This document shows, piece by piece, positions 1-30,995 of a stretch of 30,995 bases of DNA (positions within the stretch are counted from its first letter, which is position 1; every line of letters begins with the position of its first letter). Origin of the DNA: Verrucomicrobiia bacterium. Its GTDB lineage: Bacteria; Verrucomicrobiota; Verrucomicrobiia; Limisphaerales; DATENK01. The translations under genes and the position numbers were made by a program. The DNA lies in assembly GCA_035275085.1 (NCBI GenBank), contig DATENK010000718.1, positions 1 through 30,995 on the forward strand, in the 5' to 3' direction. The notes beneath the pieces were generated by a model. The model saw nothing but the letters and a program-made list of their open reading frames with translations, ran no database searches and was not told the DNA's origin.

Positions 1-5
1 GGGAA

Positions 6-791
6 TTGTGGAAGGTTTTTGGATCAACATTGCTTCTGCTGATCCTTACCGGCATTTGCCTGGCAATGGTCCGACGCGCGCCTTATCTGATCGTCGGCTG
101 GCTTTGGTACATGGGTACCCTGTTCCCGACGGTTGGGCTGATATCTGTCGGGCTGCAGTCGATTGCTGATCGTTACACATACATCCCGTTCATTGGGCTG
201 TTCATTATGATCGCTTGCAGCGCCGCGAAATTGCCGGGCCGCGTGGCGATTTCCGCCCTGTCGCTTGCTGCGTGCAGCATCGTGAGCTGGCATCAGGTGC
301 AACATTGGCGGAACACGGAGACGTTGTTTGCGCAATGCGTGCGCGCGACACGCAACAATGCCGAGGGGGCCTATAATCTGGCGCTTGCCGAGTATTTGAA
401 TGGCAAACGCGATGCCGCCATACATCACTTTGAGGAAGCCGTTCGCATCCGCCCGCAATATCAGGACGCACGCAACAACCTCGGGTTGCTTCTATTAGAA
501 GCCGGCGATGCGGGCGGCGCCACGAACGTGTTTACTGGCTTGCTCCGCTTGAACCCGACCCACGAGGTAGCATTGCTCAATATGGGTCGCGCGCTGGCAC
601 AACTCGGCGATGAGTCGCAAGCAAAGGGTTATTTTGAATTGGCGCGCTCGGCTGAAGCCCGGGTCGAACTCGGACGGCTGCTCGAAAAAATGGGCCGCAC
701 CAACGAAGCGCAGATTCAATTTCGCGAAGCCGAGCGCGTCAAGCCCGGCATCACTCGGCAGCCGTCGCCGGCGGCACTCGCGCGGCCTTGA
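6..791 (+). CDS. C-terminal part of a membrane protein with TPR repeats (TMTC-like / putative protein O-mannosyltransferase family); 5'-truncated by the window edge
   Basis: Frame is open from the window start. Hydrophobic helices with WLWYMGTLFPTVGL and ADRYTYIP (family-typical DRYxY), then WRNTETLF and TPR repeats (AYNLALA..., ARNNLGLLL..., ALLNMGRALA...). Confidence 0.8.
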   Translation: MWKVFGSTLLLLILTGICLAMVRRAPYLIVGWLWYMGTLFPTVGLISVGLQSIADRYTYIPFIGLFIMIACSAAKLPGRVAISALSLAACSIVSWHQVQHWRNTETLFAQCVRATRNNAEGAYNLALAEYLNGKRDAAIHHFEEAVRIRPQYQDARNNLGLLLLEAGDAGGATNVFTGLLRLNPTHEVALLNMGRALAQLGDESQAKGYFELARSAEARVELGRLLEKMGRTNEAQIQFREAERVKPGITRQPSPAALARP

Positions 792-1635
792 TCAGTTCCT
801 CGACCAACTCGGGCGGTTCCCATTTGTTTTCCGGCAGAATCTTTTGCACCCGCCCATTCGCATCGATCACCGCCGTCCGCAGATTGTGACTGATGCCGGC
901 CACCTGTTTGGGGTCAGGTCGCCAATACAAAAGGCCGAACTGCTCCGCGATGGCCGTGATGTCGATATTCTCACCGGTCAAAAAGTTCCACTTTGCCGGA
1001 TCGTACTCGTACCTTTTTCCATATTCCTGCAGCACGGCCGGTGTATCGAAATCCGGATCAATCGTGATCGCCAGCATATGCCAATTCTTCGGGGCATCGG
1101 ATTTCTCACTCAGCAGCTTGGAAGCTTCTTTCAGGTTCGACGCCATCCGCGGACAGAACGTAGGATAGGGACAGCGGGTGAAAAGGAACGTAATCGCTAT
1201 CGCTTTGCCTTTGAACTCACTAAGGCCTACAGCCTTGCCTAATTCGTTCGTGAACTTGTATTCGGGTAGCAGGTCGCCAACCTTAAGGGGCTCCACTTCG
1301 CGCACCACTCTAAACGGTGGCGGCGTGTTCGTTTCCGGCACGGTCCCGATTTTTTTCACCTGATCGATCCAGCCGTCGTTCTCGGTCACGGTCATGCGAA
1401 ACGTGACCTGGTCGTTCGGTTGCAAGCCGTCGAGCTCCTTCGAATCCTTGACGTCGAACATCATGGTCATGGCTTCCATATAACCGGGGATATTTTCGTG
1501 TTCGATCTTCGCCTGCTTGCGATCGGGGGTGATTTCCCGAATCACTCCTTTTACCTGATAGGTGGTCCGCTTCTCAGAACTGCACGAAACTCCCACGACC
1601 ACCAACAACAAGAGAACAACAAATCGCATCTTCAT
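751..1635 (-). CDS. CusF-like copper-binding domain fused to a SCO/SenC-family thioredoxin-fold domain (predicted lipoprotein)
   Basis: Lipobox-like VGVSC. CusF-like IEHENIPGYMEAMTMMF. SCO-type FLFTRCPYPTFCPRM, ITIDPDFDTP, WNFLTG and HNLRTAVID. Confidence 0.85.
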   Translation of the reverse strand: MKMRFVVLLLLVVVGVSCSSEKRTTYQVKGVIREITPDRKQAKIEHENIPGYMEAMTMMFDVKDSKELDGLQPNDQVTFRMTVTENDGWIDQVKKIGTVPETNTPPPFRVVREVEPLKVGDLLPEYKFTNELGKAVGLSEFKGKAIAITFLFTRCPYPTFCPRMASNLKEASKLLSEKSDAPKNWHMLAITIDPDFDTPAVLQEYGKRYEYDPAKWNFLTGENIDITAIAEQFGLLYWRPDPKQVAGISHNLRTAVIDANGRVQKILPENKWEPPELVEELIKAARVPPATAAE

Positions 1636-1640
1636 CCGTT

Positions 1641-1661
1641 TGGAGTTCCGCCTTCAGGCGG
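1641..1661. repeat. Short REP-like GC palindrome TGGAGTT-CCGCC-TTCA-GGCGG
   Basis: CCGCC (1648-1652) and GGCGG (1657-1661) with a 4-nt loop, in the 31-bp gap between two co-oriented genes. Resembles REP-type palindromes I recall from PVC genomes (not verified). Confidence 0.45.
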
Positions 1662-1666
1662 TCTTC

Positions 1667-2518
1667 TCATTTTTCGAGCCAACGCTCGACACCCAGCATA
1701 CCTTTCAAATCGGAAAATGTCATGGCCTCGGTCGCCAATTTATCCACGCGGCCGGTCTTTTTCCACGTCTCGCACAACTCGCGCATCGCGCGTCCACAAA
1801 CCATGAGCGATTCAATTGGGCACACCACGATTTTGTAGCCCATCGCCTCGAGTTCCTTCACCGATAGAATCGGCGTGACCCCGCCCGTCAGCATGTTCAC
1901 GAACAACGTGTGTTTTACGCGTTTCGGAATGGTCTCGAGTTCCTTGAGCGACTCCGGAGCTTCGATGAAGGCGATGTCCGCACCTGCGTCGCAACATCGG
2001 TTCACACGATCGATCGCATCATCCAAACCATTCATCTGCCGCGCGTCTGTTCGGGCGAAAATCAGGAAGTCGGGATTGGCACGCGCTTTCACCGCGGCCT
2101 TGATCTTAAGGACCATCTCCTCCGTGGGAATCACCTGCTTCTTGGCGAAGTGTCCGCATCGCTTCGGCATCACCTGGTCCTCCAGCAGGATCCCTGAAGC
2201 CCCAGCGGCTTCAAACAACTCCACCGTCCGCCGCACGTTATGCAAATCGCCATGGCCCGTATCGCCGTCGGCGATAATTGGAATGCTCAGCCGGGCTGCC
2301 ATCCGCCGGATCGCGTCCGCCATTTCGCTCGCGCTCAGGAAGTTCAGGTCCGGCAACCCGAGGAACGATGCGCTCGTTCCGAATCCACCGATAAACACCG
2401 TCTCAAACCCTGCTTGCTCGACGATCAACGCCGTAAACACATCATGAGCGCCGAGACTCCGAATGATCCCGGGCTGTGCGAGCAATTCCCGCATCCGCTT
2501 TGGTCCTGATTTCGCCAT
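1667..2518 (-). CDS. Isocitrate lyase/PEP mutase superfamily C-C lyase (methylisocitrate/dimethylmalate/oxaloacetate-hydrolase-like)
   Basis: DGDTGHG, LEDQVMPKRCGH with the catalytic Cys, ARTDA and FIEAP motifs. Start moved from TTG 2578 to ATG 2518 (MAKSGPKRMRELL), which lies just downstream of a promoter-like element. Confidence 0.9.
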   Translation of the reverse strand: MAKSGPKRMRELLAQPGIIRSLGAHDVFTALIVEQAGFETVFIGGFGTSASFLGLPDLNFLSASEMADAIRRMAARLSIPIIADGDTGHGDLHNVRRTVELFEAAGASGILLEDQVMPKRCGHFAKKQVIPTEEMVLKIKAAVKARANPDFLIFARTDARQMNGLDDAIDRVNRCCDAGADIAFIEAPESLKELETIPKRVKHTLFVNMLTGGVTPILSVKELEAMGYKIVVCPIESLMVCGRAMRELCETWKKTGRVDKLATEAMTFSDLKGMLGVERWLEK

Positions 2519-2524
2519 GGGCTG

Positions 2525-2554
2525 CTTATAATCGATTCCCAATTTGATTGGCAA
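2525..2554 (-). promoter_or_regulatory. Putative sigma70 promoter TTGCCA-18-TATAAG, 6 nt from ATG 2518
   Basis: Minus-strand hexamers at 2549-2554 and 2525-2530; no Shine-Dalgarno sequence in the 6-nt gap. Confidence 0.4.
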
Positions 2555-2654
2555 ACGTTTGGGAAGCATGCGTAGCAACCCTTTTCAGTTAGGACTTGGA
2601 TCGACAATAGGCATGGTCGCGGGTGATTAGCGTTTCACGCGCGCCGTCCCCAAT

Positions 2655-4772
2655 TCATGAAAACGCCACTTTGGTGGTCGCCGCTTCCGGATCCCAATTT
2701 CGCAGCGGCTTGCTGCTGACGGTGGCGATTTCCTTGATGGAAAGCTGGTTCCCGCGGGCCTTGGCCCCTTTGACCCCGAGCTCGGAAGGTTTGCAGGTTT
2801 GTTGGTAAATTTTCTGGTGCGGCGCGGGCTTGTACCGAATGTACAACTCGGCCGACGTGTCCGGCTCGAACAACAGAATGCGCGATTTTTCCGGGATGCA
2901 GAAATACTCCTTGTTCATAATTGTCCCACCGAAAGTGAATCGCTTCAGGTAATTGGCGTCGCGATTTGTATAAACGAGCGTGAACACGCGTTCGCGTTCG
3001 GGGAGTCCGCAATAGACCAAATCCGGGCCCACGAACAATTTCTCGGGCAATTCAGTCACGCGATACCGCCCGTCTTTCGATACCAAAATCAACTTATCGA
3101 AACGCGAACAATCGATCTTGAATTCTTCGCCTGACACTTTGTGCCCCACGTAACCGGACTCGCGGTCATACGCCACCTTGAAAGTTTTGAACGCGACCTC
3201 TTTCGCTTCCACTTCATCGAATCGGCTCGATTTGGTGAGACGCGGATATAGAGGACCGTAGGTCTCAAGCAAGCGTTCCAGATGGTTAATGACGTACTTC
3301 GTGAGGTTCTTCAGGTTCTTGCGCGTCTCCGCCAGGTCCCCCTTTGTCTTCTCCATTTCCTCGCGGTGCTTGTTGATATCGAACAGCGATATGCGACGAA
3401 TCCTGACCGTCAGCAGTCGATCGACATCCGCATCAATCAATTCGCGCAGCAACTCTTTCTTGAAGGGCTTGAAACCTTCGTGCACTGCCGCGATGACCGA
3501 TTCATTGGTGCGGCATTGCTCGATCTTCTTGTAAATGCGCTCTTCGATGAAGATGCGTTCCAATGTGCGGAAATGCAGTTCGTCCTGGAGCTTCTTTTCC
3601 TTGAGCTCGAGTTCACGCTTGAGCAACGCGACAAGCTGCTCCGTGTTTTCCTTCAGCACTTCGGAGACAGTCATCTCCACCGGTCGGTTATTTTTGATGA
3701 GAATGATCCGGCTCGCGATTGTGACTTCGCAATCCGTGAACGCGTACAGCGCGTCCACCAGTTGCTCCGCTTCCACGCCTGGCGGCGCCTTTACCTCGAT
3801 CTCCACGTCCTCCGACGTGAAATCGTTCACGCTGCGCACCTTGATCTTTCCTTTCCGCGCGGCATCTTCAATCGAAGCCATCAACGAATCCGTGGTGGTC
3901 GTTGGCGGAATCTCTTTAATCGCGACGGTGAAGCCGTCCTTGATCTTGATTTTCGCACGCATCCGAATCGTGCCCTTGCCGTCGGCATAACCGCGCGCGT
4001 CCATTAGCCCGCCGGTGAAGAAATCGGGCAGCACCTTGAATGGCTCCTTCTTCAGGATGTTGATTTGCGCCTGAAGCAACTCAGGGAAATTGTGCGGAAG
4101 AATTTTCGCCGACAAGCCCACCGCGATCCCTTCCGTCCCAAGCATTAAGAGCAACGGTAATTTGCTCGGCAGCGTCACCGGCTCCTTCTTGCTGCCATCG
4201 TATGTCGGAATGAACTCGGTGATTTCGTCGTTGAACAGCTCGTTGCGCGCGAGATCAGTCAGCCGGCATTCGATGTATCGCGGCGCAGCCGGCACATCGC
4301 CCGTGTAAATATTACCGAAGTTCCCTTGTCCTTCGATCAGGTAACGCTTGTTCGCGAGCACCACCAGGGCATCGCCAATCGATGCATCCCCATGCGGATG
4401 ATACTTCATCGATTCGCCGACGACGTTCGCCACTTTGATGAACCGACCCTCGTCCATCGTATGCAAGGCCCACAGGATGCGTCGCTGCACCGGCTTAAGC
4501 CCGTCCTCCAGCGTGGGGATCGCGCGGTCCCGAATTACGTACGACGCATATTCCAAAAAGCTGCGGTTGACCCGCCCATGCAACGGCAACTCAATTCTGT
4601 TTGGCTTGAATGGCTTGCGCTCCGCTTCCGTTGGCACCGCCTCGGCCTGCACATGCATCTCGCCATTGCCGTTCTTTCCGGGCTTACCGGGTTTTGCCGG
4701 CTTGGCAGCCTCCGGCTTGGCGGGTTCGATCGGGGGTTGAGCTTTTGCTGATTCCTTTTTCTTTGCGCTCAT
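2655..4772 (-). CDS. parC: DNA topoisomerase IV subunit A (type IIA, short-CTD ParC type)
   Basis: DGLKPVQRRIL, YHPHGDASI, AAPRYIE with the catalytic Tyr, and GIAVG. I see no GyrA-box, and the CTD is short. Confidence 0.88.
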   Translation of the reverse strand: MSAKKKESAKAQPPIEPAKPEAAKPAKPGKPGKNGNGEMHVQAEAVPTEAERKPFKPNRIELPLHGRVNRSFLEYASYVIRDRAIPTLEDGLKPVQRRILWALHTMDEGRFIKVANVVGESMKYHPHGDASIGDALVVLANKRYLIEGQGNFGNIYTGDVPAAPRYIECRLTDLARNELFNDEITEFIPTYDGSKKEPVTLPSKLPLLLMLGTEGIAVGLSAKILPHNFPELLQAQINILKKEPFKVLPDFFTGGLMDARGYADGKGTIRMRAKIKIKDGFTVAIKEIPPTTTTDSLMASIEDAARKGKIKVRSVNDFTSEDVEIEVKAPPGVEAEQLVDALYAFTDCEVTIASRIILIKNNRPVEMTVSEVLKENTEQLVALLKRELELKEKKLQDELHFRTLERIFIEERIYKKIEQCRTNESVIAAVHEGFKPFKKELLRELIDADVDRLLTVRIRRISLFDINKHREEMEKTKGDLAETRKNLKNLTKYVINHLERLLETYGPLYPRLTKSSRFDEVEAKEVAFKTFKVAYDRESGYVGHKVSGEEFKIDCSRFDKLILVSKDGRYRVTELPEKLFVGPDLVYCGLPERERVFTLVYTNRDANYLKRFTFGGTIMNKEYFCIPEKSRILLFEPDTSAELYIRYKPAPHQKIYQQTCKPSELGVKGAKARGNQLSIKEIATVSSKPLRNWDPEAATTKVAFS

Positions 4773-4789
4773 CTCTAACTCGGCCCGAG

Positions 4790-4817
4790 AAGGTACGAAA
4801 TGGGCCGCTCAATGCAA
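4790..4817 (-). promoter_or_regulatory. Putative sigma70 promoter for parC, TTGCAT-16-TACCTT
   Basis: Minus-strand hexamers at 4812-4817 and 4790-4795, 17 nt upstream of ATG 4772. A separate promoter is needed because parC is not contiguous with parE. Confidence 0.4.
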
Positions 4818-4942
4818 GCTGCCGATTGCCACTGGGACCGTAACGTTAAATTTTGTTAATCTCGTCCGCAAAGTCCCCTGAACGGCAAGAACCTTCAATA
4901 TTGAATCCATTCCCTCATGCATGGTGTGCTTCACAGAATCAG

Positions 4943-7204
4943 ATGTATCCGTTTGTCCGTTTAGTCGTTTTGGGTTTTTGCCTTCTTGAGACCGTAGCCT
5001 CCAACGCAAACGCCGACGCAGGTTACCAGTCGCCCGGTACCAAACGCATGGCCGAGCGCCTCCAGCAATGGCATCGCGAGTTCGGAGAGCGTAACGCCTA
5101 TGAGAATCGCGCCAGGGTCAAAGAGTTGCAGGCCGAGCTGCCCCAAGCGCGTGAGGTTTCGCGGCGGATCGCCATGCAGTATGAACTCGCGCTGGAACAG
5201 TTGAACCTAGGTGATCCGGAAGCAACGCTCACGACGCTCACCAACCTCAATCGCGAAGCTCGGGCCGCCCGCGTTCGCATCAGTGTGACCGATCGCCGTG
5301 ACATACGGCTCCTCGAGGGCCTGGCGTACCTTCGTCTAGGCGAATTGGAGAACTGCGTGCACCATCACAATCCTGAGTCCTGCCTGCTGCCGATTCGCGG
5401 CGCCGGCGAGCACCTCCAAAGGCGGGGCGCGGAGAATGCCGAAATGATTTTTCGCGAACTAGCCGAGCAAAAAACCAACGATCTCGGCGCGCGGTGGCTC
5501 CTGAACCTTTCTGCCATGACGCTCGGAAAATATCCGGCCGAGGTGCCTGCGTCCTTAAGAATCCCGGAGTCGGTCTTTGAATCGGAAGCGCCCTTCCCAA
5601 AATTTGCTGAGATGGGCACTCGCCTGGGATTGGGGGAAAACGCGCTTGCGGGAGGGACCCTTACCGAAGACTTCGACGGCGACGGCTTGGTCGACGTGTT
5701 TCTGTCGAAATGGAACACGGTCGGGCAGTGTGCACTTTACCGAAATCTTGGGAACGGGCACTTCATCGATATCACCCGCAAAGCCGGTTTGGAAGGCGTC
5801 ACGGGCGGCTTGAACATTATGCAGGCCGATTACAACAACGACGGATACATGGATGTCTACGTAGTCCGCGGCGCATGGCTGGGTGAAATGGGATTGATCC
5901 CGGATTCGCTCTTGCGGAACAACGGCGATGGGACGTTTGACGATGTAACCGAGGAAACGGGCTTGCTTTCGATGCACCCTGCGCTTTCCGCCACCTGGTT
6001 TGATGCAAATAACGATGGTTGGATCGATCTTTTCGTCGGCAACGAAACCACTACTCCCGAGTTTCCACATCCCTGCCAATTATTTATAAATCAGCGCAAC
6101 GGGACATTTAAAGAGGCAGCTCAGCCGGCCAATGCGGCAATCGTCGGATTCGTGCGCGGAGTAAGCGCAGGCGACTTCGACAATGATGGACGTCCCGACT
6201 TGTACATCTCGCGCCTGAACCAGGAGAACATCCTGTTGCACAACGAAAGCACGGTCGACCGCGTCCGGTTCACCGATGTCACCGCTCAGTTCGGCGTGGC
6301 CGAGCCGCGGATGAGCTTTCCGACGTGGTTTTGGGACTACAATAACGATGGGTGGCTGGACATCTGGGTTTCCGGGTACGGGGACGCGCCGCGGGGTTGG
6401 TACAGCGCAACTCTTTCGCATGTCACACTGGGCGAATGGGTGGCCGACAAACTCGGTTTACCGAGCAAAGCTGAGACGTTTCGGCTTTATCGTAATGATC
6501 GTGGCCATTTCACCGATGTGACACGCGCGGCCAATCTGAAGAAGTCTGTGCTTGCGATGAGCGCGAACTTTGGCGACCTAGACAACGACGGCTACCTTGA
6601 TTTTTACACCGGCACTGGCGCGCCTTCGTATGGCAGCCTGGTTCCGAATGAAATGTTCCGGAACGACGGTGGGTCCACGTTTAAGAACATCACGACTGCG
6701 GGGGGATTCGGCCATTTGCAGAAAGGACATGCGATCGCTTTTGCCGATCTGAACAATGACGGCGCGCAGGAGGTCGTCGTGAATGTGGGTGGTGGATACG
6801 CAGGCGATACCTTCTATGACGCGCTGTTTGTGAATCCGGGAACGACAAATTCATGGGTGTCGCTGAAGTTCGTTGGCAAACAATCGAATCGCGCGGCGAT
6901 TGGCACGCGCGTCAAAGTAGTGGCGTCCGCCAAAGGCGCTGCGCGGGAGATACATCGTGTTGTCGGTTCCGGCGGCAGCTTCGGTTCTTCCCCCTTAAGG
7001 CAGGACATCGGCCTCGGACAGTGCGACAAAATCGAGCGGGTCGAAGTCTGGTGGCCGGCCTCGGGTCAGACGAATGTGCTGACCTCCTTAAAGCCGAGTC
7101 AGTTCTACGAAATCACTGAAGGTAAAACGGAGGCGCGCCTGCTCGCACCGCATCGTTTCGCATGGCCAAACCCGAAAGCCGATGACGAATCAACCTCTGA
7201 GTAG
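4943..7204 (+). CDS. Secreted CRTAC1-family protein: N-terminal helical/TPR-like region, FG-GAP-like repeats, C-terminal ASPIC/UnbV domain
   Basis: Signal-like MYPFVRLVVLGFCLL (ATG 4943 preferred over 4853). About 7 DxDNDGxxD repeats. SNRAAIGTRV...GGSFGSSPLRQDIGLG...IERVEVWWP ASPIC signature. Confidence 0.88.
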   Translation: MYPFVRLVVLGFCLLETVASNANADAGYQSPGTKRMAERLQQWHREFGERNAYENRARVKELQAELPQAREVSRRIAMQYELALEQLNLGDPEATLTTLTNLNREARAARVRISVTDRRDIRLLEGLAYLRLGELENCVHHHNPESCLLPIRGAGEHLQRRGAENAEMIFRELAEQKTNDLGARWLLNLSAMTLGKYPAEVPASLRIPESVFESEAPFPKFAEMGTRLGLGENALAGGTLTEDFDGDGLVDVFLSKWNTVGQCALYRNLGNGHFIDITRKAGLEGVTGGLNIMQADYNNDGYMDVYVVRGAWLGEMGLIPDSLLRNNGDGTFDDVTEETGLLSMHPALSATWFDANNDGWIDLFVGNETTTPEFPHPCQLFINQRNGTFKEAAQPANAAIVGFVRGVSAGDFDNDGRPDLYISRLNQENILLHNESTVDRVRFTDVTAQFGVAEPRMSFPTWFWDYNNDGWLDIWVSGYGDAPRGWYSATLSHVTLGEWVADKLGLPSKAETFRLYRNDRGHFTDVTRAANLKKSVLAMSANFGDLDNDGYLDFYTGTGAPSYGSLVPNEMFRNDGGSTFKNITTAGGFGHLQKGHAIAFADLNNDGAQEVVVNVGGGYAGDTFYDALFVNPGTTNSWVSLKFVGKQSNRAAIGTRVKVVASAKGAAREIHRVVGSGGSFGSSPLRQDIGLGQCDKIERVEVWWPASGQTNVLTSLKPSQFYEITEGKTEARLLAPHRFAWPNPKADDESTSE

Positions 7205-7278
7205 CCGTTGACTTAGGCTTCGTTTCGGCGCAGAGGCTTCCTGGGTGGTCCCAACTGGATGACCGCCCCCCCCAGGGG

Positions 7279-7381
7279 GCGTCAGAAGGCGTCAGGGTGA
7301 CAGGTGGCCTGTAAACATTGGTCAAAAGTGGTGTTTTAGAAGTGACAGGTGGGCGACAGGTACGACCTTGTACCCGACAGG
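7279..7381. repeat. Array of short direct repeats (GYGWCAGG-like) flanking an AT-richer spacer
   Basis: GCGTCAG 7279, GCGTCAGG 7289, GTGACAGG 7297, GTGACAGG 7342, GCGACAGG 7353, CCGACAGG 7374. GTGACAGGTGG is an exact 11-mer at 7297 and 7342. Confidence 0.7.
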
Positions 7382-7389
7382 AGCCGCCT

Positions 7390-9222
7390 TCAGTCTTCTA
7401 CCGGGACAACGAGATTTTCCATGATGTAGTCCTTGCGTTCCGGGGTGTTCTTGCCCATGTAGAACGTGAGAATGTCCGCGGCTTCGAGCTTGGCGGCGAA
7501 CTCGACCTGGCTGAGGCGCATGTCGGGGCCGATAAACTGTTTGAATTCTTTCGGGGAGATTTCGCCGAGCCCTTTGAATCGGGTGACTTCGCATTTCGCG
7601 CCGAGTTTCTTCATGGCATCGTCACGTTCGGCTTCGGAATAGCAATAGATGGTCTGTTCTTTTGTGCGCACGCGGAACAGGGGCGTTTCCAGCACGTAGA
7701 GATGTCCATCATGGACGAGATGATCGAAAAAGCGGAAGAAATAAGTAATTAACAAATTTCGAATGTGGAGCCCGTCCACGTCGGCGTCCGTTGCCAGAAT
7801 CACCTTCTCATAACGCAAATGCTCGATGTTGTCCTCGATATCAAGCGCGCGCATCAAATTGTACATCTCATCGTTTTTGTAAACGATGTCGCGCTTGAGG
7901 TCCCAGACATTGAGGGGCTTGCCCTTGAGGACGAAGATGGCCTGTGTGTTCACATCCCGGCAACTCACGATCGACCCGGCGGCGGATTGGCCTTCGCAGA
8001 GGAACACCATCGAGCCTTTGCCGGTGTTCTTCTTTTTGTCGAAATGCACTTTGCAATCCTTAAGCTGCGGGATGCGGATGGTGATAGCTTTGGCGCGCTC
8101 GCGGGCGAGTTTTTTGACCTCCTGCAATTCCTTGCGGAGCTGCCGGCTGTCCTCGGCTTTCGCCATGATCTTCTGCGCGATGTCTTTGTTGCGATTGAAG
8201 AAGGTCAGCAACTCCTCGCGAACTTTGTTAACGAGATCGGACCGGATTTCGGTATTCCCTAATTTATTTTTGGTTTGCGATTCGAAGACCGGATCTTTCA
8301 GGCGAATCGAGACGGCGCCGACCATCGCTTCGCGCACGTCATCGCCTTCGTAGCCGCCCTTGGAATATTCGTTCACCGCTTTAAGCAAACCCTCACGGAA
8401 CGCGCTCAGGTGCGTGCCGCCATCGGCCGTATATTGGCCGTTGACGAACGAATAAAATGTTTCGCCATAACGGCTGTTGCTGTGTGTGAAGCAGAATTCG
8501 AGCGTCTTGCTGGCATAATGCAGCGGCGCGTAAATGGGTTCGCTGCCGTCCGCGTGCAAGTCTTCCATCACCAGGTCGAGCAGGCCGTGGCGCGATTGGA
8601 AGGTCTTGCCATTGAAAACCAGCTTCAGACCCGTGTTCAGGTAAGCATAATGGCGTAGCCGGCGCTCGACGAACTCCGGCTTGAACTGCACTTCCTTGAA
8701 AATCTCGGGATCGGGCTCGAATTCGATGAAGGTGCCATCAGGTTCATTGGCGGCCTTGCCATTTTTCTCACCCTTCAGCCGGCCCTGCTTAAACGCCGCT
8801 TCGACGTACTCACCGGTGCGATGGCTACGGACGATGAATTTGTGCGAAAGCGCGTTTACGGCCTTGGTGCCGACGCCGTTAAGGCCGACGCTGAATTGAA
8901 AAACTTCGTCGTTATATTTGGCGCCGGTGTTAATTTTCGAGACACAATCGATCACTTTGCCGAGCGGAATGCCGCGGCCGAAATCCCGCACGGAGACGCG
9001 ATTGTTATCGATGCTGATCTGCACTTCCTTGCCATGGCCCATGATGTATTCGTCGATCGCGTTGTCGATGACCTCCTTCAGCAGGATGTAACAGCCATCG
9101 TCGTAGTGCGATCCATCGCCAATGCGCCCGATGTACATGCCGGTGCGCAGCCGGATGTGTTCCAGGGAGGACAGTGTCTTGATTTTGCTCTCGTCGTAGA
9201 TGTGTTTCGTCGAATCCGCCAT
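7390..9222 (-). CDS. parE: DNA topoisomerase IV subunit B
   Basis: HIRLRTGMYIG, EVIDNAIDE (GHKL ATPase), DFGRGIP, GLNGVG, Toprim EGQSA / KGKPLN / DADVDG, RFKGLGEI and MGKNTPERKDYI. Start set at ATG 9222 (MADSTKHIYD). Confidence 0.9.
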   Translation of the reverse strand: MADSTKHIYDESKIKTLSSLEHIRLRTGMYIGRIGDGSHYDDGCYILLKEVIDNAIDEYIMGHGKEVQISIDNNRVSVRDFGRGIPLGKVIDCVSKINTGAKYNDEVFQFSVGLNGVGTKAVNALSHKFIVRSHRTGEYVEAAFKQGRLKGEKNGKAANEPDGTFIEFEPDPEIFKEVQFKPEFVERRLRHYAYLNTGLKLVFNGKTFQSRHGLLDLVMEDLHADGSEPIYAPLHYASKTLEFCFTHSNSRYGETFYSFVNGQYTADGGTHLSAFREGLLKAVNEYSKGGYEGDDVREAMVGAVSIRLKDPVFESQTKNKLGNTEIRSDLVNKVREELLTFFNRNKDIAQKIMAKAEDSRQLRKELQEVKKLARERAKAITIRIPQLKDCKVHFDKKKNTGKGSMVFLCEGQSAAGSIVSCRDVNTQAIFVLKGKPLNVWDLKRDIVYKNDEMYNLMRALDIEDNIEHLRYEKVILATDADVDGLHIRNLLITYFFRFFDHLVHDGHLYVLETPLFRVRTKEQTIYCYSEAERDDAMKKLGAKCEVTRFKGLGEISPKEFKQFIGPDMRLSQVEFAAKLEAADILTFYMGKNTPERKDYIMENLVVPVED

Positions 9223-9313
9223 AAGCTCTTGGGCCCTTAATATTCGAGTGATAAGAGCAACTTGCAAACCGAAAACAGGATTTTAATACAAGAGAGGGGC
9301 TCGGCGTTCGCCT

Positions 9314-9706
9314 TCAAACACCGCTTCGCCCTGGTTCTTGCTCCGCGACAGGCTCGCGCTTGAACGGAACCTTCTTTTTCGTCTCTTTTGCCTCCGCCAG
9401 CAAAATATCAATGCGAGCCTGAATGGCCCGCCGTTCCGCTTTAAGGCGCCGGCTTTCCCGAATATGTTTTCGCATGTTCCTCAATTTGAGTTTGATGGAC
9501 GGACCACCGCCGAATGGGTAAAGATAAACGTCCTCTCCCGTCTCATTCTTCCCGACGAGTCGAATCTCACGGATTTGAGAGCGGATACAATAGCCAATCG
9601 CCGCCAACGCCGTAGCGAACTCAATTGCCTCATTGCGTGCGCCGGTCCACTCGTTCCGTTCGCGCAAAAACAACTTCTTGTCTGTCCGTTGCACGATCAC
9701 TTTCAT
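9314..9706 (-). CDS. Small hypothetical protein with a basic C-terminal helix
   Basis: ATG preceded by a strong GGAGG Shine-Dalgarno sequence. It fills the gap between parE and the divergent blaI-like gene. No recognisable catalytic motif. Confidence 0.65.
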   Translation of the reverse strand: MKVIVQRTDKKLFLRERNEWTGARNEAIEFATALAAIGYCIRSQIREIRLVGKNETGEDVYLYPFGGGPSIKLKLRNMRKHIRESRRLKAERRAIQARIDILLAEAKETKKKVPFKREPVAEQEPGRSGV

Positions 9707-9879
9707 AACTGCCTCCGCACACTTTCTTTCGTGTCAGCGCTCCCTGAAAGCCCTCGCGCCTTTTGCAATATGCAATTTTTACGCCGTCCAATCGTGGCGG
9801 TCAATCAGCTGGAATACTTAAGTACTTCTCCCGAGTTGGTCGCTGCGAACTTCATTTAGCAAACGTTGGGATTGTGAGC

Positions 9880-9914
9880 TTGATAATATTACCATGGTAG
9901 TATTACCTTGGTCG
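9880..9914 (+). promoter_or_regulatory. Promoter TTGATA-18-TACCTT overlapped by a BlaI/CopY-type operator palindrome
   Basis: AATATTACCA|TGGTAGTATT (9885-9904) is a 20-bp palindrome with 1 mismatch and a TAC-N4-GTA core. A 14-bp tandem repeat TATTACCATGGTAG / TATTACCTTGGTCG spans 9887-9914. The -10 at 9904-9909 is 7 nt before ATG 9917. Confidence 0.7.
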
Positions 9915-9916
9915 CA

Positions 9917-10306
9917 ATGAAGAAGAAAAGCCCGCTGTTCAGGCTCGGCGATTTGCAGCTTCGCATCTTGAAGGTGTTTTGGGATCGTGGTGAGGCGACG
10001 ATCGGAGACGTTCACAAAGCTTTGGGTGGGCACAGCAAATTCGCTTACACGACCATCGCTACTATGCTCCGCAAGATGGAGGGCCGGAGCCTCGTTTCGC
10101 ACCGGGAGGAGGGACGTGTGTTTGTTTACAAGGCGGAGGTGGAAGCCAAAACAGTTTCGCGCGGCATAGCGGACCATTGGATGGACCGGCTGTTCGAAGG
10201 CAGCCTGACGCATGCGGTGAATCACTTGTTGAGCACGCGCGACGTCAGCGCGGAAGAATTGCGCGAACTGGAACGTTTGATCGCGGAAAGGAAACGGAAA
10301 CCATGA
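9917..10306 (+). CDS. BlaI/MecI/CopY-family transcriptional repressor
   Basis: LGDLQLRILKVFWDRGEATIGDV, AYTTIATMLRKMEGRSLV, REEGRVFVY, DRLFEGS and ELRELERLI. Alternative start TTG 9908. Confidence 0.93.
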   Translation: MKKKSPLFRLGDLQLRILKVFWDRGEATIGDVHKALGGHSKFAYTTIATMLRKMEGRSLVSHREEGRVFVYKAEVEAKTVSRGIADHWMDRLFEGSLTHAVNHLLSTRDVSAEELRELERLIAERKRKP

Positions 10307-12462
10307 ATCCGAGCGGGGCATTCTGGTGGGATTTGTTTGGGCGGCTCATCCTCGAGTCTTCGGCGCTGATCACGTTGGCCGCGCTCGTAAGCCGAAAATT
10401 GCTGCCGCAGCAACAGCGGCTCGTGTGGCAGGTCGCACTCGGCGCGCTTCTGTTGGTGCTGGCTGTGGAAGGCACTGGATTGCATCAGCGCATCCACTTC
10501 CCCTCGGTGCAAGTACAACCTGCACCAACAGCGCGCCGCCTGACCATCGAAGTGATGCCTGGTCCGGCGATCAGCCTGCCCACCGCAGCGCAACCCTTTG
10601 GCGTACAGCAGCCTTCTTTAGTGCGATGGCTTCCAGGCGTCCTTTGGCTGGTAGTGTGTGCCTGCATTCTCACTCGCAGCTTTGGAAGTCGCTTGCTCTT
10701 CCTTGCCCTAGCGCATCGTCGCCGCCGCTTGAACGAGCCCACGCTCCAGGAGAAAGTCGAAGCGCTCGCCCGCAAAATGAATCTTCACGGCCGCGTGCAT
10801 CTAAGCGAAAGCCGCCTGTTGGCCGGCCCAATTGCGTTTGGTTTTTTTCGGCGATGCATTTGCCTGCCGGAAGGTTTCGCGCGGGCGTACGCGTCGCAGG
10901 AACAGGAAGTCACGCTCGCCCACGAATTGGCCCACCTGGCCGCAGGCGACCCGCTCTGGTACGCCCTTGTGGACATCATCGCAGCCGTGTTCTGGTTCAA
11001 TCCACTCGCCTGGCTCGGACGCGCGCAATTTCAAGTCGCTTGTGAAACGGCCGCCGACGAGGCGAGCTTGCTCGTGTGCGAAGACGGTGCGCGCACGCTC
11101 GCCGAATGTCTCGTGCAACTCGGCAAGCGCATGGCGCAAGTGAATTCTTACGGCTGGATCGGCATCGAAGGGAACCGATTCCGCTCAGCGCTCGGACGTC
11201 GCGTGACGCGTTTACTGAAGCTTGAGCCAAGGCCATGGCGCGCGTTATCACCGAGATGGACAATCGCGGCGTGGTTCGCGGGCGTCATAATCTCCATCGC
11301 GCTGCTCTCATCGAGCGCCGCTGTTGCGCGCGGACGCGGCTATTCATTGTCCGATCTGCTGGGGCAACTGCGTTTCGCTGGAGGTCGCGTGCCAAATGTC
11401 CAGGCAGCGCCAACCGTCACCGTCACTGGAGGCCGGGCGGTCGGCACTCGAACTTTCAAAGTTGACCCACCGCGTTTCGAACAATCCATAAAAGAGTTTG
11501 TCGAGAAAAACCAAATCCCACCGGGCGACTCTTTCACGCATGATTTAAGATTCTTCATCGAATCGCTCGGAGTGGACCTGACGCCGCCAGCAAGGTTCTT
11601 TTACAATTCACAGCTGGGGACCTTAATGGTCCGCGCGGACGTCGCAACGTTGGATAGTTTGGAAAAGGCCGTCCAACTCATGAACGCGTCGCCCCCGCAA
11701 CTGACGATCGAAACGAAATTTGTGGAAATGAGTGATCCGCTTGAGGCGCTGGACCTGCGCAATCTTGCGATTAGCTGGGATGAACACGGCTCGAATTCAT
11801 TTCGCGGAGTCCTGTCGCCGTCCAGGTATCGCGAATTGATGAAGTGGTTGGAAGCGCGGTCGGGTGTGGACATCCTGACCGCGCCGAGGGTTACCACGCT
11901 CAGCGGCCGGCAGGCGCAAATCAAAGTCGTTGATGTGAGATACGTCGTAACGGACCTCGACTACGAGGTCGCGCCGGCTAAGCCAATCGCCGAACCATTC
12001 GAATGCGGTCCGGTGTTGGATGTCATCGGCACCGTGCGCCTCGACGGGATGACGATTGACCTGACGCTCATTACCACCGTCCGCGAGTTCATGGGATATG
12101 ACTTGAAGATGCCATATTTTGATTCAGGACCGCCCAGGCCACTGACGCCCGCACCGCTGCGCGAATATGCGGGTGAGAATGCAAATGCGAACACTTCCGC
12201 GAGCCCAGTGCTCGGCCAGAAAATTCCGCTGCCGGTGTTTCGGCTGCGCCAGGCACAAACAAAAACTCCCGTCTGGGACGGGCAAACGGTAGTGCTCGGT
12301 TTACCGGTAAGTGCGGGCCGTTCCGCGAAACCGAACCTGAGATTCGCGCGCTCGGGCAAAAGATGCTTCCTGTTAGTTACGCCGGTTCTGATCGATCCCG
12401 CTGGGAATGCGTTGCACAATGAATCGACGCTGCCATTCGTCGAACAGACCGTGCCGCGTTAA
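10303..12462 (+). CDS. BlaR1/MecR1 (peptidase M56) membrane zinc protease fused to an N3 plus secretin-like domain
   Basis: ATGA overlap with the blaI-like stop. M56 motifs GPIAFG, LAHELAH (10915-10935), FWFNPLAW and CETAAD, then a TM helix. Secretin-like motifs follow: YNSQLGTLMVRA, PQLTIETKFVE, LTAPRVTTLSGRQAQI, PVFRLRQAQT, DGQTVVLG and LLVTPVLID. Confidence 0.85.
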   Translation: MNPSGAFWWDLFGRLILESSALITLAALVSRKLLPQQQRLVWQVALGALLLVLAVEGTGLHQRIHFPSVQVQPAPTARRLTIEVMPGPAISLPTAAQPFGVQQPSLVRWLPGVLWLVVCACILTRSFGSRLLFLALAHRRRRLNEPTLQEKVEALARKMNLHGRVHLSESRLLAGPIAFGFFRRCICLPEGFARAYASQEQEVTLAHELAHLAAGDPLWYALVDIIAAVFWFNPLAWLGRAQFQVACETAADEASLLVCEDGARTLAECLVQLGKRMAQVNSYGWIGIEGNRFRSALGRRVTRLLKLEPRPWRALSPRWTIAAWFAGVIISIALLSSSAAVARGRGYSLSDLLGQLRFAGGRVPNVQAAPTVTVTGGRAVGTRTFKVDPPRFEQSIKEFVEKNQIPPGDSFTHDLRFFIESLGVDLTPPARFFYNSQLGTLMVRADVATLDSLEKAVQLMNASPPQLTIETKFVEMSDPLEALDLRNLAISWDEHGSNSFRGVLSPSRYRELMKWLEARSGVDILTAPRVTTLSGRQAQIKVVDVRYVVTDLDYEVAPAKPIAEPFECGPVLDVIGTVRLDGMTIDLTLITTVREFMGYDLKMPYFDSGPPRPLTPAPLREYAGENANANTSASPVLGQKIPLPVFRLRQAQTKTPVWDGQTVVLGLPVSAGRSAKPNLRFARSGKRCFLLVTPVLIDPAGNALHNESTLPFVEQTVPR

Positions 12463-12477
12463 GGGCAGGAATTAAAG

Positions 12478-12505
12478 TTGTGTGGCTGCGGGCTGAAGGT
12501 AGGTT
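12478..12505 (+). promoter_or_regulatory. Putative sigma70 promoter TTGTGT-16-TAGGTT, 6 nt before ATG 12512
   Basis: Hexamers at 12478-12483 and 12500-12505; no Shine-Dalgarno sequence. Confidence 0.4.
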
Positions 12506-12511
12506 CGCCGC

Positions 12512-14161
12512 ATGCACCGCAAAATTGTCGTTTTCGCAATTGCAATCGTCTGGCACTGGCAAGCGTACGCCAGCGAGGCGACCGCCAGCATCACAACGAA
12601 CGATTTGTTGCGGCACATCCTAGTGCTCGCCTCGGACGAATTCGAAGGACGCGGGCCGGGTACGGCGGGCGAGGAGCGCACAGTTGATTACTTGCTAAAG
12701 CAGTTCAAGACGTTTGGTTTGCAGCCGGGCAATCCGGATGGGACATATTTCCAAAAGGTGCCGTTGGTCGGCATCACGGGGCAACCGACAGCGACGCTCA
12801 GTGCCAGGGGCAAACCGTTGGAAATTTTTTTGCCACGCGATTGTGTAATCTGGTCGCGGCGGCTGGCGCCGACTGTCACCGTGAAAGACACGGATGTGGT
12901 TTTCGTTGGCTACGGCGTGGTCGCACCCGAATATCAGTGGGACGATTTTAGAGACGTGGACGTGCGCGGCAAGACGGTGCTGATGCTGGTAAACGATCCG
13001 CCGATTCCGGATCCCAACGATCCGGCAAAGCTCGACGAGAAAATGTTTCGTGGGCGTGGCATGACCTATTACGGCCGTTGGACCTATAAGTTTGAGATCG
13101 CGAGCAAAAAGGGCGCGGCGGCGGCGATCATCGTGCACGAAACGGGGCCTGCCGGTTATCCGTGGGCTGTCGTGGTCGGCAGCAACACGCGCGAGAACAT
13201 GGACCTCCAATCGGCCGGCAACAACGCGGAGCGCGTGGCCATTGAGGGCTGGGTGACCGCCGATACCGCCACCAAACTTTGCGCCGCGGCGGGCGAAGAT
13301 TACCAGGCCTTGAAGCAGCGGGCACTGCGCCGCGATTTCCGGCCGGTCCCATTGGACGTGAAGGCGACCTGGAGCGTAACGAACAAATGGCGTGAAATTT
13401 CATCGCGCAACGTGATGGGCAAACTCGAAGGCTCGGACCTGAAACTTAAGGATGAATTAGTTATATATACCGCGCATTGGGACCACCTGGGCCGCAATCC
13501 AAATTTGCAGGGCGACCAGATTTACAATGGCGCCGTTGACAACGCTTCGGGCACCGCCGCGCTCCTGGAGTTGGCGGAGGCATTTTCGAAGACGCGCCCC
13601 AAGCGCAGCGTGTTGTTCCTGTCAGTCACGGCCGAAGAGAAGGGGTTGCTGGGCGCGAAATATTACGCGACGCACCCGCTTTATGCGTTGGAGCGCACCA
13701 TTGCCAACATCAACATCGATGGCGTGAACGTCTGGGGCCGCACGCGCGACCTCGGGCTTGTCGGCGTGGGACAATCAAGTCTTGAAGACCTGCTGCGAAC
13801 GTTTGTCGAAGCCGCGGGTCGCAAGCTTTTGCCGGAAGCCGAACCGGAGAAAGGCTACTATTTTCGCTCGGACCATTTTGAATTCGCCAAGGTTGGCGTG
13901 CCTGCGCTCTATACGGACGAGGGGATCGATTACATCGGTAAGCCGGCTGACTTCGGCAAAAACAAGCGAGCCGAATATATCGCGAATGATTACCACAAAG
14001 TGAGCGATGAGATAAAACCGGGTTGGGATCTCTCCGGGGCGGTTGACGATATCCGGCTTTTGTTTCAGGTTGGCGATGCTCTTGCACAGGGACAGGAACG
14101 GCCGCAGTGGAAGCAAACGTCCGAATTCAAAGGCGTGCGCGCGCGACGCCAATCAAGGTGA
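12512..14161 (+). CDS. Secreted M28-family aminopeptidase with a PA domain
   Basis: Signal peptide, [13 protein letters not shown]-domain VFVGYG...DVRGK, zinc-ligand motifs [36 protein letters not shown] and YHKVSDE. Confidence 0.92.
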
Positions 14162-14211
14162 TTTGATCGGGGGCAAGCACTAACAGGGGATTCAAATCAA
14201 GGGACCTGCTT

Positions 14212-14226
14212 CGGCTCAAAGAGCCG
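14212..14226. terminator. Small hairpin between convergent genes, possible terminator
   Basis: CGGCTC-AAA-GAGCCG; there is no clear U-tract on either side. Confidence 0.25.
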
Positions 14227-14237
14227 CCTCCGTTATT

Positions 14238-15689
14238 TCAGTGTTCACCCGCCAGTTTGCGGTAAAGCGTCGCCATGCTAATGCCGAGGAGTTCGGCGGC
14301 CTTTTCTTTATCGCCCGCGGTTTGGACGAGAACGCTATTGAGGTACTCGGCTTCCTTGTCGCGAATGAAATCTTTCAATTGCACGATCTTAGCCGGGGTT
14401 CCGGGTGACGCCGGGGCAACGCCGGGAACGTTCACAGGATAATTCAGCGGGAAAATATGATCTTCGACAGGAGCGGCTTCGCGCGTGACGAATACGGTGT
14501 CGGAAGGATTCGCCAGCGCCTGTACCGGCGGCGGGAGATCGCGTGTGCGAATTTTGTTATCTTCGCAGAGCACGCAAGCGCGTTCGATGATGTTTTCCAA
14601 TTCGCGCACGTTACCCGGCCAATCGTAAGCCGTGAGCGCATCCATCGCAGCGCGAGTGACCTGAAAAGCAGTGCCATTACGCGCATCGACTTTGTTTTTC
14701 AGAAAATGACCGACCAGCAAAGGAATGTCGTCGCGGCGTTCACGCAAAGCCGGCAACTGGACCGGGATCACGTTGAGGCGGTAATATAAATCTTCGCGGA
14801 AAGTGCCTTCCTTGATCTTTTTCTCCAACGGCGCGTTGGTGGCCGCAATGACGCGCACGTTCACGTAACTGGGCGTGTTATCGCCGACGCGGCGGACTTC
14901 TTTTTCCTGCAAGACCCGCAGCAGGCGACTTTGCAATGCGGCCGGCATGGTGCCGATCTCGTCCAGGAAGATCGTGCCGCCGTTGGCTTCTTCGAAGAGG
15001 CCCTTTTTGTCGTTAATCGCCCCGGTAAACGCGCCTTTGCGATGGCCAAACATTTCGGATTCCAGAAGATTTTCGGGCAGGGCGGCGCAATTGACAGGGA
15101 TGAACGGAGCGAATTGGCGCCCGCTATTGAAATGAAGCGCGCGCGCGACCAGTTCCTTGCCGGTGCCGCTCTCGCCAAGCAGCAGCACCGTGCAATCCGT
15201 GTCAGCAACGCGTTCGACCAGCTTAAAAACTTCCTGCATCTTTGAGGAGGCGCCAACAAGCCGGGTGAGCTGATATTTTTCTTTGAGCTGCTTTTTGAGG
15301 TAAAGGTTTTCGGAAACAGCCTCGGTGTAAGACAACGCGCGTTTGACGGTCATCTTCAGCTCGTCCATCTTGAAGGGCTTTTCCAGGTAATCGTATGCCC
15401 CGCGCTTCATGGCCTCGACAGCAGTTTCGATCGAGCCGAATGCAGTAATGACAATTACCAGGGCAGGCGAACGGAGCGAACGTGCTTTCTGCAGGATGTC
15501 CAGGCCCTGGTATTTCGAAGCGTCCAGATTCATGTCGGTGACAACCAATTCCGGGCCGAAAGAGTCCATCGCGTCGAACGCCGTCGTCCCATTGGTGAAG
15601 GGCATCACTTCGTGTCCATCTGCGCGAAGTGATTCGGTGACCATCTGCACCATGGTCACTTCATCATCCACCACCATCACTTTGGCCAT
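14238..15689 (-). CDS. Sigma54-dependent response regulator (NtrC/AtoC family: REC-AAA+-HTH)
   Basis: Receiver VVDDE / VVTDM / YLEKP, Walker A GESGTGKE, ESEMFGHRKGAFTGA, FLDEI, REDLYYRLNV, WPGNVRELEN and HTH AAELLGISMATLYRKL. Confidence 0.95.
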   Translation of the reverse strand: MAKVMVVDDEVTMVQMVTESLRADGHEVMPFTNGTTAFDAMDSFGPELVVTDMNLDASKYQGLDILQKARSLRSPALVIVITAFGSIETAVEAMKRGAYDYLEKPFKMDELKMTVKRALSYTEAVSENLYLKKQLKEKYQLTRLVGASSKMQEVFKLVERVADTDCTVLLLGESGTGKELVARALHFNSGRQFAPFIPVNCAALPENLLESEMFGHRKGAFTGAINDKKGLFEEANGGTIFLDEIGTMPAALQSRLLRVLQEKEVRRVGDNTPSYVNVRVIAATNAPLEKKIKEGTFREDLYYRLNVIPVQLPALRERRDDIPLLVGHFLKNKVDARNGTAFQVTRAAMDALTAYDWPGNVRELENIIERACVLCEDNKIRTRDLPPPVQALANPSDTVFVTREAAPVEDHIFPLNYPVNVPGVAPASPGTPAKIVQLKDFIRDKEAEYLNSVLVQTAGDKEKAAELLGISMATLYRKLAGEH

Positions 15690-15695
15690 GCGCAG

Positions 15696-15724
15696 GTTTT
15701 AGGATATTTGGCGAGCGGTGCCAA
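15696..15724 (-). promoter_or_regulatory. Putative sigma70 promoter TTGGCA-17-TAAAAC, 6 nt from ATG 15689
   Basis: Minus-strand hexamers at 15719-15724 and 15696-15701; the -10 lacks the final conserved T. Confidence 0.3.
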
Positions 15725-15773
15725 GCGCGGACTTGGTTGTGAGCTCCGTAGATGTTCGATGTGCCCATGTGAA

Positions 15774-15801
15774 TTGAGTTCGACAATCCTTCCGGTATAG
15801 T
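15774..15801 (+). promoter_or_regulatory. Putative sigma70 promoter TTGAGT-16-TATAGT, 6 nt before GTG 15808
   Basis: Near-consensus hexamers at 15774-15779 and 15796-15801; no Shine-Dalgarno sequence. Confidence 0.55.
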
Positions 15802-15807
15802 GCGCGC

Positions 15808-17064
15808 GTGAAGATTTACGATCATCCGACCTTCAACATGGCTTGCCAGCAATTCGACCTGGTCGCGGATTATCTGCAGATTCCCGAGAACGATCGCGCG
15901 CGGGTGAAATATCCGAAACGGGCGGTCACCGTGGCGCTGCCGATTCATTGCGATGACGGCTCGACGCGGGTGTTCACTGGATACCGTGTGCAGCATCACT
16001 TGACGCTCGGACCGACGAAAGGCGGCTTGCGGTATCACCCGGAGGTGACGCTCGGGGAAGTCGCGGCGTTGGCGATGTGGATGAGTTGGAAATGCGCGTT
16101 GACTGGATTGCCTTATGGCGGGGCAAAAGGCGGCATCGAATGCGACCCGCGGAAGCTTTCGACTACGGAATTGGAGCGGGTGACGCGGCGGTTCACGCAG
16201 GAGATGATTCCCTTTATCGGCCCGCAGGTGGACGTCATGGCGCCGGACCTTGGAACTAACGAACAGGTAATGGCGTGGATCATGGACTCATACTCGATGC
16301 ATGCTGGGCAGACGGTTTCGAGCATTGTCACTGGGAAGCCGGTGGGCCTGGGTGGATCGGTCGGACGCCGCGAAGCAACTGGCCGCGGAGTAGCGTATCT
16401 GGTTAACCGCGCGATGGATACGACCCGCATGGACGCGGGCCGCGCGACCGCGGTGATTCAGGGCTATGGAAATGTGGGCTCCGTCGCTGCATTATCACTG
16501 GCGCGACTTGGCGTGAAGGTTATCGCAGTTAGCGACGTAAACGGCGGGATTTTCAACAAAGCCGGATTGGATTTATGGAAGCTTGACGCGCATGTAGCGA
16601 AGAGCAAGACCGTGCAGAAGTTCCCGGGCGCAGAGCCGATTTCGAATACGGACTTGCTCACGTTGCCTTGCGATATCCTTGTTCCTGCTGCGCTCGAGCG
16701 CCAGATCACCGAAGCGAATGCCGGCAAATTGCAGTGCCGTATCCTGGCGGAAGCCGCAAACGGCCCAACCACGCCGGAAGCAGATCGAATTCTGGAAAAG
16801 CGCCCTGAAATTTTCGTTATCCCTGATATTCTATGCAATGCCGGCGGTGTAATCGTGTCGTATTTTGAATGGGTCCAGGACTTGCAGAGCTTTTTTTGGA
16901 CGGAGACCGAGGTGGTCGACAAGTTGTACCGAACGTTGGAGGCTGCGTATTCACAAGTGCTGGCAGCGACGCGCAAACAAAAGATTTCGATGCGGCTGGC
17001 GGCACTCGCCCTTGGGGTCAAGCGTGTGCACGAAGCGAAGGTCGTTCGGGGATTATTTCCTTGA
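15808..17064 (+). CDS. gdhA: Glu/Leu/Phe/Val dehydrogenase, most likely glutamate dehydrogenase
   Basis: KGGLRYHP, MSWKCA, GGAKGG, DVMAPDLGTN, GRREATGRG, QGYGNVG, EAANGP and NAGGVIVSYFEWVQ. Confidence 0.93.
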   Translation: MKIYDHPTFNMACQQFDLVADYLQIPENDRARVKYPKRAVTVALPIHCDDGSTRVFTGYRVQHHLTLGPTKGGLRYHPEVTLGEVAALAMWMSWKCALTGLPYGGAKGGIECDPRKLSTTELERVTRRFTQEMIPFIGPQVDVMAPDLGTNEQVMAWIMDSYSMHAGQTVSSIVTGKPVGLGGSVGRREATGRGVAYLVNRAMDTTRMDAGRATAVIQGYGNVGSVAALSLARLGVKVIAVSDVNGGIFNKAGLDLWKLDAHVAKSKTVQKFPGAEPISNTDLLTLPCDILVPAALERQITEANAGKLQCRILAEAANGPTTPEADRILEKRPEIFVIPDILCNAGGVIVSYFEWVQDLQSFFWTETEVVDKLYRTLEAAYSQVLAATRKQKISMRLAALALGVKRVHEAKVVRGLFP

Positions 17065-17106
17065 TGTGTACGGTTTTTGATTTGGTGTCCGTTCCCTTAT
17101 AAATGC

Positions 17107-18390
17107 ATGCAGCAAGAGTGCGGAACAGCGACGGCGGATTCTGAACTGCTGTCAGCCTACGCGCGCGACCAAAACGACACCGCGTTTGCGGAGATCGTGG
17201 CGCGCTATCGTGACATGGTCTATTCCGCGGCGTTGCGCCAGGTGCATGATACCGCGGCAGCAGAGGACGTAACGCAGGCGGTATTCATCATACTGGCGCG
17301 CAAAGCGAGTGGCTTGCGGTCGGAAACCGTGTTGTCGGGGTGGCTGTTTCGGGCTGTTCGCTACGCCGCCATGGACGCCAGGAAAATCAATATGCGCCGT
17401 CAACTCCGCGAGCAGAGCGCGCCTTTGCCCGCTGAGGAAAATTCTGCCGATCACTGGCAGGAAATTGCGCCTCTGCTCGACGACGGATTGGCAACGCTGC
17501 CGGAGAAAGATCGATTGGCTATTCTCCTGCGTTTTTTCGACGACCTTGATTGGCGCGAAGTTGGCGTCGCGCTTGGCACTAACGAAAATGCCGCGCGCGT
17601 GCGAGTTAACCGAGCCATTGAAAAACTCCGATCATGGTTCGCACGGCGGGGCATCGTCCTGCCGACGGCGGTCTTGGGGTCTGCATTGCTCGCCAACGCT
17701 GTCCAATCCGCACCGGCAGCGGCTGCTGCCGCGAGCGCCGTAGCAAAGGCGCTGGCAGAAGCGGTCGCGCGAAAGTGGCTGATGCAGAAAATCCTAATGG
17801 GCTCGCTGGCGATCCTGCTCTTGCTCGGGATCGTGGGCGGCGGAGGTTGGGCAAAGCGCACGGTTGAAACTCGGCGTGCGGAACAGCGTGCAGCAGATTT
17901 GAGGACGATCGATCGGCTCATGTTCCTGATCGATGGAGTTTTATCCACGAACAATGCGCCGCTGTTCGTGGCCAACATTTATTTTCGGCCGCAACACGAA
18001 GCCTATCGCGCCGTGCTCTACGATTATGCCGCGGCGTTTGGAAACTTTCGGCGCGAGTTGCGCGTGTTCTTTCCCGGCAACGCGATCCGTTACGACTCAT
18101 TCGATATTATGTCACGGGAGTTATTTCGATATCAACCGAGGCCTGCGCGAACGTACGTCGACGGTGATCGCGGAGGTTCGGGCCGGTATCGGCGGTGCAC
18201 TCTGGAATTTGTGCGGGTCAAAAACACGTGGAAGTGGGATTATTTCGGCCCGCTTACGCCGGAACAGCAGCAGGACCGCGTTGCCGTGCTCAAACACAAA
18301 GCCGAAGTGATGAATGGCCTGGCAGCTCGGCTTAAAAATTACGAGGTCAGCGACGGCCGGGAACTGCTTAAAGAGTTCGACGAGAAATAA
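17107..18390 (+). CDS. ECF sigma factor with a C-terminal transmembrane helix and an extracytoplasmic domain
   Basis: Sigma2 AFAEIVARY...AEDVTQAVF...GWLFRAVRY and sigma4 [14 protein letters not shown]...EVGVALG...[10 protein letters not shown]. An Ala-rich linker precedes the TM segment [17 protein letters not shown]. Start set at ATG 17107. Confidence 0.9.
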
Positions 18391-18427
18391 GCCCGTACGG
18401 TTTTGGCGGCCGCGTCCGTTTAAGAGC

Positions 18428-20947
18428 ATGAAGCTCTTATCGTTTCTTGCTCTTACACTCGGTCTTGCCAGTTCAAACGCGCAAGTCACCTTCACCAAAC
18501 TAAGTTCGGATCCTGTGATGCAAGCGATGGCAACGACTGACTCGGCGTTCACGGATTTGAATCGCGACGGTTGGCTGGACCTTTTCCTCGGACCCACCGG
18601 TAGCGGCCTGGGATCGGCCTTCACAAATAACGGCAACGGATCGTTCACGCGGGTGACGAATGGACCGTTGGCGGCGATAACCGGGCCGACTTTTGGGGCT
18701 TCGTGGGGCGATTTCGACAATGATGGATGGCCCGACCTGTTGGTGGGCGTGAATTCCGGACAGAATGACGTCCTGTTGCACAATGTCGCCGGGACTTTTA
18801 CGCGCTTGAACACCCAACAGTTTCCGTCCACTGGCGGCAACGCGAACAATGTCGCATGGGCAGATTACGACAACGACGGGTTGCTGGATCTATTCGTGGC
18901 CAACTCCGACCAGAACGATTTCCTGTTGCACAATGAAGGCAACGGATCCTTTACGCGCGTACTCACCAACGCCATCGCAATCGAGCCCGGGAATTCGCAA
19001 GGAGCGGCCTGGGGCGACTACGATGATGACGGGCTCATCGATCTTGTTGTGTCGCGAGTGAATGTGCCGACGTTGCTCTATCGCAATCTTGGCGGAGGGG
19101 CGTTTCAAAAAGTAACGAACAGTGTGATCGCACAGAGTTCGAGCGTTTCGCAGGGAATCACGTGGGTGGATTATGACAACGACGGTCGTTTTGATTTGTT
19201 TGTGTCGAACCCGAACAGCACCAACTGGCTCTATCATAATAACGGCGCAGGGCAATTCAGTCGCGTTACGAATGCGGCGATGGTGGCTGACAACGCGACG
19301 CACATGGGGTGCGTTTGGGCAGATTACGATAATGACGGCTGGCTCGACCTATTCATTCCAGTAAACGGAGGTCAGAGCCAGTTATACCACAATGAAGGCG
19401 GAAGCTTTACGCGCGTTTTGGGCGGATTGCCTGGGACTGATGCCGGCCCGGCCTTCGGCGCGGCCTGGGGCGATATCGATAATGATGGATTTCCGGATTT
19501 GGTGGTAACCCATTGGCAAGCCGTGGCTGCGTATTTATACCACAACAACGGTAACAGTAATCATTGGCTCTCGATTGGACTGGACGGACGTATTTCCAAT
19601 CGGTCCGCCATTGGCGCAAAGGTGCGGCTCGAAGCCACCATCAAAGGCGCGCGGCTGAAGCAGCTTCGTCAGATTTCCGGCGGCGACGGGCTGGGGAGCC
19701 AGAACGATCCGCGGGTATGTTTCGGGCTCGGTGACGCTGATCGCGCCGAGACACTCCTGATCGAATGGCCTTCGGGTGTGCGTCAGATTTATCGTGATCT
19801 CACGGCCAACCGCTTCCTCCAGATCGTGGAACCGGCGCTCAAAATTTCACCCGCCACGGTTGAAACAAGCGCCGGTGGCGTCGTCTCGTTCACTGCTCCC
19901 GGCGCTTCTGACATCGGAGATACCTTCCAATGGCTGAGAAACGGAGAGGCACTGCCAGGCAAAACGAACGTAAATCTCACGATCGAAAACGTCGACGCGA
20001 CCGCTGGGGGCAATTACATCCTGCGAGTCACAAATACAGGAACAGGGATGACGGCTGAGTCCGCTGCGGCGCGTGTTACTGGTCCCGTTGTTTTCGTTCG
20101 TCAACCTGAATCACTCATGCTCCGGCAAGGCAGCAACACCACGTTTGAGGCAGCGGTATCAGGCTCCGGTCCGCTCGCCTACCAATGGTTTAGGAATGAT
20201 GCGGCAATTGAGGGCGCAACGAATGCTTCGCTGATAGTCACAAACGCGCAATTGGCCGACCAGGGGCAGTACCGGCTAAGTGTCTCGAACAGTTTCGGTG
20301 CATTCACGAGCAGCAACGCGGCGCTGGTCCTATTGATCCGGCCTGCGATCACCATCCAACCGCTGAGCCAATCAGTTGTCGCCGGCGGCAGCCTGACCCT
20401 CAGTGTGTCAGCGACAGGCAGTCCCTTGCCGTTGAGCTTTCGATGGCGACGCGGCGCTACCACGTTGACTAACATAGTTCTGCACAGCACGAATTGTTTT
20501 TTCACCATTTCCAACATGCAGGCGATAGCCACAAACCAATTCGTCTACACGATCGCGGTCACGAACGTCGCCGGAAACGCGTTAATCAGCAGCAACGCCG
20601 TAATTACAGTGCTGGAGGATGCGGATGGCGACGGTTTGCCTGACGAATGGGAAACCGTTTATGGTTTAACCGCGCCGAACGAGGACGCAGACGGCGATGG
20701 CCTATGCAATTTGGCTGAATACCGAGCCGGCACAAACCCGACTAATGCGGCGGATGTTTTGAGGCTGGAGTGCTGGCGCGAAGGTTTACGATTCGAAGCG
20801 CAGCCGGCGAAGACTTATTCGATCCTCGGCAGCGCTGTGGTCGATGGCCCATGGACGACGATCCTGAATGTGCCGGCGCAAGCCACGCGGCAGCAGGTCC
20901 AACTCCCTTGGCCCACCAACGCCTTTTTTAAGCTCCAGACGCGCTAG
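18428..20947 (+). CDS. Secreted FG-GAP/ASPIC-UnbV protein with Ig-like domains, calcium-binding TSP3-like repeats and a short C-terminal domain
   Basis: Signal peptide MKLLSFLALTLGLASSNA, about 7 W(G/A)D(Y/F)DNDGxxD repeats, ASPIC SNRSAIGAKV...IEWPSG, Ig-like YQWFRN...DQGQYRLSVSN and DADGDGLPDEWE / DADGDGLCNLAEYRAGTNP. Confidence 0.88.
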   Translation: MKLLSFLALTLGLASSNAQVTFTKLSSDPVMQAMATTDSAFTDLNRDGWLDLFLGPTGSGLGSAFTNNGNGSFTRVTNGPLAAITGPTFGASWGDFDNDGWPDLLVGVNSGQNDVLLHNVAGTFTRLNTQQFPSTGGNANNVAWADYDNDGLLDLFVANSDQNDFLLHNEGNGSFTRVLTNAIAIEPGNSQGAAWGDYDDDGLIDLVVSRVNVPTLLYRNLGGGAFQKVTNSVIAQSSSVSQGITWVDYDNDGRFDLFVSNPNSTNWLYHNNGAGQFSRVTNAAMVADNATHMGCVWADYDNDGWLDLFIPVNGGQSQLYHNEGGSFTRVLGGLPGTDAGPAFGAAWGDIDNDGFPDLVVTHWQAVAAYLYHNNGNSNHWLSIGLDGRISNRSAIGAKVRLEATIKGARLKQLRQISGGDGLGSQNDPRVCFGLGDADRAETLLIEWPSGVRQIYRDLTANRFLQIVEPALKISPATVETSAGGVVSFTAPGASDIGDTFQWLRNGEALPGKTNVNLTIENVDATAGGNYILRVTNTGTGMTAESAAARVTGPVVFVRQPESLMLRQGSNTTFEAAVSGSGPLAYQWFRNDAAIEGATNASLIVTNAQLADQGQYRLSVSNSFGAFTSSNAALVLLIRPAITIQPLSQSVVAGGSLTLSVSATGSPLPLSFRWRRGATTLTNIVLHSTNCFFTISNMQAIATNQFVYTIAVTNVAGNALISSNAVITVLEDADGDGLPDEWETVYGLTAPNEDADGDGLCNLAEYRAGTNPTNAADVLRLECWREGLRFEAQPAKTYSILGSAVVDGPWTTILNVPAQATRQQVQLPWPTNAFFKLQTR

Positions 20948-21372
20948 TCGAGCATTTCCGGCTCTGGTTCCGGCACTGTGGGTTCCACTCGCGCCGGTGG
21001 GATGGTGCGTCGTCGCTTGGGCGGAATCCCGTATTTGCGCAGGCGCGAAACGAGCGTGGTCGGGGGCATCCCCAGAAGCGCGGCGGCACCGTTGGCTCCA
21101 TAAATCTTGCCACCGGTCTCGTTCAATGCGGCCAGAATATGCGCCCGCTCCTGATCGCGATAGGCGCCGAGGTTGGTGCCCCGCGCAATGGGCGACATAG
21201 CGCGTTCCAAGAGGGCTTGCAATTCCTGGCTGCGGGATTTCGGAAGGCCGTTGCCTGCGCCGGCGCCGGAAAGCTTCCGAAAGGTGGCGTTTGCGAATAG
21301 GACGCGCCCGAGTTTATCGGTGATCAGCACACCCGCATCCAGCCGATCGAGCAAAGCAGTCAGATCCTTCAC
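20944..21372 (-). CDS. Small PAS-fragment plus Fis-type HTH protein (sigma54-activator-like, no AAA+ core); possibly a pseudogene
   Basis: LLDRLDAGVLITDKLGRVLFANATF (PAS start), ELQALLERA, and ERAHILAALNETGGKIYGANGAAALLGMPPTTLVSRLRKYGI (FhlA-like HTH_8). Start uncertain (GTG 21372 or ATG 21411). Confidence 0.7.
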   Translation of the reverse strand: MKDLTALLDRLDAGVLITDKLGRVLFANATFRKLSGAGAGNGLPKSRSQELQALLERAMSPIARGTNLGAYRDQERAHILAALNETGGKIYGANGAAALLGMPPTTLVSRLRKYGIPPKRRRTIPPARVEPTVPEPEPEMLD

Positions 21373-21398
21373 GCACCGAATGCTAGAGAAACGATAAA

Positions 21399-21476
21399 TC
21401 GCTGTAAACAACTATTTTACGTTTCTTACAGCGAAATACCGTTGCATAGACAGATATAAACGTTGCATTTTTGCAA
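21399..21476. promoter_or_regulatory. AT-rich divergent intergenic region with inverted and direct repeats
   Basis: TCGCTGTAA-N18-TTACAGCGA (21399-21434), CGTTGCAT twice at 21-bp spacing (21440, 21461), and TTGCA-TTTT-TGCAA (21463-21476). Confidence 0.5.
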
Positions 21477-21505
21477 TGATTGGCTCAGGCTCGCGCGCAA
21501 CACGA

Positions 21506-22018
21506 ATGGATGGAGAAACGCTGAGCCAGGCTACACCGCCGGTGTTGTATCAAGCCTTGGATCCACGTGTTGTAAAGCTCTGGAAGATTCGCTCTCTGAT
21601 CGCTAGCGGTGTGCTGCTATCCCTGGCCGGGGTTGGCGTTTTGATTCTCGGTTTTGGCCGGGTCGCGCCGTGGCCGGGATTGGTCGTTGCGTGGCTCACG
21701 CTGGGCGGGTTGCGTGCATACTTTTTCTTTTGGCATCAGCAGCGAGTGTATCGCAATTGGGGCTACCGGCTGGATGGCAAGGTGCTCGAAACGCGGCATG
21801 GGATTTGGTGGCGTCAATTGCAATTGCTCCCCCTGCCGCGGCTTCAGCATGTAGACCTTCATAGCGGGCCAATCGAGCGCTCGCTCGGCCTCGCTTCTCT
21901 TCTTCTGCACACCGCAGGCACCCATGAGGCAACGATTGTGATTCCAGGCCTAGATGCGAACGAAGCGGTGCGGTTGCGGGACCATTTGGTAATGGTCGGA
22001 GGCGACGATGGCGTCTGA
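21506..22018 (+). CDS. YdbS-like membrane protein with a bacterial PH domain
   Basis: Two TM helices, then YRNWGYRL, RHGIWWR, LPRLQHVDLHSGPIERSLGLASL, TAG and IPGL. Alternative start ATG 21476. Confidence 0.88.
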   Translation: MDGETLSQATPPVLYQALDPRVVKLWKIRSLIASGVLLSLAGVGVLILGFGRVAPWPGLVVAWLTLGGLRAYFFFWHQQRVYRNWGYRLDGKVLETRHGIWWRQLQLLPLPRLQHVDLHSGPIERSLGLASLLLHTAGTHEATIVIPGLDANEAVRLRDHLVMVGGDDGV

Positions 22019-23558
22019 GCCGCCGCCGGTGCCGCCTCCCATTCCGGAGCAAGTCACGCCGGGGTTCACAGACGGATTGCTGCTCGAAGGCCGACTGCAT
22101 CCGCTCACATTGTTGTTTTCGGTTTGGCACACGGTCCGCGGGATTCTCATTCCTTTGATTGTGATTGTGTTTTTCGGACGTAAACGGGCCGAAGACCTGT
22201 ATTTCCTGTTCGCGATCGTGTTTCTGGCGTTGCCGATCAGTTTCGCCATTGTTCGCTATTTTACATTTACCTACCGCATCCAGAATGGGGAATTGATCAC
22301 GCACCATGGCGTGCTCGGGAAAACGCAGCGCATCATTCCCCTGAGCCGTGTTCAGGACATCCGGGTCGAACAAAGCGTGCTACACCGTCTGTTCCGCATG
22401 GCGGACGTGCATGTTGAAACCGCTGGCGGCAAAGAGCCAGAAGCATCGTTGTCGGTGTTGTCGCTCGCCGAGGCCGAGCGGTTGCGGGCCGCGGTATTTG
22501 ATGTGAAACGCATAGCCTCTGCGGCGACGGAAGCGCCACCGTCACGCGAGATCATTCGCAAGCTGAGCGTGCGCGAGTTGGTGTTTGCGGGATTAACATC
22601 CAACCAGATGGCATCCGCGATTGCGGTGCTGCTGGTGGTCTGGAATTTCCTCGACGACTTCATTTCACGAGAGGCGTACGAACGATGGGTCCTGCGGACC
22701 ACACAAGCGGCGACCGAATGGGTGACGCACGTCGGCCACAAAGCGTGGATCGGTTTCCTGCTATTGGCCGGGGCGGTAATTCTGGTCGGCATGGTGTTTT
22801 CCATTGTCGGCTCGGTGGTGATGTTTTATGGGTTCACCCTGGCACGCAGCGGGGAGGATTTGCATCGCAGCTACGGGCTATTTACACGGCGCTGGAGCAG
22901 CCTGCCTCGGCGTCGGATTCAAGTCTTGAAGGTTGAAGAAACCATTTTGCGCCGGCTTTTCGGGCTAGCGACGTTGCGCGCCGACACAGCGGCGAGCACC
23001 GGCCAGGAACACCATCAGAACAGGGGTGGGCGTGATATGCTACTGCCGATTGTTCCGCGGCGCGAACTGGAAAGCTTATTGCCGAATTTCTTTCCGGATC
23101 TGGACAACGGGGGCGATTGGCGGCAAGTCGCGCGGGTTGCGATTCGGCGGGGGACGCTGAAAGGATCAGTGGCCTGCGCGATTCTCGCGGGGATCTCCTA
23201 TTGGGCACAGAGGGAATGGCTCGCGCTCTGGCCGCTTCTGCTTGTGCCTATTGTATTTCTGCTGAATGTAATGAGCTTCCGGTATTTGGGATACGTGCAC
23301 GGCGCGAAATACTTCCGCACACGCCGGGGGTGGCTGCGGCGTTCGACGCATATCGTGCCAATCCGCAATGCGCAAGTGGTACTGGTGCGGCAAACCCCGT
23401 TCGATCGCAGATTTAACGTGGCTTCCGTGCTTGTCGATACCGCAGGCAAAGCGCATACCGGGGGACTCCCGCGGATCGGGAATGTGCCGCATCCGGAAGC
23501 GCTGGAACTGGCGCGAGCGCTGGCGCGGCAGGCAGCGGAGACACGGTTTCGGATCTAG
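22008..23558 (+). CDS. YdbT-like membrane protein with three bacterial PH domains
   Basis: Overlaps the ydbS-like gene by 11 nt. RLHPLT start motif, and repeated units RVQDIRVEQSVLHRLF...VETAG, RRIQVLKVEETILRRLFGLATL..DTA and NAQVVLVRQTPFDRRFNVASV.VDTAG. Confidence 0.88.
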   Translation: MASEPPPVPPPIPEQVTPGFTDGLLLEGRLHPLTLLFSVWHTVRGILIPLIVIVFFGRKRAEDLYFLFAIVFLALPISFAIVRYFTFTYRIQNGELITHHGVLGKTQRIIPLSRVQDIRVEQSVLHRLFRMADVHVETAGGKEPEASLSVLSLAEAERLRAAVFDVKRIASAATEAPPSREIIRKLSVRELVFAGLTSNQMASAIAVLLVVWNFLDDFISREAYERWVLRTTQAATEWVTHVGHKAWIGFLLLAGAVILVGMVFSIVGSVVMFYGFTLARSGEDLHRSYGLFTRRWSSLPRRRIQVLKVEETILRRLFGLATLRADTAASTGQEHHQNRGGRDMLLPIVPRRELESLLPNFFPDLDNGGDWRQVARVAIRRGTLKGSVACAILAGISYWAQREWLALWPLLLVPIVFLLNVMSFRYLGYVHGAKYFRTRRGWLRRSTHIVPIRNAQVVLVRQTPFDRRFNVASVLVDTAGKAHTGGLPRIGNVPHPEALELARALARQAAETRFRI

Positions 23559-23583
23559 GCTCTGCAGGACACCCCCGAAATAA

Positions 23584-23674
23584 CCGTTACACCGTTACAT
23601 TAACGATAAAGCCTAAGGAATTGGGAAAAGTATCCGTTACAACAACTGTTACATGTAACGGTTAAACCGTTACA
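23584..23674. repeat. CCGTTACA octamer array (5 direct copies, 1 inverted) flanking an AT-rich spacer
   Basis: CCGTTACA at 23584, 23592, 23634 and 23667, CTGTTACA at 23646, inverted TGTAACGG at 23654. Perfect inverted repeat TGTAACGGTT-A-AACCGTTACA (23654-23674). Confidence 0.85.
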
Positions 23675-25597
23675 TCACTGCGTTTCCCCCAAATTCGGAC
23701 GCGGCATCTTCTCGCCCATCAGCAGATAATGCCACATCGCGGTAATTTGCTTTTCAGCATCCCCGTCGAGGATTTCCGTCAACGGGCTGCGACCGTCTTC
23801 ATCGAAGTAGACTGGCATTTTGGTTTGGGGATCGATTGCCAGAGGATTACGCACCCAGCGGCGATAATATTGCGGCAAGAGCCGCTCCGCGGACCAAGCC
23901 AAATTAACGCCTTCGCTGTCAAAAACATCCGTCGCCTGGACGGGCCCGACCCCGTGGCAAGACACGCATGAGAACCCGCCCTCTTTGCCAACGAGCTTTT
24001 GGCCAAGCTTCGCAAGTTCAGAATTGCTCTTTTCTGTCGACGTCTGCGGCGGATAACCGTGCAATGCCGACATTCCAGTGGCCAGCGGCTGCCCCCACTG
24101 CGCAAACGCCGGCATGCGCGCAAACAGCCAGGGTTCACCGCGAGGATGCGTTTCGGCGCGGGGTTTGTAAGGAATTGCTCCGGAGATAAAGGAACCCATC
24201 CACTCGGGTCGCAACTTGCCTCCGAGGATATCCACGGGCGGAAAACCTTCCTGTTGGCCGTGGCACGCGCGACAATTCAACACCCGGATTTGACGTTCAG
24301 CAAACTCAGCCGGTATGTGGCGCGCCAAGGAGGATCGCTCGGTCCGGCCAAAGCCGACAAGGGCAATGCGTTCACGATCGGCAAAATGGAATTGTGGAGC
24401 GGCAGGAGCACCGACCACGCAACCCTTCACCCAGTCGGTTCCGAGTTTCGGCGCTTTAAATTTGTTTTCGAGCTTGAGGGTGTGGCAATTAAGGCAGCCA
24501 CGCGATTGGACGAGATCGCGGCCAGCATCTATGAGCGGCTGGTCCGGAGGCAGCGGCTCGGTGGGGACGCCTCGCCCGACCATTAATTCGTTCGCGAGCG
24601 TGTCGGCCTCTTTTTGACTCAACTTGAAATTTGGCATGCGGGTAAAAGGGAAGAAAGCGTCAGGGGCGAGCAAATATGCGGCGAGTTGCCCGGGCGGAAA
24701 TTTTTCGGCGGCGTGGCTAAGTGAGATTCCAGTTTCGCCGTGGCACGACCCGCACAGCAGAGCGTCGTACAATGTCTTGCCCTCAGGAGGTGGGGGACTG
24801 TCTTTGCGAGCTGGCCGGATGGCGGCCTCTCCGCCCTTTAAGGTACCAAGAAAGGCAGCCATTGCTTTTGCTTCCTCCGGACTTTTTGCAAGTTTCGGCA
24901 TGTGAGCAGAGGGACGCTCCGCGTGCGGATCAAGAATCCAGCGTTCCATCCAAGCCGTATTGCGGCGCGTGCCGATTGCTTCCAAGGATGGGGCGTCCAA
25001 GCTTTGCAAGAGAGAATCGAGCTTCTCCTGGTGACACTTTGCGCAGCGATATTCGATGAATAGTTCGCGGCCGAGCTCGAGGCGGTAATCAGGCAGGGCA
25101 TGGCTCAATACGGTCGGAGGGATGGGACTGGTATTGGTTCCCTTCTCGGTCCAAAGCAGTCGAAGATAAGCATGCCCCGATTGAGGACTCGTGTAAGCAG
25201 CCTTAATTTTATTATCGCCCTTACTCAAGCTGACAGGTTTGGTCAGCGCCGAAATGCTATCGGTCAGGGACGATTCAAGCACGGCACGCTCGTTGATTTC
25301 CAGTTTTAGCGCCCCGTTTAGTTCGGCTTGGAAAAAAAATTCGCCGCGCAAGTCGGCGTGGATGTTGCCTTCCCAGACGCCCGTGAATGGACCCCGCGGA
25401 ACGAAAGGCGTTGGCGCCTCGCAGGTCGCGGAATAGAAGGCCACATTGCTCAGCGATGTCGTGTGGGTTTTTCCCCCTGCGGAAAAGGTGACAGCCAGAC
25501 CAATAACGTTTGAAGCGGCGCGCGAAGATAGGGCGCAGCTCAGCATTATGATAAGGATTGCGATCCTGACCATGAGCGGGAACGTACCACGCATCAC
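23675..25597 (-). CDS. Secreted multihaem c-type cytochrome (5 CxxCH) with an N-terminal PA14-like domain
   Basis: Signal peptide, PA14-like FTGVWEGNI...FFFQAELNGALKLEIN, haem motifs CAKCH, CGSCH, CLNCH, CRACH and CVSCH, with downstream HMP / RMP / RMP / KMP Met ligands. Start GTG 25597 or ATG 25594. Confidence 0.85.
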   Translation of the reverse strand: MMRGTFPLMVRIAILIIMLSCALSSRAASNVIGLAVTFSAGGKTHTTSLSNVAFYSATCEAPTPFVPRGPFTGVWEGNIHADLRGEFFFQAELNGALKLEINERAVLESSLTDSISALTKPVSLSKGDNKIKAAYTSPQSGHAYLRLLWTEKGTNTSPIPPTVLSHALPDYRLELGRELFIEYRCAKCHQEKLDSLLQSLDAPSLEAIGTRRNTAWMERWILDPHAERPSAHMPKLAKSPEEAKAMAAFLGTLKGGEAAIRPARKDSPPPPEGKTLYDALLCGSCHGETGISLSHAAEKFPPGQLAAYLLAPDAFFPFTRMPNFKLSQKEADTLANELMVGRGVPTEPLPPDQPLIDAGRDLVQSRGCLNCHTLKLENKFKAPKLGTDWVKGCVVGAPAAPQFHFADRERIALVGFGRTERSSLARHIPAEFAERQIRVLNCRACHGQQEGFPPVDILGGKLRPEWMGSFISGAIPYKPRAETHPRGEPWLFARMPAFAQWGQPLATGMSALHGYPPQTSTEKSNSELAKLGQKLVGKEGGFSCVSCHGVGPVQATDVFDSEGVNLAWSAERLLPQYYRRWVRNPLAIDPQTKMPVYFDEDGRSPLTEILDGDAEKQITAMWHYLLMGEKMPRPNLGETQ

Positions 25598-25665
25598 AAT
25601 TTTTTTACAAACGATTCACGCACCAGTGACAAGGTTTTCTGCGGTTCGGACGACGATGGAATGGT

Positions 25666-26859
25666 ATGAAAAAGATTCTCTTAATGGCTTTCGGGTTTGG
25701 GCTCGCTTCGCTCGCATTGGCTGCTCAGGACCGTTTTGTCGCGCATGAGTGGGGGACGTTTACTTCCGTGCAAGGCGCGGATGGGATTCAGATCGAATGG
25801 AACCCGTTTGTGCCGGCGGAATTGCCAAAGTTTGTTTATGGGCAACCGCATCGGCGGACGGGTCTACTCAAGAGCGAGATGATCGCGCGCCAACGCATGG
25901 AGACGCCGGTCATCTATTTTTATTCTGAGACTCCCCGGACTGTCGATGTGACGGTCAACTTCCCGGAAGGCAAGGTGACCGAGTGGTATCCGCAGATCGC
26001 CAACCCCAAGAGCGGCGGCAAAACCATGCAATGGAAGGACTTGCAAATCCTTGCGCATCCGAAGATCACGCTTCCGCGCGATACCAGCAGTAGCCATTAT
26101 TATGCAGCGCGGGACACGACGGCGAATCTCGTGCAGACGAAAGGCGAAACGGAGAAGTTCATTTTTTATCGTGGGGTGGCATCGTTCACTGCTCCGTTGC
26201 GCGTTTTGGTTGGCGGGGCCAATGAAGATGTCTTGTATCTGCAAAGCGCGGGTGCCGAAGCCTTGAAACATTTTTACGTGATTCAGATTCGTAATGGGTC
26301 AGCAAAATATCATTACGTCGAGGGCATCTTACCTGGCCAAGGCACCAATGTGCGATTGGAACCTGGCGTGGCGACGGTGCCGCTGAGCGATTTCCAAAAT
26401 AACATTTGCCAGGCTTTGCGCGCGGACCTCGAGAAAGAAGGGTTGTACCCGCCTGAAGCCGCCGCCATGGTGAAGACGTGGAATGACTCCTGGTTCGCGG
26501 AAGATGGCATTCGGATCCTGTACGTTTTGCCTCGAACCTGGACAGATCGTACCCTCCCGCTCAGTATTGAGCCCAAACCCGATGAGATCGAGCGCGTGAT
26601 GGTCGGTCGCGCAGAAGTAATCCTGCCATCGCAGGAATGGAGACTTCTCAAAGAGATCGTCCGCTATAGCGAAACTGCGCCGGAACAACGAGCCGCGATC
26701 ATTGACGAGACGAAGAGCCTGGGTTTGGGCCGTTTTGCGGACGCGGCAGTGCGGCGGTTATTGGGGACGAGCCCAAGCAAGGACTTCAACGCCGCTGCAT
26801 GGGCGCTGGTCGAGGCAACGAATGGGCCATGGCTGTCCAAGTCTTTGGTTTCGCGGTGA
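25666..26859 (+). CDS. Secreted conserved hypothetical protein (HEWGTFT / METPVIYFY motif family)
   Basis: Signal peptide MKKILLMAFGFGLASLALAA; motifs AHEWGTFTS, RMETPVIYFY, FIFYRGV and GLYPPEAAAMVKTWNDSWF. Confidence 0.8.
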   Translation: MKKILLMAFGFGLASLALAAQDRFVAHEWGTFTSVQGADGIQIEWNPFVPAELPKFVYGQPHRRTGLLKSEMIARQRMETPVIYFYSETPRTVDVTVNFPEGKVTEWYPQIANPKSGGKTMQWKDLQILAHPKITLPRDTSSSHYYAARDTTANLVQTKGETEKFIFYRGVASFTAPLRVLVGGANEDVLYLQSAGAEALKHFYVIQIRNGSAKYHYVEGILPGQGTNVRLEPGVATVPLSDFQNNICQALRADLEKEGLYPPEAAAMVKTWNDSWFAEDGIRILYVLPRTWTDRTLPLSIEPKPDEIERVMVGRAEVILPSQEWRLLKEIVRYSETAPEQRAAIIDETKSLGLGRFADAAVRRLLGTSPSKDFNAAAWALVEATNGPWLSKSLVSR

Positions 26860-26876
26860 GGCATTGCGCTTTATCG

Positions 26877-26914
26877 AAAGCGGTGTCGGCGCTTCGCTCT
26901 GCCACCGCAGTCCA
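26877..26914. repeat. REP-like element, copy 1
   Basis: GCGGTGTCGGCGCTTCGCTCTGCCACCGCAGTCCA (26880-26914) matches 29320-29354 at 34 of 35 positions. Confidence 0.8.
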
Positions 26915-26992
26915 TATTCATCATGGGTATCGCGGTCCTCTGCCGCTTTGCGTTTGCGCCTGGGATTATCGTAAGCTGAGGCGAGATTCGTC

Positions 26993-28645
26993 ATGCGCAA
27001 AGTAGCGCTGGTATTCGCGTTGGCGGTGTTCGTGCCCAGCCTGGTGCTCGCGTGGCTGGCCGTGCGCTCGTTGCGCGACCAGCACCTGGTGCTTGAGCGC
27101 CAGGAAGCACTCCTTTATGAGCAGATCGCGGAGACGCTGGCCAAAGATGTCCTTGCCGAGATCGAACAGCAGCGCCGCGAATTCGCAATCCAGGTCGAAG
27201 CGCTGCTCGCCGCGTCCAAACCGCGGGAGCTCGCGCCAGGATTTCACGAAACATTCCGACACACATGGCCACTTACGGAAGTCGGCTTCGCGGTGTCGCT
27301 CAACGGACAAGTGATCGCGCCCTCGCTCTTCGAAGGGCCGGACTGCCGGACGTTTCGCCTTGAGAACGACCTGTTCCTCACCAGCCGCGAAACCGCCCAG
27401 GTGTACTGGCAGGGCCAAAAATCGAAAGCGCCTGCGCCGGAACCTAAGCAGAAGGACGAGCTGCCCTCGAAAATGTTGCCCGAGCAATGCGAGTTCAAGG
27501 GCCTCGTCGGCGACCAAATGGACGGCACGCTGGCGCGCTTTCTACAAAACCAACTCAAAGTGCTTTTCTGGCACCGCTCGCCGCTGGATCCCGAAGTGGT
27601 GTTCGGCGCGCAAGTGGATCTCAACGGACTCATCCAGCGGCTTCAACCCATAGTAAAACTCGACAGCGGTCTCGCTCACGCAATCGCGGTAGCCCTACTG
27701 GACGATACAGCGCGGCCGAAAGTCCTCGCACCACCGAATTTCAAAGCGGATTGGCGGCGTCCGTTTGTGGCGGCCGAAATTGGCGATGCGCTGCCGCATT
27801 GGAAAGTCGGCGTGTTCATGCTGAATCCCGCGCGCTTGCATCAGTCCGCGCGTACGCTGCGATTGACCGTGACGCTCCTGATCGTTGTGTTGCTGCTGGC
27901 GATCGCGTTTGGAAGCTGGCTGATCGTGAACGACCTGAAGCGCCAGTTGGCGCTGGCTCGCCAGAAGACCGACTTTGTCAGCAATGTTTCCCACGAACTG
28001 AAAACGCCGCTGACGTCGATCCGAATGTTTTCGGAGCTCCTGGCGGATAATCGCGTCGAAGATCCCGCGCGCCAACGGCAGTTCCTGCGCATCATCACGG
28101 CCGAAACCGCGCGCCTGACGCGCCTGATCAATAACGTACTCGATTTCTCACGCATGGAGCGTGGCGAGAAGACTTACAAGATGGAGCGATTCGATTTGCG
28201 CGCTGTGGTCGAGGAGATTTGCACGACGTATCGGCCGCACCTGGAGGAACATGGGTTCCACTTCGAATGTGCGACCGGAAGTTCGCCTGTCTTCGTAAAA
28301 GGCGATCGCGATGCGCTCGCGCAAGTGCTCGTCAATCTCCTTTCGAATGCGGAGAAATATTCCGCCGACAGAAAGGAAATTCGCGTGGAACTGAATGGGG
28401 AAGGCCTGAGTGTACTCGACCGCGGGCTCGGCGTACCCAGCGGTTGCGAGCAAAAGATTTTCGAGCAATTCTTCCGCGCGCACGATTCGCTCGCCAGTGG
28501 AATTGAAGGCTCGGGACTGGGGCTGACGCTCGCGCAACAAATCATTCGAGCCCACGGCGGCAGTATCCATTACGAATCGCGGACAGCAGGCGGCAGTTGC
28601 TTTACAGTGCGCATACCTCATGAGAACGAAAATCCTGGTGGTTGA
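26993..28645 (+). CDS. Membrane sensor histidine kinase (HisKA plus HATPase_c)
   Basis: Two TM helices around a large periplasmic region, H-box VSHELKTPLTSI, N-box NLLSNAEKYS, DRGLG, IFEQFFR and GSGLGL. Confidence 0.93.
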   Translation: MRKVALVFALAVFVPSLVLAWLAVRSLRDQHLVLERQEALLYEQIAETLAKDVLAEIEQQRREFAIQVEALLAASKPRELAPGFHETFRHTWPLTEVGFAVSLNGQVIAPSLFEGPDCRTFRLENDLFLTSRETAQVYWQGQKSKAPAPEPKQKDELPSKMLPEQCEFKGLVGDQMDGTLARFLQNQLKVLFWHRSPLDPEVVFGAQVDLNGLIQRLQPIVKLDSGLAHAIAVALLDDTARPKVLAPPNFKADWRRPFVAAEIGDALPHWKVGVFMLNPARLHQSARTLRLTVTLLIVVLLLAIAFGSWLIVNDLKRQLALARQKTDFVSNVSHELKTPLTSIRMFSELLADNRVEDPARQRQFLRIITAETARLTRLINNVLDFSRMERGEKTYKMERFDLRAVVEEICTTYRPHLEEHGFHFECATGSSPVFVKGDRDALAQVLVNLLSNAEKYSADRKEIRVELNGEGLSVLDRGLGVPSGCEQKIFEQFFRAHDSLASGIEGSGLGLTLAQQIIRAHGGSIHYESRTAGGSCFTVRIPHENENPGG

Positions 28646-29306
28646 GGACGACGAACATATCCTGCTTGGACTCGAGGAAATCCTGAAGTCCGAAGGTTAC
28701 AGCGTCGCGATCTGCAAACGCGGGGATAAAGCAATCGATGCTGTCTCCAAAGAACGTCCCGCGCTTGTGGTGCTCGATGTAATGCTGCCCGGTCTGAGCG
28801 GATTTGATGTATGCAAACAACTGCGTGCCAGGAAAGTGACGGTCCCGATCCTGATGCTGACCGCGAAGGGGCAGGAGTTGGACAAAGTGGTTGGTTTGGA
28901 TTGCGGCGCGGATGATTATGTGACGAAGCCGTTCGGTGTGCGCGAACTCGTCGCGCGGATTCACGCGCTGTTCCGCCGATGCGCGCGGGAGGCTGACGAC
29001 GGCGAAACCATTTTTCGGATTGGGGAATGCGCAATCGATCCGAAACGCTTTCAATTACAGCGCGGGAAAGCGATTGAGGAACTTACGGCAAAGGAACTAA
29101 AGCTACTGCAATTATTCCACAAACATCCGGGCGAAGTATTTTCCCGCGACAAATTGCTGAACGAGGTTTGGGGGTATAATTATTTCGGTACTACGCGAAC
29201 TCTGGATCAGGTAATCGTGCAATTGCGGAGAAAGCTTGGCGATCCAGCCGATAATCCGCGGCATCTCCTGACTGTGCACGGGGTGGGGTATAAACTGCTG
29301 ATTTAA
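28620..29306 (+). CDS. OmpR/PhoB-family response regulator
   Basis: ILVVEDD, VVLDVMLPGLSG, LMLTAK, GADDYVTKPF, winged helix LTAKE...SRDKLLNEVWG...LLTVHGVGYK. Overlaps the kinase by 26 nt. Confidence 0.95.
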   Translation: MRTKILVVEDDEHILLGLEEILKSEGYSVAICKRGDKAIDAVSKERPALVVLDVMLPGLSGFDVCKQLRARKVTVPILMLTAKGQELDKVVGLDCGADDYVTKPFGVRELVARIHALFRRCAREADDGETIFRIGECAIDPKRFQLQRGKAIEELTAKELKLLQLFHKHPGEVFSRDKLLNEVWGYNYFGTTRTLDQVIVQLRRKLGDPADNPRHLLTVHGVGYKLLI

Positions 29307-29362
29307 CTGCTTTTGGACTGCGGTGTCGCCGCTTCGCTCTGCCACCGCAGTCCAAAACAGTT
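29305..29362. repeat. REP-like element, copy 2, forming a long hairpin and a probable bidirectional terminator
   Basis: Perfect 15-bp inverted repeat TTTTGGACTGCGGTG (29311-29325) / CACCGCAGTCCAAAA (29343-29357), extended by AACTG / CAGTT. It fills the gap between convergent genes. Confidence 0.85.
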
Positions 29363-30796
29363 TTACTTAACTTCCAGTTCCTGCTTGATTCCGAATTTCT
29401 CGACGCGCTTGCGCAAAGTCGCGCGCGTAATGCCCAGAAGCTTCGCCGCTTGCACCTGGTTGCCTTTGGTTTCCTTTAACGCCTCCACGACCAGTTCTCG
29501 CTCTACGGCTGGAATAACTTTCATTTTCGGATCGCGGCGCGCCCAATGAAAAAGGGCCCGAGCGATGCCCGGCAAGTCATCACTCGTGACGGCACTTGCG
29601 ACTGCACGGGTGACACCGGCCGGCTTGTGCCCAAGAATCTCGGAAGGCAAATCACCCAACAAAATCGCGTCCCCCTTAGCGACCACCAGCGCGCGCTGCA
29701 CGACATTCTCCAACTCGCGAACGTTCCCAGGCCAATGGTAGTGTTCCAGCGCCGCTAACACATCGGGCGACATCGATCTGGGACGCTGTTTCTGCCGTTG
29801 CGCGTACTTTTTCAGGAAATAATTCACCAGTAGCGGAATGTCTTCGGAGCGGTTACGCAACGCGGGCAGTTCAATCCGCACCACATTGAGTCGGTAGAAC
29901 AAATCCTCCCGAAAGCTCTTATTGGCGACCGCTTGTTCCAACGGTTTATTGGTCGCCGCGATAACGCGAACGTCCACTTTGATCGGTTGATTGCCTCCGA
30001 CTCGCTCGAAGGTTCCGCTCTGGAGCACGCGCAAAATCTTTGTTTGGGGCCCTAACGGCATGTCGCCAATTTCATCGAGAAAGATGGTGCCGTGGTTGCA
30101 TTGCTCGAACTTGCCGATGCGTTGCACATTCGCGCCGGTGAACGCCCCGCGCTCATGGCCGAACAATTCGCTTTCGAGCAACTGTTCCGGGATCGCGGCG
30201 CAATTGATGGCAAGGAATGGCTGCTCCGCACACCTGCTGTGGTGATAAATCGCGCGCGCGACCAATTCCTTGCCGGTGCCGCTTTCGCCCGTGATCAACG
30301 CCGTAGCGTCAGAAGAGGAAACCTGGCCGATCAGCTTGAACACGTTCTGCATCGCGTGGCTGCGGCCCACAATCCCCACGTCGTAGTCTTCCGACTCGAG
30401 CAGAGGCTGATACGAAACCACCTGCTTCATATCGCGCGCGGCCTTGAGGGCATTTGTGACAATCTCTTTCAGGCGAGGCACATCGAAAGGTTTAAGCAGG
30501 TAATCGTATGCGCCGAGCTTCATCGCTTCGATCGCGGTCTGGGTCGTCCCATAGGCGGTCATCATGATCACCAGCAGCTTGGGATAACTCTCCCGCAGAC
30601 GCCGCAGAGTCTCCAATCCGCTGATTCCTCCCATACGGATGTCCATGATGACGAGATCGGGTTTGACCCGCGGCACCAGGGCGATTCCCTCCTCGCCGCT
30701 GTTTGCGGTGCTCACTTCGATTTCGGGGGAATCGAAAATGCGGCGGAACGAATATTGCACGTCCACTTCATCATCGATCAACAAAACTCTATCCAT
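29363..30796 (-). CDS. Sigma54-dependent response regulator (NtrC family: REC-AAA+-HTH)
   Basis: LLIDDE, VIMDIRM, GESGTGKE, ESELFGHERGAFTGA, FLDEIGD, REDLFYRLNV, WPGNVRELEN and GNQVQAAKLLGITRATLRKR. Confidence 0.95.
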   Translation of the reverse strand: MDRVLLIDDEVDVQYSFRRIFDSPEIEVSTANSGEEGIALVPRVKPDLVIMDIRMGGISGLETLRRLRESYPKLLVIMMTAYGTTQTAIEAMKLGAYDYLLKPFDVPRLKEIVTNALKAARDMKQVVSYQPLLESEDYDVGIVGRSHAMQNVFKLIGQVSSSDATALITGESGTGKELVARAIYHHSRCAEQPFLAINCAAIPEQLLESELFGHERGAFTGANVQRIGKFEQCNHGTIFLDEIGDMPLGPQTKILRVLQSGTFERVGGNQPIKVDVRVIAATNKPLEQAVANKSFREDLFYRLNVVRIELPALRNRSEDIPLLVNYFLKKYAQRQKQRPRSMSPDVLAALEHYHWPGNVRELENVVQRALVVAKGDAILLGDLPSEILGHKPAGVTRAVASAVTSDDLPGIARALFHWARRDPKMKVIPAVERELVVEALKETKGNQVQAAKLLGITRATLRKRVEKFGIKQELEVK

Positions 30797-30806
30797 TTAA
30801 GGGTGC

Positions 30807-30815
30807 AGTATAGCA
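30807..30815 (-). promoter_or_regulatory. Extended -10 promoter TGC-TATACT, 10 nt from ATG 30796
   Basis: Minus strand reads gtgcTATACTgcacccttaaATG; no Shine-Dalgarno sequence. Confidence 0.5.
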
Positions 30816-30840
30816 CGCCGCGCGAAGGGGACACGGAGAA

Positions 30841-30995
30841 TTAAGCGGGCGCCTGGATCAACTCCTCTTCTTTCAAATGGTGCCGTTCCTTGAACATCAG
30901 GTAAACGATGCCGCCGATGAGGCTCCAAACCAGCGTGCCAGCGTAAGCCAGCAAGGATAACGATAAGGCAGGCGTGGCCTGTACGCCGATCGGCG
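30841..30995 (-). CDS. C-terminal fragment of a membrane protein, probably lysylphosphatidylglycerol-synthase TM / flippase-like (UPF0104) family
   Basis: Not in the ORF track. My translation is PIGVQATPALSLSLLAYAGTLVWSLIGGIVYLMFKERHHLKEEELIQAPA*, with TAA at 30841-30843; it runs off the window edge. Confidence 0.6.
   Translation of the reverse strand, partial: PIGVQATPALSLSLLAYAGTLVWSLIGGIVYLMFKERHHLKEEELIQAPA

Follow-up and report, generated by a model that had tools for sequence, protein, structure and literature searches.

What are the short arrays of direct repeats that lie between converging genes in this Verrucomicrobiia bacterium, and do two of them with different repeat words belong together? 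The DNA analysed here (the window) is a stretch of 30,995 nt, contig C718 of an 84%-complete genome of 816 contigs and 4.98 Mb from a rhizosphere metagenome. It contains two such modules. Module 1 ends 8 nt from the stop codon (7390-7392) of a parE-like gene, and module 2, whose first unit starts at 23584, abuts the stop codon (23675) of a multi-haem cytochrome c gene, so that the closeness to minus-strand stop codons reported by the initial annotation is real (8 nt and 0 nt). The annotation took module 1 for a second iteron-like module. Our searches with BLAST and iterated nhmmer show that it is a full-length member of a dispersed family, A, which has at least 52 copies in the genome. Module 2 belongs to family B, with at least 38 copies (29 at first), including a subfamily with GTTAACA units.

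Architecture of the two modules

The octamers, the 37-nt spacer and the unit positions originally given for module 1 are as described when the sequence is read directly, and the same holds for the match of its layout to that of module 2 (Table 1). Two parts had been overlooked, the unit GCGTCAGA at 7279-7286 and the G/C hairpin at 7261-7283. On the left, conservation stops at the hairpin, both in the alignment of 52 copies and in the flank logo; one A subfamily has a T-run after the hairpin, which resembles an intrinsic terminator. Unit starts in the left array of module 1 are 10 and 8 nt apart, while those in the right array recur about every 11 nt up to the right end of the element at 7381. 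Outside the units, the best-conserved part of A is the first 15-20 nt of the spacer (CCTGTAAACATTGG...), which also recurs in A-type elements of other Verrucomicrobiota. A possible short stem in the A spacer (AAACAT/GTGTTT) is 85% paired, without compensatory change. At least one subfamily of A clearly has four tandem 11-mers as its right half, the third of them degenerate. A degenerate inverted copy, CCTTGTAC, had been proposed here; at the level of the family there is no consistent inverted copy at this place, and one subfamily shows a clear degenerate direct 11-mer instead.

Table 1 Coordinates of the module 1 region, its neighbouring genes and the family B element of the window.
Feature	Position	Strand	Details and basis
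parC	2655-4772	-	
FG-GAP/ASPIC gene	4853-7204	+	Pfam
G/C hairpin, family A 5' end (G-run/C-run/G-run)	7261-7283	+	direct reading; local hairpin in fold
Module 1, left unit array	7279-7304	+	GCGTCAGA 7279-7286; GCGTCAGG 7289-7296; GTGACAGG 7297-7304
Family A spacer, 37 nt	7305-7341	+	conserved core CCTGTAAACATTGG 7308-7321
Module 1, right unit array	7342-7381	+	GTGACAGG 7342-7349; GCGACAGG 7353-7360; degenerate 11-mer 7361-7373; CCGACAGG 7374-7381
parE/gyrB-type topoisomerase subunit gene	7390-9267	-	Pfam DNA_gyraseB, Toprim, DNA_gyraseB_C
Family B element (module 2)	23559-23674	+	leader 23559-23583; tandem CCGTTACA x2 23584-23599; 34-nt spacer
Family B element, right part		+	units 23634, 23646; inverted unit 23654-23661; unit 23667-23674

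The match of module 1 extends over the complete A profile, and its closest paralogues are 85-87% identical to it. Its units read GTCAGA, GTCAGG and then four times GACAGG, with a GACAGG-type spacer, and thus mix two subfamilies. From its sequence, it looks like a chimera of these subfamilies rather than a decayed copy.

Module 2 is 83% identical to its closest paralogue, and the B element to which it belongs takes up the entire gap between two convergent stop codons. The left end of the family is formed by a leader (GGGCACCCC..GGAAAAA) that ends in CCGGAAAAA. In module 2, 4 nt separate the units at 23634 and 23646, and 5 nt separate the inverted unit from the last unit. Unit and inverted unit make up a perfect palindrome, and on the minus strand B places an 8-bp hairpin right after the cytochrome stop codon.

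Both families follow one plan of five or six evenly phased units per copy, in which two to three units at 8-10-nt spacing and three to four units at about one helical turn (a right period of 11-12 nt), all in direct orientation, flank a core of 34-37 nt. Unit starts are (10), 8, 45, 11 and 21-22 nt apart in A and 8, 41-42, 11-12 and 20-21 nt apart in B, where the inverted unit sits between the last two direct units; the layout common to the about 90 copies is 8, 41-45, 11-12 and 20-22 nt. A scan for layout only (the same 7-mer at offset 8, again at 36-55 and again at 9-14) returned 93 sites in the genome versus 19 in a shuffled genome. Each clear element among them is an A or a B copy, and the remainder resembles the shuffle background. 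The probability that a random five-unit layout of equal span comes as close to A as B does is 2.6e-4 by per-gap tolerances and 1.5e-3 by total distance, both post hoc values. Together with the scan and the copy number, they place the matched spacing beyond chance. Outside this genome, the A layout is found exactly (9, 45, 11, 21) in L129, a metagenomic relative in which the word is a different one (CCGGTAAG), and approximately in four copies of another Verrucomicrobiota genome of the same order.

The spacers tell a different story from the layout. The motif TAA..ATTGG..AAAAGT was said to be common to both modules. When the spacers of modules 1 and 2 are compared with shuffles, their top-scoring local alignment has p = 0.074, the family consensus spacers of A and B give p = 0.29 and 0.99, and the profile HMMs of A and B do not detect each other's members above shuffled sequence. 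Searched genome-wide, the motif occurs in the two window copies only, and looser forms are noise. ATTGG is found in just two B copies, and AAAAGT is private to the window copies; position 7324 within it is A in module 1 and G in 12 other contigs of the source run. The proposal of a dispersed family that keeps its geometry while the word varies therefore stands for at least 52 A and at least 38 B copies, and the part of it that has the spacer kept between modules falls, the A and B spacers not being detectably similar. With spacer alignments at chance level and no cross-match between HMMs, A and B have a common design and no detectable sequence kinship.

Copies, unit words and orthologous sites

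The roughly 90 A and B elements lie on about 80 contigs. Both families are non-coding, with copies of about 100-125 nt, a median pairwise identity of about 0.6 and some near-identical subfamilies; the near-identity of nine GTGTCAAT-type copies implies recent spread. The contig depth of the source run is 43 on both modules versus about 7, the extra depth at the modules being due to paralogues, and none of the contigs of this run has a joint that skips either module. Nearly all copies are intergenic, and many lie within 0-30 nt of both flanking genes. On crude longest-ORF gene calls, 20 of the 42 A copies with both neighbours called occupy convergent gaps, compared with 20% of all gaps (p = 7e-5), and 8 of 30 B copies do so, which is not significant (p = 0.26). 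Neither family shows an orientation bias relative to neighbouring genes. Clusters occur as well: on four contigs A lies beside B, pairs of A-A and of B-B stand in tandem, and repeats of other types are found in the same gaps.

The elements are polar and have sharp left and right limits, a hairpin (A) or leader (B) on the left and a direct unit on the right. Terminal inverted repeats were found in neither family. There is no target-site duplication, the flank logos carry no information outside the elements, and a comparison of filled and empty versions of the gap that holds module 2 shows no duplicated bases. No part of the window matches Rfam 15 at gathering score.

Unit words tend to be alike within a copy and differ between copies. 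The majority word in A copies is GTCAGG (27), GACAGG (14) or GTTAGG (3), and B uses words of at least eight types (GTTACA, GCTACA, TGTACA, GTCACA, GGCACA, GTAACA, TTAACA and others); mixed-word copies exist, module 1 among them. The likeness of units within a copy is 0.81 (A) and 0.83 (B), versus 0.75 and 0.73 for the same slot across copies, a likeness that 2000 slot shuffles never attained, although the shuffle ignores the relatedness of copies and so describes subfamily structure rather than a probability. Within subfamilies, identity is 90-94% in the units, 76-85% in the core, 72% in the rest of the spacer and 62-67% in the linkers. The inverted unit of B follows the direct ones: 82-85% of its cells complement those of the direct units on either side (27-54% in slid controls), and 27-28 cells carry double changes, spread across five of eight positions, a level reached in none of 500 shuffles. 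The same B words occur with both spacer classes (GCTACA two and three times, GTCACA once and twice), so words and spacers are not simply co-inherited.

Filled and empty sites can be compared among relatives at both loci of the window. In the nearest relative found (L031; ParE 92% identical, about 84% at the nucleotide level), parE and parC are adjacent, about 10 nt apart, and the junction holds neither the FG-GAP gene nor an A element. The two genes are held apart by the FG-GAP gene and the A element in the present genome only, and none of 80 metagenome parE loci has an A or B copy within 3 kb of parE. Judged from this gene order, module 1 together with the FG-GAP gene is an insertion into a parE-parC pair. 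Between contig C221 and L021, synteny is broken at both ends, and the genome that holds L021 contains just a few contigs from a relative.

The convergent pair of bPH_2 and cytochrome genes around module 2 is kept in six relatives. Two of them (L125, L126; cytochrome 77% identical) have a B element at the same locus, with the word CTGTTACA where the window has CCGTTACA, at the three direct units and the inverted unit. Only 0-4 nt separate the stop codons in three others (L127, L128 and the P0005 contig; cytochrome 73%, 69% and 66%), and in L129 (cytochrome 66%) the gap holds an A-type element in the opposite orientation. With the window included, three lineages have B in this gap, one has a reversed A and three have 0-4 nt. 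At this orthologous locus the unit word apparently switched in place. Four-fold sites of the cytochrome gene are saturated between lineages (38-45% identity), and the orthologous B copies are 80-82% identical, like nearby promoter-bearing gaps. Given the saturation, B has either been constrained in place or been renewed by conversion from paralogues, or else the gap is a repeated target. These comparisons do not support the suggestion that module 1 is the more degenerate and perhaps the older of the two. Its match spans the whole profile, its junction is empty in the nearest relative, and it is module 2 that is common to lineages whose cytochrome is only 77% identical.

The elements are rare beyond this genome. 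A scan of one genome per species for the exact A core plus unit gave only two true matches. Sequence-only models applied to 150 other genomes across the same order found A-type copies in five (1-4 scored in each) and B, weakly, in one, which makes six of 151 genomes for A and two of 151 for B when the present one is counted.

Likeness to known elements and the search for a partner

A and B are small, non-coding, multi-copy elements (about 90 copies) with filled and empty sites among relatives. They resemble the REP, BIME and REPIN elements that accompany RAYT in E. coli and Pseudomonas, which are likewise short, non-coding and present in high copy number, occupy intergenic positions at gene 3' ends and in convergent gaps, form mosaic clusters and leave no target duplication (PMC3733652, PMC3337134). 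Species-specific sequence classes and possible DNA-level roles in the host, through gyrase or IHF binding, are further points of likeness. The structure, however, is different. The basis of a REP or REPIN is an imperfect palindrome of 20-40 nt that bears an unpaired GTAG or CGTC tag and often comes in inverted doublets, whereas A and B are polar and carry direct phased 8-mers around a core; a single inverted unit is found only in B and RNAalifold gives no consensus hairpin, and we rejected an assignment of either family to REP/REPIN. The Y1/RAYT-like genes of this genome (C792, C379) are flanked by different hairpin repeats of their own. Without inverted ends or duplications, A and B are not MITEs in the strict sense either.

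Other modular intergenic repeats made of short tandem words, such as the mosaic elements of Neisseria (NIME), BOX and STRR-type arrays, are comparable in kind. Geobacter metallireducens has sites of four tandem octanucleotides or five heptanucleotides in dozens of copies, with no known function (PMC2700814). There, arrays are paired on opposite strands at variable distance, in contrast to the fixed bipartite layout, conserved core, single strand and switching word of A and B. The ends of TIRYT, TIR-flanked Y1 transposase genes (PMC3733652), are inverted repeats, unlike those of A and B; in the present genome such a Y1 gene is fused to a DnaA-type HTH.

Octamer-armed cassettes with a PF05635 gene (23S_rRNA_IVP, 'GxxExxY') also occur in this genome (C752:2891-3358, C495:816-1304). 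Their arms are inverted, use the unrelated words TTCCAAG and CCCCAAA and can form one long hairpin around the gene or loop, whereas the arrays of A and B are gene-less and co-oriented around a core, and A and B were accordingly not classed with them. The literature searched contained no description of a bipartite phased-array repeat design. The broad kind, an interspersed intergenic repeat, is known; apparently new in A and B are the bipartite co-oriented phased arrays, the conserved core and the word that switches between subfamilies.

In the 84%-complete assembly, no gene for a partner or binding protein of A or B was identified. A search for an autonomous form found no gene within any copy; partial profile matches all lie at contig ends, and unit clusters outside the elements are only deletion derivatives. 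No neighbour or mobile-element gene recurs beside the copies, whose neighbours belong to ordinary paralogue families. The assembly has five tyrosine recombinases and no serine recombinase, IS110 or RepB-type gene and no Rep_OBD match; a search for IS91 returned nothing here, as it did in all 14 control genomes, and so says little about this assembly.

The only candidate is a fusion of a Y1 nuclease with a DnaA-type helix-turn-helix (C481:1740-2792), which has its own 27-nt inverted ends. These consist of three tandem 7-8-mers ending in ACA, and in the C481 copy GTCACA and TTAACA boxes are followed by TTAT, which by eye resembles the left end of B. Gene-less pairs of such ends are present on C671 and C470. 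A profile of the ends matched neither A nor B and does not support the kinship that the resemblance suggests. Homologues of the fusion are found in 82 of 151 genomes of the order, with up to 15 copies, a distribution that does not track A or B. Because of this distribution and the missing profile match, we regard the fusion as a lead only. It would fit a scheme in which A and B form a new class of non-autonomous elements, their 8-mer boxes being read by the HTH and their core cut by an HUH/Y1 nuclease such as this one. Box words would then define specificity groups, arrays would be homogenised via a junction or circular intermediate that joins left and right, and insertion would be directed between convergent stop codons; in this specific form the scheme is unlikely.

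Possible roles of the elements

Our comparative data are best read as pointing to a new form of the REP/BIME kind, in which A and B would be repeats that bind protein at the level of DNA. They would act as double-stranded DNA, the phased units offering multiple sites on one helix face to one oligomeric protein that would also engage the core. Multi-site platforms of like design are used by Rep proteins on iterons, by ParR on parC, by integrases on arm sites and by transposases on subterminal sites. Copies would spread in trans, and the enzyme responsible would have to work without inverted ends, for example an HUH/Y1 nuclease or site-specific recombinase. They would persist mainly in tiny gaps after stop codons, where they may be harmless or useful. 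Within a copy, the unit word would be uniform because all sites must fit the same partner. We favour the view that the elements are trans-mobilised and non-autonomous, with units that are binding sites, at about even odds. It is plausible that the word variants are cognate protein-DNA specificity variants, as first proposed, although the at least 13 unit words of one genome would need either many partners or a tolerant partner combined with a homogenising process.

Long-term conservation in situ at the orthologous cytochrome site suits a selfish element no better than it suits a function in the host. By their size, their core with periodic arms and the convergent enrichment of A, the elements may be BIME-like host elements and candidate sites for gyrase, IHF or a nucleoid protein. 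The main alternative, a tentative one, is an architectural or topological site comparable to BIME-2, a strong gyrase site, with the core as the central site of the enzyme. The phased arms would provide helically periodic bendability for wrapping, and the site would relieve supercoils between convergent genes, so that the periodicity would matter and the word would not. The E. coli gyrase motif has a centre from -16 to +19 and periodic flanks to about +/-65, and BIME-2 elements are strong gyrase sites independent of transcription (PMC6379681); A and B are similar to this motif in their length of 110-125 nt and in having a centre of 34-37 nt between two periodic arms. The topological alternative would also account for many words without many partner proteins, and it agrees with the position of A in convergent gaps, the lack of orientation bias, a geometry common to A and B in the absence of common sequence, and the retention of B in situ across saturated divergence. 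However, the period of the left arm is 8-10 nt and not 10.5 nt, B is not enriched in convergent gaps, and bendability requires neither matching words on the left and right nor an exact inverted copy in B. The rarity or absence of the elements in most genomes of the order further argues against a general requirement for such a site.

The position directly after stop codons could also point to an element of the 3' UTR that acts as RNA and would terminate transcripts, protect them from exonucleases or, through its repeated words, serve as a sponge for an RNA-binding protein. The 5' G/C hairpin of A with the T-run of one subfamily, and the covarying arms of the minus-strand hairpin that B places behind the cytochrome gene, would suit this idea. 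Yet direct repeats cannot pair with one another, RNAalifold finds no consensus fold on either strand, and folding z-scores of -1.7 to +0.1 are not better than those of shuffles, leaving local hairpins only. Neither module has a match to a terminator consensus, and an Rfam match is lacking. Since, in addition, the elements show no orientation bias towards flanking genes, we consider a role as RNA quite unlikely. A sigma-70 promoter scan was negative for both modules, and by eye they contain no convincing sigma-54, ECF or IHF consensus.

In pMV158-type rolling-circle origins, in geminivirus and circovirus iterons and in R1 parC, two sets of short direct repeats flank a core. The repeats of the pMV158-type double-strand origin and of geminiviruses follow the specificity of Rep, and the nick region stays constant. 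A and B are like such origins and centromeres in their right period of about 11 bp, varying word and fixed core, and two proximal repeats, a hairpin-capable core and three to four repeats at about 11 nt recall the pMV158-type origin and geminivirus iterons in particular. The elements could thus be recombination or replication sites left by integrated small replicons, either res- or att-like or comparable to a rolling-circle origin with a nick-site hairpin; the palindrome of unit and inverted unit in B is of the kind seen in crossover sites. Of the readings considered, this one comes nearest to the iteron-like module of the initial annotation. Against this, units are only 6-8 nt long, no adjacent gene recurs, and no Rep or Par gene is linked to the copies, nor is any gene for a Rep_OBD or IS91-type protein, a serine recombinase or an additional integrase. 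Active recombination sites at about 90 chromosomal places, in both orientations, would be a hazard. Searches of 72,556 plasmids and of the viral contigs in IMG/VR gave no match to either family, and with the copy number and the missing Rep gene this makes a plasmid-type iteron function, and the recombination- or replication-site reading as a whole, very unlikely. A chance likeness of two unrelated repeat-rich intergenic stretches would suffice for the spacer motif alone, but for the elements it is refuted by the copy number and fixed layout (about 90 copies, 93 versus 19 sites, P of about 3e-4 to 1.5e-3), and its probability is practically nil.

Short interspersed repeats rank with the least understood components of bacterial genomes, and to our knowledge almost nothing is known about them outside the proteobacteria. 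In annotation, modules of this kind should not be read as plasmid origins or as regulatory operators of neighbouring genes. They raise the questions of what reads the units, what keeps them uniform and whether converging genes make use of them as spacers or topological sites. One and the same convergent gap of 0-4 nt has received an independent insertion of each family, and the switch of a binding-site-like word, combined with a layout common to two families without sequence similarity and with conservation across saturated neutral divergence, makes this an unusually clean case.

Y1 and PF05635 genes with flanking repeats

Two Y1 genes of the genome, one IS200-like and the other RAYT-like, are each enclosed by their own classical hairpin repeats (ACACCCCGC..GCGGGGTGT on contig C792 and GGAGTTCCGCC..GGCGG on contig C379). 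They are REPtron-like units and bear no relation to family A, the ~125-nt intergenic repeat, or to family B, the second intergenic repeat of like layout. A further Y1 gene, on contig C481, encodes a protein with a RAYT-like Y1 nuclease domain at its N-terminus and a DnaA-type helix-turn-helix at its C-terminus, and is bracketed by 27-nt inverted ends (GGGGTCACATCTTAACATTATACA). Homologues that have conserved ends are present in 82 of 151 genomes from this order, with at most 15 per genome, and the same type of end pair is also present without the gene. Inverted arrays of tandem 7-8-mers, of the TTCCAAG type and the CCCCAAA/CACCAAG type, enclose each of two PF05635 (23S_rRNA_IVP) genes.

Location of repeat-associated genes and of variant repeat copies in the genome that contains the window (G000)
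Feature	Contig and position	Locus
Y1 + DnaA-type helix-turn-helix protein, 350 aa	C481:1673-2796	L018/L215
End pair of the C481 type without gene	C671:4378-4637	
End pair of the C481 type without gene	C470:9386-9516	
Y1 gene, IS200-like	C792:3752-4204	L017
Y1 gene, RAYT-like	C379:9953-10561	L019
PF05635 gene	C752:2891-3358	L120
PF05635 gene	C495:816-1304	L121
Left flank of A copy with ATTAGG/ATTAAG run (example)	C423:~5000-5040	
Left flank of A copy with ATTAGG/ATTAAG run (example)	C132:~11350-11390	
Left flank of A copy with ATTAGG/ATTAAG run (example)	C563	
Left flank of A copy with ATTAGG/ATTAAG run (example)	C22	
Short family A form	C104:~7070-7130	
Short family A form	C608:11720-11790	
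B-B dimer	C81:6125-6344	
B-B dimer	C409:5587-5783	
Phased GGAAGGT-type array adjoining B copy	C250:1660-1790	

Variant copies and neighbours of families A and B

Two short forms of family A still have their hairpin, left units and last unit but are missing the spacer with its core; they look like deletions between direct repeats. One B-B dimer, in which a CTGTTACA-type copy without its last unit is followed by a CCGTCACA-type copy, is found at two loci with ~80% identity, and the composite was apparently copied as a single unit.

Tandem hexamer runs (ATTAGG/ATTAAG) lie immediately 5' of about six A copies, and tandem heptamers (TGATGAC) precede the A-like copies of another genome of the order (G041, loci L112-L114). 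Such runs may represent an additional mosaic module. One B copy adjoins a further phased array, made of ~10 words of the GGAAGGT type spaced by ~11-12 nt, which resembles arrays of the CACGAAGG type.

Genome G024 contains a stretch of 21 nt identical to the family A core (CCTGTAAACATTGGCTGGAAT; L179:1505-1534), which directly adjoins a tRNA-Ser(GGA) gene at its 3' end. No A units accompany this stretch, but two GCTTACA words lie upstream.

A and B elements stand side by side on a 4.9-kb contig labelled as part of a Bryobacteraceae MAG (DASRHX010000268.1), which shares 82.6% identity over 1.6 kb with contig C221 of our genome. Because the remainder of its 7.4-Mb bin holds almost no A/B-type repeats, this contig probably stems from a Verrucomicrobiota genome and was mis-binned.

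Separation of parE and parC

In L031, the nearest relative found, the two topoisomerase IV genes, parE and parC, lie next to each other with ~10 nt between them. In the window (2655-9267) they are separated by a 2.6-kb insertion, consisting of an FG-GAP/ASPIC gene in opposite orientation and an A element. Since the insertion split the pair, parC must have gained its own promoter, in the 80-nt gap at 4773-4852.

Follow-up and report, generated by a model that had tools for sequence, protein, structure and literature searches.

A non-coding element family with a fixed plan and swapped words, inserted between facing genes in a Verrucomicrobiia bacterium

The six-word module at 23584-23674 of the window (the whole stretch of 30,995 nucleotides that was analysed) is inserted DNA, located between the stop codons of two facing genes. 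It belongs to a lineage-specific, non-coding family with a fixed plan, in which the word is swapped between sub-families and is alike within a copy. Orthologous copies are conserved far above silent codon positions. Judging from the sequence, we would explain the module as a non-autonomous inserted element that may act as a helically phased, putative protein-docking site on double-stranded DNA, a reading in which our confidence is about evenly divided.

RESULTS

Layout of the module

A preliminary description of this DNA, made from its letters, had placed a module of six words at 23584-23674. Reading the sequence directly gave the same layout, with five exact copies of CCGTTACA and one CTGTTACA. 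Only 0.43 exact copies of CCGTTACA are expected in the window, and five were reached in 0 of 100 shuffles. The flanking genes and the parts of the inserted DNA are the following:

22008..23558, plus strand: left flanking gene with three bPH_2 domains (ORF list; Pfam PF03703, E 4e-50)
23559..23572, plus strand: variable left part of the inserted DNA, without family-wide conservation, resembling the orthologous copy L063
23573..23583, plus strand: left terminal motif of type B, YCCGRAAWAA, here CCCCGAAATAA, conserved in alignments of 36 and 21 copies
23584-23591 and 23592-23599, plus strand: words W1 and W2, CCGTTACA twice, an abutting pair in all aligned copies
23600..23633, plus strand: spacer of 34 nt with the near-palindrome TTAACGATAA, the motif CTAAGGAA and an A-tract
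23634..23641, plus strand: word W3, CCGTTACA, followed by the linker acaa
23646..23653, plus strand: word W4, CTGTTACA, with one mismatch to CCGTTACA (T at position 2)
23654..23661, minus strand: word W5', the sole inverted copy, TGTAACGG, abutting W4 with an ACA/TGT junction and followed by the linker ttaaa
23667..23674, plus strand: word W6, CCGTTACA, the right end of the element, adjoining the cytochrome stop codon
23675..25597, minus strand: right flanking gene for a multihaem c-type cytochrome (stop codon 23675-23677)

The bPH_2 gene on the plus strand ends with a TAG at 23556-23558 and the cytochrome gene ends at 23675 on the opposite strand. Thus the gap is convergent and 116 bp long, and the module abuts the cytochrome stop as had been described. 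The orthologue of the bPH_2 gene adjoins the cytochrome gene in relatives too, with cytochrome orthologues of 66-77% identity. In the relative L063, 22 kb are syntenic and hold housekeeping and regulatory genes only.

Both palindromes that had been named are exact (GTTACATGTAAC at 23648-23659 and TGTAACGGTT-A-AACCGTTACA at 23654-23674). The spacer at 23600-23633 is AT-richer than its surroundings, also in agreement with the preliminary description, with a GC content of about 0.40-0.45 compared to 0.55-0.70 in the flanks. The T at position 2 of W4 is the variant found in most words of the orthologous copies L063 and L053. Conservation across the family ends past the ACA of W6. No sigma-70-like promoter was found at the module, and a scan of 23400-23850 gave no hairpin followed by a T run, consistent with the earlier statement that the module is not a terminator. 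A canonical bidirectional terminator-type hairpin is located elsewhere in the window, at 29307-29362. In the source sample, a contig spanning 22761-24337 contains the element, and no joint skipping the element was found. No RNA run was found to contain the window; among DNA runs only one did, a rhizosphere metagenome.

Type B and type A families

The module had been called an orphan, which it is not, since 35 further homologous copies are present in the genome. Searching the MAG (84% complete, 816 contigs) with nhmmer gave 36 copies of an intergenic element of 100-115 bp, termed type B, the window module among them. The matches are 97-106 bp long in 29 of the 36 cases and 89-115 bp in the others. 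Every type B copy follows the same plan, which consists of the left motif, the W1-W2 pair, a spacer of ~34 nt with A/T-tracts, W3, W4, the inverted W5' and W6. The words are 8-10 nt long and at least nine different words occur between sub-families. All of them end in ACA, which is invariant at each word slot in an alignment of 21 copies. Within one copy the words are homogeneous: in the variable 5 nt, words of one element differ by 1.17 on average and words of different elements by 2.67 (reached in 0 of 2000 permutations). Within sub-families, words and linkers are near-invariant and the spacer drifts.

A sister family, type A, has 54 copies in the MAG, which gives about 90 together with type B. 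One of these is the second module with a different word that had been noticed in the window:

7266..7382, plus strand: type A copy with a GC palindrome, the words GGCGTCAG/GTGACAGG/CGACAGG and a spacer with AAACA...TGTTT

This copy occupies a convergent gap between an FG-GAP/ASPIC gene and a GyrB/ParE-like gene. Type A words are of several kinds, and the element starts with a G run and ends with CAGG. A comparison with shuffled DNA, which the preliminary description had proposed as a refuting check, gave 68 word-cluster loci genome-wide compared to 0 in three shuffled genomes and thus did not refute it. Ordinary hairpin MITEs with TTAA flanks are also present in the MAG.

Terminal inverted repeats (TIRs) were not found; type B has YCCGRAAWAA at the left end and, at the right end, a direct word that closes with ACA. 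A target-site duplication (TSD) was not found either, as the longest string shared by the flanks was 5.04 compared to 4.87 shuffled for type B and 4.81 compared to 4.90 for type A. Insertion beside pre-existing hairpins, with the left end pairing with the upstream flank, was considered for 35 copies and rejected (mean z -0.31 against shuffled flanks).

Empty and filled alleles in relatives

The cytochrome/bPH gap was compared between the window and its relatives, here related metagenome contigs. In a tree of the cytochrome, the window groups with L063 and L053 in one clade (99/98), and type B is present in all three. Three lineages have an empty gap, with 2 bp (L064), 0 bp (P0005) and 4 bp (L065) between the stops, and the whole 116-bp gap is missing from the empty alleles L064 and L065. 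Because only 0-4 bp separate the facing stops in these related lineages, the element represents inserted DNA. In L072/L054, an element of type A fills the same gap and has a new word, CCGGTAAG; in L071 the gap is filled by other DNA. Both kinds of allele were also found at the gmd locus: L075 and L077 have an 8-bp overlap of gmd with fcl, and an orthologous type B copy is located directly past the gmd stop in G000 and L074. Additionally, L064 carries two type B copies at places that are empty in the window. A comparison of empty and filled alleles had been suggested in the preliminary description, together with the possibility of a non-autonomous mobile module, and the alleles of the cytochrome/bPH gap support that possibility.

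The tandem word was not found in the genomes of 40 relatives, all of the same order, and a covariance model of the element found no match in 150 same-order genomes. The spacer pattern was not found in a collection of species genomes. Plasmid and phage collections contained no counterpart of the element, and the matches to the tandem word in viral contigs were chance partial matches and not elements.

These searches bear on another suggestion made for the module, a stranded satellite, PICI or plasmid origin in which iterons surround an AT-rich melting region and the initiator gene has been lost. SaPI origins have short repeats around an AT-rich stretch, with specificity set by the repeat sequence. 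Type B likewise has short direct repeats in two sets, one on each side of an AT-rich stretch, as in SaPI-type and plasmid iteron origins. This arrangement around an AT-rich or promoter spacer is common to iteron origins and centromeres (SaPI/PICI ori, R1 parC, plasmid iterons), and their repeat sequence also varies between related systems, where it matches the binding protein of each. However, an iteron site occurs once, on a mobile replicon, beside the gene for the protein that binds it. Type A and type B are instead present in dozens of chromosomal copies (36 of type B and 54 of type A), every one of them in a short gap flanked by housekeeping genes; no gene for a binding protein accompanies them, and no plasmid, phage or viral counterpart was found. 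Neither a rep or other initiator gene nor a primase, helicase or integrase gene adjoins any copy; a check for neighbours of this sort had been proposed in the preliminary description. Also, the insert is small, at about 115 bp, and the gap it occupies measures 0-4 bp in relatives. We regard an origin as extremely improbable.

Conservation of resident copies

The copies of the window and L063 are 81% identical over 115 nt and the first 23 nt of their spacers are identical. Between the same two sequences, identity at third codon positions is 48-50% in both flanking genes. Overall, orthologous copies show 72-81% identity compared to about 50% at third codon positions. At the gmd locus, identity is 82% across the whole aligned gap, with a core that is higher by eye, compared to 61% at third positions. 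Four of the five other intergenic gaps that were compared are 55-69% identical, which is near the shuffled value of 60%; the fifth is 81% identical, but just 42 nt long.

The 23 spacer nucleotides that are identical in the window and L063 differ from those of paralogues in the same genome, and the variable left parts of the two copies are alike. Such locus-specific features, common to the window and L063 within one host clade, argue for one old insertion. Alternatively, the conservation could be due to gene conversion, or to closely related source copies that were inserted later and independently. In their words, the window and L063/L053 differ by C/T at a CpG, and these differences could reflect parallel mutation bias without selection.

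Assuming such a history, type A and type B might be selfish, decaying MITE-like elements that are functionless at rest, with words that serve as transposase sites during transposition only and a conservation that stems from recent or repeated insertion or conversion. We consider this doubtful. Bacterial MITEs such as Correia/NEMIS of Neisseria and RUP of pneumococcus are similar to type A and type B in being dispersed, non-coding and about 100-150 bp long, with sub-families and bursts, and in being present or absent at orthologous sites and tolerated mainly at gene ends. Consistent with this, our elements have many copies and sub-families, a young type A burst of nine almost identical copies, presence and absence at orthologous gaps with at least three independent gains in one gap, and copies grouped beside each other, and their genome holds MITEs of the ordinary kind. 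Constraint on the source copies alone could explain invariant words and linkers next to a drifting spacer. On the other hand, and unlike MITEs, type A and type B have no TIRs, no TSDs and no related full-length insertion sequence that could be found, and neither an autonomous partner nor split halves were found in the 84%-complete MAG. The signs of one old insertion shared by the window and L063 also speak against this explanation, as does the high identity of their copies relative to silent sites, which the gmd locus repeats; such conservation of orthologous copies also sets the elements apart from MITEs.

Genomic placement and helical phasing

None of 89 copies is located within a gene. Convergent gaps, for which the preliminary description had proposed to look, hold 33 of the 65 copies with both neighbours called, compared to 18.8% of gaps (p about 7e-9). 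Clusters are found on seven contigs (C608, C677, C81, C409, C563, C132 and C515), and the copies are scattered among ordinary housekeeping genes, for example at ddl/ftsQ, at gmd and at a PTS EIIA gene. No recurrent neighbour gene family was found beside the 89 copies.

In these respects both families are similar to the REP/BIME/REPIN sequences of Enterobacteria and Pseudomonas (associated with RAYT), which are short and non-coding, number tens to hundreds of copies, are strictly extragenic, enriched past gene ends and in convergent gaps, and clustered, lack target duplications and form several sub-families per genome. Some REP/BIME are binding sites of host proteins. In contrast, REPs are imperfect palindromes in alternating orientation with a GTAG or CGTC tag, whereas type B contains a word of 8-10 nt five times directly and once inverted, with a helical period and a fixed spacer of ~34 nt. 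The type B palindrome is limited to W4/W5', and five of the six words are direct.

In a scan of periods from 7 to 14 bp, the word starts were best fitted by 10.3-10.4 bp for type B (R 0.75) and by 10.7-10.8 bp for type A (R 0.78). The abutting pair W1 and W2 has a spacing of 8-9 bp, which is less than one full helical turn.

From the periods and tracts in the sequence, one could also predict an element that acts by DNA shape in the manner of REP/BIME. The helically repeated word would sum bends and form a putatively curved or wrappable segment of ~100 bp for gyrase or a nucleoid protein, at the supercoils between convergent genes. In Escherichia coli, BIME-2 binds gyrase and BIME-1 binds IHF. 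The word itself would be unread, so that it may differ between copies and yet must match within one. The occurrence of 10.4-bp and 10.8-bp periods in two families with unrelated words fits this explanation, as do the A- or T-tracts of the spacers, which are found in either orientation, the location of half of the copies in convergent gaps and the failure to find a specific reader in the MAG. However, the ACA is invariant in all type B words, and the linkers and 23 spacer nucleotides are conserved base by base between orthologues, which makes reading of the sequence likelier than shape alone. Additionally, W1 and W2 are out of helical phase, and three relatives have no element at all in the same gap. 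On the whole, a pure shape element seems unlikely.

Pairing words and a possible role in RNA

Copies are located directly past stop codons, where they could act in the 3' UTR as a linear array of protein-binding motifs or as a switch between W4:W5' and W5':W6 hairpins, affecting termination or mRNA stability, or could form a small RNA gene. W5' is able to pair with W4 or alternatively with W6, and W4 and W5' covary across sub-families, with changes on both sides in 26 cells compared to 10.8 in shuffled data (0 of 500). The folding energy is slightly better than that of shuffled sequences on both strands (z about -2). On the minus strand all words begin with UGU and are 8-10 nt long, a start and a length that recall PUF-type recognition elements. 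A PUF-like RNA reader was rejected, as the PUF domain is absent from the genome.

Further observations argue against a function in RNA, which we consider very unlikely. RNAalifold found no consensus fold on either strand of 29 type B and 44 type A copies; the energies of 0 to -2.3 kcal/mol came from word pairing alone. Rfam gave no family match for the module, and a terminator-like hairpin with a T run is lacking. The orientation of copies in tandem gaps is unbiased relative to the flanking genes (12 compared to 7). One copy lies between ddl and ftsQ, within a cell-division cluster whose ddl-ftsQ region is normally passed by transcription. The inverted word is absent from type A, and a period of 10.4-10.8 bp has no meaning for RNA.

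Search for a reader protein or mobilising enzyme

The MAG yielded neither a protein that would read the elements nor an enzyme that would mobilise them. Its recombinase content comprises one rve gene and five tyrosine recombinases. The Resolvase family (PF00239) had 0 matches in the 84%-complete assembly, and the PD-(D/E)XK GxxExxY gene (PF13366) had 0 matches as well. An autonomous element sharing the ends of type A or type B was not found among the 816 contigs; repeated transposase genes are often missing from fragmented metagenome assemblies. Models of half-elements gave no convincing unpaired halves around a gene and six weak partial matches (E 0.02-5), all away from known copies.

The ends of IS607-family elements, which use the serine transposase TnpA, have no TIR or TSD, and short motifs over 60-75 bp bind multiple transposase dimers in about 10-bp steps (PMC6188088). 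Type B resembles these ends in having no TIR, no TSD and several short internal motifs. Unlike IS607, the element has no coding region, and both of its arms point in the same direction within about 100 bp. Mobilisation by an IS607-like serine enzyme was rejected because a Resolvase gene is absent from the 84%-complete MAG and type B lacks the terminal GG that is typical of IS607: it ends in ACA and a conserved GG is absent from its right flank. In RAYT systems the Y1 gene is flanked by the same repeats. The MAG contains two Y1_Tnp transposase genes, on contigs C792 (RAYT-like) and C481, and neither contig has a type A or type B copy. Hairpins of its own, without relation to the words, flank the former gene, and the latter has its own inverted ends. 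With the flanks of both genes unrelated, mobilisation by RAYT/Y1 was also rejected.

Two other candidates were discarded. A CsrA gene is present and type A words contain CAGGA, but a CsrA sponge cannot account for the module, because type B words have no GGA. The spacings do not suit an ECF-sigma promoter, and the suspected paralogues, with 70 members the largest paralogue family, turned out to be CheY-like receivers. No paralogue family was seen that would match the at least nine type B words and several type A words.

DISCUSSION

A possible docking platform

The preliminary description had also suggested a multi-site loading platform for a DNA-binding protein. The helical phasing, the neutrality of orientation and the absence of an RNA fold fit this suggestion; the binding protein itself was not found. 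Following the docking reading, which we prefer, the element would act as a platform on double-stranded DNA for an oligomeric, sequence-specific protein. It would make contact with five or six words that face roughly the same side of the helix, with a spacer between them that can bend, and each word sub-family would be paired with its own reader specificity. The reader might be the enzyme that formerly mobilised the element in trans, presumably one that can do without terminal inverted repeats and without target duplications. Where copies landed harmlessly, mostly between convergent stops, they would afterwards have been kept under constraint, and this retention may point to host use or to self-preservation. 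Against docking, many different reader specificities would be required for the at least nine words of type B and the several words of type A, and W1 and W2 are spaced by less than a full helical turn.

A bolder claim would be a so far undescribed class of cis-element, a six-slot phased scaffold with an interchangeable address word of 8-10 nt that is inserted precisely between stops without terminal repeats or duplication and is then selected. We put this forward as speculative and hold it to be doubtful. If it were true, the specificity of the reader would have to be reprogrammed with the word, for example in a guide-carrying or modular protein instead of a dozen paralogues, or else the function would depend solely on the periodic self-similarity of the DNA.

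Bacteria often carry REP, BIME and MITEs, and a reader or use is known for few of them. The elements described here combine three traits: a plan that outlasts word swaps, clean empty and filled alleles, and conservation above silent sites. They raise the testable question of what reads a helically phased array of identical yet interchangeable words. If the reader is the mobilising enzyme, its transposition would leave no inverted repeats and no duplications; if it is a host factor, the elements would represent a novel type of module at gene ends, from a phylum that has received little study. In annotation, iteron-like modules of Verrucomicrobiota should not be labelled as origins. Natural controls are already at hand in the sub-families with different words and in the relatives that are free of the insert.

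The word array belongs to a repeated element family

The module at 23584-23674 consists of word slots W1 to W6 (a word being a repeated unit of 8-10 nt), with W5' inverted. Direct reading of the window reproduced exactly the layout given in the preliminary description.

Features of the module and its neighbours, as read from the sequence
Ends at 23558, plus strand: three-domain bPH_2 gene
23584-23599, plus strand: two abutting CCGTTACA (W1, W2)
Between W2 and W3: spacer of 34 nt
23634-23641: CCGTTACA (W3)
23646-23653: CTGTTACA (W4)
23654-23661: inverted copy (W5')
23667-23674: last CCGTTACA (W6)
Ends at 23675, minus strand: multihaem cytochrome c gene

Exact copies of CCGTTACA occur five times in the window, against 0.43 expected. 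The spacer is indeed AT-rich, with a GC content of 0.40-0.45 compared to 0.55-0.70 in the surroundings, and the module fills a gap of 116 bp between the facing bPH_2 and cytochrome stop codons, which agrees with the convergent position originally reported. A scan for hairpins followed by a T-run was empty at the module, as expected from the earlier statement that it is not a terminator, and neither an Rfam family nor a promoter-like site was detected in this region.

The module had also been called an orphan, which does not hold. Profile searches of the MAG containing the window (816 contigs, 4.98 Mb, GC 57%, completeness 84%; the window is contig C718) recovered 36 copies of its family, termed type B, the module included, and 54 copies of a sister family, type A, to which 7266-7382 belongs. 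CCGTTACA itself clusters at three further loci, where the layout is the same and the spacer homologous. When any 8-mer present at least four times per 120 bp was counted, 68 loci were found in the MAG and none in three locally shuffled genomes, so the pattern exceeds that of shuffled DNA. Most type B copies are 100-104 bp long and follow a common plan.

Plan of type B elements, from left to right
Left motif: YCCGRAAWAA
W1 and W2: abutting
Spacer, about 34 nt: TTAWCGWTAAAG or TTTGCGGTTTT, then CTAAGGAA, then an A- or T-tract
W3, 3-4 nt, W4
Inverted W5', 3-5 nt, W6

In alignments of the copies, conservation on the right does not extend beyond the ACA of W6. At least nine words are used (CCGTTACA, CTGTTACA, CCGCTACA, CCGTCACA, CCGGCACA, AAGTTAACA, CTATGTACA, AAGGTAACA and GGGTTACA), all with ACA as the 3' end. 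At the five variable word bases, the mean difference was 1.17 within an element and 2.67 between elements at the same slot, a likeness that was reached in 0 of 2000 permutations. W4 and the inverted W5' change jointly. Among type A elements, nine nearly identical copies over about 130 bp carry the words GTGTCAAT/GTGTCAGG (C608:11444-11560, C149:2893-3009, C284:1790-1906, C468:2450-2566 and five more); about 12 nt in the middle of their spacer differ in almost every copy.

Genomic placement

By the simple, rough gene calls made for this analysis, none of 89 copies lies inside a gene. Both neighbours could be called for 65 copies, and 33 of these lie in convergent gaps (p about 7e-9), which account for 18.8% of gene pairs and for the same share of intergenic bases. 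Orientations in tandem gaps are near-equal (12 versus 7). Copies often adjoin one another (contigs C608, C677, C81, C409, C563, C132 and C515). Genes next to the copies are unremarkable, such as ddl/ftsQ, gmd, PTS EIIA and GFO/IDH/MocA oxidoreductases, and no protein family was found to recur near the copies. One type B copy with the word CTGTTACA (C123:21258-21359) sits between ddl and ftsQ, nearly touching both. Its location inside a cell-division gene cluster argues against a role as a strong terminator or roadblock.

Empty and filled alleles

Cytochrome orthologues of 66-77% identity were collected from metagenome and MAG assemblies, each relative being represented by a single contig. The orthologous cytochrome/bPH gap was found in four states. 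It is empty in L064, P0005 and L065, where 2, 0 and 4 bp, respectively, separate the stop codons (for P0005 from gene coordinates only). A type B element, placed and oriented as in the window, is present in L063 and L053. In L054 and L072, which represent one organism, the gap is filled exactly by a type A element whose word, CCGGTAAG, is new. The fourth state, in a 68%-identity relative, is 84 bp of unrelated DNA (L071:2661-2744); this further insert at the same place contains a long-range inverted repeat, CCGTAGC ... GCTACGG. The cytochrome tree groups the window with L063 and L053 (clade support 99/98) and places the empty alleles outside this clade. The simplest history starts from an empty gap, with type B inserted once in the common ancestor of these three and two or more additional gains having occurred independently in other lineages. 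In L064 the gap downstream of the cytochrome gene is empty, and two type B copies lie upstream of this gene; the words of both are also present in the MAG, and the word sub-families therefore predate the split of these organisms.

The gmd locus behaves like the cytochrome/bPH locus. An orthologous type B element directly follows the gmd stop codon in the MAG (C697) and in L074, an 8-bp overlap of gmd and fcl leaves no gap in L075 and L077, and L076 has different DNA after gmd. Further word arrays downstream of gmd in relatives (L074:11150-11300, L076:1500-1640) contain GACCAA five times at a spacing of about 9-10 nt, CGCGAAT three times and CGTTA(A/G) six times, words unlike those of types A and B.

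Constraint after insertion

Between the window and L063, the genes flanking the module share 77% and 87% protein identity and 50% and 48% identity at third codon positions. The element is 81% identical over 115 aligned bases, with the first 23 spacer bases unchanged; compared to L053, identity is 72-74%. Four of five other intergenic gaps align at 55-69%, close to the shuffled value of 60%, and the fifth, of only 42 nt, at 81%. Over the entire aligned gap of the gmd locus, identity is 82%, versus 61% at third codon positions, and identity of the element core, judged by eye, is above 82%. From these two loci we infer that resident copies are probably under selection.

Orthologous copies differ mainly in the variable left part, in the right third of the spacer, where a T-tract stands in place of the A-tract, and at word position 2, which is C in four words of the window and T in L063 and L053. 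Because this position is a CpG, parallel deamination could explain the change without selection, and it was not counted as proof of concerted evolution. The family-wide likeness of words within an element is the stronger evidence.

Mode of action and relation to known systems

When periods of 7-14 bp were scanned, the starts of direct words fitted best at 10.3-10.4 bp for type B, with a mean resultant of 0.75, and at 10.7-10.8 bp for type A, with one of 0.78; both match the helical repeat of DNA. With RNAalifold, neither strand yielded a common fold, whether for 29 type B or for 44 type A copies, and single sequences fold only about 2 standard deviations better than shuffles, because the words pair. 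That the element acts on double-stranded DNA is indicated by its helical period, by the absence of an orientation bias and of an RNA fold, and by the ddl/ftsQ copy. In the best reading, an oligomeric protein would contact several identical words on roughly one helix face, across a bendable spacer. A serious rival, by analogy with the proposal for gyrase-binding BIMEs, is that shape alone might provide the function, which would explain why any word suffices provided it is repeated. The putative protein reader could be either the enzyme that moved the element or a host factor. If it is the former, its mechanism must produce neither inverted repeats nor duplications: no target duplication or conserved flank was found at the copies, no terminal inverted repeats appear in the type B alignment, and no hairpin forms between left end and flank.

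Half-element profiles gave weak partial matches only and no convincing unpaired halves. In the 84% complete MAG, which is fragmented and of a kind of assembly that easily loses transposase genes, no Resolvase, PUF or PDDEXK_3 domain was found; its recombinase-type genes are one rve, five tyrosine recombinases and two Y1 transposases, both of the latter with flanking repeats unrelated to the element. Plasmid and phage records gave no match, and four viral contigs with the tandem word were judged not to be elements. Covariance model R1 had no hit in 150 same-order genomes, and the spacer pattern had none in the species-genome collection.

Ribbon-helix-helix proteins bind abutting direct or convergent repeats, which are among the closest known grammars. 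So are iteron origins and centromeres, and the multi-motif ends of IS607-family transposons (PMC6188088). The replication origin suggested in the preliminary description was rejected on the context tests of an origin. The copy number, placement and turnover of the element resemble those of REP/BIME and MITE repeats, but it has neither the palindromic units plus RAYT that define REP nor the TIR plus TSD that define MITEs. Broad literature searches found no description of its design, which is weak evidence of absence.

Other repeats

Intergenic DNA of the MAG is a mosaic of several repeat modules. A third kind of word array (C440:1045-1162, C549:4200-4299, C617:922-1032, C3:10189-10285, C517:320-440) has three to five direct AAGTTCCA, AAGCTCCA or AAGCACCA in one arm and inverted words in the other, and the whole array makes up an extended imperfect hairpin. 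These copies are mostly intergenic. Runs of 6-7 nt units like GATTAAG, GATTAGG or AGTAGGAG often precede type A elements (for example at C534:9252-9279, C22:3599-3626, C423:5009-5036, C687:3742-3769), and ACTGAACATCGAACATC-like units often lie 3' of them. The core of CsrA-binding motifs, CAGGA or AGGA, is present in most type A words and lacking from type B words; a CsrA homologue is encoded at C172:3423-3578.

A 150-aa Y1 (IS200/RAYT-like) transposase gene (C792:3752-4204) is flanked on both sides (3600-3750 and 4210-4330) by two GC-rich hairpins, CACCCCGCTTCAGCGGGGTG and GGAAACCGTTTCAACGGTTTCC, in inverted orientation, and is a separate REP/RAYT-like system. Ordinary-looking hairpin MITEs (C112:9678-9754, C215:11407-11485 and, in a relative, L063:5974-6038) have arms of three CACGGAG (CGCAGAG in L063) plus inverted words, with TTAA on both sides. 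The L063 copy fills the convergent gap between a sigma-54 activator and a response regulator gene. In the same gap of the window, a canonical bidirectional terminator-like hairpin, TTTTGGACTGCGGTG ... CACCGCAGTCCAAAA, is found at 29307-29362, and the organism thus uses ordinary hairpin terminators.
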